From Candidatus Eremiobacteria bacterium (GTDB lineage: Bacteria > Vulcanimicrobiota > Vulcanimicrobiia > Vulcanimicrobiales > Vulcanimicrobiaceae), in NCBI GenBank assembly GCA_963758295.1, contig CAVWUU010000004.1, positions 352,001 to 416,000 of the forward strand: a DNA stretch of 64,000 nucleotides. Reading direction: 5' to 3'. Numbering within the stretch: position 1 is the first letter of the stretch; each line of letters opens with the position of its first letter. Position numbers and translations under genes: made by a program. This document shows positions 1-64,000 of the stretch, piece by piece. The notes below the pieces were generated by a model. It did not search any database, was not told where the DNA came from, and saw only the letters and a list, made by a program, of their open reading frames with translations.

Positions 1-97
1 ACAGGAGAGCCGCATGGAGTCCGATGCGAGTGCCTAAATGCTGGCGGGCAAAGCGGGCGGGGGTCCCAAAAAACAGCCTCAAATGTTCTGCGAGTCA

Positions 98-526
98 TGC
101 TGGGTGGCTGGATTCGAACCAGCGCATGGCGGAGTCAAAGTCCACTGCCGTGCCCCAAAGCGCGTTGCGCTTCGGGGACCCCCAAGCCTTAACCGCACTC
201 CGTTGCTTCGCAACTGCGCGCCCCCCGCGGCAAAGCCGCCGGGTCCCCCAAAAAAGAAGACTCGCGCGTCTGCGAGTCTTACAATGCTGGGGGTGGCTGG
301 ATTCGAACCAACGCATGGCGGAGTCAAAGTCCACTGCCGTGCCCCAAAGCGCGTTGCGCTTCGGGGACCCCCAAGCCTTAACCGCACTCCGTTGCTTCGC
401 AACTGCGCGCCCCCCGCGGCAAAGCCGCCGGGTCCCCCAAAAAAGAAGACTCGCGCGTCTGCGAGTCTTACAATGCTGGGGCGGCTGGATTCGAACCAAC
501 GCATGGTGGAGTCAAAGTCCACTGCC
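98..526 (-). repeat. Tandem ~189-bp repeat downstream of tRNA-Gln (two full periods, plus a degenerate remnant at ~40-97)
   Basis: GATTCGAACC recurs at 111, 300 and 488; TCCACTGCC ends at 149, 338 and 526; units are nearly identical and each holds a tRNA 3' half, GC hairpins and the terminator. Confidence 0.95.
439..469 (-). terminator. Intrinsic terminator of tRNA-Gln (repeated at ~250-280)
   Basis: Minus strand AAGACTCGC-N6-GCGAGTCTT followed by CTTTTTT, directly after the tRNA 3' end. Confidence 0.8.
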
Positions 527-547
527 TTACCGCTTGGCTACGCCCCA
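476..547 (-). tRNA. tRNA-Gln(UUG)
   Basis: TGGGGCG/CGCCCCA acceptor stem, GTGGA-CT-TTG-AC-TCCAC anticodon arm, GGTTCGAATCC T arm; CCA not fully encoded. Confidence 0.97.
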
Positions 548-657
548 TTACGCAGCTGGCGCTGCACGCACACTCTGTGCTTCCATTTGTTTCCGCGTCA
601 GCGGAAACCCCATTACGCGGCGTAATGCGCAGTCGGGGCCGGAAGCGACCACGGAGA

Positions 658-1044
658 TTACGAGATGCGAGGCGGCTTCCCTGTGCGGGAGAGCCAAGGG
701 ATCTCGAAGAGTTCCCCGCGACCTGCTCGCTGACTATACCGTATGGCGGCAATGAGCCATAAGACGAAGAGCGCAATATCGATCAACATCGCAAGGGCGT
801 AGATCCAGATCGTCGCCGCAACACTCGTCACGAAGAAACTCAAGATCAGCGGCCAGAGAAACGCGACAAGCGCTGCAAGTACGGCTGCATTGCCGAACTT
901 GAGCGCTTGTCTCATATGAACCCGGTACCAATTCGACGCGTCCGGTCGACGCGCGATGCGATCGTAGACCGCCACTGGCCAAACCAGGTAAGCGAGCGCG
1001 GCTATCCGCTGTTCCGCGCTTACGCGGTCGGTTGGGGTTTCTAT
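658..1044 (-). CDS. Small membrane protein (DUF4870-like); start uncertain
   Basis: C-terminal part of ORF 658..1326: AALAYL motif, three hydrophobic helices, GELFEIPW tail; the upstream part overlaps the NlpC/P60 gene. Confidence 0.6.
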   Translation of the reverse strand: METPTDRVSAEQRIAALAYLVWPVAVYDRIARRPDASNWYRVHMRQALKFGNAAVLAALVAFLWPLILSFFVTSVAATIWIYALAMLIDIALFVLWLIAAIRYSQRAGRGELFEIPWLSRTGKPPRIS

Positions 1045-1658
1045 CGGGCCGCGATCAGCCGCTTCGCGCCGACATAGCGCGCCGCCCAATAGGAGTCGCT
1101 CAGCTTCGAGACCATCACGCCGTGGCTCGAACTTGCGTGGACGAACTGACCATTCCCGATGTAGATACCCACGTGCGACACACCGGGCTCGTAGGTATGG
1201 AAGAATACGAGATCGCCGGCACGCATGGCGCCCACGATGCGGTGGCCTGCGTCGTACTGCGCGTCCGCCGTCCGCGGCAAGCTCATGCCGAGCATCGCGA
1301 AGACGTGTTGGACGTAGCCGGAGCAATCGAAGCCCGACGTGCTCGTGCCGCCGAAAACGTACGGCGTGCCGAGGAATCGCAGAGCGCTGCGCGTGAGTTG
1401 CTGCGCAATCTTCGAGGTACGGGCGAGTACGCCGCCCGCAAAACGGCCGATTTCACCGTTCTTACCACGGTGTTCGCTGCGGCTGTTCACGATGAGATGC
1501 GCGGTCCAGGCTTCCACGTCGGGGCTTTGGGCCATCTCGGTGGTAGCAACGACGTTGGCGGTATTAGCTGGTTTGACGATCGTTTCGTCGGCTCGCGCAA
1601 AACCAAAAGATCCGGCGAGCAACAGGGCAAAAGCCCCGGCAGCTAACGCTTGACGCAA
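1041..1658 (-). CDS. Secreted NlpC/P60 (C40) cell-wall peptidase
   Basis: Signal peptide; GTPYVFGG, FDCSG, GDLVFF, HVGIY and FVHAS motifs. Confidence 0.95.
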   Translation of the reverse strand: MRQALAAGAFALLLAGSFGFARADETIVKPANTANVVATTEMAQSPDVEAWTAHLIVNSRSEHRGKNGEIGRFAGGVLARTSKIAQQLTRSALRFLGTPYVFGGTSTSGFDCSGYVQHVFAMLGMSLPRTADAQYDAGHRIVGAMRAGDLVFFHTYEPGVSHVGIYIGNGQFVHASSSHGVMVSKLSDSYWAARYVGAKRLIAAR

Positions 1659-1665
1659 GAAAAAG

Positions 1666-1796
1666 CTCCTCTTTCACAACACTTGCGAGGTTAGTTGACG
1701 GGTTCGGACGGGAAAGATCGCCCTAGGACCGACCGGTCCATTCACCCCTACCCTTGGGAGTCCCCCGCTCGGGATGCCAATCCCGATTCAGTGATC
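1666..1796 (-). ncRNA. c-di-AMP (ydaO/yuaA) riboswitch
   Basis: Minus strand CTGAATC..GAGCGGGGGAC..GGGGTGAAT..TAGGG..CCGAACCCGTCAACTAACCTCGCAAG..AAGAGGAG matches the ydaO consensus, upstream of a peptidoglycan hydrolase. Confidence 0.92.
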
Positions 1797-1897
1797 TTGT
1801 GCAGGCGTAGGTGCCGTGGAAATTAAGATCCACGGCTTGATGGGCCATATGGTACACCATAAGACGCCCGAATTCCTCTCTTGCTTGGACGCTATCT

Positions 1898-3250
1898 TTA
1901 CAAAGCGCGGGCCGCGGCCTCGATCTCGCCTGCTAGGTCGGCGGCAACGCGCTCGATCTGCTCCCGGTCATCGCCTTCGGCCATTACGCGGATGAGAGGT
2001 TCGGTGCCCGAAGGGCGGATGAGCAGGCGACCGCAGCCGTTGAGAATGGCTTCGGCTTGGGCGATGGCGGTGCGCACGGCGTCGGATTCCAGCACGTCTT
2101 TACGTGGGGTGCGCACGTTGACTAAGACTTGCGGCGCAACCACCACTTCGCTCACCAAATCGTGCAAACGCGTCTTCATTTCGCTCACGATTCCGAAGAG
2201 CGTCATCGCCGTCATCGGTCCATCGCCCGTGGTATTGCGGCGCAAATCGATGATGTGGCCCGATTGCTCGCCACCCAAGACAAACCCGCCGGCGCGCATC
2301 TGTTCGAGCACATAGCGGTCACCCACGGCCGCGCGCAAAAGCCGCATGCCGTGTTTTTGAAGCGCGCGCTCGAAGCCGATGTTGCTCATAACCGTTCCGA
2401 CGATGGTGTCGCCCGCGAGCTGGCCGCGTTCGTGCAAGTACTTCCCGATCGCGAACATCACGTGATCGCCTGAGACGATTTCACCGGTTTCGTCGACGAA
2501 AAGCGCGCGGTCGGCGTCGCCGTCGAACCCGACCCCTATCACGTGCTGTTCTCCGTCGGCAACCAGTTGACGGACGGATTCTTGGAGCGATCGGAGGTGC
2601 GTCGCGCCGCAGTTCACGTTGATGCGCGCGCCATCGTTTTCGCAATGGATCTCGGTGACGATCGCGCCCATCTTACGCATGGCGTAGGGCGCCATTGCGT
2701 AAGCAGCGCCGTACGCGCCATCGACCACGATGTGCAGGCTCGAAAGATCGACGCCCGTGCTATAGAGCTCTTCGTAGTAGTACTTTCCAAGGTTTTGCGC
2801 GACGCGCGCAACGCCGATGTCGGTTCCGGTCGGCCGCGGAAGCCCGGTGCTCTCGAGCAACGATTCGATTTCGATTTCTATGTCGTCGGAAAGCTTGAAC
2901 CCGTCCGGCCCGAAAAACTTGATGCCGTTGTCCGCAATCGGATTGTGCGAAGCGCTGATCATCACGCCGGCCGCAGCCTTCTCCGCGACGGTAATGCGCG
3001 CGACCGCCGGCGTCGGTACGACGCCGACCGACACGGCATCGCGGCCGACGGACGTAATGCCCGCAATGATGGCTGCCTCGAGCATCGTTCCGGAAAGACG
3101 CGTGTCGCGCCCCACGATCACCGGCCGGTGGCGGTCGCTCATGTGCGCGAGAACCGTCGCGCCGGCTCGCCCAACTTTGAACGCCAGCTCCGGCGTTAGG
3201 TCGGCATTTGCGACGCCGCGCACGCCGTCGGTTCCAAAGAGTCGGCTCAC
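1898..3250 (-). CDS. glmM: Phosphoglucosamine mutase
   Basis: FGTDGVRG, SASHNP, DGDADR, GGEQSGH motifs. Confidence 0.97.
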   Translation of the reverse strand: MSRLFGTDGVRGVANADLTPELAFKVGRAGATVLAHMSDRHRPVIVGRDTRLSGTMLEAAIIAGITSVGRDAVSVGVVPTPAVARITVAEKAAAGVMISASHNPIADNGIKFFGPDGFKLSDDIEIEIESLLESTGLPRPTGTDIGVARVAQNLGKYYYEELYSTGVDLSSLHIVVDGAYGAAYAMAPYAMRKMGAIVTEIHCENDGARINVNCGATHLRSLQESVRQLVADGEQHVIGVGFDGDADRALFVDETGEIVSGDHVMFAIGKYLHERGQLAGDTIVGTVMSNIGFERALQKHGMRLLRAAVGDRYVLEQMRAGGFVLGGEQSGHIIDLRRNTTGDGPMTAMTLFGIVSEMKTRLHDLVSEVVVAPQVLVNVRTPRKDVLESDAVRTAIAQAEAILNGCGRLLIRPSGTEPLIRVMAEGDDREQIERVAADLAGEIEAAARAL

Positions 3251-3921
3251 GGTTTGGTTTTTGCTCCAGTTCCGGCAACGAAGTCGATTTGCACCCGCAC
3301 CAAGTCCGGTGCGACCTCCAGCCCGGCAATCTCCTGCCCAAGTGAGTTCACCGGGACCGGACGTACCATTGCGTCATAGGTCTGCGGGGAGGGCGCGAGC
3401 GGAACGTCGACGCGCACCGATGTCACTTGCGAGAGCAGCCCGGTGGGTCCGTGAACGATCACGCTGGATGGCGTCGTGTGGTTGTCGCCCACGACGATCG
3501 CGTTCTGATCGCTGCCGACGTAGTGATACGCAAGAGGGTAAGCACGCTCGTCAATCTTCTCAATGGTTAAACTGACCGACGCAGGCGAAAGGCTCTGAAC
3601 CGCGATATGCGGCGCCACTAGCGCGATCGGCACGTTGTAGACGCCGGGCGTTTTGCTTGACAAGTCGAGGACCGCTTTGATCTCCTCCGGTTTCACCGGC
3701 GCTTCGCCGGGCTTAGATGCAACCGTTACCACGGCGTCTTTTTCGCTGAAATGCGCGATGTAGCCAACGGGCAAATTCGCCGCGAGGATCGGCACCGAAA
3801 TCTGCTGATCGAAGTGCGCGGCGATTACCGGATTGCTAGCGAAACGAAAATACGCCCAGCCGATAATGGCGAGCGCAAGCGAGAGAACTTTAAGTCCGAA
3901 GTTCTTTCGGATGATCTGCAC
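3247..3921 (-). CDS. cdaR: CdaR/YbbR-like regulator of diadenylate cyclase
   Basis: N-terminal KVLSLALAIIGW anchor, YbbR-like repeats, position between cdaA and glmM. Confidence 0.85.
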   Translation of the reverse strand: MQIIRKNFGLKVLSLALAIIGWAYFRFASNPVIAAHFDQQISVPILAANLPVGYIAHFSEKDAVVTVASKPGEAPVKPEEIKAVLDLSSKTPGVYNVPIALVAPHIAVQSLSPASVSLTIEKIDERAYPLAYHYVGSDQNAIVVGDNHTTPSSVIVHGPTGLLSQVTSVRVDVPLAPSPQTYDAMVRPVPVNSLGQEIAGLEVAPDLVRVQIDFVAGTGAKTKP

Positions 3922-4783
3922 GGACGTTTCCTTCGCCGCGACGCGGCGCCAGGCGGGCGCGAAGATGCGACACGAGGTCGTTGGCTCGGCGTCGATGGTC
4001 GCGCGGCGGGCGCGTCACGGCGAGGAGCACTTTGTTTAAGCGAGCCTCTTCTTCGACCGGACGCGAAAGTTTGCCCTCGCGTGCGATGCTAATGGCGCCG
4101 GTTTCTTCCGACACCACGATCACAACGGCGTCCGTCTGTTCGGTCAGTCCCAGCGCCGCGCGATGCCGCGTGCCGACGCGGCGTTCCGCGAGCGACTGCT
4201 CCGCCAGCGGTAAAAAACAGCCCGCCGCTTCGACGACATTTTCGCGGACGATTAGGGCGCCGTCGTGCAATGGCGACCGGGGCATGAAAATCGCCAGCAG
4301 CAGTTCGGCGGATAGATTTGCGTTAAGCAGAGTGCCGCTCTCGACGAATTCTTTGAGGCCGCTTTGCTGCTCGATGACAATCAAACCGCCGAGTTTGTTG
4401 CGTGAAAGCAAAAACGCGGCGCGCGACAGCGTGGCAATCGACGCATCTTCCGGGCGCGTCCAGTCGGCGATATCTTCGCCGATGTGCAACAGGCCACCGC
4501 GACCAATCTGTTCGAGCGCCCGGCGAAGTTCCGGTTGGAAAACGATCGGCAACGTGACGGCCGCGCCGACCACGAGCAGTTGGAGAATCGTTCCCAGTAA
4601 AATCAAATGCAGCAGGCCGGCCAGACCCAAAAGACCGACGAGGACCATCAGCCCGGTGATAATCTGAACGGCGCGCGTGCCGCGGATGAGCAGCAAGACA
4701 TAGTAGATCAACACGCTGGTGCCGGCGATATCGAGGACGTCGGTAATGCCGACGTAGGAAAGCATCGAATTAATCAGTGACAC
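3890..4783 (-). CDS. cdaA: Diadenylate cyclase CdaA/DacA (start GTG 4783 or ATG 4765)
   Basis: Three TM helices, FQPELRRALE, PLHDGA and GTRHRAA motifs. Confidence 0.95.
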   Translation of the reverse strand: MSLINSMLSYVGITDVLDIAGTSVLIYYVLLLIRGTRAVQIITGLMVLVGLLGLAGLLHLILLGTILQLLVVGAAVTLPIVFQPELRRALEQIGRGGLLHIGEDIADWTRPEDASIATLSRAAFLLSRNKLGGLIVIEQQSGLKEFVESGTLLNANLSAELLLAIFMPRSPLHDGALIVRENVVEAAGCFLPLAEQSLAERRVGTRHRAALGLTEQTDAVVIVVSEETGAISIAREGKLSRPVEEEARLNKVLLAVTRPPRDHRRRANDLVSHLRARLAPRRGEGNVRADHPKELRT

Positions 4784-5315
4784 GATGCTGCTCCAGCAAG
4801 GCTTCCAATACGCGGTCGGGCGCGATTTCCGGGGCGTCCAACCCTTCGGAGGCAATCTTCGCCGACCACGAAAGCGGCAATGGTGCGAGCAGACGGCTAG
4901 AACGCCCGCCGCCGAAGCGGGAAAGTTCCACGTCGATAAGCGCCATGATAAACGACGCGCTCGTGCGCTCCATGTTCCACTCGACCAGCACGGCGTCGCC
5001 TTCGGTTTCGCATCGAGCGATGCCGGAGGGTGCGCCGGGGCCGCCCAGTGCATGCCGCAGTACGGGCAAGGCTTCTGCGGCGTGGGGGGAAACTGCAAGG
5101 GCGATGAGAGGCGAATCGACGATTTCAGCGGTTGCGACGGAGGCTAGCTCCCCCGCGCACGCATCGCTCGCTTCTTCTACCAACGCATACGCGCAGGCTG
5201 GTCGAGCGTTGCGTTGCCACGTTATCCGGCCGTTATGCCTGCGTACGACCGCGTCGACGGTGCCGGTTTCAGCGTCGTCGGGGATCGAACGGTAACGCAG
5301 GGTGAATTCGCCCAC
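4770..5315 (-). CDS. Hypothetical protein upstream of cdaA; start uncertain
   Basis: C-terminal part of ORF 4770..5972; stop overlaps the cdaA start; protein-like composition. Confidence 0.55.
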   Translation of the reverse strand: MGEFTLRYRSIPDDAETGTVDAVVRRHNGRITWQRNARPACAYALVEEASDACAGELASVATAEIVDSPLIALAVSPHAAEALPVLRHALGGPGAPSGIARCETEGDAVLVEWNMERTSASFIMALIDVELSRFGGGRSSRLLAPLPLSWSAKIASEGLDAPEIAPDRVLEALLEQHRVTD

Positions 5316-5357
5316 TGTGCCTGCATCGTTTGCCGCGGCGCGCCTGCAATCTTGCGA

Positions 5358-6239
5358 ATGAGCGATACTCGCCGCGCGCTTGTCGTCTCGACCGGCAAAA
5401 ACGCCGCTTGGGTCGTGCTGGACGACGAATTGCAACCTCGCGTCGCGCAATTGCGGCGGATGACCGGAAAGCGCTTTATGCCGGTTCCGGGCGATGTGGT
5501 TCACGTGCGCGTGCTCGAGGACGGCAAAACCGTCGTCGATAGATCGGAAGACCGAAGTTTTACGTTGGAGCGCCGCTCGATCGACGGTCGCACCAAAACG
5601 ATGGCGGCGAACGTCGATACGCTTACTACCGTTACCGCGCTTGCCGATCCGGCGCCGCGCCTCGTTACACTCGATCAACTTCTCGCTTTCGCGGAACTCC
5701 AAGACATAGACGCCATCGTCGTTTTCACCAAACCCGATCTCGCCTCCGATGAAGAGCGCGAGCGTCTTATAAGGACGTACGAGTCGCTCGGATACCGGAC
5801 GATCGTGGTAAACCCGAAAACGGCAACGAACGTCGAAGCGCTTCGTGACGCGATTCACCGGCGGCATGCGCTGTTGTGCGGAATATCCGGCGTGGGGAAG
5901 AGTTCGATTTTCAAGGCGCTCGGCGGCGACGCGAGCGTCGGCGAAGTTAGCCGCTACGGTCTCGGCCGGCAAACGACCACGACGGCTCGACTATACCGGA
6001 TGGAAGACGGCTTCCTTATAGATAGCCCGGGCGTCAACGAGTTCGGCCTCGGCAGGATCGAGCCGCAAGAACTCGTTCACGGGTTCCGCGAGATGCCGGG
6101 ACCCGCGGCAAGCTGCCGCTTTACCGACTGTACTCACCTCCAGGAGCCGGATTGCGGCGTCCAGGGCGCGGTGGCGGGCGGCCGGATTGCCGAGAGCCGA
6201 TATCAGAGCTACCGAAGGATCCTTTTGGAGCCCAGCTGA
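5358..6239 (+). CDS. rsgA: Ribosome small subunit-dependent GTPase A
   Basis: Permuted GTPase motifs TKPD, GISGVGKSS, GRQTTT, DSPG; CRFTDCTHLQEPDC zinc finger. Confidence 0.95.
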   Translation: MSDTRRALVVSTGKNAAWVVLDDELQPRVAQLRRMTGKRFMPVPGDVVHVRVLEDGKTVVDRSEDRSFTLERRSIDGRTKTMAANVDTLTTVTALADPAPRLVTLDQLLAFAELQDIDAIVVFTKPDLASDEERERLIRTYESLGYRTIVVNPKTATNVEALRDAIHRRHALLCGISGVGKSSIFKALGGDASVGEVSRYGLGRQTTTTARLYRMEDGFLIDSPGVNEFGLGRIEPQELVHGFREMPGPAASCRFTDCTHLQEPDCGVQGAVAGGRIAESRYQSYRRILLEPS

Positions 6240-6318
6240 CGGCGGAAGGCTGGACCATCGAAAAGGTCTGTGTTATACTACGCGGCGTTGCCCCCTAGCC
6301 GTTAGGAGTTCTTTTACT

Positions 6319-6630
6319 TTGCCGAACATCAAGGCCGCTGAAAAGTGGATGCGTCAAACCGAGAAGCGCACCATCCGGAATAAGGATGTGAAGACGCGTC
6401 TTAAGACCATCTTCAAGAAGGTCGTTGCCGCGCAAGATGGCGAGGCCGTGAAGACGGTCGAGAGCGCGTTCGACAAAGCAGCAAAAAGCGGCGTGATTCA
6501 CAAGAACAAGGCGGCTCGCAAGAAGTCGCGCCTCGCGAAAGCGATGACGCGCGCTGCTGCGGCGCCGGTCGTTACGAAGAAGACCTCTTCGAAGAGCGCC
6601 CGCACCAAGAAGGGCTCCAAGAAAAAGTAA
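6319..6630 (+). CDS. rpsT: 30S ribosomal protein S20 (TTG start)
   Basis: PNIKAAEK..RN, DKAAKSGVIHKNKAARKKSRL; AGGAG RBS. Confidence 0.95.
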   Translation: MPNIKAAEKWMRQTEKRTIRNKDVKTRLKTIFKKVVAAQDGEAVKTVESAFDKAAKSGVIHKNKAARKKSRLAKAMTRAAAAPVVTKKTSSKSARTKKGSKKK

Positions 6631-6652
6631 CCGCTTTTTCGCAACATTCGAT

Positions 6653-6686
6653 AGAACTCGCCTGGCATCCAGGCGGGTTCTTTTTT
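6653..6686 (+). terminator. Intrinsic terminator after rpsT
   Basis: AGAACTCGCCTGG/CCAGGCGGGTTCT hairpin plus T-run. Confidence 0.85.
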
Positions 6687-6704
6687 ACGTCGTACTAGGA
6701 GCGC

Positions 6705-7946
6705 GTGAGCCAGATCGCCGACGACCCGAAGGCCGTTTTTCTTGCGACCATGGCGCGCGAGCTGCATCTCGCCGGCGTCGCAACCGATGCTCTTGAAGCC
6801 ACTCTGACGGGCATCGCCGAAGCCATCGGTCTCTCCGTCCAGATCTTCGCGCTGCCCACGAATATCACGCTGGCCGTCGGTCCGCGCTGGAATCAAAAGG
6901 TCGTAATGATGCGGCTCGATCCAGGGCGCGTAAACCTTCGCAAAATTTCTATACTGAACGTGATTTATGACGAACTGCGCGAAGGCAAGATCGACTACCG
7001 AGAAGCCGCCGTTCAAGTAGATAATATCGACCGGCGGTGGCCGGGGCTCAACGTCCTGTGGGAGATTCCGGCGCTGGCGATCGTTGCCGTGGGCGTCGGC
7101 ATTCTGCTTTCCGGCGGGATTCGCGAGTTGATTGTCGCAGGATGCATCGGCGCATTCACCGGCATCATCTCCGCGATTGCGACGCAAAATGAAACCGTAG
7201 CGCGGCTTTTCGAAGTCATCGCGGCCTTTGCCGGAACGCTGATCGTCGCGGCGTTCACGCACTTCATCGGGCCCACGAACATCTACATTTCCATCGTTGC
7301 CGGCGTCGTAGTTTTGCTGCCGGGCTACTCGTTAACCCTGGCGCTGCACGAGTTAGCTAACGGGGATCTTGTCGCGGGCGTGGCACGTCTTGGCAAAGTT
7401 CTCCTAGTTCTGCTCGCGCTTGGCTGCGGAGCATTGCTCGGATTTGCCGTTGTCGGCCCGTCTTTGCTACAAAGCGCCGACGTGCACACGCACGCCGTAG
7501 CCGGACGGTGGTGGATTCTTGCGTCGATTCTCATGGCCACCGGTTTGTCGATCGATCTCGATGCGCGCTTACGGGATTTCATTTGGGTTTTCGCAGCAAG
7601 TTTCGTAGCGTTGCTTACTTCGCATCTGCTCGGCCTTACGGCGGTGCATCAAGTTGCAGCTTTCGGTGCGGCGTTCATCTGTGGCGTCGTCGCGAATATG
7701 GGCGCGCGATTTTTACGAGTACCGCAACCGGTAATGCTTGTGCCCGCGCTATTGGTGCTCGTTCCGGGCAGCCTCAGTTACGAGAGCGTGCTCTTTGCGT
7801 TTCAACAAAACATAAGCGCCGCGGCGCCCCTCGCCGCCAATGCCGCGACGGCCGCTATTGAGCTGGTTGCCGGTTTGTTGCTTTCGCAGCTGCTTTTTCC
7901 AACCACGGCACTACGCATGACGAGTGGAATCGGTCGGCTTCGTTAG
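6705..7946 (+). CDS. Threonine/serine exporter (ThrE family)
   Basis: About ten TM helices, LLPGYSLT..EL and LVPG motifs. Confidence 0.85.
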   Translation: MSQIADDPKAVFLATMARELHLAGVATDALEATLTGIAEAIGLSVQIFALPTNITLAVGPRWNQKVVMMRLDPGRVNLRKISILNVIYDELREGKIDYREAAVQVDNIDRRWPGLNVLWEIPALAIVAVGVGILLSGGIRELIVAGCIGAFTGIISAIATQNETVARLFEVIAAFAGTLIVAAFTHFIGPTNIYISIVAGVVVLLPGYSLTLALHELANGDLVAGVARLGKVLLVLLALGCGALLGFAVVGPSLLQSADVHTHAVAGRWWILASILMATGLSIDLDARLRDFIWVFAASFVALLTSHLLGLTAVHQVAAFGAAFICGVVANMGARFLRVPQPVMLVPALLVLVPGSLSYESVLFAFQQNISAAAPLAANAATAAIELVAGLLLSQLLFPTTALRMTSGIGRLR

Positions 7947-7975
7947 ATTTCCATGCACTGGGTACAACGCTCAGC

Positions 7976-8257
7976 ATGGCTCAAGCCAAGCATGAAATCG
8001 CCGTAGAGGCCGTAATCGTTCCGCCGGGCGGCGACGGATTCGCGTTCGGCCACGATGCCGGCGGGCGATGCATCGAAATTACCGGTGAACGCGCTGCCAT
8101 GTTGGAGCTTTACCACCGGCTTCACGAAACGGAAGGAGAGCAAGGCCGCCGCCCGGTTCGAATCGATCCGGCGAAGTGGCCGGGAATCAAACGAATCGAG
8201 CAGCTTCACTGCCCGACGCACGCATTACCGCAGCGTGATGCCGACGCGGTAGCGTAA
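7976..8257 (+). CDS. Hypothetical protein
   Basis: 93-aa ORF filling the gap between convergent genes. Confidence 0.55.
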   Translation: MAQAKHEIAVEAVIVPPGGDGFAFGHDAGGRCIEITGERAAMLELYHRLHETEGEQGRRPVRIDPAKWPGIKRIEQLHCPTHALPQRDADAVA

Positions 8258-8261
8258 GGCG

Positions 8262-8894
8262 TTACGGGAAACTGGGCGGCGTCCCGGCCGCTGCATAAGC
8301 AGATTCATCGCCATGCAGCGCGCGTATGCACGCATCCACGGCGTCGCGCTGCCACAACCCCTTCAACAAGGCGAAGTCGCCGCTCGTGTTTTCCAGTTTG
8401 AACGTAGGCCGTTCGTCGCCGCCGGCCTTTGCCAGCCGCCGGTTTCCGTCGCGCAAGAGGTCCGCGACTTGTTGTGTTTCGGCGATGCACTGGAGCTCGG
8501 CGGCGTCCACGCCGAGCAACTCGCCGACGAATCCATAGACGATTTCAGGACGCCCGAACAGCGCGCCGCCTTGCATCGCCTCGGACATTACGGCGCATGA
8601 CAAACGCCATTTATCGGCACCGAGCGTGGCGCCGGCCGCGACGGCGGCATTCGCATGCCACGTTGTCGTGGTTTCGTGCTCGTACCACGCCGGCTTCAAC
8701 TCCATCGCGTACGCGCGCGTGCCGCGCCTGTAAAACCATGCTTCAGCTTCTGCCGGCAAGCCCATCGGTTTTCCATCGCCGATAGGGGCAATCACAACTT
8801 CGACCTCGATGCCGTTGTCATAAAGCGATTGCACAGCCGGTACCGCCGCCAAGCACCAGTGAGAAAGAACGTCGATAAACACGGTGGCCCGCAT
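8262..8894 (-). CDS. DsbA/FrnE-like thioredoxin-fold protein
   Basis: FIDVLSHWC (DxxCPWC-like) N-terminus and C-terminal PTF; start coupled to the priA end. Confidence 0.7.
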   Translation of the reverse strand: MRATVFIDVLSHWCLAAVPAVQSLYDNGIEVEVVIAPIGDGKPMGLPAEAEAWFYRRGTRAYAMELKPAWYEHETTTTWHANAAVAAGATLGADKWRLSCAVMSEAMQGGALFGRPEIVYGFVGELLGVDAAELQCIAETQQVADLLRDGNRRLAKAGGDERPTFKLENTSGDFALLKGLWQRDAVDACIRALHGDESAYAAAGTPPSFP

Positions 8895-8910
8895 GTGCAG
8901 CTCCTTTTCC

Positions 8911-11301
8911 TTATGGGTCGACATTGACGGCGAGACGCGTCGTCCGGCCGCTGCGTGCCAGCGGCAGAACGCGTTCCCGAATTGCGGCTCGCGCGAGTTT
9001 GGGCTTTAGGGTCCTCAGCGCGATTCGGAACCGCCATTCGTTGTTCAGACGCGCTATCGGATAGGGCGCCGGGCCAAGAACTTCGATCTCCGGCTGTTGC
9101 AAAATGGCTGCGTAACGCTCGGCGGTTGCACGGACTTCGTCGCGGTTGCGCCCCATCACGCCGAGATACGCAAGCCTTGCATAGGGAGGAAAACGCATCG
9201 CTCGCCGTTCTTCCAGTTCAACCGCGGCGAAGCCGGCATAGTCGTGATTCGCCGCGTAGACGATTGCGGGATGCGACGGCGAGTACGTTTGGACGATGGC
9301 TTCGCCCGGCTTCGCGCGGCCGCTCCTTCCGCACACCTGTGAAACGAGACCAAAGGTGCGCTCGGAGGCCCGGAAATCCGGAACGTGCAAGCCGACATCC
9401 GCAGCTACAACGCCGACGAGCGTCACCGCTGGAAAATCGAGGCCTTTGGCGACCATCTGCGTTCCGACCAAGACGTCGCCTTCGGCTTCGAATTGAGACA
9501 AGATTCGCGCGTGATCGCCGACACGTGTCGTCGTATCCGAATCCATGCGTTGCACGCGCGCCGACGGAAACAGATGCGTTACTTCTTCAGCCACTTTTTC
9601 CGTTCCAACGCCGAGTTCGCGAATCGACGCCATTCCACATGACGAACACGTCGCCGGCAAGGGCTGCTGGTGATCGCAATAGTGACAACGCAGCAGGCGT
9701 TCCGTCCGGTGCGCGGCAAGCGACACGGAGCAACGCGGGCATTCCGGCACGAACCCGCAGGAGCGGCACAGTAAGAACCCCGCGCTTCCGCGGCGGTTCA
9801 CGAAAAGCACCGCTTTTTCACCGCGTTGCAACCGATCTTCCAACGCCTGCACGAGCGCGCTGCTGAAAATGCGTTTGTTTCCGGCTTCGAACTCTTTCGC
9901 CAAATCGATCACGGTCACGCTCGGCATCGGTTGTGCCGTGGCCCGTTCGGTTAGCTCGATCAAGGCAATACGGCCCCGCAGGGCCGCTTCGTAGGACTCG
10001 AGCGACGGAGTGGCACTGCCAAGCAGCAAGATGCCGTTTACCGCGCGCATGCGCTCGCGAGCAACGTTGATTGCATGGTAGCGCGGAACAGTGTCTTGTT
10101 TGTACGACGTTTCGTGTGCCTCATCGACGATCAACAAACGTACGTCGGGAAGCGGGGCGAAAACGGCGCTGCGGGCACCCACGACGACATCGATTTGCCC
10201 TTGCATGCAGGCTTGCCACGCATCGAAACGCTCGCGCTCCGAAAGGGCGGAGTGCAACACGGCCACTCGTTCGCCGAAGGCTTCCTCAAAGCGCCGCGCA
10301 GTCTGCGGCGTAAGCGAAATTTCCGGAACCAAGACGATCGCACGGCCGCCTTCGCGCACGACCCGCTTGATCGCCTCGACGTAAATGTAGGTCTTGCCGC
10401 TACCGGTAACGCCATGAATCAGTGCCTCGGCATAGGCACCGGCATCGAGCCACGCGTCGATTGTTTCGAGAGCCCGCCGCTGCTCATCCGTCGGGGGAAA
10501 TGGGGGCGGCGCAGGCGCTATGCGTTTACGCGAGGCATCCGGCGCGACTTCGCGTTCGATCAATGCGCCGCTCTTTACGGCGCGTGCGATGACCGCGTTC
10601 GAAAAGCCCGCCAAGAGCGCATCGGCACGCGGCACGCCGGGCTGCTCGCGCACGAATTCGGCGAGCGCTTCGGCCTTGCGCCCTTTAATGGGTGTGTCAC
10701 CCGGAAAAAGCACGCGAACGACGTACTCGTGCGTGCGCGGATCGACGAAGCGCCGTTCGCGCTTTAGCTCGCCGCTGCGCACGACGTTTTGCACGTACCG
10801 AAGCAAGGCCGCCCGATCGCCGGTTCGGCGCGCTTCGGGATGCCGCAAGAACGTCTCGAGCGCGAAGCCGTCGGGAAACTCTTCCCACATGAGGCGCACG
10901 AGCCGTGCCGGCACCGAGGGATAGCGCTGCGGATTTGGTTGCGAAACCGCGCGAACGAAGCTGTCCACCACGCGCGGGATGGCTCCGGAGAGCACCACTG
11001 CGCCAAGCGCTTCCCCGAGGGTGCATACGTAATACTCCGCAACGAACTTCGCGAGCCGGAGGCCGACTTCGTCAAATGCGCGAGGCACGGTAAGCTTTTC
11101 AGCGACGGGCTTGATGCGCGGATCCGCTTCCATCTCACGCACGGGGGAGACGATGAATGCCAGCATCTCACGATTGCCGAGTGGAACGCGCACGATATCG
11201 CCCACTTCGAGCTCGAAATTTTCGGCAGCGTACGTGAGCGGCAAATCGAATCGGGACGAGCGAATCGCTGCCAACGCCTCAACCGTGCGAATCTTAGCCA
11301 A
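8911..11301 (-). CDS. priA: Primosomal protein N' (TTG start inferred)
   Basis: GVTGSGKT, VPEISLT, DEAH, four CxxC pairs, GTQMVAKG. Confidence 0.95.
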   Translation of the reverse strand: MAKIRTVEALAAIRSSRFDLPLTYAAENFELEVGDIVRVPLGNREMLAFIVSPVREMEADPRIKPVAEKLTVPRAFDEVGLRLAKFVAEYYVCTLGEALGAVVLSGAIPRVVDSFVRAVSQPNPQRYPSVPARLVRLMWEEFPDGFALETFLRHPEARRTGDRAALLRYVQNVVRSGELKRERRFVDPRTHEYVVRVLFPGDTPIKGRKAEALAEFVREQPGVPRADALLAGFSNAVIARAVKSGALIEREVAPDASRKRIAPAPPPFPPTDEQRRALETIDAWLDAGAYAEALIHGVTGSGKTYIYVEAIKRVVREGGRAIVLVPEISLTPQTARRFEEAFGERVAVLHSALSERERFDAWQACMQGQIDVVVGARSAVFAPLPDVRLLIVDEAHETSYKQDTVPRYHAINVARERMRAVNGILLLGSATPSLESYEAALRGRIALIELTERATAQPMPSVTVIDLAKEFEAGNKRIFSSALVQALEDRLQRGEKAVLFVNRRGSAGFLLCRSCGFVPECPRCSVSLAAHRTERLLRCHYCDHQQPLPATCSSCGMASIRELGVGTEKVAEEVTHLFPSARVQRMDSDTTTRVGDHARILSQFEAEGDVLVGTQMVAKGLDFPAVTLVGVVAADVGLHVPDFRASERTFGLVSQVCGRSGRAKPGEAIVQTYSPSHPAIVYAANHDYAGFAAVELEERRAMRFPPYARLAYLGVMGRNRDEVRATAERYAAILQQPEIEVLGPAPYPIARLNNEWRFRIALRTLKPKLARAAIRERVLPLARSGRTTRLAVNVDP

Positions 11302-12376
11302 GATCTTGTGGCGGCCGGCGAAGATCCTGGAGGGTCGCTTTGACGAGCCGGTCGGAAACGACGACGCCATACTCAACGTCGCCGATCGCGCGTGGCAGCA
11401 CAAAACGCAACTTGTTATCGCGCCGCTTCTTGTCGCTTTGCATCGCCTTGAAAACCGCATCGGCCGGCAAATTCGTGGACAGCGGCATTCGAAGCAGCGC
11501 CATAGTGCCCAAGACGCGTAGGTGATCGGCTTCCGTGTACCGCCCGGAACGCAAGGCAAGAAGCCCGGCAGCGCGGAGTCCTAAGGCTACGCCGGCACCA
11601 TGAGAAATGCGATAGTTGCTCGCGCGTTCAAGCCCGTGTCCAAAGGTATGTCCGAGATTGAGCAGTTGGCGCATGCCGCGTTCCATGCGATCGTCTACGA
11701 CGATCATCGTCTTCACCTTAATCGCAGACGCAACGATTTCGAGCCAGGGCCATCGCCAGAATGGATGCGGTGCAAGCGTTTCCAGCGATTCAAAGAGCGT
11801 GTCGCCTTCGATGACGGCTGCTTTTAGCATTTCAGCGAGCCCGTCACGCAACGATCGGTACGGCAGCGTTTGTAACGCGTCGACGTGTGCGAAGACCGCA
11901 ACCGGATCGGCAAACGTCCCGGCTAGGTTCTTGCCCGACGGCAAGTCGATGCCGGTTTTTCCGCCGATCGACGCGTCGACCATCGATACGAGCGTGGTGG
12001 CAACGTGCGCGTAGGCAATTCCGCGCATGTAAGTAGACGCAACGAACCCGAAAAGATCTCCGGCGACGCCTCCGCCGATGCCGACGAGAAGCGTTTCGCG
12101 ATCCGCGCCGGCCTCGATCAAGGCTTCATAGACGCGTTCGACCGTCGTCAGGCGCTTGCGCGCTTCACCGAGTGCAAACGGAAGCACGCCTCGGCAAAGC
12201 GAATGGTTCCCGACGCCGCGGGCAATGGCCGCTACGTCAGGTTGTGCATCATAGACCGCCACAAAGCGCTGGCCGCGGTGCTCCAACCAGCGAAATAGCT
12301 CCGGGCGCGCGTCATCGGCAACGACGATGCGATAGCCAAGATCGTCGTTGGTAATCGATTCGGAACTGCCGTTCAC
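11294..12376 (-). CDS. aroB: 3-dehydroquinate synthase
   Basis: GGGVAGD, MRGI, VDASIGGKTG, LNLGHTFGH. Confidence 0.93.
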   Translation of the reverse strand: MNGSSESITNDDLGYRIVVADDARPELFRWLEHRGQRFVAVYDAQPDVAAIARGVGNHSLCRGVLPFALGEARKRLTTVERVYEALIEAGADRETLLVGIGGGVAGDLFGFVASTYMRGIAYAHVATTLVSMVDASIGGKTGIDLPSGKNLAGTFADPVAVFAHVDALQTLPYRSLRDGLAEMLKAAVIEGDTLFESLETLAPHPFWRWPWLEIVASAIKVKTMIVVDDRMERGMRQLLNLGHTFGHGLERASNYRISHGAGVALGLRAAGLLALRSGRYTEADHLRVLGTMALLRMPLSTNLPADAVFKAMQSDKKRRDNKLRFVLPRAIGDVEYGVVVSDRLVKATLQDLRRPPQDLG

Positions 12377-12900
12377 GCGAGCTGAATCTTCTTCTTGTGC
12401 AACCACTCGACGATCGTATCTACGATCTGCGTCGTGCTCATGTTATCGGCTTCCACGACGAGATCGGCGTGCGCGTATTGCGGCATGCGCTTTTTGTATA
12501 GATCTTTGATGCGCGAAAGTGGCGGCGTCGGGCCGAGCAGCGGGCGCACGCGCTTGCTGCGCCGCAACCGCTCCACGACGTTTTCCGCCGACACCTTGAT
12601 GAAAATGCGATACGCGCGCTTCTTCAGCAGTTTCTGGGTGGGTTCGTGCGTCAGTGCGCCCCCGCCGAGCGCAACCACACCGGGATCGCCGCCATCGAGC
12701 ACTTGGGCTACTGCGGCGTGCTCGTAATCGCGAAACGCGTGCTCACCTTCGTTGTAGAAAATATCTGAAATCTGCCCATGCTCTTTAACCACGAGATCGT
12801 CGGTATCGAAAAAAGCGCAATTCAGTTTGCGTGCGAGCTTCTTTCCAATCGTCGATTTGCCGGCAGCCATGAATCCGACGAGTGCCAAGTGCTGCTTCAT
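12373..12900 (-). CDS. aroK: Shikimate kinase
   Basis: GFMAAGKSTIG, GEHAFR, GGG, RPLL. Confidence 0.95.
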   Translation of the reverse strand: MKQHLALVGFMAAGKSTIGKKLARKLNCAFFDTDDLVVKEHGQISDIFYNEGEHAFRDYEHAAVAQVLDGGDPGVVALGGGALTHEPTQKLLKKRAYRIFIKVSAENVVERLRRSKRVRPLLGPTPPLSRIKDLYKKRMPQYAHADLVVEADNMSTTQIVDTIVEWLHKKKIQLA

Positions 12901-14063
12901 ACGCCCTCCTTCACCGGTCGATCGAATAGCGACTGCGCCGCCGCGCTTGCGCGACGGAAATTGTCCAGAGTTTCTTCCAGCGAATCGCCGCCGTATTTTT
13001 CCAGCACCGGCGCGACGAGCGCAAGACGAACCATCGCTTCACCGACGATTGCGCCGGCCGGAACCACGCAGACGTCGCTGCGAACGATCGTTGCCGGCGC
13101 ATCGCTTCCCTCGTGAAGATTTACCGATGGCAGCGCTTTCATGAGGGTGGGAATTGGCTTTACCGACACGCGCAAGAGGATCGTTTGACCGTTGCTCATG
13201 CCGCCCTCGATACCGCCGGCGCGATTGCTTGCGCGCACAACTTCGCCGTTCTCGATACCGAACGTATCGTGCGCTTCGGCACCTGACCGGTGCGCGACTT
13301 GCGCGCCCAATCCAACCTCGACCGCCTTAACCGTCTGCATTGCCATCAGCGCACCGGCGAGTACGCCGTCCAACCGCGTATCGGGCTGGCGATTGCTGCC
13401 GATTCCCGGCGGAAGCCCGTCGACTCGCACGATGAATTGGCCGCCGAGCGTATCGCCGGCCGCCTTGGCCGCATCGATAGCGGCGATCATGCGTTGCGAT
13501 GCATCCGGATCGGGACACCGAACTTCGCTATTTTCCACATCGCCGCTCGAGAAAGCGGCGATATCGGATGCTTCAACATCGCCGATGCGATGGACGTAAC
13601 TGCTCGTTCGAATATGCAGCGCTCCGAGGAACTGCGCGCAAATCGCGCCGAGTGCCACGCGCATCGCGGTTTCACGCGCGCTCGCTCGCTCGAGAACATT
13701 GCGCAGATCGCGGTGCCGGTATTTAAGCGCACCCGCATAATCGGCGTGACCCGGTCGCGGATTCGTGAGTTCCTTTCCGGCGCCGGTCAGCGGATCCATC
13801 AGCGCGCGCACATTTTCGAAATCGCGATTGCGAATCACCACGGCGATCGGCGATCCGAGCGTCCGGCTGCCCCGCACGCCCGCCAGAAATTCGATCTCGT
13901 CGCGCTCGATCTGCATGCGCCGGCCGCGCCCGTAGCCCCCTTGCCTGCGCGCAAGGGTTTCGTTGATGCGCTCTACGTCTAGAGGCAAGTGCGCAGGAAG
14001 ACCGTCGAGGATTCCAACAAGCGCGGGCCCGTGAGATTCACCCGCGGTAAGGTACCGGAACAT
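12897..14063 (-). CDS. aroC: Chorismate synthase
   Basis: TAGESHG, RPGHAD, ERASARETA, GGIEGGMSNG, RSD. Confidence 0.97.
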   Translation of the reverse strand: MFRYLTAGESHGPALVGILDGLPAHLPLDVERINETLARRQGGYGRGRRMQIERDEIEFLAGVRGSRTLGSPIAVVIRNRDFENVRALMDPLTGAGKELTNPRPGHADYAGALKYRHRDLRNVLERASARETAMRVALGAICAQFLGALHIRTSSYVHRIGDVEASDIAAFSSGDVENSEVRCPDPDASQRMIAAIDAAKAAGDTLGGQFIVRVDGLPPGIGSNRQPDTRLDGVLAGALMAMQTVKAVEVGLGAQVAHRSGAEAHDTFGIENGEVVRASNRAGGIEGGMSNGQTILLRVSVKPIPTLMKALPSVNLHEGSDAPATIVRSDVCVVPAGAIVGEAMVRLALVAPVLEKYGGDSLEETLDNFRRASAAAQSLFDRPVKEGV

Positions 14064-14122
14064 GAGTCCGTCAAGCTTGGCCGCTTCTATTGACGGCGCC
14101 TGCAGCGGGTAGACCGTCTGTT

Positions 14123-14725
14123 ATGGCACAGAATCTCAACGGGATGCGCGTCGCGATCGTTCTGGAAGACGCGTTCGAACAAGTGGAATTGACCCAGCCG
14201 CGTAAGGCGCTCGACGAAGCGGGTGCAAAAACCGTGCTCGTCTCGCCGCAGTCAGAGGTACAAGGGTGGAACCATCACACGCCCGCGGACAAATTCAAGG
14301 TGGATTTAGCGCTCGAGCAAGCCAATGTGAAGGATTTCGACGCCGTGATGCTTCCGGGCGGCGCGCTAAACGCCGATAAGCTGCGCACGGTTTCCAAAGC
14401 GGTAGAGTTTGTGAAGGCGGCGGCCGATGCGGGCATGCCACTGGCCGTGATCTGTCACGCGCCCTGGATCCTTGTGGAAACGGGCCTCGCGAAAGACTTG
14501 ACCTGCACTTCTTGGCCGTCGTTGCAAACGGATCTGCGCAACGCCGGCGCAACGTGGGTCGACGAAGTTTGCGTTGAAGATCGCGGTATCGTTACGAGCC
14601 GCAAGCCCGACGATATTCCGAAATTCAATCAGAAAATGATCGAACTCTTCGCTCAGTCTCGCAATAAGACGTCGACCGCCGAGCGTGGAACCATCGACTC
14701 TTCTTCCTCAACCCTGGTTCCTTAA
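14123..14725 (+). CDS. PfpI/DJ-1 family protein
   Basis: FEQVEL, LPGG, ICHAPW, TSRKPDD. Confidence 0.92.
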   Translation: MAQNLNGMRVAIVLEDAFEQVELTQPRKALDEAGAKTVLVSPQSEVQGWNHHTPADKFKVDLALEQANVKDFDAVMLPGGALNADKLRTVSKAVEFVKAAADAGMPLAVICHAPWILVETGLAKDLTCTSWPSLQTDLRNAGATWVDEVCVEDRGIVTSRKPDDIPKFNQKMIELFAQSRNKTSTAERGTIDSSSSTLVP

Positions 14726-15727
14726 CTTGGCATCCCGTTGCAACGGGCATTGCGATGCGTAGGGCCCGTGCAACACCACTGAATGCTCGAAATCCACAGA
14801 CGCGACTCGCGGCAAGACCGTTGTACATAACATTGCAAATGCGAAGCTTGCCGCAATGCCGGCGATTGCGGGAACGACGGCAAGGCGCACGCAAGCGTTG
14901 CGGTCGGGCGAGAGCAGCCGTTCGATTCGAATCGAGATATGCCGCCGGGTGTTAAAGGCGCCCGGCGCCGGCACGGATCGCGGCGGCCAGCGGACTCGCT
15001 CGACGAGTCGAGCCAGACAGCGCGCGTACGGCAGCGACGCCCGCGTGCGCGCCAACACCCAATCGTCGCAGGCGACTTCACGCTCCAGATTCGTCTGAGC
15101 AGCCATAAGATGGATGCCCGGACTAAAGAACAGCAACGCTTGAAGCGTTCGCTGGAGAATGTTGGTCCAATCGTCACGGCGGCGCAAGTGAGCCAGCTCA
15201 TGTAAAAGAATGCGGTCGAGATCGTCGCGGTCCAATTGTCCTACGAGGCTCACCGGGAGCAAAATTAGCGAATCAAAGAGACCGATGGCAATTGGAACGT
15301 CGATCCCGCTGGAAATGCCGACCCGTACGCCGTTTGGCGTCACCGCGCTGCCTATCGTGAAGGCGTCTCGCTGCAGTTTCGAGAGGTGAGCCCATCCTCG
15401 CACGAGACGAAGCAGCAACGCGGAAGAGCCGATCGGCCACACGGCGAGGACCGCGAGCACGACGGCCTGCGGCAACCAAACCGTGAACCGCGACGCAGCC
15501 GGACCGTGCGCGGCTTCGTACCCGGAAGCCAGCGCTATCGCGGATGCGACCGGAAGAACTACGCTGGCAGCGAGCGCGCAAGTCCAGACGGCGTGACGCG
15601 TGGTCGCATTGGTATTTCGCAATGCGCGAAGGACGGCCCACGTAATGGCAGCAACGATAAGCGGCTGCCAGAGGGCCTCGAGCCAAACGGTAAGGACGAA
15701 TGAAACGACGGTATCGAAGCGCGCCAA
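14708..15727 (-). CDS. M56 (BlaR1-type) membrane metallopeptidase
   Basis: TM helices, ILLHELAHLRRRD, EREVACDD. Confidence 0.9.
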   Translation of the reverse strand: MARFDTVVSFVLTVWLEALWQPLIVAAITWAVLRALRNTNATTRHAVWTCALAASVVLPVASAIALASGYEAAHGPAASRFTVWLPQAVVLAVLAVWPIGSSALLLRLVRGWAHLSKLQRDAFTIGSAVTPNGVRVGISSGIDVPIAIGLFDSLILLPVSLVGQLDRDDLDRILLHELAHLRRRDDWTNILQRTLQALLFFSPGIHLMAAQTNLEREVACDDWVLARTRASLPYARCLARLVERVRWPPRSVPAPGAFNTRRHISIRIERLLSPDRNACVRLAVVPAIAGIAASFAFAMLCTTVLPRVASVDFEHSVVLHGPYASQCPLQRDAKLRNQG

Positions 15728-15744
15728 GATCGGTTGCTCCTTCC

Positions 15745-15772
15745 GATACGATTCCGATGTGACCGAGTTACA
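15745..15772 (-). promoter_or_regulatory. Putative ECF-sigma promoter TGTAAC-N16-CGTATC
   Basis: Typical ECF -35 (AAC) and -10 (CGT) just upstream of the AGGAG RBS of the M56 gene. Confidence 0.6.
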
Positions 15773-15823
15773 GACCGGCCCACCGTAATGTTGCGCGCTT
15801 CGGCCTAGAGATTCATAAAAAAG

Positions 15824-16480
15824 TTATAGATCCGGAATCACATTTTGTGCCGGGGCGCCGGCGGTGCCCATCTCACCGGCCGCACGCGGCGTTTCTTCGT
15901 CTGCGTGAGTACTTTCGCTCTGCGAGCCGCGCTGCGACGCCATAAAGATGCCGCCCCCGACACCGGCAGCCAGGCCGATCAGCGCTACGAGCGAGTTGCG
16001 CCGTTTGTACAAACCGAGCGGGCGATCGACGGATAAGCGGCCATATCCGTTGAGTGCGAGCAAGCCGGCGGCAAGAGCGTACATCGTGTTCAACTCAAAG
16101 CCCTGATCGGTATTCCAGTAGCCGTTCTTGAAATGAACCGTTGCGACGGCGGTCGTCATCACGGCACAAAGTAACGCCGGGCCGACCGGCCCAAAGGTTC
16201 CGGTTGCAATAAGCGTGCCGGCCGCGATTTCGGTAATAGAGCCGGCCTTCGCGGCCTGCGCTGGATCAGAAAAGCCCAGTGATTTCATGAATCCGGTCGC
16301 GCCCTCCAAGCCGGGGCCGCCAAACCAGCCGAAGAGCTTTTGCGCACCATGCGCGGCTATACTGGCGCCGAGCACGCCCCGTGCGAATAACAAAGCGACG
16401 TCGCGGATTGAATCATCGTCGTGCATCATGAAGTCGGTATTCCCGTATTCGGGATGCTTAGGCATTGGGACCCAACGCAT
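15824..16480 (-). CDS. DoxX family membrane protein; start uncertain
   Basis: HGAQKLFGWFGGPG, GFE, GRLSVD. Confidence 0.88.
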   Translation of the reverse strand: MRWVPMPKHPEYGNTDFMMHDDDSIRDVALLFARGVLGASIAAHGAQKLFGWFGGPGLEGATGFMKSLGFSDPAQAAKAGSITEIAAGTLIATGTFGPVGPALLCAVMTTAVATVHFKNGYWNTDQGFELNTMYALAAGLLALNGYGRLSVDRPLGLYKRRNSLVALIGLAAGVGGGIFMASQRGSQSESTHADEETPRAAGEMGTAGAPAQNVIPDL

Positions 16481-16568
16481 AGCAACCCTGAAGCCCCTGC
16501 GAGCGGCGGTTAGTCAAGGGTATAGTCCCGACACGACCACCATTACGTCTTTACAAAGAGATCGGGTA

Positions 16569-17564
16569 ATGAAGCTCTCAATCGGCGCAATCTTTCTGGG
16601 TGTACTTCTAAGCGCTTGCGGCGGCGGTGGTTCGGGTTCGCCGATCCCAATCCAACCGGCCGCCACCTCGCAACCGCCGTCGACCGGCGGAACGACGACG
16701 ACAACAACCAGTGGCAACACGACGGCACTCGTAATAACGAGCGCCGACACCGCTGCAGCATCATCGGTTTCGAGTTTTAAATATCACACGTTTTCCGGAA
16801 AGAAGGCCGCCACGGCGGCTTCACGCACGGCCCGTCCCGATGCGGTCAATTATCCGGCCGACTTAGTAAATTTCGGCGGCGTCGTGATCCCGCGCGCGAC
16901 CTCGTACAACATTTACATCAATTGCGCAAGCACGTGCTGGGGCGATCCTCAAGGCTTCATCGATCGTTTTGACAACAGCACGTTCATTCATGTGCTGGAC
17001 CAGTATCTTGGCACGACTGCAAGCGCGCGTTATGGGTTTGGCGGGAATCTTGCCGTGAACGAACCGCTCTACACCAATTACCTATCGCAGGGCGACCTGA
17101 TCGCCATCGTTCACGCGGCGGCACTAAAATATGGCAGCGGTTACACGCATGTCTATCACGTCTTCATTCCGCCGGGCGTCGATACGTGTTTCGAAGAAAC
17201 GACCGATTGTTACTCGCCCGATAATCCGCCTGCAAATCAGTTCTGCGCCTACCACGCAAGCGGTACGTTCAACGACAAAGTCGGGCACGTGGTCTTTACC
17301 GTGCTGCCGTTCCAAGACGTTCCGAGCTGCACGAACTTCGGCGGCCCGAACAGTTCGCTCGTGGACAGCACCGCTTCAACGATCTCGCACGAATTCTCGG
17401 AAACATTGACCGACCCCGACACGGGATCCGGCTGGTACAATCTTGCGTTCAACGATGAGGTTGCGGACCTCTGTCAGAGCTTCGATGACATAAACAACCT
17501 CGACGGCAAATCGTATCTCATGCAGGAAGAATATTCGAACAAGCTGCACGCCTGTACGAATTGA
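16569..17564 (+). CDS. Lipoprotein with Phi-1/EXORDIUM-like domain
   Basis: Lipobox LSAC-GGGG; FCAYH, SHEFSETLTDP, GWY..EVADLC. Confidence 0.65.
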   Translation: MKLSIGAIFLGVLLSACGGGGSGSPIPIQPAATSQPPSTGGTTTTTTSGNTTALVITSADTAAASSVSSFKYHTFSGKKAATAASRTARPDAVNYPADLVNFGGVVIPRATSYNIYINCASTCWGDPQGFIDRFDNSTFIHVLDQYLGTTASARYGFGGNLAVNEPLYTNYLSQGDLIAIVHAAALKYGSGYTHVYHVFIPPGVDTCFEETTDCYSPDNPPANQFCAYHASGTFNDKVGHVVFTVLPFQDVPSCTNFGGPNSSLVDSTASTISHEFSETLTDPDTGSGWYNLAFNDEVADLCQSFDDINNLDGKSYLMQEEYSNKLHACTN

Positions 17565-17571
17565 CGAAGCC

Positions 17572-17751
17572 TTATTCCGATCGCGACTCTTCTTTTTCGG
17601 TGAGCCGGTCGATGATGTGACGCGCGTACCACTTCGGCCAATTCGCGTCGCGGTGGCCCAGGCGCTTCTCGTAGATGCCGTGCGCGTTCTCGGCTTCCCG
17701 AAGCATGTCGGCAAGCCGGTCGACGGGATGTTCGCCAAGATCTAGGTTCAT
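17572..17751 (-). CDS. Small conserved-type hypothetical protein
   Basis: AHGIYEKRLG..DANWPKWYA pattern; GGAGG RBS. Confidence 0.6.
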   Translation of the reverse strand: MNLDLGEHPVDRLADMLREAENAHGIYEKRLGHRDANWPKWYARHIIDRLTEKEESRSE

Positions 17752-17805
17752 CGCGAAAGCCTCCGTTGGCTTCACGCTAGACCAAACGAGGCGCCGTTGC
17801 AAGCC

Positions 17806-19194
17806 CTAGCGCACGCCGGTGCCCGGCTTATCGGGAAAGATCACGTGGGGGGTAATCATGAATACGATTTCGTCCCGTTCGTGATTCGCTTTTTTGTTTT
17901 CAAAAAACTTTCCGAGAACGGGAATATCTGCGAGCCCAGGAACTTTCTCAAGCGTTTCGTTACTCACGTCTCGCATCAAGCCGCCCAAGACGATTGTTTG
18001 GGAGTCGGAGACGCGCAGCGTCGAGTCAATCTTTCGATTTGCGATTATGGGGTAGCCCGTCGATGTGAAACCCAGCAGCTCGCTGTACTCCGGATGTAAT
18101 TCTGCCGTTACAACGCCGTCCGGCCCGATCGTCGGCGTCAGGCGCAGCTTCACGCCGATGTCTACGAATTGGACGTTTTGGCCTCCGAGCACCGAAGTGT
18201 TAAAAACGATCGGATACGTTTGGCCGATAAGCAAATCTGCTTCTTTGTTGTTCAGTGTGACAAGTTTTGGCGTCGCGAGAATCTGAGCGCGCCCTTGCGT
18301 TATGAGCGCGTTGAGCCTGACGTTCAGAGGAACGGTGCCTTTAGCAAACGTGTACGTAGTCGATCCTTGCGTGGGGTTTCCGAGCAAATCCGTACCGCCG
18401 AACTCCAACCCGAAGTTGCTCGAATCGTTTTGCGGCGTTACGTCGGCAACTTTTACCTCAAAGAGCACCTGAGGACTTGGCCGGTCGACTGACTCGAAAA
18501 GCGTTACGGCTACGTCCTGCAGTTCATCGCTTCCGCTGACGAGCACGGCATTGTGCTCCGCATCGGTGATAAACGTCCCCTCAGGAGCAAGAATCTTTAA
18601 TTGCTTGATCGCGTCGTCGGCTCGAACGTAGCGCAGATGGTAGAGCTTGGTTTGCAGGCCGTTGTTGGCGCCGTACGCGGGAACGTCTAGGGCTGCGGCT
18701 AAGCGACGAGCGCGTTCTACCGTCGTGGCCTCGCCCGTAACAACGACCGATCCCGTGCGTTTGTCCGCGACGATCACGGTGCCTTGAGGCAGTGCATCCT
18801 CGAGTTCTTTTGCAACGTCATCCGGTTTGCCGTGCTTTAGGCCAAGGACGATAGTTTGCGCACCTAGCGCCGTGTTCGCGCTGTCATATCGGCGATTCAT
18901 AGAATCGGCCGCGCCGACGATGAGCACCAGGCCGGTCTTGCGGACCTGCAGCCCGTGAGAACTTACCAGTACGTCCAGCGCCTGCTGGAACGTCACCCCA
19001 TGTAGGTGCAGGGTCACGCGCTCCGGTTTGACGGAATTGTCGGCGACTACGTTGATCCCCGATTCCGCGCTAAGAAGTGCAAAGACGTCAGCGATTTGTG
19101 CGTCGTGAACGTCGATCGTCATCAACGGAGCCTCAGATCGGGCCGGCCCGGCGCAGCAGAGCGCGAGGCAAAGCGCAGCCATCCAGCGCTTCAC
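17806..19194 (-). CDS. Secretin (PilQ/GspD-like)
   Basis: STN/N-domains, PQVLFEVKV, LATPKLVTLNN, KVPGLADIPVLGKFF. Confidence 0.93.
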   Translation of the reverse strand: MKRWMAALCLALCCAGPARSEAPLMTIDVHDAQIADVFALLSAESGINVVADNSVKPERVTLHLHGVTFQQALDVLVSSHGLQVRKTGLVLIVGAADSMNRRYDSANTALGAQTIVLGLKHGKPDDVAKELEDALPQGTVIVADKRTGSVVVTGEATTVERARRLAAALDVPAYGANNGLQTKLYHLRYVRADDAIKQLKILAPEGTFITDAEHNAVLVSGSDELQDVAVTLFESVDRPSPQVLFEVKVADVTPQNDSSNFGLEFGGTDLLGNPTQGSTTYTFAKGTVPLNVRLNALITQGRAQILATPKLVTLNNKEADLLIGQTYPIVFNTSVLGGQNVQFVDIGVKLRLTPTIGPDGVVTAELHPEYSELLGFTSTGYPIIANRKIDSTLRVSDSQTIVLGGLMRDVSNETLEKVPGLADIPVLGKFFENKKANHERDEIVFMITPHVIFPDKPGTGVR

Positions 19195-19634
19195 GGGCGC
19201 TCCGATTCTTCGAGCACTAATCGCGTCCCATTGCTTAGCGTGACTCCGTTTGCGTCGATGGAAGCAATCGTAGCGTCTTCGATCGAATCGCCGATGGCTA
19301 AAATCTTCACGGTCCCGCCAGCTTCAACGAGCGCTCGCGGATTTGTGCCGAGCACTACCGCGTGAACGAGCGCCGCAGAGGAACGCGTCTCCGAGGACGA
19401 CGTCAAAATCGCCCGGCCGGGGACGAAAGGATCGCGCGTAGCTTCCAATTGCGGGAAGCGAAACGCTTCTGGAAGCGCAAACGGTTCTTGCGATGCGCCT
19501 ACCGGCTGTGTTTGAGCCGCCGAGGCGATGGACGAAGTGTTAGCCAGCGGCATCAACGCAAACGCGAGACCACAAAGAATCAACCCCGTCTCCAGGAGCC
19601 GCCGTCTTTCGCTATCGCGCAGGGCTGGAAGCAT
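19191..19634 (-). CDS. PilP-like assembly protein
   Basis: RDPF motif and C-terminal beta domain; position between the PilO-like gene and the secretin. Confidence 0.55.
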   Translation of the reverse strand: MLPALRDSERRRLLETGLILCGLAFALMPLANTSSIASAAQTQPVGASQEPFALPEAFRFPQLEATRDPFVPGRAILTSSSETRSSAALVHAVVLGTNPRALVEAGGTVKILAIGDSIEDATIASIDANGVTLSNGTRLVLEESERP

Positions 19635-20202
19635 TGGTGACCTCCGTAACTAGGCCGTTTGCCGGCCGATAGATCGATATTGTTACGTTTGCATCGACAA
19701 CCGGTGCACTGCCGGCTTTTTCGTTTGGAACCCCTTGCGCCGTTAGCGCGGCGTCCTGCACTCCTATGAGCACTCCGTGTTTCGAGAGGTCCGCAAGCAT
19801 TGTCACGATATCCCGAAATCTGCCTCGCAAGCCGACGCTCCAAACGAACCCCTGAAGCCCGTCCGCATCCGGCGTGGCAATTGGCGTTGCGGCATCCGGG
19901 CTAACCGATCGCACCGCCACATTGAGGTGTTTTGCTTGGGAATTCAGCAGTTCCAGTGCCGAAGCGGTGGTTGCGGCGGGCGATCCGTTGAGTTTCGAAA
20001 TGTCGTTGCGAACGCGCCGCGCAGCTATCGCTAACTCTACGCTGCGCCGGATCTTGATTTCGTTTGCATTTGCTTCGTCGTATAAGTCGCGTGCGTGCGC
20101 TTGGACTTCGCGCACGGACTGCTCTGAAGGCTGCACTATAAGACCGTAGCTAGCAACCAAGACCGCGCAGCTCAAGAGGTATAGCGCTCGTCTTGCGATC
20201 AT
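19612..20202 (-). CDS. PilO-like protein
   Basis: N-terminal TM, coiled coil, GRFRDI..L ferredoxin-like domain; operon position. Confidence 0.65.
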   Translation of the reverse strand: MIARRALYLLSCAVLVASYGLIVQPSEQSVREVQAHARDLYDEANANEIKIRRSVELAIAARRVRNDISKLNGSPAATTASALELLNSQAKHLNVAVRSVSPDAATPIATPDADGLQGFVWSVGLRGRFRDIVTMLADLSKHGVLIGVQDAALTAQGVPNEKAGSAPVVDANVTISIYRPANGLVTEVTNASSPAR

Positions 20203-20747
20203 CAAAGGCGGTCCTCCGCGCGCATTTCGAACGACATCACCTGCGATCGGTCGTCCCTGCCGGCACTTATCAAGGCCGGCGCATGGACCGTTCTGCCCGC
20301 CATCAAGCCGGCCACGACGCCCGCGATGGCGTTTACTCCCTCCGCTTTTCCTACGATTTCGACGGATTTTTCGCGACGCGCCAGCGACGTTAACCAAACG
20401 CCGCGCGGAAGGTGATCGGCGACGTCGATGAAGTGCTCGGCTACGATGGACCCGGAAATTCGGACGCCTCTCAGCCGGCGATCGAGCGCGAGGAGGCGGT
20501 CAACTTTTACTCGTGCGAGATTGGTTTGCGCCAGGGCAGCGCGGCTTGCTTCAGCACGCGAAGCCGCCTGAGTTTCGACGCTGCGCGCATCGGTAAGGCG
20601 GTAGCGTTCGATTCCCCCTGCGAACACGACAAACACCAGCGCAGCGATAAAAACTCGAACCGGCGTTTGCAGTTCCGCTGCTATTTTGACATGGCGCAAG
20701 CGATCCAATGGTTCGGGGACCGATTCGTGCAAGTAATCAAAGTTCAT
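20202..20747 (-). CDS. PilN-like protein
   Basis: TM, coiled coil, LPRGVWLTSL motif. Confidence 0.75.
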   Translation of the reverse strand: MNFDYLHESVPEPLDRLRHVKIAAELQTPVRVFIAALVFVVFAGGIERYRLTDARSVETQAASRAEASRAALAQTNLARVKVDRLLALDRRLRGVRISGSIVAEHFIDVADHLPRGVWLTSLARREKSVEIVGKAEGVNAIAGVVAGLMAGRTVHAPALISAGRDDRSQVMSFEMRAEDRL

Positions 20748-21721
20748 CAGGCCTCTCCGCATCGAAGGGCCAGAGCCGCAGCCAAAGTCCAGTCAGGTGC
20801 AGCCGCGCGAATAACGTCATCCGGATAGCTCTCGCTGAATAACGCGTTAGGGACCGGCATCTCGGCCGTTGCATCGGTTGCGCGCGTGATTTCTTCCAGC
20901 AGCCCCGGAAAACGCGCACCGTTACCCGTCACAACGATACGGCCGATCGCCGAGCGCGAACGCGCCTTCTCTACGGTGCCCTTTATCGCCGCAACGAGTT
21001 TGTCTCTCGCCGCGCCGCCGGCTCCCGCCGCGCCAAGGATGCGTTTGCGACGCTCGGCTGTAGCAAAGTCAATCGCGAGATCTCGCGCAATACCACTGCT
21101 CAGATGAACGCCACCGACCGGAATGACGTACGACGTCGGGGCCTCTCCAATGAAAGCATGCAGGATGGAACGATCGCCGCCCACGTCTAGAATCGCATCA
21201 CCCGATGTTAAGAGCGAGCGAAGCGCCAAGGCATCGTGCTCTATTGCTAACAGACGCAGTTTCGCGGCCTTGAACGCAGCTGCGCGCGCCTCTACGGCTT
21301 CGCGCCGAACGACGCCGATGCCATACAGACCCGCGTCGCGATTCGCAAGATGGACGCGAACCAGCGAGCGTTCTTTTTCTAAATCCCATGGCGCAAAGCG
21401 TTGCGCTTCGAACCGGGCGGCACGCGTTCGTTCAGCCCACGTCATCTTAGGCAATTTCATTATCCGAAGCAAAGCATGCGGCGAACCAATAGCTGAAACG
21501 CAGCGCCGTTCGCGCGTGCCAAGCTCGCGGATGAGATCCTCGAGCACTAGCGCGACGAACTCCGAATTTAGCGGTCCTCCCGCTTGATCCGATCCGTCCG
21601 AGAACTCGCGGGAAACGACGGCGCGAATCGTCGCTTCCCCGTCGCCGCTCGACTCGGCCAAAGCGATGCGCACGCGTGTTGTGCCGACGTCGATGCCGAG
21701 CGGCAGCGTCTTCTTTCTCAT
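20747..21721 (-). CDS. pilM: PilM-like actin-fold protein
   Basis: LGIDVG, LDVGG, VTGNGA. Confidence 0.8.
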   Translation of the reverse strand: MRKKTLPLGIDVGTTRVRIALAESSGDGEATIRAVVSREFSDGSDQAGGPLNSEFVALVLEDLIRELGTRERRCVSAIGSPHALLRIMKLPKMTWAERTRAARFEAQRFAPWDLEKERSLVRVHLANRDAGLYGIGVVRREAVEARAAAFKAAKLRLLAIEHDALALRSLLTSGDAILDVGGDRSILHAFIGEAPTSYVIPVGGVHLSSGIARDLAIDFATAERRKRILGAAGAGGAARDKLVAAIKGTVEKARSRSAIGRIVVTGNGARFPGLLEEITRATDATAEMPVPNALFSESYPDDVIRAAAPDWTLAAALALRCGEA

Positions 21722-22332
21722 TTGGCGAGGGCCCGACCGGCGATGACGATTCCAAGCGATGCGGCCAAGTAAGGCGCAAAGCGCACGATCGAGCCGCGTT
21801 GAATCTTTTGCGTTATAAGGCCCGCGCACGCGACTAACGCTCCTAGGACGAACGCGACTCCGAGAACAGTAAAAGCGAGAGCCGGTCCGACCGCAGCCCC
21901 GATCGACGCAGCTAACTTTACGTCACCCAATCCGATGCCGCGCCTGCGAGTAAGGAACCAAAGTCCTAATAGCGCTCCACCGGCACAGCACGCACCCGCT
22001 ATAGCGGAGATCTCGCCACCGCCGGCAGCGGCAAAAGCTATCGTTAGAATCGCGCCCGGTAGCGTTACGCGATCGAACGCATAGCCGCACTGGACGTCCG
22101 TAGCTGCGCAGATCGCCGCGCATGCAAGCGCCGCGGCCGTAGATAGCCAAGCGAAAACGCCGCCCGCTGCAGGCAGCATCGAAACGAAAGCTGCCATCCC
22201 GACGAAAACGGCCGTTTCGCCGCTCCAGCGAGGAAAGACGCTCCGATCTTCCTGCGTCGCGGACGTAGCCGCCAACGCAAACAAACTCGCTAGAGTAAGA
22301 AATACGGCGAACCGTAAAACCGTTTCAGTCAT
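21718..22332 (-). CDS. Prepilin peptidase (A24), short form
   Basis: TD and GLGDVKL catalytic aspartates, FAPYL. Confidence 0.85.
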   Translation of the reverse strand: MTETVLRFAVFLTLASLFALAATSATQEDRSVFPRWSGETAVFVGMAAFVSMLPAAGGVFAWLSTAAALACAAICAATDVQCGYAFDRVTLPGAILTIAFAAAGGGEISAIAGACCAGGALLGLWFLTRRRGIGLGDVKLAASIGAAVGPALAFTVLGVAFVLGALVACAGLITQKIQRGSIVRFAPYLAASLGIVIAGRALAK

Positions 22333-22858
22333 GAGCCCTCTTGAGTCCGCGCAGGGCAGGCACGTATCGCGCGTCGACACGCGTGGCTTCCGTAAAGAGC
22401 CGGCGCGCGGCTATCCGGTCTCCGGCGTGCAGTGCGGCGAAGCCGCCAAACGTCAAGGTCTGCGGATCTCGTGTGAGCTTCCCGGCGCGAGAGAAGTCCG
22501 CTTCCGCCAACGAAAATTTCTTCAACAACTCGAATGCTAGAGCGCGATCCGCCAGAACAATGGAATCATCGCGATGCCTCGCGAGATAGGCTGTTGCGGT
22601 GGCGACGCTCTTCGCAAGCATTTCCGGTGAATGAGACATAATTTCGCTGAAACAAAGCCGGTCGACCGCTTCCCGATCGTTCGCATCCCACGAGATTGCC
22701 CGTTGCCACAGGCGCCGCGCGGATTCGGCGTTGCCACGGTAATTCAAATCGTCGCCTCGTACGACAAGCGCCGAAGAGATCTGCGGACGGAGCAGTAATG
22801 CGGACAACGCTATACCAACGAAGGCGACCGCGGCGCGGCGCAAAAACAGCACGATCAT
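22325..22858 (-). CDS. Membrane-anchored TPR-like protein
   Basis: N-terminal TM followed by Ala-rich helical repeats. Confidence 0.6.
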   Translation of the reverse strand: MIVLFLRRAAVAFVGIALSALLLRPQISSALVVRGDDLNYRGNAESARRLWQRAISWDANDREAVDRLCFSEIMSHSPEMLAKSVATATAYLARHRDDSIVLADRALAFELLKKFSLAEADFSRAGKLTRDPQTLTFGGFAALHAGDRIAARRLFTEATRVDARYVPALRGLKRAHD

Positions 22859-23472
22859 ACGAGCAGCGCGTAGTAGCCGGACATAGCGAGCGCCAAGGCT
22901 CCGGCAACCACCTGAACGGGCATCGCGAACGATCGCAGCTCAAGCGCGCGGCGCACACCGTTAGTTCCGAAACCCGCTACGATCAACGGGAATAAGTGGC
23001 CGGCCAAAAATGCGACGATCAGCAAGCCGGCAAAGGTGCGCCCCGTGCCGGCAGCAATGGCGCCAATCGATACGATGACCGGCGTGCAGCAGGGCGAAAT
23101 GACGAGCGTCATGGCGGTGCCAAGAAAAAACGCTCCACCTAACGGCAGCCTCAGAGCCTTATGAGTACAGCCGCAGCGATCTGCGTCGATCAACGCTCTT
23201 ATACCCGAGAAGGCTAGGGCTGCCGCCAGAACGCCGTAGACATAGGATGAAGCAGCGGCAACGGCCGCGAGTTTTACCGTGCCATAAGCCAACAGCAGCG
23301 TCCCGAACCCGATCCCGGCGATGAACGCACCGGTCGTGCAGGCGCGTTGCCGTCCGCTACTTTCGCCTGCAATCGAGCAAATTGCAAGGAACCGAGGCGC
23401 GACGCACGGACCAAACGAGGTGCCGGCGCCCGCTAAAAAACCTGCGGTCAGTCCGAGAACATTCAGAGTCAC
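22855..23472 (-). CDS. CcdA/DsbD-TM family thiol-redox membrane protein
   Basis: Six TM helices, SFGPCV and SPCCTP motifs. Confidence 0.75.
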   Translation of the reverse strand: MTLNVLGLTAGFLAGAGTSFGPCVAPRFLAICSIAGESSGRQRACTTGAFIAGIGFGTLLLAYGTVKLAAVAAASSYVYGVLAAALAFSGIRALIDADRCGCTHKALRLPLGGAFFLGTAMTLVISPCCTPVIVSIGAIAAGTGRTFAGLLIVAFLAGHLFPLIVAGFGTNGVRRALELRSFAMPVQVVAGALALAMSGYYALLV

Positions 23473-23924
23473 TGGCTCGCTACCGCCGAGAAGCCGCTGG
23501 CGGATGAATACTGAATGTGTGCCGATCCGGTCGTTCCGCCAATCGAACTCATCGTTCCCGGATCATGCTGTCCTGGGCAAATGATCGAATACGAAGCGTT
23601 CCCGGCACTCGCGTTCGTTACCGTAAACTCATAGGTGCCGGACGGGTTAACCGGATCGACGGGGTTCTGTTTCAAATATGCCGACAAATCGGTGTCCGAG
23701 ATCGTGACGGGGGTGCTGTTGCCCGACGGATATTGCTGATGATCCGTCTGATACAATTCCAACACCGTCGCAATCTCTTTGAGATTCGCCTCACAAGCGG
23801 CGGTTTGGGCTTGCGCGCGCGCTCGGATGAAGTTTGGGACGAGGATCGCAACTAAAATTGCAATGATCGCGACAACGATCATCATCTCGATTAAGGTAAA
23901 CCCGCGCTCGCCTTCGCGTTCCAT
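23469..23924 (-). CDS. Type IV pilin/pseudopilin
   Basis: Class III signal RG|FTLIEMMIVVAII; GGAGG RBS. Confidence 0.93.
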   Translation of the reverse strand: MEREGERGFTLIEMMIVVAIIAILVAILVPNFIRARAQAQTAACEANLKEIATVLELYQTDHQQYPSGNSTPVTISDTDLSAYLKQNPVDPVNPSGTYEFTVTNASAGNASYSIICPGQHDPGTMSSIGGTTGSAHIQYSSASGFSAVASQ

Positions 23925-23966
23925 TCATCCTCCATTCGTACGCTGCAATAACAGCAAGTGCCCGAA

Positions 23967-24641
23967 CTATGCGCTCTGAGGACGAGCGTAGGGCGATAAC
24001 TTCTTCAATGCGCCGCGATGCAAGCGGCTCAAATGACGCCGAGAATATCCCAGCCGCTCCGCAAGATCGGCCAGCGGCGTATCGAGCTCGTAAATCTCAA
24101 CGATGATCCGGCGTTCCAACGACGTTAGTTGCGCGAGCGCATGCTGAACGTCGAGCCGGTCCAGTTGTCTATCCAACGTATAGGAAAGCGCCTTGTGTTC
24201 GAACGGACGGAGCGTCTCAACGGATAACATGGCAGTATTGCGGCGATACCGCGATATCTCGCGCTGTTCTTCTGCCGTCGCGCCGATAACGGCACCGATC
24301 TCTGCTGCTTCCGGTTCTCGCCCGAGCGAGATCCAGAGATCGCGTTCTGCGGCAAGCCAACGTCTATCCAATTCGTGCAAACGCCGGGGAGCGCGCACGA
24401 CTCGTTCGCCGTCCCGCACGTAATGCATCAATTCTCCAAGCACCATCACCCATGCATATGCCTCGAAGGGGGTGCCGTTTTCTAAATCATAGCGGTCCGC
24501 CGCCTTGATCAAGCCAATAGCGGCAACCTGCTCCAGATCGCGCTTGTCCAGCCCCTTGCGCCAGAACTTGCGCGCGGCACGCGGACACAGGTAATGGTGT
24601 TCCTCGATCAAGCGTTGACGGGATTCCGAACGGTCGTTCAC
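23967..24641 (-). CDS. SigB/SigF-family sigma factor
   Basis: DLEQVAAIGLIKAADRYD, GELMHYVRD, LGREP, C-terminal HTH. Confidence 0.88.
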   Translation of the reverse strand: MNDRSESRQRLIEEHHYLCPRAARKFWRKGLDKRDLEQVAAIGLIKAADRYDLENGTPFEAYAWVMVLGELMHYVRDGERVVRAPRRLHELDRRWLAAERDLWISLGREPEAAEIGAVIGATAEEQREISRYRRNTAMLSVETLRPFEHKALSYTLDRQLDRLDVQHALAQLTSLERRIIVEIYELDTPLADLAERLGYSRRHLSRLHRGALKKLSPYARPQSA

Positions 24642-25858
24642 TTAATGCTCCCGATTAACGAATATAGCGGAATGAGGATGGAAGCGACGATCGTTCCGAC
24701 CACGGCGCCGAGAAAGAGCATCGAGACCGGCTCTATGATGCTTCCAAGTTGCGCTATCGCAGTCTCTACGTCGAGCTCGCAATAGGATGCGATCCGCAGC
24801 AGCATCGTCGGTAACGTCCCGCTCTCTTCTCCAACGCGCACCAATTGAAGTGCTAGCGAATCGAAGAGTTTTGAAGCGCCCATCGGAGTGGTTAATGGAT
24901 CGCCGTTCGACAGCGCTTCAGAAAGCTTGGCGACTCCACAGCGGTAGACGCAATTGTCCATCACATCCTCGCACGCGTGCAATGCGCCGATGATAGGAAC
25001 GCCCGATTCCAGCAGCGTCCCAAATGTCCGAGTAAATCGCGCTATTGCGACGTTTCTTAGAATCGTTCCGGCAGCCGGCAACAATAATTTCAGTTCATCG
25101 CACTTTAGTGAAAGGCGCGGCGATCGGCGGATAAGGGCAACAGCGACCGCGAACGCGCACGGGACGAGGACTAGGGCGATCCATGCCAGCGGCGTACCGA
25201 GCGCCTTGCCGATAGCAATGAGGATTCGCGTCGACACCGGCAAGTCGACGTGCATTTCGGTAAACATGACTGCGAATGATGGGACGGTGTTTCCGATAAG
25301 AAATAAGACCAGGGCTGCGGCCGAAGCGGCGACGATTACGGGGTAGGTCAATGCGGAGCCGACGCGCTTGCGGATTTCCCGATCTCGTTCCAGCAGCGAT
25401 GCAAGACGTTCGAGGACCCGGTCCAGTGCGCCGCCCACCTCGCCGGCGCGTACCATTGCTACGAATAACGCGGAGAACTCTCGAGGCCTTTTCTTCATTG
25501 CCTCCGACAGGGCGCTTCCCGATTCGATGTCTGATGCAACCGATTCGAGCGCCTCTCTAAATCTTGCATCGCGGCAGGCCTCTATGGAAACATCTAAGGC
25601 ACGTCGCAAGGGGACGCCGGCGGCCGTCATTGTTGCCAGCGACCGGAAGAACGCGACCTTGATCCGCGAACTCACCGGAAACGCCGTAAATACTGCCGCG
25701 GCAATTCCACGTGACGATGCTCGTTCTTCGAGAGACGTAACGTATAAGGCACGCGTTCGTAAGTGCATTAGCGCGTGGGCGACGTCTTCTGCCTCCAACG
25801 CGCCCGCCACAAAGCCGCCTTTGGCGTTTCGCGCCGTATATGCAAATGTTAGCGCCAT
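24638..25858 (-). CDS. pilC: PilC/GspF platform protein
   Basis: AGVPL, AGEVGG, YP, GEESG, IEP motifs. Confidence 0.92.
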   Translation of the reverse strand: MALTFAYTARNAKGGFVAGALEAEDVAHALMHLRTRALYVTSLEERASSRGIAAAVFTAFPVSSRIKVAFFRSLATMTAAGVPLRRALDVSIEACRDARFREALESVASDIESGSALSEAMKKRPREFSALFVAMVRAGEVGGALDRVLERLASLLERDREIRKRVGSALTYPVIVAASAAALVLFLIGNTVPSFAVMFTEMHVDLPVSTRILIAIGKALGTPLAWIALVLVPCAFAVAVALIRRSPRLSLKCDELKLLLPAAGTILRNVAIARFTRTFGTLLESGVPIIGALHACEDVMDNCVYRCGVAKLSEALSNGDPLTTPMGASKLFDSLALQLVRVGEESGTLPTMLLRIASYCELDVETAIAQLGSIIEPVSMLFLGAVVGTIVASILIPLYSLIGSIK

Positions 25859-26942
25859 TACACGGCCGACCTCGGCATACGTGCCCATCTCTTCGGTTCG
25901 CCGGCCGATCGCCCGCGCGTGACGGGGATCGATCGCTCCGGCGGTGAGGAGCTGCGCAATATGCTGTTCCAGGGTTTGCATTCCTACTGCTCTCCCGGTG
26001 AGCATCACATTGCGCAATTGATGCGTGCGCGCTTCGCGTACAATCGAACGAACCGCATCCGTGGCGATCAATACTTCGGAAACCGCCTGTCGCCCTGAAC
26101 CGTCGGCTCGCGGGACCAAGTGCTGGCACACGATGGCGAGCGAGCACCTGTGAGAGTTGCGTGCGGACCTGTGCCTGGTCGCCGCCATTGAAAGCATCGA
26201 TGATACGCTCTATCGTCTCTACGGCATTACCGGTGTGCAGCGTGGCAAGGACGAGGTGGCCCGTTTCTGCTGCGACTAGCGCCGCTTGCATCGTTTGAAT
26301 GTTACGCATCTCTCCCACCACGATCACGTCGGGATCCGCGCGCAGCGCACCGTGCAAACCATCGGCGAACGAACGCGTATCGCGTCCCACTTCGCGTTGC
26401 GTGATTAGAGATCGCTTGTTCACGTGCCGGTATTCGATGGGATCTTCGATCGTCACGATCCGTCGAGCAGAAGTCGAATTGATGCGGTCGATGGCCGCCG
26501 CGAGCGAAGTCGATTTTCCGGAGCCTGTTGGACCGGTGAATAGGATCAAACCACGATCGTGGTCGCAAAGCGTGCCCACCACGTCCGGAAGACCGAGCGT
26601 TTCCAGTTGTGGCACATGAAGGCTCAGAAGCCGAATTGCGAGCGCCGGCGCATCGGCACTCCTGAAGGCGTGAATGCGCATGGGGCCGGCTTCATCCTCA
26701 ATCCAAGCGGCGGACACGTCAATGCCGCCTTCCACGGCCTCCATCGTTTCCGCGCCCAACAAGTGCGTGGCGATCGTTCGTATATCAACTGCTTCCAGCG
26801 TTACCCCCGGCGATGCGTGCAGTTCTCCGTCGATTCTCACAACGGGAACCATGCCCGCACAAAGGTGCAGGTCCGAAGCATTTTGCCGGCGCGCGTAACG
26901 CAGGGCGTCCAGCAGACGCAGATACGGCATCGCCGCGCTCAT
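25858..26942 (-). pseudogene. pilT: PilT retraction ATPase with apparent frameshift(s), possibly assembly error
   Basis: ASDLHL, GPTGSGKST, LRADPD, AETGHLV in one frame; AIVCQHL..GMQT continues in another frame from ~26138. Confidence 0.8.
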
Positions 26943-28204
26943 AAGCTCTCACCGACAACAAGCACCCGGCGCAATTCCGCGACGTTCGTTTCGCCGCGCA
27001 TGACTCGGCGTATACCGTCTGCAAGCATCGGCTCGTATCCGGCGCTCGAAGCGATGCCCGCCAGGACCGAAGGCGCAGCGGCAGCCGCTATCGCTTCCCG
27101 GAGCTCACCGTTCACCGGCATAAGTTCGAAGAGCCCAATTCGCCCGCTGTATCCGGTTTCGCCGCACTCGCGGCATCCCAACGTTGCGAAGACTTCGGCA
27201 TTTCGGTCCAGCCCGAGAAGCTCGGCGTCGTCACGCGATATCACCGTTCTTTGTTTGCAACGCTCGCACAACCGGCGAACGAGTCGTTGCGCAACCACGG
27301 CAGATAAGCCGGCGGCGATAGCCTGTCGTTTCAGACCGAGTTCGGCCAAACGTTCGATCGTGCGTGTCGCGTCTGCGGCATGAAGGCTCGTGAAGACCAA
27401 TTGGCCGGAGAGAGCCGCCGACATGGCGGCATTTGCCGTTTCGGCATCACGCATCTCGCCAACCATAATCACATTTGGGTCTTGTCGCAGTAACGCTCGA
27501 AGCGCGCTTGAAAACGTGATTCCGGCGCGGAAGTTCACCTGCACTTGCGCGACTCCGGCGATTCGAACTTCTACCGGATCCTCGACGGTGCAGATGTGCT
27601 GTCCGGGCACGTTTCTTTCGTTCAGGGACGCGTACAGCGTCGTGGTCTTGCCGCTTCCGGTCGGGCCGCACGCGATGACGAAACCATGCGGCGCATTCAC
27701 AATGTCTCGATATCGCTTCAAAAGCCCCGCAGGAATCCCAAGGTGATCCAAGCGTGCAGCTTGTACGCGCATGTCGAGCAGGCGAACCACAAGCTTTTCG
27801 CCGGAGATCGTTGGCATCGAAGACACGCGCGCGTCGATCGACCGGCCGTGCGATTCAAGATCGTACCTACCGTCCTGAGGCTGCCGTTTATCCGAAATAT
27901 CCATGCCCGCGAGCAATTTTACTCGCGACACTACCTGCGCTAAGAGTGCGTTCGAAAGCGTTGCGCTCTCCCGAAGAATACCGTCGACGCGTTGCCGAAC
28001 GCGTCCGCCATCCGTTGTCGGCTCGATATGAATGTCCGAGGCGCCGGCCGCGGCCGCGCTTTGGTGGAGGTCGTCTACGAACCGGATGGCCGGCGCGGTA
28101 TCTTCGCGATCGTCGAGCGCCTCGATGGCCGCGGCGGCGGAGCTGCCGTTTTTGAATGTCTCCTCGAGTGCAAAAGCACTGCGAGGCTCTGTCGAAAGAG
28201 CCAC
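26939..28204 (-). CDS. pilB: PilB/GspE assembly ATPase (short N-terminus)
   Basis: ASDIHIEP, GPTGSGKTTT, LRQDP, tetracysteine motif, GYSGR. Confidence 0.92.
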   Translation of the reverse strand: MALSTEPRSAFALEETFKNGSSAAAAIEALDDREDTAPAIRFVDDLHQSAAAAGASDIHIEPTTDGGRVRQRVDGILRESATLSNALLAQVVSRVKLLAGMDISDKRQPQDGRYDLESHGRSIDARVSSMPTISGEKLVVRLLDMRVQAARLDHLGIPAGLLKRYRDIVNAPHGFVIACGPTGSGKTTTLYASLNERNVPGQHICTVEDPVEVRIAGVAQVQVNFRAGITFSSALRALLRQDPNVIMVGEMRDAETANAAMSAALSGQLVFTSLHAADATRTIERLAELGLKRQAIAAGLSAVVAQRLVRRLCERCKQRTVISRDDAELLGLDRNAEVFATLGCRECGETGYSGRIGLFELMPVNGELREAIAAAAAPSVLAGIASSAGYEPMLADGIRRVMRGETNVAELRRVLVVGESL

Positions 28205-28427
28205 ACCCGTTCTCCCTGGCAGAACAATATTTGGACGAGCGTTACAGTCAAGCGCTCGTCAGGACTCTGTTATCGCATAAAGGCAACAAGGCTGCAATAA
28301 GTCCGCAGCAGATTTTTGCCTTAATGTCTTGTACCTCGTGCGCGTGGGCACTCAGTTTCGTCAAATAGGTTGTTTTATGGACAAAAACACCTATGTGCGA
28401 ATCGCCGCTATGATCGCGCCGGCGGTT

Positions 28428-28459
28428 AAACGAGGGCGCCGATTCGGCGCCCTCGTTTT
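28428..28459. terminator. Hairpin terminator after thyX
   Basis: AAACGAGGGCGCCG-ATT-CGGCGCCCTCGTTT perfect 14-bp stem. Confidence 0.85.
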
Positions 28460-28460
28460 G

Positions 28461-29288
28461 TTAGCTCGACGTACCGGCCGGTTTAGCCGATGCGAGCTCG
28501 CCTTCAATCGCTTTTCGCATCTGAACCCAGCCTTTGAAGTTCGCGTGGAATTCCACATCTTCGGCAGGTGTTGCGACGTGTTCGAACGGGCTCAAATGAC
28601 CGTCTGTTTTCAAACGGGCGAACAGGTCGAGATCCGCTTGAATGTCGCGCTTTCCGTCATGAGTCAGGTATGATACGCGAGCGCAGCGCGCTACGCTGAT
28701 CTTCTGCTGTTCTTCGATCGGCAGATTCCGTTCGTCGTCCTGAAGCAGCGGCAAATGCCAATCGCCTATCTCCACCTGCGCGGGAACGCCGGATTCATAT
28801 CGATCGCGAACAAGATTTGCAGCGACGCGAATTTCCGGCTGCGCGTTCGGCGCGCAACGCAAATCGAAAAAATTCTGCCATTCAGTGGACGTCACAATAA
28901 CCGTGTGCCACATGAAAGGCTCGAGGATCCGGTTAGTTACTTGTTTGTGAACGTGCAAGTCCGCGAATCGCCTTGCCGTTTCAACCGCCGAGTCCCGAGC
29001 GATCAGCCAGGTATCCCGTGCTGCTTCCTGTTCTGCAGATTGCAACTCTTCATCCGCAGACATGCCCTTTTTATTCTTGCCCCATTCGACGGGCATTGCA
29101 GGTTCTTGCATCACGCGCTCGATCAATTTGCTCGTTGGTATTGCACGAGAACTCGCGCTATTTCGAGAAAAATTCCTGTGCGTGTTCCATTCGGACAGAA
29201 TGAAGCGGGGGAACGTTACCTCCATTGTGGTGAGCCGTACCCCCGCCGGACTTATCGAGTCAAGCAGAATGCGAGCCGAGAAACCCAT
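28461..29288 (-). CDS. thyX: Flavin-dependent thymidylate synthase
   Basis: THRNFSRNSASSR motif, LR..AQPEIR, CARVSY, HLSPFEH. Confidence 0.85.
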   Translation of the reverse strand: MGFSARILLDSISPAGVRLTTMEVTFPRFILSEWNTHRNFSRNSASSRAIPTSKLIERVMQEPAMPVEWGKNKKGMSADEELQSAEQEAARDTWLIARDSAVETARRFADLHVHKQVTNRILEPFMWHTVIVTSTEWQNFFDLRCAPNAQPEIRVAANLVRDRYESGVPAQVEIGDWHLPLLQDDERNLPIEEQQKISVARCARVSYLTHDGKRDIQADLDLFARLKTDGHLSPFEHVATPAEDVEFHANFKGWVQMRKAIEGELASAKPAGTSS

Positions 29289-29298
29289 TTAGCCTAAA

Positions 29299-30384
29299 TT
29301 AGCCGCGATAACGGAGGAATGCCGGCACTTCGATATCGTCCATGTTCACGGGCGATACGGCATCGATCTTTCCGTTTTCGAACACGGCCGTCGAGTTGTG
29401 ACCATTGATCGACGGACGGTACGTTTTCGGCGCACCGAAACCGGCCGCGAGAACCGTGACGCGTACTTTACCGCTCATGTTGGGGTCGATCGACGCGCCG
29501 AAGATAATTTGCGCGTCGGAGTCGACCGCGCGGCTGATCATTTCGGCCGCTTCGTTCACTTCGTACATTGCCATGTCCGGTCCGCCGGTGATGTTGAAGA
29601 TTACGCCGCGCGCGCCTTCGATCGTCGTCTCGAGCAGCGGCGATGCGATGGCCTTCTGTGCCGCATCGGCCGCGCGATGCTCGCCCGAACCTTCACCGAT
29701 ACCCATCATCGCGGAGCCGGCATCCGTCATAATCGTCTTCACGTCGGCGAAGTCGAGGTTGATGAGGCCCGGTTGCGTGATGAGGTCGCTAATGCCCTGA
29801 ATGCCCTGGCGCAGCACGTCGTCGGCGTACGAGAAGGCCTCGTTGAGCGGCGTGCGCTTTTCGATGACCTGCAGAATACGCTCGTTGGGAATCGTGATGA
29901 GCGTGTCGACCTTGGCCTCAAGCTCGGCGATCGCGTGCTCGGCCTGCTGCATGCGCTTGCGGCCTTCGAACGCGAAGGGCTTCGTCACCACGGCGATCGT
30001 TAATGCGCCCGAATCGCGCGCGAGTTCTGCAATTACGGGAGCCGCGCCGCTGCCGGTGCCGCCGCCCATACCGGCGGTGATAAACACGAGGTCTGCGCCG
30101 TCGAGAATCATGCCGAGATCTTCACGAGATTCTTCGGCGGCTTCGCGTCCGAGCGTCGGGTTCGCGCCGGCGCCGAGGCCGCGCGTCATGCCGTTACCGA
30201 TGTGCACGGTGTTCTCGGTGCGCGAGTTGCGCAGTGCCTGCACGTCGGAATTGACGGCGAAGAAATCAACGCCGTTCAAGCCGGCCTCGATCATGCGATT
30301 GACGGCATTGCAGCCGCCGCCGCCAACACCGATCACCTTGATCGCGGCGGTATGATCTGGTACGAAGCGTCGTGCGTCTGCCAT
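29299..30384 (-). CDS. ftsZ: Cell division protein FtsZ
   Basis: [24 protein letters not shown]-terminal IEVPAFLR. Confidence 0.98.
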
Positions 30385-30424
30385 TTCCGTCTCCTCGAAT
30401 AATGAGAGTTGTTCGAAGTGCAAT

Positions 30425-31642
30425 CTAGTTCCAGAGATCCGCAAACCAATTGCGGACTCGGGTCAGGATATTTCCGTTGGGTCGGCGGACGCCGTTGCCC
30501 GCTTCCGTTTCACCGTTTGCGCCGAACATCACCAACCCGATCGCCGTCGCGTACTGCGGTTTAGCCATCGAATCGGTAAGGCCGCCGATCGATTGCGGCA
30601 TGCCGACCCGCGTCGGCAAACCGAAAATCTCTTCGGCGATGGGCGAGATCCCCGGCAGCAGCGAACCGCCGCCGGTCAAAACGACTTCACCGAGCACGAG
30701 ATCGCGCGGCACGTTCTCGATGATCTTCTGCTTGGACATGCGCAGCGTCTCGAGGACGCGCGGCACCACGATTTGGCGCAACTGCTGCGTGGTGACGTCT
30801 TTGGTCATGCGGCCGTCCAGCGTGCGAACGCTGAAGGTCTGCTCGCCGTTCTCCGCGATGCCGGCGCCGAATTGCTTCTTTACCTCTTCCGCTTCGGCAA
30901 GCGACGTCTTTAGGCCGAGCGAAATGTCGTTCGTAAGAATGTTGCCGCCGACCGGAATCGTGGCTGTGTAAATCGCGCTTCCGAGCGAGTGGACCGCGAT
31001 GTCGGTCGTTCCGCCGCCGATGTCCAGCAACACGACGCCGACCTGTTTCTCTTCCGTCATCAGCGTTGCTGCCGAGCTAGCCAGCGGTTCGAAGACCAGT
31101 CCCGCGGCTTCCAGTCCGGCGCGATGGACGCACTTGAGCACGTTCGTAATGAACGTCGTGCCGCCGGTGATGATGTGCGTGTCCACTTCCAGCCGGCCGC
31201 CGGCCATGCCGATCGGGTCTTCCACGCCTTCTTGTCCGTCGACGGTGAAGTAGCGCGGCAGAGCGTGAATGATCTGACGGTCTGCCGGCAGATTAATAAT
31301 TTTGCTTGCATCGATCACGCGGCGCACGTCGGCGTGAGAAACTTCGCGGTCTTCGCTTGTCGTGGCGACGACGGCGCGGTTGTTGGTGCTTCGGATGTGG
31401 TCGCCGGTGATGCCGACATAGACGTCGGCGACGTGAACGCCGGCCATACGCTCGGCCTTCTCCGTAGCGGCCTCGATAGACTTAATCGTCTCCTCGAGAT
31501 CGACGACCACGCCTTTACGCATGCCGAGCGAGGGCGCTTCCCCCACTCCGACGATCTCAAGGCCGTTGGGGCCATCGACGGCAACGACTGCACAGGTCTT
31601 GGTCGTGCCGATATCGAGCCCACAAACGGTCTCGTGCTTCAT
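30425..31642 (-). CDS. ftsA: Cell division protein FtsA
   Basis: [22 protein letters not shown]-terminal amphipathic helix. Confidence 0.97.
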
Positions 31643-31849
31643 CCGATAATCACCTATTCTCCGAACCGGCTTTAACCGCTATATATTGGGGCTGTACTCC
31701 AGAATCCCTACTATGGATAGGACCAGCCTCGTAAGCGATTCGCAAAGGTTAGCGGGCTCGGAGCGTTCTCCTTGAGGATAAGGGCTTAAGCCTCATGCAC
31801 GGGTGAAATCGCAGCTACATACTTTTAGAGCTACGCTCATCCGGAGGTT

Positions 31850-32413
31850 ATGATGATCCTGTCCAAACCCTGGCCTTATCTGGTCCTGGCGGCGCTTTTT
31901 GCCGCCCCCTTATCGATTGGAGCCCAAGTCGAATCGACGCCAATTCCATTACCTGCCAAACCCGATCTCTCCCCGATGTCGTATCTCGTCGGAACGTGGA
32001 CTTGCACGAACACCAGCTCTCGACGTCCGCGTCCGTTCACGACAACGACGACGTTTGCGATGGATCCGGACGGCTATTGGATCGATCAAACTAGCACCTC
32101 GCAAGGCGTTCCGTGGTTCCCGCATCCGACTACGACGAACGACAAAATCACGTACGATACGCAGATGAAACGCTGGGTCGACGTGAGTTACGGCACGCTC
32201 GGCGGGTACGGTTACTCCGTTTCTGCACCCGGTTCAACGCCGGCACGTATCGTTTGGCACGATATGAGCGGCACGACGGGCGATCCAACTGTCGCAACGC
32301 AAAACGACATCGTGCAGACGCAAGAAAGTCCAACGCACGTCGTTCAAAAATCGGACTTCAAAGAAACGAGCGGGCGGACCGTTTCATTTGTAACGGATTG
32401 CAAGAAACAATAA
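31850..32413 (+). CDS. Secreted hypothetical protein (beta-rich)
   Basis: Signal peptide, LVGTWTC..CKK, GGAGG RBS. Confidence 0.75.
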   Translation: MMILSKPWPYLVLAALFAAPLSIGAQVESTPIPLPAKPDLSPMSYLVGTWTCTNTSSRRPRPFTTTTTFAMDPDGYWIDQTSTSQGVPWFPHPTTTNDKITYDTQMKRWVDVSYGTLGGYGYSVSAPGSTPARIVWHDMSGTTGDPTVATQNDIVQTQESPTHVVQKSDFKETSGRTVSFVTDCKKQ

Positions 32414-32433
32414 ACTCGTTGCTGCGCAAGAAC

Positions 32434-32464
32434 GAAGGCCCGCAAAGCGAGGCCTTCTTTTTTT
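32434..32464 (+). terminator. Intrinsic terminator
   Basis: GAAGGCC/GGCCTTC stem plus seven T. Confidence 0.8.
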
Positions 32465-32505
32465 GGATCTTAGAAGCAGCCGTCGCGAAGCCTTAAACGG
32501 GCTGG

Positions 32506-33363
32506 TTAAATATCGCGTGTTTGAAAAGAAAGGGCGCATGCGGTGAGCGCAACGGCAAGCCAAGCGCAACACCACCACAGAAAGGCCGTGGCCGGCGGCC
32601 CTGCGGGAAAGAACGGGTTTGAGCTTCCGGCGTTCCCGCCCGCATTTGTCGCGATGAGGATGGCCGGCTGCATCGCAAAAGCCGCAGCGCGCCAAAGGCC
32701 GTCGGTGGGAATCAACAAACTAACGACTACGGTGGAAGTCTGAAGCGTGCCGTTGTGCAGCGCCCCTGCAATGTCCCCGATGACGCCGCTTATCCAAGCA
32801 ATGCCGAAGAGCACGACCGTCGCGAAGCCGGCCGCCAGCGCCGAAATCCGCACGCTTAACACCATCGTCAACGTGAGCAGTATGGCGCTTTCCGCAATCA
32901 GGAAGCCGACGGCGATGAATGGATGAGGTGGGAAATACCCCGTCATCGCCTTCACCGCACCGAATTCTGCAAACGCAATGAAAAACGCGTATCCGCCGAT
33001 GAGGACGAGGTTGCCAAGCCATTTTCCGGCGACAATTTCGAGACGGCGCAGCGGCCGCGGGACGATGGCCAAGAGCGTTCCGTTTTCGATTTCATTCCCC
33101 GTCGAAAGCGAGCCCAGAAACGAAGCTCCTAGAGCCAATACAAAGCTGAACATGAAGGCCATCATGACTTCGAGTTGACTCGAAGCCGTAAGGACGCTCG
33201 AGTGCGCGACCGGTTTCCCGTTCGATGTGTGAAGCGTTGCAAGCGCATGGAAGCCCCAGGCGGTGAGCGCGACAAGCGCGACACTAACGATGATGAGCGT
33301 CAGCACCAGCTTTCGCCTCGACGATTCACGAATCGTGAGCGATGCTATCAATAGCACGTTCAT
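32506..33363 (-). CDS. ABC-2 type permease
   Basis: EIENGTL..PRPLRR..GKWLG and several TM helices. Confidence 0.88.
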   Translation of the reverse strand: MNVLLIASLTIRESSRRKLVLTLIIVSVALVALTAWGFHALATLHTSNGKPVAHSSVLTASSQLEVMMAFMFSFVLALGASFLGSLSTGNEIENGTLLAIVPRPLRRLEIVAGKWLGNLVLIGGYAFFIAFAEFGAVKAMTGYFPPHPFIAVGFLIAESAILLTLTMVLSVRISALAAGFATVVLFGIAWISGVIGDIAGALHNGTLQTSTVVVSLLIPTDGLWRAAAFAMQPAILIATNAGGNAGSSNPFFPAGPPATAFLWWCCAWLAVALTACALSFQTRDI

Positions 33364-34219
33364 GAACGTTGTTACTCCCGACAATTTCAAGAAACCGCTC
33401 TTCGAGCGTCTGGCGAAGTGGAATGACGGAAACAATCTGCGCTCCGCGGGCAACATAACTAGCGACTATCTCCGGAATCCGCAGCGCCGGTACGTCTTCC
33501 ACGAGCACTGACTCGCCGTTGGCAAACGATATCCGAACGCCCGGTTTGCCGAGCAACTCGTCGAGCTTTCCCATTGCGCGGATTCGTCCATCGAGAATCA
33601 CGGCGATCGAGTCGCTTACCGATTCGACTTCCGTGAGCAGGTGGGAATTCAAGAAAACCGTCGTGCCACGCGCCTTGAGCTCTGCCAGCAATGCGCGCAC
33701 GTCGGCACGGCCTACGGGATCGAGCGCGGATGTCGGCTCGTCCAACACGATGAGTTCCGGCGATCCTAAAACGGCTACGCCGAGCCCCAATCGCTGCTGC
33801 ATGCCTTTCGAGAACGCGGCGATCCGTTCGCGAGCACGCCCCGCTAATCCGACGCGCGATAAAACATCGTCGATTTCGCGACTCCGCGAGCGACGCGGAA
33901 TGCGTAGCACTGCCGCATGCCATCGTAGGATCTCTTCGGCCGTGAGCCATTCCTGATAGCGAAAGAGTTCCGGCAAATAGCCGGTCCGCTTTCGCGCGTC
34001 AAGCGATCCCAGACGCTCGCCTAAGATCGCCGCGTCCCCGGCACTTGGATACACGAGGCCGAGCAGCATCTTTACGGCCGTCGTTTTGCCCGCACCGTTT
34101 GGGCCGAGGAAACCAAAGACCTCGCCACGCGCGACGCGCATGGTGAGGTCGTTCACCGCGCAACGGTCCCCGTAAAATTTTGTGAACCCGCGCGTTTCGA
34201 TGGCGTAGCTTGCGCTCAC
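33326..34219 (-). CDS. ABC transporter ATP-binding protein
   Basis: GPNGAGKTT, FSKGM, LDEP, SH. Confidence 0.95.
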   Translation of the reverse strand: MSASYAIETRGFTKFYGDRCAVNDLTMRVARGEVFGFLGPNGAGKTTAVKMLLGLVYPSAGDAAILGERLGSLDARKRTGYLPELFRYQEWLTAEEILRWHAAVLRIPRRSRSREIDDVLSRVGLAGRARERIAAFSKGMQQRLGLGVAVLGSPELIVLDEPTSALDPVGRADVRALLAELKARGTTVFLNSHLLTEVESVSDSIAVILDGRIRAMGKLDELLGKPGVRISFANGESVLVEDVPALRIPEIVASYVARGAQIVSVIPLRQTLEERFLEIVGSNNVHERAIDSIAHDS

Positions 34220-35355
34220 GGTTTCAGGGAATCGGCGACTCGCATGATCTCGTCGGCCGTAAATGCGCCGGCGACTGAATAGATTATGTTATGGCTCTGC
34301 CACACCACGATGCTCCCGATGCCCGTGTTGTCCCCGATCAACAAGCCTTGGGCACCCTGGATGTTTACGGCGCGCGCCGTTTCTTTCGAAACTACGATCG
34401 GGACGGGCAACGTTGAGGACGGGTCTGAAATGGCGCGGATCTGCGCCTTCACGTTCTCCGGAACCTCGGGTAACGACAAGAGGTACGACTCGATTTGTGC
34501 CGGGTTTCCCGTAGTCGAACGAACGGCCGGGACAGGCGCTTGCGCGATGACGATGGTGTTCTCCGGCAGGTGATGGTCGCGACGAACTCTCGAAACGGCG
34601 GTTTTGTCCGGAACTTCCCCGTACGACTGGACGATGACGGGACCGACGGTGGCCGTTAACGTGGCGCCGTCGATCTGCGGCGGAACCGGCGGTAGCTTTG
34701 CGTGTGCGCGTGCCGCGGCGGCAGCCGCCTTTCGGCGATCGAAGGTGAAACTCACGCGGTTTTGCTGCGAAACCCGGTACGTTGGCGCGGTTGGGACCTT
34801 CGCCGGCAAGTATGCCGGACGCAGAACCGTCTGATGCGCGGCATTCACCGCCGAATCCCACGACTTAAACGTGCTTACGCCGCGGTCGCGCGTAGCCCGC
34901 ACCGTTCCGAATTCCCGCAGTTCCGGAATCGTGCGCATTCGATCCAGGTCCGCCTGCGATACCGAAATCGGCGTGAAGTGGCGCGGCTCGAAAATCGTGA
35001 GAAAATTGGCCGCGTGTGCCCGGAACGGCGCGTACGACAAGAGGCCGGCGATTACGAGAGCGGCTGCAGCAGCCACCGCCCATTGCGGCATCCGCGAGCG
35101 TCGCCCGGCCTTCGTTTCGGTACTCCGCCCGCGATTCGAGGTTACGGCGCGTTGCAATATGCGTTCGCGCGCGCCTCGCATATCGACGGACCGGCTGTCG
35201 GCAAGCGCGCGTCCGGCGCAGACGGCATTGGCGCTCAGTTCTTCCAAGCGTGCGCGGCAACGGCCGCAATTCAACAAATGTTCTTTCTCGTACGAAAGCA
35301 ACGCGTCGGGATTATCGACGTAGTCACGGAGAACGGCATCAGCGAGATGAGACAC
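34216..35355 (-). CDS. Zinc-binding anti-sigma factor with extracytoplasmic domain
   Basis: HLLNCGRC (HxxxCxxC), single TM, directly downstream of an ECF sigma. Confidence 0.85.
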   Translation of the reverse strand: MSHLADAVLRDYVDNPDALLSYEKEHLLNCGRCRARLEELSANAVCAGRALADSRSVDMRGARERILQRAVTSNRGRSTETKAGRRSRMPQWAVAAAAALVIAGLLSYAPFRAHAANFLTIFEPRHFTPISVSQADLDRMRTIPELREFGTVRATRDRGVSTFKSWDSAVNAAHQTVLRPAYLPAKVPTAPTYRVSQQNRVSFTFDRRKAAAAAARAHAKLPPVPPQIDGATLTATVGPVIVQSYGEVPDKTAVSRVRRDHHLPENTIVIAQAPVPAVRSTTGNPAQIESYLLSLPEVPENVKAQIRAISDPSSTLPVPIVVSKETARAVNIQGAQGLLIGDNTGIGSIVVWQSHNIIYSVAGAFTADEIMRVADSLKP

Positions 35356-35839
35356 GGCTAAGCTCCTTTTTGAACGCCGCTTCAGCACGAACGAGCGTTA
35401 TGCCGACGCGCTCCACCGGAACGTCCAATATTTGAGAGATCTCTTTATAGGGAAGGCCGTTGTGCCGCAAACACAAAACCGCCGCGTACTGCGGGTTCAG
35501 GCGGCGTAACGCGCGCTGCACCAACTCCACGTCTTCGCTTCGCTCCGCCGCCTCATCCGGACGTAGAGGTTCTTGGGCGAGGGAGAAGCTGCGTTCACGC
35601 CGGCTTCTATTGCGGTCGCGCTTAACTAAGTCTAGCGCTCGATGAACGGCGACGCGGTAGAGCCAGTGCCGCGCACGATCGGGATCCGACACGCCGGCGG
35701 AAAACAAAGCGGCGAAAGTCTCTTGGGCGACGTCGTCGGCGGCAGCGGGTCCGACGATGCGGCGCGCCACGGAGAGCACCCCCCGGTACTCTTTGGAAAA
35801 CAGCGTCTCGAAAAGCGGCTGCTCGATAGACTGTTGCAT
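35339..35839 (-). CDS. ECF sigma factor
   Basis: ADDVAQETF, WLYRVA, region 4 HTH. Confidence 0.9.
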   Translation of the reverse strand: MQQSIEQPLFETLFSKEYRGVLSVARRIVGPAAADDVAQETFAALFSAGVSDPDRARHWLYRVAVHRALDLVKRDRNRSRRERSFSLAQEPLRPDEAAERSEDVELVQRALRRLNPQYAAVLCLRHNGLPYKEISQILDVPVERVGITLVRAEAAFKKELSRVSSR

Positions 35840-35849
35840 TCTATCGAGT

Positions 35850-35878
35850 GATACGACGCGCCCCCGTGATTTATTACA
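35850..35878 (-). promoter_or_regulatory. Putative autoregulatory ECF promoter TGTAAT-N17-CGTATC
   Basis: Ends 10 nt before the sigma ATG; no SD sequence. Confidence 0.55.
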
Positions 35879-36083
35879 CCCGCCCGCGGCCGATTTCCAA
35901 CTTTTGACCGGCCCGAAGAGAAATGGACCTCGCCATGCGCTCCAGCGTCCTTGCGCGCCCATTGGCTTCAATCCATGAGACGACGCCCAAGCGCATCACT
36001 GACAACGACACGAAGCTAAATAAGTGCTGCTATCCCAAAACGGCGCACATTGCGCGATCGTCGCTCCGAGGAATTGAACGGCG

Positions 36084-36545
36084 TTACGGTTGTTGCGGCG
36101 GCGGGCTCGGCCGATGCCCGTTGAGCATCAGCAAGAACCGCCCCGCGTCGGGAGCGCGGCGCTGAGCTGCGCCCGGAGGTCCACCCGGTCCACCGGGGCC
36201 GCCGTCGTTATTGCGCGCAGCCATCGCGGCGTGCATCGCGTCGCGCATCTTTTGCATTTGTCCGAGAACGGCTTGTTGTTCTTGCGGCGTTAGAATGCGG
36301 TCGATCTGCTTCGACGCATCTTCGCGCGAGAGCGATCCGTTCTCGACCTGCGACACGATCGCTTGAACTTTGGCGCGATGATCCGCGCTGAGCGCGTTCA
36401 TGGCATTGTTCTTAGCGTCGGTGCGCGCTTGTTCCATTTGTGCGCGAACTTCCGGAGGCGGACCGTCGCCCGGGAACTGTTGGGCCGGCGCCGCGACCGG
36501 CAGCGCAAAGAGCGCTAGAGCTAAAGCGGGGAGCAGTTTCTTCAT
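36084..36545 (-). CDS. Secreted Spy/CpxP-like helical protein
   Basis: Signal peptide, ILTPQEQ (LTxxQ-like), Met/Gln-rich, downstream of a TCS. Confidence 0.6.
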   Translation of the reverse strand: MKKLLPALALALFALPVAAPAQQFPGDGPPPEVRAQMEQARTDAKNNAMNALSADHRAKVQAIVSQVENGSLSREDASKQIDRILTPQEQQAVLGQMQKMRDAMHAAMAARNNDGGPGGPGGPPGAAQRRAPDAGRFLLMLNGHRPSPPPQQP

Positions 36546-36546
36546 G

Positions 36547-37986
36547 CTACGATGCTAAGCTAGGGGTCTGGGGAAGTGTTGGGACTGCCGGCAAGGCGAT
36601 GATGCATCGCAAGCCGCCCCCATCGCGGTTTTCTACGGTAATTCGTCCGCCGGCGCGTTCGACGCTGCGCCGAACGATAGCAAGCCCCAGACCCGTTCCC
36701 ACCGTGCCGTGACTCGTTTCACCGCGATAGAAGCGATCGAAGACCCGCGTGCGATCGTTTTCGCTTAGGCCCGGACCGTTGTCTTCGACGATGATTTGCG
36801 CATCGTTATCGCGAGTTTGCACGCGCACCGCTACGTTGCTTCCCGGCGCGTACTTCAGCGCGTTATCAACGAGCGCAGATACCGCGCTGAAGAGTTCCGT
36901 TTCGGCTCCCAGCACGTACACGTCGTCAGGCGCATCAACGAAGGTCATCCGACCGGAACCAAGACCCTTGAACGAGGCGACGACGCTCGAAATGAGCGCG
37001 TTGAGTTCCAGGGCCGACGTTTGCTCGGTTTTGGCGTGTTCCAGCCTCGCAAGCACGATCAGGTCGTCGATGAGGGCTTTCATACGCCGGCTTTCATCCA
37101 GCATCCGATGCACGGTGGCGGGATCGACCGGCCGGCCGTCGCGCGATGCGAGCGCGCTCAAATGGCCCATTACGACGGTAAGCGGCGTGCGAAGCTGATG
37201 CCCGGCATCCGCGACGAATTGGCGCATCTCTGCTTCGGCCTTCGAACGCTCGTCGAAAGCAAACGTAATCTGCTCGACGGCCCCGTTATACGCTCGCGCG
37301 AGCTGTCCGAGTTCGCTTCGATCGTCCGTGTCCACGGACTGCGGCGTAAAATCGCCGCCGGCAAACCGTTGCAACGCATGCGTCGTGCGCAGAAGCGGCG
37401 CAAGCGCATGCGCGGCGATTACTTCGGCAATGCGCCATGCAACAAAGAGCACGATGGCAATAAAAATGCCCGATGCAAGTGCAAAACGCGAAACGAAGAG
37501 ATTGATGCGATCCGGATCGACGAAAAGAAAGAAGTCGAGGTTCTTGGCACGCACGTGCTCCGGCCGGACATTTAGCTCCAAGAGTCCCGCGATCGGCGAA
37601 AGCTTGAAGTTTCGGTCCCCGAAGAACGGACCACCGCCGCGCGGCGGAGGCGGCGCGCCCGGGCCGCGCTTCATCATTGCGGGGTTCGGAAAAACGTGCG
37701 CCCTTACGGCGATACCCATCTCCGAGTAGCGGCGTTGCAACGTCGCTTGCAGATTCGCGGGGTCGTTTGAACCCGCCGCGCCGGAATTGACCGACGACTC
37801 GATCTGGCGCCCGGCGTAGGCGAGCATCTGGCGCGCGTTTGCGGAGTAGACTTGCACCAGCACGACCGCGGCTAACGCCACGAACGCGAGCGCGACGACG
37901 CCGGCGATGCAAACGTACCAGGTGATTAAGCGCGCGCGAAACGAGTTGGCAAACACGTTAGTCTGCGCGAAGCGAGTATCCCACAC
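36547..37986 (-). CDS. HAMP sensor histidine kinase; start uncertain
   Basis: DAGHQLRTP H-box, NALKY, DNGPG, GTGLGL. Confidence 0.93.
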   Translation of the reverse strand: MWDTRFAQTNVFANSFRARLITWYVCIAGVVALAFVALAAVVLVQVYSANARQMLAYAGRQIESSVNSGAAGSNDPANLQATLQRRYSEMGIAVRAHVFPNPAMMKRGPGAPPPPRGGGPFFGDRNFKLSPIAGLLELNVRPEHVRAKNLDFFLFVDPDRINLFVSRFALASGIFIAIVLFVAWRIAEVIAAHALAPLLRTTHALQRFAGGDFTPQSVDTDDRSELGQLARAYNGAVEQITFAFDERSKAEAEMRQFVADAGHQLRTPLTVVMGHLSALASRDGRPVDPATVHRMLDESRRMKALIDDLIVLARLEHAKTEQTSALELNALISSVVASFKGLGSGRMTFVDAPDDVYVLGAETELFSAVSALVDNALKYAPGSNVAVRVQTRDNDAQIIVEDNGPGLSENDRTRVFDRFYRGETSHGTVGTGLGLAIVRRSVERAGGRITVENRDGGGLRCIIALPAVPTLPQTPSLAS

Positions 37987-38641
37987 CGCGCACGGTGTGA
38001 ATCAGGGGATTTTTGTAGGGAGCGTCGACCTTGGAACGCAGATAAGAAATGTACGTTTCAACGGCATTTCCCGAGACTGCAACTTCCGAGCCCCAAACGA
38101 AGTCCATAAGTTGCTCGCGCGTGAAGACGCGGCGCGGCTGTCGTACCATGGTTACGAGCAAATCGAATTCGCGACGCGTTAGGGCAATAGGCTTGCCTTC
38201 ACGCGTAACGGTGTAGGAACGCAAATCGACGACCAGGTCCTGGTACGCGAGCGTTTCTCCATCGTCAAGCGCGGGCCGGCGCATCGCAGAACGAATGCGG
38301 GCGATCAATTCCGGCATCTCGAACGGCTTCGCGATGTATTGGTCGGCGCCGCGTTCGAGACCAAGCACTTTATCTTCGGTGCCGCCCTTCGCGCTCAAAA
38401 TGAAAATTGGCGCCTGCGTCAAGGCGCGATAGCGCGGGATGATCGAAATGCCGTCGACTTTTGGCATCATCACATCGAGCAGGATTAGGTCCGGCTCCCA
38501 TTCACGAATGACGGCAAGGCCCTCCAGCGCGTCGTTCGCTGAACGGACGTCGAAGCCGGCGTCACGTAATTCGGACTCAAGCAAGGCTCGAATGCCGGGC
38601 TCGTCGTCCACAACTGTAATGCGAGGTAACGTACCGTTCAT
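37958..38641 (-). CDS. OmpR/MprA-like response regulator
   Basis: VVDD, LDVMMP, KPF, HTVRGVGY. Confidence 0.95.
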   Translation of the reverse strand: MNGTLPRITVVDDEPGIRALLESELRDAGFDVRSANDALEGLAVIREWEPDLILLDVMMPKVDGISIIPRYRALTQAPIFILSAKGGTEDKVLGLERGADQYIAKPFEMPELIARIRSAMRRPALDDGETLAYQDLVVDLRSYTVTREGKPIALTRREFDLLVTMVRQPRRVFTREQLMDFVWGSEVAVSGNAVETYISYLRSKVDAPYKNPLIHTVRGVGYSLRAD

Positions 38642-38803
38642 TGGAGCACCCTAGCGAGCCACACTGAGAAGTGCTTGGGAATGCCGGCTGAGAAGCTCTA
38701 CCGGGCGGATATCGGCGGCTCGCTTGCCGCCTTCAGGGCAGGCTTCGACGCACAGATTCAATCCGCTGTTTTCAACGGATCCCCGGAACTCGCTGCGCGT
38801 ACG

Positions 38804-39109
38804 CTACTCCGAGCGCTCTAAGGAATCGCGTTTGGCGCGCCGCTGAATCGCAAGCGCCACTTCTTCATCCGTACCATTAAGGCGCATGCCGGCGGCACGT
38901 GCCGAGCGCACGAATTCCACGATTTGTTCGATGGGAGCATTGCCCATTGCCGAGAGCGCCGCAGGGACGGCCGACCTCAACCGTTCTTCGGCGGGCCGTT
39001 CGGATTTAGGATCGGTCAAGGACGACGCAAGATGCACCAAGTCGACGAAAGCATCGCTGTCACTCATAGGTTCGGTTGATTCTACCCGTTCTCTTGAAGC
39101 GTTGGACAT
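38804..39109 (-). CDS. Hypothetical protein
   Basis: 101-aa ORF in operon orientation. Confidence 0.5.
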   Translation of the reverse strand: MSNASRERVESTEPMSDSDAFVDLVHLASSLTDPKSERPAEERLRSAVPAALSAMGNAPIEQIVEFVRSARAAGMRLNGTDEEVALAIQRRAKRDSLERSE

Positions 39110-39584
39110 GGCTTAGAATAAACCGTCCGAACTCCACGCTCAAGAACGCCACGTTGTCGACGGTCAATTCGTGTGCGCCCGTGGAATCCAATGCAGCGGT
39201 TACGTCGCGTGCCTGCTCCTCGGAAACTCCCGATGCGAAGGTTACGTGAGGCAACCATTGCGCCGTTGCATAGCGCTCGTCCACGTGGTGCGCGTATGGC
39301 GCAAGAGCACCGACGATGCGATCGTGCATCTCCCGAAGCGCCGGATCTTCCCGCAGAAGTCCGACCACGGCAAACCGGTCGGTCGCAAAGACGTGAGCGC
39401 GAAGGACGCGTGCTTCGAACGGCTCGCATTCGGCAGCGATTCCGTCCAGCACGTCCGCTGCTTCAGCCCAATCGTATGCCGCCGCTACATGCCAGGTGAT
39501 GTGAAGGGGTGGCAACCGCGCGCCTTCGGGAACCCTAATGTCGTCGAAAAGGCCGTTTTCGAGGATGGTGGCCGTAGCGATCAC
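39060..39584 (-). CDS. 2H phosphoesterase (2'-5' RNA ligase superfamily)
   Basis: Two HxT motifs, LHIT and PHVT. Confidence 0.75.
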   Translation of the reverse strand: MIATATILENGLFDDIRVPEGARLPPLHITWHVAAAYDWAEAADVLDGIAAECEPFEARVLRAHVFATDRFAVVGLLREDPALREMHDRIVGALAPYAHHVDERYATAQWLPHVTFASGVSEEQARDVTAALDSTGAHELTVDNVAFLSVEFGRFILSHVQRFKRTGRINRTYE

Positions 39585-41698
39585 GCGCGCTCGGATTGGC
39601 GGCGCGGAATATCGAGCTCGGCGCGCGTTTCGTTCACGCCTCCGAATAGACGCGTCACGTGAAAAGTCCGTGCGAGCAATCCGACGATGTAGAGTCCGCG
39701 GCCCGACTCGCTAAACGGATCTTCCGGCACCACGAGCGAGGCGTCGTATGGCGGTCCGTAATCCAACATAGCAATATCCGGATACTCACTGCTCCACGAG
39801 AGATGCAGTTCCACCGGACCGCTTGCGTGCCGTACCACGTTCCCGAGCAGCTCGCCAAGAACCAGCTCTGCGCCATCGTAGTTTGCGTCTTCGGTTCCGT
39901 ACGCTCGCAAAAATTCGGTAATGAACACGCGCAGATCGCGAGCCATCCGCGCATCGCGCGAATTGAACTTGATCTCCAGCACATCGCGCAGCCGCAGAAC
40001 GCTCGGCGGACTGTGCCCGCCGTCGAATTGGAGTGAAAGCAGCGCGACATCGTCGCGCGAACCGCTCGGTAAGAGCGCCTGTTGAATGTACCGTGCTGCG
40101 TCCAACCGGTACGATGGCAGCTGCGCGAAAACGCGTTTTGTCGCCTCTTCTCCGGCAATTGGATCTTGGGCCACTTCCGTCAGCCCGTCCGTATAGAGCA
40201 ACAACGTATCCCCCGGCAACATCCGGAACGTTACCGAGGAACGATTTTCGTCGTACGAGCGCAAACCGAGCGGCAAGCCATGACACGGCAGCGTGAGAAC
40301 GATACCGTCGGCGCGACGAACGAGCGGCGGCGGATGGCCTGCGCTCGCATAGATAAATTCGCCCGAATGGGGATCGAAAATGCCGACGATCGCGGTAACC
40401 AACGAATCGGGATGACGCCGCATCAACGCCATTTCCGCAACGTCGAGCAGTTTCACCGGATCCGTTTCGTAATACGAAAGGCCGGAGATCGTTTGGCGGA
40501 CTTTTCCCATGATCGCTGCAGCGGTGGTTCCACGGCCCGTGACGTCGCCGATCGAGACGGCGATTCGCCCGTCGGGAAGCTCAAAGGCATCGTACCAGTC
40601 TCCGCCGATCAACGCGCGATCATCACCGGGCGCGTACACTGCGTCGAACGTAAGGCCGGGTGCTTTCGGAAGCGTAGCCGGTAGCAACACTTCCTGGAAA
40701 ATCGTCGACGCGCGTTCGTGATGCGCGAAAAGTTCGGCATTCTGCAGCGCCGCGGCCGCCCGGCGTCCAATCTCTTCGAGCATTCGAAGGTCATCTTCGC
40801 TATACGCGTTTGGTGTGGCGGAGAGCGCTATGAGCACGCCGGCCATGCGGCTCTGACTGTTCATAGGGACGGCGATGTAACTCGCGATTCCGACCGCATC
40901 AACAATGGCTTGGGTGAACTTTTGATATTTGCCGTTGGTCCGCTCGACGATCGCCTCGCGATCGCCCACAAATTCCGCGCGATTGGTTTGCGCAACGCGA
41001 TTGGCCGTCTCGAAAAGTTGCGGCGTGATGCCATGGCGCGAGCGCAGCCGCTCGATCAAGGCGGCCTTATGCGGGTCTTGGTGCGTCATGCGTACCTGCT
41101 GCGGGCGCCCTTCTTCGTCGAGCGTCATCATTAAGAGCATCATGCACATCTGCGGCACCAACACCCGAGCCAACGCTTCAAAAATTGCCGCGGCGTTGAG
41201 CGCCTCCGAGAGTTCTTGCCCTATTGCCGCCAAAAGCCGAAGGCGTTGCGCGCTGCGTTCCTCCGACCGCCGCAGATCCGTGACGTCGAGAAAGCCCGCT
41301 ACGGCGCCGGAGAGCGTACCGTCCGCCTCGCGGATAGGTGCAGCGAAGGCCAGCACCGATATGCATCGCCCGTCGGGAAGCTCGAAGTCATAAGGTTCAC
41401 CGACCAGCTCTTCGCCCCGCGCCGCGCGCACCAGGGGCGCCTCATCGCGCAAGATTCGCCGGCCATTCCGGCGGACCACGTAGGGAGCCGTATGGAAATT
41501 GATCACGCGCTTCGATGACGCGATGCCCAAGAGGCGACGCAACGTCGAGTTGACGTACGCGCGCGTAACCTCCGGATCGAGCGCAACCAAAGCCGGGATC
41601 GGCAAAGCATCGACCAAAGCGACGACTTCGCGGGCGCTCCGCGGGGCTGGTTGATTCACTTCTGTGCCATACCCAACAGCGGCCCGCTTATGCGCCAC
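39581..41698 (-). CDS. PAS-GAF-PP2C(SpoIIE)-HATPase_c protein
   Basis: GGDWYD, GDVTGRG, SAGHPPP, YTDGL, DD; C-terminal ELLGN..GRGL. Confidence 0.9.
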   Translation of the reverse strand: MAHKRAAVGYGTEVNQPAPRSAREVVALVDALPIPALVALDPEVTRAYVNSTLRRLLGIASSKRVINFHTAPYVVRRNGRRILRDEAPLVRAARGEELVGEPYDFELPDGRCISVLAFAAPIREADGTLSGAVAGFLDVTDLRRSEERSAQRLRLLAAIGQELSEALNAAAIFEALARVLVPQMCMMLLMMTLDEEGRPQQVRMTHQDPHKAALIERLRSRHGITPQLFETANRVAQTNRAEFVGDREAIVERTNGKYQKFTQAIVDAVGIASYIAVPMNSQSRMAGVLIALSATPNAYSEDDLRMLEEIGRRAAAALQNAELFAHHERASTIFQEVLLPATLPKAPGLTFDAVYAPGDDRALIGGDWYDAFELPDGRIAVSIGDVTGRGTTAAAIMGKVRQTISGLSYYETDPVKLLDVAEMALMRRHPDSLVTAIVGIFDPHSGEFIYASAGHPPPLVRRADGIVLTLPCHGLPLGLRSYDENRSSVTFRMLPGDTLLLYTDGLTEVAQDPIAGEEATKRVFAQLPSYRLDAARYIQQALLPSGSRDDVALLSLQFDGGHSPPSVLRLRDVLEIKFNSRDARMARDLRVFITEFLRAYGTEDANYDGAELVLGELLGNVVRHASGPVELHLSWSSEYPDIAMLDYGPPYDASLVVPEDPFSESGRGLYIVGLLARTFHVTRLFGGVNETRAELDIPRRQSERA

Positions 41699-41735
41699 TT
41701 AATCATCGGGGCGGCCCTGCCGAAATACCCAAGGT

Positions 41736-43847
41736 ATGGAAGCACGCCGCACGAGTCTAGAACGTGGGCTCACAATGGCTTTTGGCCTTGTGATCCTGGT
41801 TATCGTTCTCATGGTCCCCCTGATGCTTTTCGCGATGAACGGCATCGTCAGCCAAGCTGAGGTCCTTCACAACCAGGTCGTAAAGGGCCAGCTCGCCTAC
41901 GCAAAGGTCGCGGCCGACGCGGACAGCCTTCGCGCTGCGACGCTTGAAGCCGCTACGAGCGCCGACCCGTCGCGGTCCGCGGCCCAGCTGTCTGCCGCGA
42001 AAGACCTCGTTAAGCAGTTTCCGGATGACGCTCGTAAGATGACCGAACTGTTCTGTCCGAAGGTTGCGGTTGCCGCAGGCGCTTCGCCTGCCGCCGACGC
42101 CGACACGACGTCGAACTGCGCGGCGCGCCACGACGAGATCGGAAAGCTGGTCGATACGTTCGGCACGAGCGCCAGCGCATTCGATTTCCAAGCGCTCTCA
42201 GGGGTCAGCTTACTTCAGCAAGGCCGCCGCGCAGATGCCCTCAAGCAAATCAACGGCCCGTCTTCCGACGCTTACGAAAAGCAAAACCAAGACGGCGAAT
42301 CGATGCTGGGCGCGCTGAACCGTCTCTCCGACGACCGCTACGGCAAGCTTATTCAAGCGCGTAATCTTGGCTTCATTATCCTTCTAGTGGGCCTTGCGGT
42401 CGCCGTCGTGCTGGTGTTCACGCTCGGCCAGTGGCTGCGCCGGATCGTGCTGCGCAGCATCGGCCGCTGCGTCGAAATCTTCGAAGCGATGGGGACGGGC
42501 GATCTTTCGCAACGCGTCAACTGGCACGGCAGCGATCTCCTCGGCCGCCTCGGTCAAGCTATCGACGACTTCGCCAACCGCCTGAGCACCATGATCGTAC
42601 AGATTCAGCGCGCTTCCATCACGGTGCAAAACGCGTCGCAGCAGAGCAACGCGATCGTCGCGCAGGTCGACTCGCGCGTTAAGGAAGAACTTGCAGCGCT
42701 CTCGCAGGCGCTTTCGTACTCGGGCGATCTATTTTCGGCTTCGGGCACGGTTGCCGACAACGCCGAAGCGGTGGCACGCCGTGTTTCCGACATCTCCAGC
42801 TCGGTCGCCGAAATGACCGCATCGATTCAAGAGATGGATCAGAACCTGCTCAATCTCGCTACCGTCGTCGAACAGGCCGTTGCGAACACCCAAGAAATGT
42901 CGGCCTCGATCGTGCAAGTCGCCGGCAACGCCGACCGCGTACGTTCCGAGTCGAACGTTACGGATCAAAAAGTCCGCGAAGGCCGCAACGAAGTGCTCGC
43001 GCTCTCGAAGGGCATGGGCTCCATCAGCGACACCGTCGCCGACGTCGTTACCGAGATGCAAAATCTCGACGGGGCCTCCCGCCAGATCGGCGAGATCCTC
43101 GGGCTCATCGAGGAGATTGCCGACCAAACGAACCTCTTGGCACTCAACGCCGCCATCGAAGCGGCCCGCGCCGGCGAACACGGCCGCGGCTTCGCGGTGG
43201 TTGCGGACGAAGTGCGGAAGCTCGCTGAAAACTCAGCCAGCTCAACCAAGCAAATCGGCCAGCTCGTCGCCGACATCCAGCGTCGCACTTCCGCCGTTCT
43301 AGATAGAACCGCGCGGGCGAATTCGCTGGTTCAGAGCAACGCAGAGTCGGCCCGCAACGTTACCCAGATGATTGAGACGATCAGCAACCGCGTTACGGAA
43401 GTCGCTCAACTCGTCAGCGAAATCAGCATCGCCACGACCGAGCAAGCTCGTTCTTCCGAAGAGCTTGCGAAGGCCAGCGAGCAGATGGGAGCCATGACGC
43501 ACGAGGCGGCTGCCACGATGCGCGAGCAGGCGATCACGTCGAACCAGATTCTCGAAAGCGTTTCGGAAATCGAAGATCGCACGGCACAAGTAGCCCGGGC
43601 CTCGACGGAACAACAATCGGCGATCGAAGGGCTCGGGGAGCGAATCCAACAATCCTCGAACCTCGGTTCGCGGAATTCCGAAGCAGTCGCGGGCATGGCT
43701 GCCAGTGCCGACCAGGTGCACTCGCAAGCAAGCAGCTTACGAGACCTCGTCGGCCAGTTTCAAACCGGGCGGACGTCATTCGAAAATTCCGGATCGGCGG
43801 CCCAGCAGGCCCTAGACGATCCGGGCGCCCTTGCGCTATCGTCTTAA
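41736..43847 (+). CDS. Methyl-accepting chemotaxis protein
   Basis: Two [43 protein letters not shown]. Confidence 0.96.
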
Positions 43848-43892
43848 ATCAAATATAAATCAAAATTAATCAGCGTTCTTCTTGGAGTAGCC

Positions 43893-44186
43893 GTGCAAAA
43901 GACACTTGGAATTTTAGCCCTCGCGGCGGTGCTCGCAGCGCCGGTCGTAGCTCTCGCCGCGAACAACGTGGATGCGAGCCTCATTCCCGACGGGACCTAC
44001 ACCGTCAAAGTAGAGAAAATCGTCGATTCCAAACACGTTCAAGTAACGATGGACAATGGAACCGAAACGACGCTGCCGGGTGGACGCGATTCCGTTGACT
44101 TTACGAAAGTAAAAGTCGGCGATCAGCTGAAACTTTCGCTGATCAAAGGCTCGGTTATGGTCTACCTAGACCTCTCGAACCACTAA
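43893..44186 (+). CDS. Small secreted OB-fold-like protein
   Basis: Signal peptide, VKVGDQL, GGAG RBS. Confidence 0.7.
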   Translation: MQKTLGILALAAVLAAPVVALAANNVDASLIPDGTYTVKVEKIVDSKHVQVTMDNGTETTLPGGRDSVDFTKVKVGDQLKLSLIKGSVMVYLDLSNH

Positions 44187-44211
44187 GCAAAAGAACGAAC
44201 GATCGTTTCGT

Positions 44212-44241
44212 AAAAGAGAGCGGCGAACGCCGCTCTCTTTT
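44212..44241. terminator. Bidirectional terminator
   Basis: AAAAGAGAGCGGCG-AA-CGCCGCTCTCTTTT between convergent genes. Confidence 0.9.
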
Positions 44242-44999
44242 TATTTCTGATACACGACGATCGGGGTGTTGATCGCTCGCAGATCCAGAGCGCTGACGGG
44301 TCGGCCCGCGCGCTGCAATTTAGCGAGGATCGGGTTGACGAGCGGAATCTTCTTCGCTAAATCTTCGTCGTCTCCGAAGAGCAACCGAATCCCGTCGTGC
44401 AGTGTCGCGACGAGTTCCCCATACTTGTCGAATGCCACGGCTGCAGGGACGATGTGCGCAGCGACAAGTGTTTCATCGTCGTCGCGCAATGATTTCAGAG
44501 CAGCGGTTGCGATGAAATGACCCGGCTCGAGCGGTTCTGCGACGGTTGCCGTAAGTGTTGGCAGAGAGGGCATTGCTTCGTCGGCGCTTTCCAGCACGCG
44601 AAGGTCGCGGTCGACGACGACTCGAGAGCCGTCGGAATTCACAACGGCAAAAGGCCGGCGTTCGGTTACATCGATAAAGACCGTTCCCGGTGGACGGCGG
44701 TGAACGGCCGCCGTGGCAACGTAGGGAATCTGTTCGATCCGTGCCGCGATTGCATGGGTGTTTTGCAGCCAGATATTTTCGTCGGGCGATACGGCCGCTT
44801 TCGCCATGATTTGTGATGACGGCACCACACGGTTTCCATAAACGGAGACGCCGTGCGGGCGCAAAGCGGGCCAGGTAGCAAAGAAATAGCCTGCTACGCT
44901 TGCAACGATCAACAGGATAACGATCAATATCCAGAACGGGCGAAGCTTCGCCGCGGCTGACGCCTTGCGTCGGCGCTTGGGCTTCGGACGAGTGCTCAC
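44241..44999 (-). CDS. ftsQ: Cell division protein FtsQ/DivIB
   Basis: Basic N-terminus, TM, POTRA (V.GN..V, PYV..A.V.R..P..V.I.V.ER), C-terminal LDLR. Confidence 0.85.
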   Translation of the reverse strand: MSTRPKPKRRRKASAAAKLRPFWILIVILLIVASVAGYFFATWPALRPHGVSVYGNRVVPSSQIMAKAAVSPDENIWLQNTHAIAARIEQIPYVATAAVHRRPPGTVFIDVTERRPFAVVNSDGSRVVVDRDLRVLESADEAMPSLPTLTATVAEPLEPGHFIATAALKSLRDDDETLVAAHIVPAAVAFDKYGELVATLHDGIRLLFGDDEDLAKKIPLVNPILAKLQRAGRPVSALDLRAINTPIVVYQK

Positions 45000-45799
45000 G
45001 CTAATACGTACCGTTCGATCGCTTCCGCAACCCCGTCGCCGGCCACGTCTGAAACGATGGCTTTTGCTACGCTGCGCAATTCGTCGGGGGCGTTGCCCAT
45101 CGCTACGCCAAAGCCGGCAGCACGCAATAACGGCGCGTCGTTCCAAGAGTCGCCAATCGCCGCTACCTCCGCGGTGTCGATTCCGAGGTGATCCGCGATG
45201 AACCGTAACGCATCACCTTTATCTACCGCCGGATTCACGATTTCGACGAATTCCGGATAACTACGCGTCACGTAAGCGTCCTTGCCGAACGTCGTCTGCA
45301 TCCGTTTGACGTAAGCGCTGGCCTCCGGCGGGTCGGTAATGATCACGGCCTTCGTGGCGGGACTGAAAGCAAAACTCTCGCGCAGCGACGGCACGATCAC
45401 GGGCTGAACGCTCGAAAGCCGTGCATACAAGTCGGAAAACCGGTTGCGCTGCTCGCAGTAGTATTCGTCGTTCCGGTATAGCTGCAAGTGCATGCGATCG
45501 CTTTCGACGACATCGATGATGCGCCGGACCGTATGTACGGGAAGCGGCGTATCGCGGAGAATTTTGTCCGTCTGGGGGTCGATCACCGCCGCGCCCTGGT
45601 AACAAACGATCGGCGCCGTTAGACCGAGCTCGCGAGCGAACGGAATCGCCGCGCGATACATTCGTCCGGTAACGATGCAGCCGTTGATCCCGGCCTCGAG
45701 CATTTTTGCAATCGACTCTTTGACGCGGGGCGTAACCGTGAGGTCCCGCCCCACGAGTGTGCCGTCCAAATCGAAGGCAACGAGCTTCAATCGTTTCAC
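44996..45799 (-). CDS. Cof-type HAD hydrolase
   Basis: FDLDGTL, TGR, KG.AL, GDSWND, AMGNA. Confidence 0.92.
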   Translation of the reverse strand: MKRLKLVAFDLDGTLVGRDLTVTPRVKESIAKMLEAGINGCIVTGRMYRAAIPFARELGLTAPIVCYQGAAVIDPQTDKILRDTPLPVHTVRRIIDVVESDRMHLQLYRNDEYYCEQRNRFSDLYARLSSVQPVIVPSLRESFAFSPATKAVIITDPPEASAYVKRMQTTFGKDAYVTRSYPEFVEIVNPAVDKGDALRFIADHLGIDTAEVAAIGDSWNDAPLLRAAGFGVAMGNAPDELRSVAKAIVSDVAGDGVAEAIERYVLA

Positions 45800-47082
45800 A
45801 GACCGCTGCGCATGCGGGCGGTTTGAGCGTGCTGCGGATGCCCTTCGAAGTCGGCGAGTGCGGCGAGCGGCTGAGCGTCGTGCAGCATGCGTTCGCGCGA
45901 GTTTTCGACAACGCTGATGGTCCGCAAGTAGGCGCCCAAGGACAGAGCCGAGGAGAACCTGGCTGCGCCCGAGACCGGCAGCACGTGATTCGTTCCGGCA
46001 AGATAATCGCCGCACGCGGCCGGCGTCATGTCTCCGACGAACACGCATCCCGCCCGGCGTATCCGCGCAAGATACGGCTCTGCGTCCCGCACCATGAGCG
46101 AAAGCGAGCCCGGCGCAAAAGCTTCGACGACGTCGATGACTTCGTCGCGACTTTGCGCGTGCACGAGATAGCAGGATCGCGCCATCACTTCACTCATGAT
46201 TTCGCCGCGCGGTAAGGTCTTTACATCGAGCGTGTCAAGCAACTGCGCTACCGCGTCGAGAAGCGGCCGCGACTCGGAAACGACGGCGACGCGCGCGAGT
46301 TCATCCTGCTCCGCTTGCGCGAGCAGTTCGCCGGCGATGTATTCGCTGTTCGCGCCGTCGTCGGCAACGACCAGGATTTCGGACGGCCCCGCTAAGCCGT
46401 CGATCGCGCAAACGCCGAAGACTTGGCGTTTCGCCTCGGTGACCCAAGCGTTGCCGGGCCCAACGATCTTGTCGACCGGCGCGATGCTTTGCGTCCCGTA
46501 AGCCGCCGCCGCAATGGCTTGCGCGCCGCCAACGGCGTAGAGCTCGTCGACTTCACAAAGGCTGCATGCAAAGAGCACCGCCGGATGCACGCGTCCGCTA
46601 GCTTGTGGCGGCGTAAGAACCACCGTGCGGTTCACGCCCGCGATCTTCGCCGGAACGATGCTCATGATAACGGATGCCGTCAATGTCCCGCCGCCTGCGG
46701 GAACGTAGGCGGCGATCGAGTCGAGCGCCCGGTAATGAAATCCGTAGCGGGTTCCGTCTTCGTCGACGTAGTTGAGATCGGCGTGGCGTTGCCTTTCGTG
46801 AAAGCGCGCCACCCGCTCTTTGGCAAGCCGCAATGCGTCGGCAATCTCCGGCGGGACGAGATTCTTCGCGCCTTCCTGCATCGGTATGGGCACTCGAAGG
46901 CGTGAAGAATCGAACGACGGATCATCCAAACGGCGCGTGTGCTCGACCAATGCTGCGTCGCCACGCGTACGCACGTCTTGCAGAATCGCCGAAACGCCCT
47001 GCGTCAATTCGGCGGACGCGTTCCATCCGCCGCGATACAGCGCGGCTAGCCGCAGCCGGTCGGCCGCGTCGATCACGTTCAT
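45796..47082 (-). CDS. hisD: Histidinol dehydrogenase homologue with substituted catalytic residues
   Basis: VRTRGDAAL, GGAQAIAA, GPGNAWV, AGPSE, GDY.AGTNHVLP. Confidence 0.8.
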   Translation of the reverse strand: MNVIDAADRLRLAALYRGGWNASAELTQGVSAILQDVRTRGDAALVEHTRRLDDPSFDSSRLRVPIPMQEGAKNLVPPEIADALRLAKERVARFHERQRHADLNYVDEDGTRYGFHYRALDSIAAYVPAGGGTLTASVIMSIVPAKIAGVNRTVVLTPPQASGRVHPAVLFACSLCEVDELYAVGGAQAIAAAAYGTQSIAPVDKIVGPGNAWVTEAKRQVFGVCAIDGLAGPSEILVVADDGANSEYIAGELLAQAEQDELARVAVVSESRPLLDAVAQLLDTLDVKTLPRGEIMSEVMARSCYLVHAQSRDEVIDVVEAFAPGSLSLMVRDAEPYLARIRRAGCVFVGDMTPAACGDYLAGTNHVLPVSGAARFSSALSLGAYLRTISVVENSRERMLHDAQPLAALADFEGHPQHAQTARMRSGL

Positions 47083-50000
47083 ACGAGGTCCGGCGCTCCT
47101 TCGCGCACGTTTCCCCGGCCGAATATCCGTTCCAATTCGCCTCGTAAACGCACGTCCGAAGAGGTCGTTCGATTCAAGAGTTGCGAACGCCCGCGCGCGT
47201 GCATCACAAGCGGGACGTCTCCCGGCCACTCATCGACGAGCGCAGCGAGCCGGTCTATTTGATCGCGTGACGTTGCGTCGACGTGCCAGCCGCGGGCCGG
47301 CGGCGCCTCATATCCCCGCGCCGGCGGCTCGAATACCGTTACTTCATTTGCACTCACCGAAAGCTCGATCGGCGGTTCTTCGCCAGGCGTGGCACCCGGC
47401 CGCTCGCGCAACCGAAGGCGGCCCTTCACGACTACGATTTGGTCGGCGTTAAAGAAATGTTGCACCGACGGATAGATCTTCGAAAAGACCACCACGTCGC
47501 AGCTGCCGCTCGTGTCTTCAACCTGCGCGATGAGAATTTGCTGGCCGGTCTTGGTGAGGGTTCGCCGCACGGTCGTCACCATGCCGGCGATCGTGACGAA
47601 CGCGTCGTCCTCTACGTTCCGCAGATCCTTGATAAGCGTTGCGCCTTGACGCACGAGCATTTCTTGAACTTCAGAAAGCGGGTGACCCGAAACGAAAATG
47701 CCAAGCGTCTCTTTTTCCCACGCCAGTTGTTCGCGGTTGGTCGGGGCCGGTAATACGGGAAGCACAGGCGCAAGTGACGGCGCATGCTCGCCGACATCCC
47801 CAAAGAGCGAGACCTGTCCAAGCTCCGCCTCGCGAGCCTTATGCGCGGCGAGATCCAGCGCGGTGTCCAGCGCCGCCAATTTCTGGGCGCGATTTCCCGG
47901 AAGCTGATCGAGGGCGCCGCACTTGATCAAGGCTTCGAAGACGCGGCGATTGACTTGTTTCGTATCGACGCGATTCGCGAGATCGAAGAAATCGTTGAAC
48001 GGCCCTTCCGCAGCCCGGGCATTAATGATGTTCTGCACCGCGCCTTCGCCGACGCCTTTGACGGCTGCGAGTCCGAACCGGATATGTTCTCCGACGACGG
48101 CGAAATCGACGAGCGACTCGTTCACGTCCGGCGGAAGCACTTCAATCCCGATCTTCTTCGCTTCGTCGATATACTCGACGAGCTTGTCGGTCTTGTCTTT
48201 CACCGAAGACATCAGGGCGCTTAGATATTGAAGCGGGTGATTCGCTTTTAAATACGCCGTCTGGTACGAGATCCACCCATATGCAGCCGCGTGCGACTTA
48301 TTGAAACCATAACCGGCGAACGGTTCGATAAACGCGAAGATCTGCTCGCCGAGCTCTCGCGTAACTCCTGAAACGTCCATTGCTTGCGTAACGAACTTCT
48401 CGCGATAGACGGGAATCTTGTCTTTCTGCTTCTTTCCCATTACCTTGCGAAGCTCGTCCGCTTGCCCCATCGTGAAGCCGGCGACATCGCGTGCCATCTG
48501 CATGACCTGCTCTTGATAGCAGTTGTGGGTTGCTATGCCATTCGCGATGAAGTACGGCGACGACTGATCTTCCATCTGAAGATCGAAACACTCATATTCA
48601 CCAACGTCTTCAATCGAATCGATGTAGACCGGGCGCGTATCGCGATACGGCTGCTCGTAGGCGCGTTCGTAAGAATCCCGAAGTCCAACGATGTCCGAGC
48701 CCCGTTCCGCATAAACGTTCGCCTCGGTCATCGTGCCGCCGGTTACACGCGAGAAGATTTTTGCCGAGCCGAGATGCTCGCTGCCGCGCTTATCAGGCAT
48801 CCTCGTTCCATCGACGACCCGCATAAAACGGCCAACGTCTTGCACATGGACCGCGCTTTCGCTGACGTAATATGCGATTTTCAGCGTCGATAGAAGGCCG
48901 CCCACTTGAGCGAGGAGCTGTTTCGATGTCGAACGGAAATACGGGGACGATGATCGATCGCTCCCGTCGCTATCCCAAAGCCCGCGCAAGAGCGCTATGC
49001 GATCTTGTTCGGGCCAGTGAACTGCGCTATCGGTTAGCCGCTTGTTTTCGGAGTTTTGCTTCCACGAGCCCTCGCGGGCCAACACGCCCAAAAGATACGC
49101 GCGATCGCTGCCGACCACGAGCTTGGGATCGTTGTTGGAGCGCACCCAGGCTTCGTAAAGAATCGAATCTGTTTGACTGTCATGATAGCGCGTCCGGTTT
49201 CCGTGACCGTTCGTCCTTAGGTCGCGCGCCATCAAGTCGCCGCCCGGCGTTGGAAAACGATGGTCTTCCGAACATTCGACGGTGGTTCCGGTTGAAAGCT
49301 TTATTCTCAGCACGCGTTTCTTGCCGCTGGGCCAAATCTTCTCGACCTTCGCCGGCTTGGTGCTGCCGGTTGCCGTATCGAACGTTACAACCTCATCCCC
49401 CGCTGCGACATCGCAGATCTGCTTCGCCCCGCCGTCCGCGGTCCAAACCGGCACGTCGTACTTCAGGCAAGCCACTCCGTACGTTTCTGCGAGGATAGGC
49501 TCCAGCTTCGGATGCAAGTACGTCGGCTTGGAGCGTCCATGCTTGTTGCTGATGTACTGCGGGATCCAATCCATTGGGCCGGGGCGATAAAGGGCGACGA
49601 GCGCGATGATATCTTCAAAACGCGACGGCTTCAGCTCTATGCAAACGCGTTTCATGCCGTCCGATTCGAGCTGGAATACGCCCATCGTTTCGCCGCGCCC
49701 CAGCATCTCGAAGGTGCGTTGATCGGTATCCGAGATTTTCGCCAAATCGAAATTTGAATCGACGGTGCGGCGGATTTCGGTGACCGCACTATTCATGACG
49801 GTGAGGTTGCGAAGGCCCAAGAAATCCATCTTGAGCAAACCAATTTTTTCAACCCACACCATGTCGAACTGCGTATTGACCCCGCCATCGCCGAACTTGA
49901 CGAGGGGTGCGTAATCGATCAGCGGCCCCGCCGAGATGACGACGCCCGCGGCATGGGTGCCCGCGTTGCGCGCCAAGCCTTCGATATCTTTGGCGGTGTC

Positions 50001-51491
50001 CAACAGCTTGCGAATTTGCGGATTGCCGGCGTAGGCAAGCTTCAAATCAACGATCTGTTCCAGCGCCGCGCCGATCGAGAGCCCTCCGGGGCCCGACGGG
50101 ATCATCTTTGCGACCTTGTCGACTTCGGGTAGCGGAACGCCAAGTGCGCGGCCCGCATCGCGAACGGCGGCACGCGCGGCCATCGTACCGAACGTAACGA
50201 TTTGCGCCACGCGTTCTTTGCCGTACTTCTCGGTGACGTACGCAATGACTTCGTCGCGCCGCTCCACGCAGAAGTCCGTATCGATATCGGGCATCGAAAT
50301 ACGATCCGGGTTCAGGAATCGCTCGAAGAACAAGCTGAATTTGAGCGGATCTAGATCGGTGATTTTCAGACAGTAGGCGATCACCGAGCCGACCGCCGAG
50401 CCGCGTCCCGGTCCCACCGGAATATCGTGATCGCGAGCGTACTTGATGAAGTCCCAAACGATCAGGAAGTACGATGCAAAACCCATCTTGTTGATGATGC
50501 CGAGTTCGTATTCGAAGCGCTCGCGCAAGGCCGTATCCGACGTTGCGCGTTCATCACCGTACCGCTCGATCAAACCGGCTTCGCAAATTTCGCGAAGATA
50601 GTCTTCTGCCGAGCGTTCCTCTTCGGGCGCGGGTGCCGGTACCGGATATTGCGGCAGATGGAAGATCTTCTCCGGAATTTTGATGTCTATCCGGTCGGCG
50701 ATCTTTACGGTGTTCTCGCAAGCTTCGGGCAGATCGCTCCACAGCTCGCGCATCTCTTCCGCGGATTTAACGTAGAACTGGTCGGAGTAGAACTTCATGC
50801 GGCTCGTGTCGGCGACGGTTTTGCCGGTGCCGATGCAGAGCAGCACGTCGTGCGCGGGCGCGTCGCGTTGTTCAAGGTAATGCGAGTCGTTTGTCGCGAC
50901 AATCGGTACGTTGAGCTGCCGCGCGACCTTCACCAGCCCCGTGTTGATGACGTCTTCCTCGGGCATGCCGTGACGCATCACCTCGATGTAGAAGCGGTCG
51001 CCGAAGATCTCTACGAAGGTTTTCGCATTCTTTACAGAGGTATCGTAGTCGTTTTTGAGCAGCGGGGCGGCAACGAGTCCCGACATGCACCCGGACAAAA
51101 CGATGAGGCCATCGTTGTGCTCCGCAAGCAAATCCAAATCGATCCGCGGCTTGTAGTAGTAGCCTTCGAGAAAGCCTTTGGAGATGAGCGCGGTTAAGTT
51201 TCTGTAACCAACCAGATCGGCGGCCAGCAGCGTAACGTGCGCTTCATCGCGCACCGTCCGATCGAAACGGCCGCGCGGCGCGATGTAGGCTTCGCATCCG
51301 ATGATCGGGGTTAGCTTCGTGTCCCGTGCGGCATAATAGAACTCCATGGCGCCATACATGACGCCGTGGTCAGTCAGCGCAACTGCCGGAGAGCCGTCTT
51401 CGGCGGCTCGATGACAAAGCCGGTCCACGCGGCAAGCCCCGTCCAACAGGGAGTATTCGGAGTGAACGTGGAGATGAACGAACTGACTCAA
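47079..51491 (-). CDS. dnaE: DNA polymerase III alpha subunit, intein-containing
   Basis: HLHVHSEYSLLDG, GRGSA, MPDIDTDF, YGFNKSH. Confidence 0.98.
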   Translation of the reverse strand: MSQFVHLHVHSEYSLLDGACRVDRLCHRAAEDGSPAVALTDHGVMYGAMEFYYAARDTKLTPIIGCEAYIAPRGRFDRTVRDEAHVTLLAADLVGYRNLTALISKGFLEGYYYKPRIDLDLLAEHNDGLIVLSGCMSGLVAAPLLKNDYDTSVKNAKTFVEIFGDRFYIEVMRHGMPEEDVINTGLVKVARQLNVPIVATNDSHYLEQRDAPAHDVLLCIGTGKTVADTSRMKFYSDQFYVKSAEEMRELWSDLPEACENTVKIADRIDIKIPEKIFHLPQYPVPAPAPEEERSAEDYLREICEAGLIERYGDERATSDTALRERFEYELGIINKMGFASYFLIVWDFIKYARDHDIPVGPGRGSAVGSVIAYCLKITDLDPLKFSLFFERFLNPDRISMPDIDTDFCVERRDEVIAYVTEKYGKERVAQIVTFGTMAARAAVRDAGRALGVPLPEVDKVAKMIPSGPGGLSIGAALEQIVDLKLAYAGNPQIRKLLDTAKDIEGLARNAGTHAAGVVISAGPLIDYAPLVKFGDGGVNTQFDMVWVEKIGLLKMDFLGLRNLTVMNSAVTEIRRTVDSNFDLAKISDTDQRTFEMLGRGETMGVFQLESDGMKRVCIELKPSRFEDIIALVALYRPGPMDWIPQYISNKHGRSKPTYLHPKLEPILAETYGVACLKYDVPVWTADGGAKQICDVAAGDEVVTFDTATGSTKPAKVEKIWPSGKKRVLRIKLSTGTTVECSEDHRFPTPGGDLMARDLRTNGHGNRTRYHDSQTDSILYEAWVRSNNDPKLVVGSDRAYLLGVLAREGSWKQNSENKRLTDSAVHWPEQDRIALLRGLWDSDGSDRSSSPYFRSTSKQLLAQVGGLLSTLKIAYYVSESAVHVQDVGRFMRVVDGTRMPDKRGSEHLGSAKIFSRVTGGTMTEANVYAERGSDIVGLRDSYERAYEQPYRDTRPVYIDSIEDVGEYECFDLQMEDQSSPYFIANGIATHNCYQEQVMQMARDVAGFTMGQADELRKVMGKKQKDKIPVYREKFVTQAMDVSGVTRELGEQIFAFIEPFAGYGFNKSHAAAYGWISYQTAYLKANHPLQYLSALMSSVKDKTDKLVEYIDEAKKIGIEVLPPDVNESLVDFAVVGEHIRFGLAAVKGVGEGAVQNIINARAAEGPFNDFFDLANRVDTKQVNRRVFEALIKCGALDQLPGNRAQKLAALDTALDLAAHKAREAELGQVSLFGDVGEHAPSLAPVLPVLPAPTNREQLAWEKETLGIFVSGHPLSEVQEMLVRQGATLIKDLRNVEDDAFVTIAGMVTTVRRTLTKTGQQILIAQVEDTSGSCDVVVFSKIYPSVQHFFNADQIVVVKGRLRLRERPGATPGEEPPIELSVSANEVTVFEPPARGYEAPPARGWHVDATSRDQIDRLAALVDEWPGDVPLVMHARGRSQLLNRTTSSDVRLRGELERIFGRGNVREGAPDLV
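48522..49469 (-). mobile_element. 316-aa intein with degenerate LAGLIDADG domain
   Basis: Interrupts TYGVA|CYQEQ; begins CLKYD, block B SEDHRF, ends FIANGIATHN followed by +1 Cys. Confidence 0.95.
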
Positions 51492-51540
51492 GTTTATGCC
51501 GACCTAAAGAAATTACAGCAGCTAGACGTTACCTTAATCG

Positions 51541-52689
51541 ATGGCCGCCAACTTGTCCCCCGGTGCGAGCGGGCTTTCAACCGGCTTCCCCACAGCCGCC
51601 GAACTCCAAGAGGAGATCGAGCGGCTCCGAAGCCGTGTTGCGATTTTGGAGGCTGAACGCGACGAGTACGCCCAACAGAATGCCGAACTCTTCGTCCTCC
51701 AACAAGTTTTCTCCACCATCAACTCCACGCTCGAGATAAACGACATCCTGTCGATGGTTCTTCGAGGCGTGGTCGAAGCGCTGAAATTCAAGCGCGTCAT
51801 TCTCTTCGACGCGCTCGAGGGCGGCACCATCATCCGCCGGCTCGAATGTGACGTAAACGGCGCCGTCGTTCATGCCGTCGATCCCCGAGAATTTCGTCTG
51901 AACTCGGCGCTGCATGATGTAGCACACGGCGATCTACAGTTGGCTTACGGGAACGCCGACGATCCGGACCGGCCGCTCGACGATGCGCGCGGCTTCTATT
52001 GCGTAGCGCCCCTCGTTGCGCGCGACGTGGTCCGCGGGATGCTCTATGCCGACGATCCGCCGGGCGAAGAAATCACAGAAAACCAGCTTCGCGTCTTGCT
52101 CGACTTCGCGTCGCAGGCGGCAATTGCGGTCGAGAACGCGCGTTTATATGAAGAGACGCGCCGGCTTCTGGAAGAAACGCAGCGTCTGGCGAATACCGAC
52201 AGCCTCACCGGCATTCCGAACCGCCGGGCGCTCAACGACATGCTGGATCGCGAGTTGCATACGTCGGAGCGTTACGATACGCCGTTTGCGTTCGTCATTC
52301 TCGATCTCGACGACTTAAAGAAAATCAACGACTCCGGCGGTCACAGCCTTGGAGACTTGGCGCTCAAGCGATTCGCGCAAGTTTTGAAGAAAAACGCCCG
52401 TAAAGGCGACATCGTCGCGCGCTATGCCGGCGACGAATTCGTGCTCATCATGGCACAAAGCGATCGCGAACAGACGTCTAAAGGCGTCGAACGCATCATG
52501 TCGGCCCTGCGGCGCAACGGGCTTGCTTCGTCGATCGGCGTTGCGATGTTCCCGCTGGACGGCACCGACGGTCAGACGCTCTTCTTTGCGGCCGACGAGG
52601 CGTTGTACCAGGCTAAGCAAGGCGGCAAGAACCAATTCCGATTCTACGACCGCAAGAAGCCCGACACCGCCGAGGATGCGAGCGCCTAG
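51541..52689 (+). CDS. GAF-GGDEF diguanylate cyclase
   Basis: DSLTGIPNRR, DLDDLKKIND..GH..GD, RYAGDEF. Confidence 0.92.
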   Translation: MAANLSPGASGLSTGFPTAAELQEEIERLRSRVAILEAERDEYAQQNAELFVLQQVFSTINSTLEINDILSMVLRGVVEALKFKRVILFDALEGGTIIRRLECDVNGAVVHAVDPREFRLNSALHDVAHGDLQLAYGNADDPDRPLDDARGFYCVAPLVARDVVRGMLYADDPPGEEITENQLRVLLDFASQAAIAVENARLYEETRRLLEETQRLANTDSLTGIPNRRALNDMLDRELHTSERYDTPFAFVILDLDDLKKINDSGGHSLGDLALKRFAQVLKKNARKGDIVARYAGDEFVLIMAQSDREQTSKGVERIMSALRRNGLASSIGVAMFPLDGTDGQTLFFAADEALYQAKQGGKNQFRFYDRKKPDTAEDASA

Positions 52690-52907
52690 CCTCGAGCCTT
52701 TGGACGGCCGGCCGAAACGGCCGTTCGCAAGCCAAGGCGTTAACGGGTCGATCGCCCGGTCCCAAATCGGAGTGAACGCTCGACCGCCGCGAGCAACGCT
52801 AGGGCAGCGGTCACGGGCGGGTAAGCTTACCTACCATTGTAGTGGTCACCCACGCGGAACGAGAGTATAAAGAAGCAAACTCCCTGTAGTCCTGGGAAAG
52901 GCTCACG

Positions 52908-54593
52908 TTGATCAAGCACGACGTCGTCGTCATTGGTGGCGGTCTGGCCGGCATGCGCGCCGCAGTCGAAGCTGCGGAGCTCGGGGCCGACGTCGCTATC
53001 GTTTCAAAGATGCACCCGGTGCGCAGCCACTCCGGCGCCGCACAGGGCGGCATCAACGCCGCACTCGGAAACCGCGAAGAGGACAGCCCGGAAGCCCATA
53101 CCTTCGACACGGTGAAAGGCTCCGACTATTTGGGTGATCAGGACGCCATCGAAGCGATGTGCGAAGATGCGCCCAAACAAATCATTTGGCTCGAGCATCG
53201 CGGCTGCATCTTCTCCCGTCTGCCTGACGGCCGGATTGCCCAGCGCCCCTTCGGCGGCGCCGGCGCTCCCCGCACGTGCTACTCCGCGGACGTAACCGGC
53301 CTCGTTATCCTGCACACCCTTTGGGAGCAGCTCGAGCGCTTCGGCGTCAAAGTCTATGAAGAGTACTTCTGCACGGCACTCGCGACCGAAGACGGCATCG
53401 GAACCGGCGTGGTTGCGTACAACATGCGCAATGGACAACTCGAGCTGATCACCGCCAAAGCGACGATCTTCGCGACGGGCGGCGCGGGCCGCATGTACCT
53501 CAAGACAACCAACGGCTACGCATCGACGGCCGACGGCATGGGGATTGCATACAAGGCGGGCATCCCGCTGATGGATATGGAGTTCATGCAATTCCATCCC
53601 ACCACGCTCAAAGAGAACGGCGTGCTAATGACCGAAGGTGCGCGCGGTGAAGGCGGCTACCTGATCAACGCCGATGGCGAGCGCTTCATGTTCAAGTACG
53701 CGCCAAATAAAGGCGAACTCGCTTCGCGCGACGTCGTTTCCCGCGCTGAATGGACGGAGATTCTCGAAGGCCGCGGCGTGAACGGCTGCGTCATGCTCGA
53801 CCTGCGTCACCTCGGACGCGAAAAGATTCTCGAACGTCTCCCGCAGATTCGCGAGCTCGCCCTCGACGCAACCGGCAAGGATGCGATCAACGAGCCGATT
53901 CCGATTCTTCCCGGCGCTCACTACACCATGGGCGGCATCGAAACCAACAAGTTCGGCGCAACTCGCATCCCCGGCGTCTATGCCGCGGGCGAGTGCGCGT
54001 GTGTCAGCGTCCACGGTGCAAACCGGCTCGGCGGCAATTCGCTGCTCGACACGATTGTCTTCGGAGCGCGTTCGGCACGCCACGCCGTCGAGTACATCAA
54101 GCAAGTCGGCGACGTAAAGCCGTCGGAACGCACGCTCAAGCAAGAACAGGACCGCGTCAAGGAACTGCTCTCGCGTACGAGCGGTACGCGGGCGCCGCAG
54201 CTGCGTCACGCCATGAACGTCACGATGAGCGATAACGCATTCATCTTCCGCGACGAAGAGGGCCTTCAGGCCGCTGTCGACGAGCTCACGCGCGTTCGCA
54301 AGGAATTCGATGCGGGCGTTTACGTGATGGACAAATCGTCGACGTTCAATACCGACCTCGTCTCGACATTCGAGACCGACTATCTCATCGACGCGGCACT
54401 TTCTCTCGCGACCGGCGCGCTCAATCGCAAGGAATCGCGCGGAGCCCAATCGCGTACGGACTTCCCCGAACGCGACGACGCCAACTGGATGAAGCACACG
54501 CTTGCGTGGCGCCAAGAAGACGGCACGCCGCGTATGGATTACTCGCGAGGCATTACGATCACGAAGTTTGAGCCGCAGGTGAGAACGTACTAA
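52908..54593 (+). CDS. sdhA: Succinate dehydrogenase/fumarate reductase flavoprotein
   Basis: [40 protein letters not shown]. Confidence 0.96.
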
Positions 54594-54596
54594 ACG

Positions 54597-55568
54597 ATGG
54601 CAAATATTAAACTCGATATCTTCCGTTTCGACGAAGCGACCGACACGATTCCGCATCGCGATGTCGTTGAAGTCGACGTTCCCGAGACGATGACGGTGCT
54701 CGACGCCCTCGAAACCGCCAAAGCGGAAATCGACGGATCGATCAGCTTCCGCCGTTCGTGCCGTTCCGCAATCTGCGGTTCGTGCTCGATGAACATCGGC
54801 GGCGTCACCAGCCTCGCTTGTAAGACCCCGTGCAACGCGGTCATGGACGAAGACAACGTCGTCAAGGTCGACCCGATGCCGAATTTCCAGCCGATGAAAG
54901 ACCTCGTCGTCCATATGGACCCGTTTTGGGACAAATATGCGCGTCTGAAGCCCTATCTCCAGCCGAAGGACAAAGACTCGGAGCACCAGACCGAGCGCCG
55001 CGTTTCGCCCGACGACATGAAAAAACTCGTCGACGTCGCGAACTGCATCATGTGCGCAACGTGCTACGCGCTTTGCCCGGTCGTGAGCGTCGACCCGGCC
55101 TTCGCCGGGCCCGCGGCGATCGCGTATGCGTACCGCTTCATCGAAGACGTGCGCGACGGCAAGCGTGAAGAGCGCATCGGCCAGATTTCCGAAGATTATC
55201 TCTGGCTGTGCGCGCACTGCTACGCGTGCTCGTACTGCCCAAAACACGTCAATCCGAACGATCGTATCGTCGATGTGAAACGTGCCGCGGTGAAGGATCG
55301 CGTTATGATGGACGAACGCGGACCGCGTCACGCGCTCGTCGTAGCAAAGACGATCAAGCAGACCGGTATGCTTGCGGAAACCGAAGTCATTCTGGGGACC
55401 GTGGGACGCTTCAACATCAAGGGCATGCTGAAAGTCACATTCCTCGGCGCGGCGCTCGGCGCACGCATGGGCCTTAAAGGCAAACAGCCGCCCATCTTCG
55501 TTAAGCCGATTCCGAAAGTGGACGAAGTCCGCACAATTTTTGAAGCCCTGGAGGTCCCGGTCAGCTAA
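54597..55568 (+). CDS. sdhB: SDH/FRD iron-sulfur subunit
   Basis: SCRSAICGSC, CIMCATCYALCP, CAHCYACSYCP. Confidence 0.93.
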   Translation: MANIKLDIFRFDEATDTIPHRDVVEVDVPETMTVLDALETAKAEIDGSISFRRSCRSAICGSCSMNIGGVTSLACKTPCNAVMDEDNVVKVDPMPNFQPMKDLVVHMDPFWDKYARLKPYLQPKDKDSEHQTERRVSPDDMKKLVDVANCIMCATCYALCPVVSVDPAFAGPAAIAYAYRFIEDVRDGKREERIGQISEDYLWLCAHCYACSYCPKHVNPNDRIVDVKRAAVKDRVMMDERGPRHALVVAKTIKQTGMLAETEVILGTVGRFNIKGMLKVTFLGAALGARMGLKGKQPPIFVKPIPKVDEVRTIFEALEVPVS

Positions 55569-56518
55569 TGTCTGCCACTCTTCTTCCCGAAGACCGCGCC
55601 GTCGATTCGCACAAGGCATCGAAGTCGCGTGAAACCAAGCGGTACGGGTTTTTCCCGGGCTGCGTCGCCAAAGAGTCTTGCAAAGAACTTTTCAACTCGA
55701 CGATGCTTCTTGCCGACAAACTGGGCATCGAACTGATCGAGCTGACCGCGGCATCGTGCTGCGGCGCATCGGTTGTCAACGACGTGAACCGCGACGTCGC
55801 CCGCGTGCTCAACGCGCGCACGTACGCTCAAGCCGAGGCCCTCGGTTTGGACGACGTCATCACGATCTGCTCCACGTGCACCGGCCACATGCGCGCGGCC
55901 AACAAAGAACTGCTCGAGAGCGAAGAGCGCATGGACCATGCCAACGCCATCCTCGGCAAGTTCGGCGCGAAGTACAACGGCGGCGTCATGGTGCGCCACC
56001 TGTTGTGGATGCTTATCGACGACATCGGGCTCGACAATCTGCGTAAGATGGTCGTGCGTCCGCTCAACGGCCTTAAAGTTGCGCCGTTCTACGGCTGCCA
56101 TATCATCCGTCCCGAAAACGTCAACGGCTGGGAATCAGCCCGCAATCCGCATTCGCTTGAAGACGTCATCGAAGCACTCGGCGGTGAAGCCGTCGACTAC
56201 GCCGGCAAGACGCGTTGCTGCGGCTTTCACATCCAGCTCGAAAAAGACAACACCGCGGCAAACATGGTCGGTCAGAACATGCGCATGGCGAAGGACCACG
56301 GCGCGGAAGCCGTGATCACCCCGTGCCCGCTGTGCCATCTTGCGCTGGACGGCTATCAACAAGATTCTGCGGCGCGTTGGGGCCGCACGGATCTGCCGAC
56401 GTTCCACCTTCCGCAGCTCGTCGCGTTCGCGCTCGGCGTTGCCCCGGAGAAACTTGGCTTGAACAAGCACCTGATCGATCCGCGCACCATCATGGTGGAA
56501 CGCGAGCTCATTAGCTAA
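55568..56518 (+). CDS. CCG-domain (HdrB-like) SDH anchor subunit
   Basis: FPGC, CCG, CSTC, YGC, CCG, CPLC. Confidence 0.9.
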   Translation: MSATLLPEDRAVDSHKASKSRETKRYGFFPGCVAKESCKELFNSTMLLADKLGIELIELTAASCCGASVVNDVNRDVARVLNARTYAQAEALGLDDVITICSTCTGHMRAANKELLESEERMDHANAILGKFGAKYNGGVMVRHLLWMLIDDIGLDNLRKMVVRPLNGLKVAPFYGCHIIRPENVNGWESARNPHSLEDVIEALGGEAVDYAGKTRCCGFHIQLEKDNTAANMVGQNMRMAKDHGAEAVITPCPLCHLALDGYQQDSAARWGRTDLPTFHLPQLVAFALGVAPEKLGLNKHLIDPRTIMVERELIS

Positions 56519-56549
56519 TCGTTCATTTCTACTCCGAAAACAGATGAAC

Positions 56550-56614
56550 AAGCGCCGTAAAGCGGCGCTTCTTCTGTTTCAGGCGCTCTTGAAAAAGCCG
56601 CCCGGAAGGGCGGC
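56550..56614. terminator. Pair of convergent terminators
   Basis: AAGCGCCG/CGGCGCTT plus T-rich tail (+); GCCGCCC/GGGCGGC plus TTTTT (-). Confidence 0.7.
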
Positions 56615-56621
56615 GATTGGT

Positions 56622-56840
56622 TCAGACTACTTGATACGGGACCACGACTTCGATCCGGTCCACGTTTTGGGCGGGTATTTCTATCTGGTCGCCGTCGAAG
56701 CACACCAGCGGCATCGAATGACTGATGCGCTCAAGCATGTTTTCGCGCACGAATTCCGCCATTTCCCGTTGATTGTAGCGCTCGCATACGCTCTTACCGT
56801 CACGTAAACGAACCCAAAGCTCTACTGCAGCGTTGTCCAT
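56622..56840 (-). CDS. Small hypothetical protein (72 aa)
   Basis: GGAGGA RBS before ATG 56840; own terminator downstream. Confidence 0.65.
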   Translation of the reverse strand: MDNAAVELWVRLRDGKSVCERYNQREMAEFVRENMLERISHSMPLVCFDGDQIEIPAQNVDRIEVVVPYQVV

Positions 56841-57030
56841 GTCGTCCTCCGAGATGGAGATGGTACCCACAAAATGGAAAGCCGCTCTCGGCTTCCAGCC
56901 GGAGAGCGGCCTTTTCTCGTCTGCGATCGTAGGTTTTCGCCGATTCGTGAACGCCGCCGGGGCGGAGATTCACGGGCGGCCCGAACCGAGGCACGATGCC
57001 GGACAAACGCCGGGGCTTTTTCTTTGCCAT
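56800..57030 (-). CDS. Small basic protein, candidate ArfA/BrfA-like ribosome rescue factor
   Basis: GGGAGGT RBS, extended -10, MAKKKPRR..GGVHESAKTYDRRREK, internal terminator. Confidence 0.6.
   Translation of the reverse strand: MAKKKPRRLSGIVPRFGPPVNLRPGGVHESAKTYDRRREKAALRLEAESGFPFCGYHLHLGGRHGQRCSRALGSFT
56870..56914 (-). terminator. Intragenic intrinsic terminator-like hairpin
   Basis: GCCGCTCTC-C-GGCT-GGA-AGCC-GAGAGCGGC followed by TTTCCATTTT. Confidence 0.65.
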
Positions 57031-57047
57031 AGTAGACCTCCCACGGG

Positions 57048-57056
57048 ATAGTAACA
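57048..57056 (-). promoter_or_regulatory. Extended -10 element TGTTACTAT
   Basis: TGnTAnnnT 17 nt upstream of ATG 57030. Confidence 0.5.
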
Positions 57057-57082
57057 CAGAGGTCGAACCACCCCGTTGCAAT

Positions 57083-58800
57083 ATGACGACCGCTGCCGTG
57101 CCTGCCGCGACCATCGATGGCCATCTGGAAGAGTTGCGCGCCGGCGCCGGCCGCTGGATCGCCATCCGACCCGCCCAAAAAGCCGCTTTGCTTACAAGCG
57201 TTCGCCAAAGCGTGGCAGCGAGGCCGAGCGCTGGGCGGAGGCCGGCTCGCGCGCAAAGGGAATCTTGCGGGCACGCCCCTTGAGGGCGAGGAATGGATAT
57301 CCGGGCCTTGGGCGGTGCTTTACGCGCTCAACCGCTATATCGACACGCTGCAGCAAATCGATCGAACCGGCGCACCGGGTTTCCCGCAACGCGTCTGCGC
57401 GAACGGCCCGGCGGACAACTCGTCGCCGACGTCTTCCCGTCTCGCTCTACGAAAGGTGCTGTTCAACGGCATTCGTGCCGAGGTGTGGATGGAGCCCGAC
57501 GTAAGGCGCGCAAGTTTGCGGAAACGCTCGGTATTTGGTACTGCAGCGCTCATCGCGACGCCAAGAGTCGCGTTGGTGCTCGGTGCAGGGAATATCTCTT
57601 CGATCGCCCCGCTGGACGTCTTCTACAAACTCGTTGCCGACGGCACGTTTGCATTCTGAAAATCAATCCGGTGAACGAGTATCTCGGGCCCGATTTTCGA
57701 GGCGGCCTTGAAACCGCTCGTCGACGGCGGATACTTGCGTTTCGCGTACGGAGGCGCGGAAACCGGCAAGTATCTAACCAATCATCCCAACATCGACGAG
57801 ATTCACATCACCGGAAGCGACAAGACGTTCGACGCGATCGTGTTCGGTGAGGGAGCCGAAGGCGCGCAACGGAAGCTTCGCGACGAAGCGATGCTTGAGC
57901 AAGCCCATTTCGAGCGAGCTTGGAAACGTCAGCCCGACGATCGTGGTTCCCGGGCCGTGGAATGATGACGATTTTGCGTTTCAAGCCCAAAACATCGTCA
58001 CCCAAAAGATGCACAACGGCGGGTTCAATTGCATCGCTTCACAGGTGTCGATCGTCCCTCCGATTGGCCCGGCAGCCGCCGATTGCTCGACGCAATTGCG
58101 CGCGTCATGGAACGCTCGCGGATCGGCCCGCCTACTATCCTGGAGCGGAGCACGGCAAGAACGCCTCACCATAAAGGATGCGGCCTTCAACGCTATGGCC
58201 GGAGTGGCGATGGCTTTGTTGCGCGAACCGTTCTGCACACCGCCCCGGATGAAACCGCGCACATCGCGTTTCGCAACGAAGCTTTCAGCAGCGTCCTCGC
58301 GGTGAAACGCTTGCCGGCGATACCGCCGCCTATCTGAAGCGGGCAGTGGATTTCGCAAATGCCGCTCTGTGGGGCACGCTTGGCGCAAACTCATCGTGCA
58401 TCCGGAAACAATGCGCGATTTCCCGGAAGACGTAGATAACGCGATTGCGAGTTTGCGCTACGGTTGCATCGGCGTGAATGCATGGACCGGAGTGGGATAT
58501 TTCATTGCTGAAACGCCGTGGGGCGCGTATCCAGGCCACGCGCAAAACGACATCCAAAGCGGAACCGGCGTAGTCCATAACAGCCACCTATTCTCCAGAT
58601 CGGAAAAGAGCGTCGTCTATGCGCCGTTCGCGCCGTTTCCACGAAGCTTCGCCGGATACGGCAACACGTTGCTTCCGAAGCCACCGTGGTTCGTAACGAA
58701 TAAAATGGCGGCGCACATCGGGCGCGCGCTTTGTGATTTTGAGGTGCGAAAAAACCCAATTTCCATGTCGCGCGTCGCTTTGTTAGCCCTGCTAGCCTAG
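57083..58800 (+). pseudogene. Aldehyde dehydrogenase with many frameshifts
   Basis: LGAGN, IHITGS, SELGNVSP, FNCIA, LRYG.IGVN, PWGA spread over all three frames. Confidence 0.8.
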
Positions 58801-58861
58801 ACGCTGCCGCGCGGCGGCCCGCTTGCATTATCCCTTAAAAACGGGGCACAATAGCCCTGTT

Positions 58862-60247
58862 ATGACGGTGAGTGCTATTACGCGTGACAGCGTAGAGCCT
58901 GAAGATGTTGCGATCCTCTCGTCGTTCATCCTGACGGCAACCTTCTGGCTGCTGCTCGCAACGGCAGTCGGACTGCTTCTGAGTTTCAAGTTCCCATATC
59001 CCGATTGGGCGGCGAATCCGTTGCTGTCGTTCGGACGCTTGCGTGCTATTCATACAAACGGAACATTTTACGGATGGGCTTCGATCGCGCTTTCCGGCGC
59101 CGCCATTTACGTCGCTGCGCGCACTTCCGGCATCGCGATCGCCGGCAAGCGCTTCGCGTGGCTCAGTTTGATTCTCTATAACGTGGCGGCCATCTGCGGA
59201 ACGATAACGCTGGACCTTGGCATGAACTACGGCGATCAAGAGTATCGCGAATGGATCTGGTGGGTGAAGCTCATCTTCCTCGCGGCCGTGTTTTTCAGTG
59301 GTTTGACGGTCGTACGCACGGTCGATGCAACGGGTCGAAAGCGAGATCTACATTTCCAACTGGTATACGATCGGCGGTTTCGTTTTCACGATTATCCTTA
59401 GCATCGTAGCCTTCATTCCGACGTACCAAAACGGCTTAGGGCAAGTCGCCGTTCAGGCGTATTTCATGCACAACGCCGTCGGAATGTGGTTCACGTTTCT
59501 CGCCCTCGGCGTTACCTATTACGTCTTACCGAAGCTCTTGAACCGGCCGATCTATTCATACGCACTTGGCGTGCTCGGTTTTTGGACGAACCTCGTCTTT
59601 TATCCGGTCATCGGCGCGCATCATTACGAGTACACGCCGCTGCCATGGTGGTTCCAGACCCTAGCCATCGTCTTTAGCGTCGGCATGCTCGTCCCGGTTT
59701 GGGCGGGCACCGCGAACTTTGCGCTGACGATGCGCGGGCATGGCGAGGCGATCCGGCGATCGTACGCATTGCCGTTCATCGTTGTCGGCGTGGCCTATTA
59801 TTTCTTGGGTTCGACGCAAGGAACGATCGAAGCGTTTCGGAGTCTTCAGGCGATCTGGCATTTGACGAATTATACGGTCGGGCATTCGCACGCCACGATG
59901 TATGGATTCATAACGTTTCTCGCGTGGGGCGGAATTTATGCGCTCTTGCCGCGCGCGACCGGAAAACAGCCGAATCGCATCGCGACCGGCTGCATTTCTG
60001 GTTTGCGACTATCGGCGTGACGTTTTACGTGCTTTCGCTTTCCGTCGCGGGCACGGTGCAAGGACTCACCTGGGCGGCGGGTAATCCGTTTATCGCATCG
60101 GTCGATGCCGCAGCGCCCTACTGGGCGGGACGCGCCGTGGCCGGCTCGTTGATGTTCCTTGCGCATTTGCTCTTTGCATACAACGTGTTATTTAATGACA
60201 CTCGGCACGTCGCGCGTGAGTTCGAAATGGGAGACGCCCGCGCGTAA
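58862..60247 (+). pseudogene. ccoN: cbb3-type oxidase subunit I-like, two frameshifts
   Basis: FGRLRAIHTN, EYRE, HNAVG, GAHH, GHSH; frame switches near 59325 and 59985. Confidence 0.8.
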
Positions 60248-60262
60248 GGCGGCGGCCGAAGG

Positions 60263-60845
60263 ATGAATCGCGGCATGAACAACGTTTGGAGCCTCGTTGC
60301 AGCCTGCGCGCTGATTTACGGCAGCATTAGCAATCTTGATGGGCGTCGTTCCCGGTATCGTCCTTTCGCAAAGTGCGCCGGCGCCGGGGCTGCGGCCGCT
60401 GAACGCGCAGGAGCAGCATGGACGCGAAATATACGTCGGCGAAGGGTGCGCCTATTGCCACACGCAGAACGTGCGGCCGCTGCAGCAAGATTTGGTCTTT
60501 GGGCGTCCTTCGATTGCGGGCGATTACGCGTACTCCACGCCGCAACTCCTAGGCACCGAACGAACCGGTCCGGACTTGAGCAACATCGGCGCACGGCAGC
60601 CGAGCGAAGTTTGGCAATATTTGCATTTGTGGAATCCGCGTTCGGTGGTCAACGCTTCGATCATGCCCCGATACCCGTGGCTTTTCATCGTTAAGGAGAA
60701 AGCCGATCCGCAAGACACCGTTGTTGCTGTTCCGGCTGCGTACGCGCCCGCGCATGGTGTTGTTGTAACGACGTCGGATGTACGCGATCTAGTAGCATAC
60801 CTCAAGGCACTCAAACAAGTGTCGCTGACGGCAGGCAAACAATGA
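60263..60845 (+). pseudogene. ccoO: cbb3-type oxidase subunit II, one frameshift near 60330
   Basis: GREIYVGEGCAYCHTQ, GTERTGPDL, SIMP.YPWL. Confidence 0.82.
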
Positions 60846-61015
60846 ACGGAATGTCCATGCAGCCGCCTCACGGCGATGCCTTCGGCTGGATTGTAATAGC
60901 CGCCGGCACGCTGGCAACGGTCTGGACGATCGCCGCGGCAATTTACTGGACGGCAAGGCCGGGTGAACAAAGCGCCGACCATCCGAAACGCTTGATTCTA
61001 AAAGACGATCGATGA
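60842..61015 (+). CDS. 57-aa single-TM accessory protein (CcoS/CcoQ-like position); absent from the ORF track
   Basis: MNGMSMQPPHGDAFGWIVIAAGTLATVWTIAAAIYWTARPGEQSADHPKRLILKDDR; ATGA overlaps at both ends. Confidence 0.65.
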   Translation: MNGMSMQPPHGDAFGWIVIAAGTLATVWTIAAAIYWTARPGEQSADHPKRLILKDDR

Positions 61016-61895
61016 TGCAAGATTCCGGATTAACGCCGAACGAACCGGTCTCCGTTACGCTCTTCCTCGACGAGTCGATAGAACCGTTCGCGACTTACAA
61101 GCCGCCGGCGGTCTTCCGGCTCGATACGACAACCTTGGCGGACGGCGAGCATTGGCTGCGCATTCAAGCGGTCGACGCCGTGGGACACGTTGGTGTGCGC
61201 CGCATCCCGTTCATCGTTTCGAATGGTCCCGGCATCACCGTGACCGGGCTACGCGCGGGCTCGCGAGTGCGGGGCGAAATCGAAGTCAACGTCAACGCTT
61301 TCGGATCCGAGGAACCGTTCGATCCGATACGAGCCGAATCCGAAGGGCCCGTCCCGGTATGGACCTGGGTTTTCTTTGCGATTATCGCCACGTGGGCGGC
61401 CTGGTATGGAATCGAGTACTTCAAGACGCCCGAAGCGTTCGCAAAAACTGCCGACGTACGCGGTGAATCCGGCTCTTGCCGCCGCTAACGCGCCCGCAGC
61501 ACAGATCGGCGCCCGCAACCCAGGCGCCGGTGGGCAAGAACGCGGCGCTCGGAAGCAAGAACGTCGCCGCCTTCGACTATGCGTCGCTTGGCATGCAAAC
61601 CTATGCTGCAAATTGCCAATCCTGCCACGGCGACGGCGGCGCGGGCGTCCCTGGAACGTTTCCGCCGCTGGCCGCCGATCCGGTCGTAAACGGCTCGGAC
61701 GGCGACGCTCAAGTGAAAATCGTGCTTCACGGATTGAGTGGGAAGACGATCGGCGGCACGCACTACGCCGCGCAAATGCCGCCGTTCGCGCAACTCAACG
61801 ACGCGCAGATTGCCGCGGTCATCGATCACGAACGCACGTCTTGGGGCAATAACGGCGCGCTCGTCACCCCGGATCAGGTGAAACGCGATCGCTAG
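61012..61895 (+). pseudogene. Membrane-anchored cytochrome c with N-terminal Ig-like domain, frameshifted near 61450-61500
   Basis: LDTTTLADGEH Ig-like strand, TM, CQSCH, FPPLA, MPPF. Confidence 0.75.
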
Positions 61896-61901
61896 CGGGC
61901 T

Positions 61902-62291
61902 CTATTTCCGCGATATGCCGCCTTGCACGGAGAGTTCCCACCGGTAACCATCGGGATCGTGAAACCACAACCCCATATTTTCCGAGCCCGGCGCCTCGGG
62001 ACCGATTTCGTCGCCGGGATCCTCGACGTCCACCTCATGCTTCTTCAATTCGTGCAAGGCTTCACGCAGCGTTTCCATGTCCGGAAGATGGAACGACATG
62101 TGACCCACGGTTTCGGGTGACGGCTCACCGCGTTGGAAAACAACCGTGACCTTGTCGTTCGTCAACCCGACGTAGTCGTCGCCCCGGAAAATCTCTTTGA
62201 GGTCGAAAATGCGGTTCCACCACTTCGCGGCCGCATCGGGGTCTTTCACTGCAAGTGAAAAGTGCCCGACGGTTCCCAGAGCTATTTTCAT
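61902..62291 (-). CDS. VOC/glyoxalase family protein
   Basis: GHFSL.V.D, HMSF, DPDGYRWE. Confidence 0.88.
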   Translation of the reverse strand: MKIALGTVGHFSLAVKDPDAAAKWWNRIFDLKEIFRGDDYVGLTNDKVTVVFQRGEPSPETVGHMSFHLPDMETLREALHELKKHEVDVEDPGDEIGPEAPGSENMGLWFHDPDGYRWELSVQGGISRK

Positions 62292-62794
62292 GGGGCCTCC
62301 AGCATGTATCGAAGCAAATCGCGCCGGTATGCACGCACGACGCGGTCGAAGCGCATGCCCAGGTGATTTGCAATCTTGATGGAGGCACTGTTCCCGGGAT
62401 CAATCAGCGCGCAAACGCTCAAGATGTGCGCTTGCGAAAAAGCGTACTCCAGCACCGCGCCCGCCGCTTCTTTCGCGTAGCCCTTACCGCGCGCCGACGC
62501 CTTGAATACCCATTCGATTTCGATGTCGCCGCCTAAGTCCCGCACCCGCGACAACCCGGCCGCGCCCACGAGAGAATGCGAGGCCTTTTCGATGACGGGC
62601 CAAACGCCGAATCCTTCGCGTTCGTCCTTTTCTACGAGCCGCCGAACGTAAGCGTCAACCCCGCCCGGCTCAAGCAAGCCGCGAATGTAGAAATGCTGTG
62701 ACTCCTTATCGGTAAATACCTCGATCGCGTCGTGCAAATCCGACGGAAGCATCCACGTGCGAAGCAGCAGGCGATCCGTTTCGATGAAGCTCAC
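62288..62794 (-). CDS. GNAT (RimJ/RimL-like) acetyltransferase
   Basis: IETDRLLLR, RGKGYAKEA, N.AS..LGM. Confidence 0.88.
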   Translation of the reverse strand: MSFIETDRLLLRTWMLPSDLHDAIEVFTDKESQHFYIRGLLEPGGVDAYVRRLVEKDEREGFGVWPVIEKASHSLVGAAGLSRVRDLGGDIEIEWVFKASARGKGYAKEAAGAVLEYAFSQAHILSVCALIDPGNSASIKIANHLGMRFDRVVRAYRRDLLRYMLEAP

Positions 62795-63966
62795 GGCGAA
62801 AGCGCGCCGGAATTTTGCAGCATCTGCAGCACGCGCGCATCCGGCAAACCGTACACGACGGAACCTCCGCGCCCGGACATCGTCCTCGCTTCGAACAAGG
62901 CGTCGTAAATGGCCGCCTGCGTCGCTTCGGCTGTCGCACGATAAAGAGCGTTGAGCGTTGCGTCATCTTCAACGATACGTTTTGCCGGCGCTACGACATC
63001 GTAGCTGCTCGTTCGATCGAACACGTACCCCGTTGAAAATGCCAGAAATAAATCGCCGCTTCCAACGTCGGACGTAAGCCCGGTACGACCCATGCCCAAA
63101 CCGGCCCGCAGCGCAATTGCGCGCAATTGACGGTTGTCCAACGGCGCATCGGTTGCAATAACGATGATAATGCTGCCCGATTCCATGCGTCCGCGCAACG
63201 ATGCTTCGGAAACACGTTTGGGGTACGTCATCTGCTCTTCGTTGCGCAGTTTGTGCCCGACGGGAACACCCACGATCGTCAATGCGTCGCGCGAACTTCC
63301 GGTATTGTCGTTGACCAGCACGCCGACGTGGTACCCGCCCAATTTCGCAGGCAGCAGGCGCGACGCGGAGCCAATGCCGGCTTTGAAACCGAATGCACGC
63401 ATACCCGTCCCGGCGCCGACGCTACCGCGCGCGAATTGTGCACCGGACGCCGCGTTCAACATCGCCACGATGTCTGATTGCCGTACGGCGCGCGCTTGAA
63501 TGTCGTTGAGCATTTGATCGTCGCACTCGGCTACCACGGGCAGCGGAACGTCGTCCGTTCGCCCGACTTCCGGGTGGCGGCGTATAACCCAGTCAATGAC
63601 GCCGTCGTCTGCCAATCCCACATTTAGGGTGTTTGTGAGGACGATTGGGACTTCCAGGTACCCCGCGGTGTTCACCCAATGGCTCCCGGTCATTTCGCCG
63701 TTGCCGTTGAAATCAAACTCTGCGGCCGAAACCTTGTGATTCCACGGATCGGAATTCGGCAAGATAGCGGTTGCGCCCGTGCGGATGCTCGTGCCCTCGA
63801 CTTTAGTCACATGAGCCACGAGGACGCCCGGGACGTCGGTGATTCCATCAAGCGCTCCGCTTGGGAATACTCCAAAGTGAAAAGGCAGAACCGCCCGAGC
63901 CGGCTGCGATAAGGCCAGTAGGGCCGTAAGGAGCGCGGCTAGGCCCAGGTGGGAACGCTTCGACAT
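62791..63966 (-). CDS. Secreted P1/S58 (DmpA-like) peptidase
   Basis: ITDVPGV, NGNGEMTG, GSVGAGTGM, GSIIIVIATDAPL, SGD. Confidence 0.92.
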   Translation of the reverse strand: MSKRSHLGLAALLTALLALSQPARAVLPFHFGVFPSGALDGITDVPGVLVAHVTKVEGTSIRTGATAILPNSDPWNHKVSAAEFDFNGNGEMTGSHWVNTAGYLEVPIVLTNTLNVGLADDGVIDWVIRRHPEVGRTDDVPLPVVAECDDQMLNDIQARAVRQSDIVAMLNAASGAQFARGSVGAGTGMRAFGFKAGIGSASRLLPAKLGGYHVGVLVNDNTGSSRDALTIVGVPVGHKLRNEEQMTYPKRVSEASLRGRMESGSIIIVIATDAPLDNRQLRAIALRAGLGMGRTGLTSDVGSGDLFLAFSTGYVFDRTSSYDVVAPAKRIVEDDATLNALYRATAEATQAAIYDALFEARTMSGRGGSVVYGLPDARVLQMLQNSGALSP

Positions 63967-64000
63967 GGGGCGTCCATTGGAAGCTATTTTACGGAGGGCC

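Follow-up and report, generated by a model that had tools for sequence, protein, structure and literature searches.

The closest described counterparts of the gene analysed here are two small ribosome-rescue proteins, BrfA of Bacillus subtilis (YqkK) and ArfA of Escherichia coli (YhdL). Passages of PMC6881298 describe an intrinsic terminator inside the brfA frame, an active BrfA that lacks the last 9 codons (62 of 71), and a product that is SsrA-tagged and degraded unless trans-translation fails. In arfA, according to passages of PMC8012679, a stem-loop leads either to premature termination or to RNase III cleavage. Both proteins are described as placing a basic C-terminal tail in the mRNA channel, as carrying a Lys-His motif and as pairing a short strand with RF2, and ArfA as being confined to the beta- and gamma-proteobacteria (passages of PMC6881298). 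For BrfA the same source reports poor compatibility between species and makes use of synonymous mutations that break the hairpin. Both sources allow for further small release-factor-recruiting proteins, which similarity searches would hardly uncover (PMC8012679; PMC6881298).

The gene that we describe resembles BrfA, as those passages present it, in specifying a small basic protein from a frame of about 72-76 codons in a narrow lineage, and in carrying a hairpin and U run in frame upstream of the stop; BrfA's active product is the truncated form. It differs in that the BrfA tail is basic whereas the product of the small gene ends acidic, and in that some genera have the small gene without the hairpin. 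Its likeness to E. coli ArfA, again as excerpted accounts give it, lies in the stem-loop before the stop, a length of about 72 codons, the basic character and the dispensable tail past the stem; the arfA stem differs in being about 22 bp long and RNase III-cut, whereas the stem considered here has 12+4 bp followed by a U run and is nearer to the BrfA type. ArfT of Francisella tularensis is, as described, likewise a very small, charged and lineage-restricted candidate recruiter of RF1/RF2, but it has a repeated charged helix, and the available descriptions of ArfT do not report an origin from non-stop mRNA. With regard to sequence, the small gene gave no PF03889 (ArfA) match at E<=10, hhalign of our alignment A3 against E. 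coli ArfA returned a probability of 0.05%, and no similarity to BrfA was detected via PDB chains, among which BrfA's own chain may not be present. As far as sequence can tell, then, the family appears to be a member of neither ArfA nor BrfA and would work like both at the level of gene architecture. ArfB was also considered as an identity for the small protein and ruled out, there being no GGQ in the 76-aa sequence.

Coordinates are those of the window, that is, the whole 64,000-nt stretch of DNA that was analysed. The small gene and the elements within and upstream of it are as follows.

57075..57079, minus strand: GCAAC, upstream half of a GCAAC-N15-19-(C/T)GT(T/A) motif
57048..57056, minus strand: extended -10-like element TGTTACTAT, read from the sequence
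57037..57042, minus strand: Shine-Dalgarno sequence GGGAGG, 6 nt before the ATG
ATG 57030 to TGA 56802..56800, minus strand: small basic gene, ORF of 76 codons, read from the sequence
56878..57030, minus strand: conserved coding part M1..F51 (alignments A1 and A3)
56878..56913, minus strand: conserved GC hairpin within the frame (fold and covariation)
56913..56902, minus strand: hairpin 5' arm AAGGCCGCTCTC, coding for K-A-A-L
56889..56878, minus strand: hairpin 3' arm GAGAGCGGCTTT, coding for E-S-G-F
56871..56880, minus strand: U-rich, terminator-like tail TTTCCATTTT (fold and consensus scan)
56800..56877, minus strand: unconstrained tail of 25 codons plus TGA, overlapping the start of the next gene

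A preliminary description of this DNA had reported a 76-codon minus-strand frame with an extended -10, a strong ribosome-binding site and a basic N-terminus, an in-frame GC hairpin with a U-rich tail, and a 3' end overlapping the next gene. All of this was borne out: the frame runs over 57030..56800, direct reading of the sequence counts 13 K/R against 3 D/E among residues 1-45, and the neighbouring ATG lies at 56840, within the tail. Diversity at codon positions 1, 2 and 3, taken over 24 ungapped codons in 89 homologues, is 0.27, 0.24 and 0.58, respectively; because the third position varies far more than the other two, we conclude that the small gene is translated, and the ORF is a genuine protein-coding gene. 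Its upstream signals recur as well. Of 80 distinct homologous upstream regions, 31 contain the pattern TGnTAnnnT, mostly 16-20 nt from the ATG (2.5 expected from shuffles), and 58 contain a Shine-Dalgarno-like site (20.8 expected), and from this joint enrichment it follows that the small gene is its own short transcription unit. A two-hexamer promoter scan of the locus called no promoter on the gene's strand and did not report the extended -10. The GCAAC-N15-19-(C/T)GT(T/A) motif, which we take to resemble an ECF-sigma promoter, was counted in 13 of the 80 upstream regions where 0.4 would be expected, and its end always lies 20-24 nt from the ATG.

The conserved part of the protein consists of a basic N-terminus, a G-P...N-L-R-P-x-G-x-H core, a basic stretch and then K-A-A-L...E-S-G-F. 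In alignments A1 and A3, G17, P18 and G26 are invariant and P14, N21, R23 and H28 nearly so; basic residues follow His28 and do not precede it. The alignments place the basic stretches at the N-terminus and centre, and the C-terminal end of the hairpin-truncated product is acidic. An AF2 model (mean pLDDT 66.8, low confidence) is largely coil with a single helix at residues 36-48, and the protein is accordingly predicted to be mostly unstructured.

Conservation of the N-terminal ~45-50 residues, which the preliminary description had anticipated, is readily seen. In a translated search of 40 relatives' genomes the strong matches ended at query residue 48-57 in 15 of 16 cases and never covered the tail. 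A profile (A1) built from 16 homologous sequences found the family in at least 131 of 401 sampled genomes of the phylum, at least 128 of them among the 296 genomes of the taxonomic family of the host genome (f1); these tallies are lower bounds, as 15 first-look candidates per genome were scored. Outside f1, the same profile gave 3 weak matches in 104 other genomes of the phylum. A word-indexed search of 5.8 billion protein clusters matched only 4 called proteins, all without a name, and the gene is mostly left uncalled in annotation. When 1.84 billion representatives were searched exhaustively with a profile, 130 clusters emerged at E<=0.001, 58 of these at E<=1e-10; every one is a protein of 34-133 aa that stands alone and has the domain N-terminal or nearly so.

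With regard to known families, searches of Pfam and NCBIfam returned no match for the small ORF, for its 121-aa upstream extension or for the neighbouring orf72; Pfam searches with the 16 and with the 130 relatives gave none over cut-off and sub-threshold chance matches only, and profile A1 against all PDB chain sequences gave 0 matches at E<=10. A literature search that included passages of PMC6881298, PMC8012679, PMC11633108 and PMC6514570 found in these no prior description of the family. The nearest clusters in the ESM Atlas are hypothetical, one with DUF7230 in 18% of its members. DUF7230 (PF23876) was followed as a lead and dropped, the host genome having no match and one relative scoring 17 bits against a cut-off of 27.

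The hairpin comprises 12 bp and, past a 1-nt bulge, an inner helix of 4 bp. The 91-nt fold around it has an energy of -36.4 kcal/mol (z = -3.4), equalled by 0 of 200 shuffles, and a consensus scan places a terminator-like site at 56896..56877, overlapping the hairpin (6 sites in 1.2 kb, 1.6 expected). Counted from the codon for the nearly invariant His, the hairpin of most genera begins about 33 nt further on, and it codes for K-A-A-L...E-(S/D/G)-G-F. The expectation that this hairpin would prove conserved was upheld by covariation, which we scored for the 12-pair helix on a MAFFT alignment (A2) of 58 distinct homologous sequences. Standard pairs fill 94.8% of the cells, 10 of the 12 pairs have changes on both sides, and 58 cells hold double changes as compared to 14.9 in shuffles; 0 of 500 shuffles reached the observed value of any of five covariation measures, and in a control in which the 3' partner was slid by 1-3 columns pairing fell to 33-57%. 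The paired arm variants include GCCGCTCTC/GAGAGCGGC, GCCGTCCTC/GAGGACGGC, GGCCGCCTT/AAGGCGGCC and ATCGCCCTGCAG/CTGCAGGGCGAT, the further co-changing pairs GCCGCCCTC/GAGGGCGG and GCCATCGTCC/GGACGATGGC, and, in genus g30 with its large genomes, ACGCCTCGC/GCGAGGCGT. Selection acts on the hairpin as RNA. Since the peptide coded by the 3' arm changes along with the arms (ESGF, EDGF, AAF, QGDF, REAF), the encoded peptide follows the RNA.

The position of the stop codon behaves quite differently from the hairpin that precedes it. In the host copy the in-frame stop falls 75 nt past the stem; it falls after the stem in all 58 genome sequences, at a minimum of +3 nt, a median of 30 and a maximum of 924, lying more than 100 nt beyond the stem in 10 of the 58 and within 12 nt in 12. 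The set was then enlarged to 157 distinct sequences, including 70 ORFs from a metagenome pattern scan, and stems were called by a mechanical stem finder. A strong stem at the fixed place is carried by 105 of the 157, about 6 of these 105 being short stems in sequences of the hairpin-less type (L070, L142, L144, L159, L203, L209). Left out of the counts were L005/L037 (unpublished genome), L098 (a degenerate second copy), the duplicate loci L027, L030, L032, L035, L047 and L052, L099-L101 and L056 (core motif unmatched by the pattern), and stretches that had <110 nt beyond the His codon, L151 among them.

Among the 105 hairpin-bearing homologues, from genomes and metagenomes alike, none places an in-frame stop ahead of the 3' arm's end, and the stretch between arm and stop measures 0-12 nt in 16, 13-30 nt in 38, 31-100 nt in 35 and more than 100 nt in 16. 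Because the in-frame stop comes after the stem in 105 of 105, an RNA ending at the hairpin would lack a stop codon; stops within 12 nt of the stem might remain on the terminated transcript. Tail lengths vary between 0 and more than 300 codons. For instance, in L024, L025, L039, L044, L048 and L050 frames of 104-358 codons (358 in L044) pass antisense through a convergent gene, and in L166 and L197 the frame continues in frame into a homologue of orf72. Between the close relatives L001 and L002 the frame differs right after the hairpin while the DNA is still similar. This scatter of lengths and frames agrees with the variable tail that had been foreseen, and the stop position in hairpin-bearing copies is unconstrained.

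Two observations bear on how completely transcripts would end at the hairpin. The U run of the host copy is good, but a crude count of U out of 8 divides the 105 hairpin-bearing homologues into 41 with at least 5, 25 with 4 and 39 with 3 or fewer; the K-A-A-L...A-A-F-D variants, for instance, have the hairpin followed by CTTCGACGTT, a weak U run. Intrinsic termination is doubtful in about one third of copies on account of these poor U tracts, and there the 3' end would need processing or exonuclease trimming to the stem. A 3' end in the U run might, as a further idea, acquire an in-frame UAA through polyadenylation. Secondly, in-frame stops follow the stem at shorter distances than do stops in either other frame (medians 30 against 59-65 nt; Mann-Whitney p=0.006, indicative only since the sequences are related). 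As nearer in-frame stops look like selection for a back-up stop, read-through probably occurs, and the sequences suggest that a back-up stop is selected and that read-through may matter.

The gene is thus a very short independent transcription unit, with a promoter, a leader of about 12-16 nt, a strong Shine-Dalgarno sequence and a basic protein of about 51-55 aa. In most f1 genera its last conserved codons (K-A-A-L...E-S/D/G-G-F) double as a GC-rich hairpin and U's with no stop before them. Based on this arrangement we propose that the RNA 3' end would be set at the hairpin, via intrinsic termination or via 3' trimming to the stem, and would carry no stop codon; ribosomes would run to this 3' end, tmRNA-SmpB would tag the product for degradation, and the protein would build up only once trans-translation was saturated, which is the feedback logic of ArfA and BrfA. 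By the same logic it would most likely serve as a back-up factor when ribosomes stall on non-stop mRNA, and it would probably act on the ribosome through its basic, unstructured body.

The steps of this proposal do not carry equal weight. The non-stop architecture of the small gene is likely. Gating by trans-translation, for which the analogy with brfA and arfA argues, is the side to which we lean, and gating and a rescue-type role taken jointly come somewhat short of an even chance. That the small protein is itself a ribosome-rescue factor is a tentative suggestion. An RNA that ends at the hairpin, a product tagged by SsrA, and any rescue activity or recruitment of a release factor are steps that we infer from the two described systems.

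The genomic background into which such a factor would fit can be outlined as follows. The host genome (82% complete) has a tmRNA match of 119.7 bits, over the Rfam cut-off; ARAGORN called no tmRNA in the locus of that match, which may reflect assembly indels. SmpB is present in the host genome and in 289 of 296 f1 genomes. RF1 and RF2 (315 aa) are the only genes with the RF-1 domain (PF00472) in the host genome, and ArfB (NF006718 / PF00472) was found neither there nor in any of the 296 f1 genomes; it came over cut-off in 3 genomes of another family of the sampled phylum (f18). Of the genomes behind the SmpB and ArfB tallies a few are marked as unpublished, and no conclusion rests on these. 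A genome-wide search of the host for ArfA (PF03889) gave nothing over cut-off, and nothing at the small-gene locus. Among f1 genomes the distribution of the small gene is not complementary to that of SmpB or of ArfB.

It is possible, at less than even odds, that the small gene represents a third independent origin of the non-stop-mRNA feedback switch, controlling a new and sequence-unrelated rescue factor in an unrelated lineage with tmRNA and without ArfA or ArfB. The outcome is in any case a concrete, synthesisable candidate of about 51 aa in a lineage without a known back-up system, and the regulatory architecture, in which a conserved coding region leads into a covarying hairpin and the stop is unconstrained, is usable as a search handle.

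Not all members of the family have this architecture, and the preliminary description did not foresee that some genera lack the hairpin and have a normal stop with a conserved acidic tail. Genera g43, g35, g32 and several others have no hairpin, and instead a conserved acidic C-terminal extension (...ELRDEL..VDLNVD in g43, ...QEI.AAEAEEQE in g35, ...LSALGSWAFDEDE in g32) and an ordinary stop, with the length of the tail fixed within each genus. L013, L015 and L077, which are close to hairpin forms, stop where the 3' arm would be, and in many of the 130 clusters the residue next to the stop is acidic or aromatic. The functional protein thus appears to end about where the hairpin ends, and to judge from these comparisons a hairpin without a stop and a stop without a hairpin are alternative states of one gene. 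Non-stop gating is not essential to the family, since several genera without the hairpin use ordinary stops. If a third invention of the switch were indeed at hand, the sister genera with a stop and an acidic tail would be natural switch-off variants, and these hairpin-less forms serve as built-in controls.

The hairpin-less forms also lend themselves to a plainer account, under which the gene makes an ordinary ribosome-, RNA- or DNA-binding small basic protein, the terminator merely overlaps the 3' end of the coding region, and rescue plays no part in the function. We regard this as the main rival, though it is less likely than not. It would explain why members from several genera, and some of the 130 clusters, have normal stops and conserved acidic or aromatic C-termini, and why in-frame stops lie nearer the stem than out-of-frame ones; the hairpin in compact loci could be a bidirectional terminator shared with a convergent CCG-subunit gene, and the protein has no similarity to any rescue factor. 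For such a protein to be made from hairpin-bearing copies, enough transcripts would have to carry the nearby stop or else the non-stop fraction would simply be wasted. Against this account, in sixteen of the 105 copies no stop is reached within 100 nt; some products would be 100-358 aa long and antisense to another gene; none of the 105 puts its stop before the stem, and selection retains the hairpin inside conserved codons across many genera.

Alternatively, the small gene might be gated by tmRNA as proposed and encode some other stress factor, such as a modulator of ribosomes, RNases or proteolysis. This draws on the same evidence for a non-stop architecture as does the rescue reading, and it would accommodate the acidic end and the acidic-tailed relatives, which are unlike ArfA and BrfA, and also the enrichment of the ECF-sigma-like stress promoter motif noted above (13/80 against 0.4 expected). 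Against it, the only two characterised genes of such architecture that appear in the published passages at hand encode rescue factors, and the lineage is one without ArfA or ArfB; we consider it unlikely. Were the gene gated and its product not a rescue factor, this would be the first different function under trans-translation gating.

The position of the small gene relative to its neighbour raises a further alternative. Downstream of the small gene the window contains the following.

56622..56840, minus strand: orf72, an acidic 72-aa ORF of no known family, with its own RBS GGAGGA at 56850..56845 and ATG at 56840
56597..56614, minus strand: terminator-like hairpin and TTTTTC past orf72 (consensus scan)

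The small ORF could on this basis be a cis-acting leader whose hairpin attenuates orf72, given that the hairpin lies 37 nt before the orf72 ATG and that the two genes adjoin each other in many genera. In some genera (the host copy included) orf72 comes downstream of the small gene and in others upstream of it, and its upstream location speaks against the hairpin as an attenuator of orf72: the hairpin persists where orf72 is upstream (L040, L044, L046, L051), or unseen in the DNA of many loci. The peptide is moreover conserved as a protein over about 50 aa, hairpin-less genera included, and we regard attenuation as very improbable. Finally, that the long tail in the host copy is an assembly indel artefact of a gene normally stopping at the hairpin, as the frame-split aldehyde dehydrogenase and ccoN of the host assembly and a 1-nt run-length change right after the hairpin in the closest relative might hint, is hardly credible, with 105 of 105 hairpin-bearing homologues from many assemblies having their stop after the stem at scattered distances; homologues stopping before the hairpin had been named in the preliminary description as the mark of such an artefact, and the objection fails because 0 of 105 do so.

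The rescue-type reading of the small gene is not accompanied by synteny with translation genes in the neighbourhoods of the homologous loci. In many genera the small gene is flanked by a divergent aldehyde-dehydrogenase gene and by a convergent succinate-dehydrogenase-like cluster. In the host assembly the aldehyde dehydrogenase and ccoN, neighbours of the small gene, are split over frames, and given these frameshifted neighbours the exact length of the tail in the host copy may be off. We also note that where loci are compact the hairpin has an A-run and a U-run on its flanks and comes right after the convergent CCG-subunit gene, so that it could also terminate that gene.

The small gene family carries a recurrent upstream motif, GCAAC/GGAAC-N15-19-(C/T)GT(T/A), which was found in 13 of 80 upstream regions as compared to 0.4 expected, and whose end lies 20-24 nt from the ATG. 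We take this motif to be similar to ECF-sigma (general stress) promoters. The extended -10 is overlapped or replaced by it, and besides the window copy it occurs at L016, L073, L083-L085, L089, L093, L094, L109 and L110 (loci in other genomes or metagenomes). The surrounding features within the window are as follows.

55568-56518, +, CCG-domain subunit gene, convergent with orf72
56550-56614, two facing terminator-like hairpins, between these genes
56622-56840, -, orf72, acidic ORF of 72 aa
57075-57079 with 57053-57056, GCAAC-type motif, upstream of the small gene
57117-58800, +, aldehyde-dehydrogenase-like gene
58823-60247, +, cbb3-type oxidase subunit I-like gene

The acidic orf72, which matched no known family in Pfam or NCBIfam, is a neighbour of the small gene across many genera. 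Some genera have it on the downstream side, whereas in others it precedes the small gene (L040, L044, L046, L051), and in two metagenome contigs (L166, L197) the small-gene frame continues in frame into it. Hairpin-less versions of the small gene (L053-L071, L111, L112 and metagenome loci) bear conserved, genus-specific acidic C-terminal tails, one type of which terminates in G-x-W-A-F/Y-D-E-D; these tails may represent a partner-binding motif.

The aldehyde-dehydrogenase-like and cbb3 subunit I-like genes are each broken across two or three overlapping frames, which suggests assembly indel errors or pseudogenes; the assembly comprises 6 contigs and is 82% complete. In this genome the Rfam tmRNA model scored 119.7 bits at L115 (G000:C3:45733-46087), and ARAGORN called no tmRNA within the same locus. 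One other genome holds a degenerate second copy of the small gene (L098, G303:C2:47243-48780), ~2.5 kb from the intact one, with its core motif damaged and its hairpin-coding end intact.
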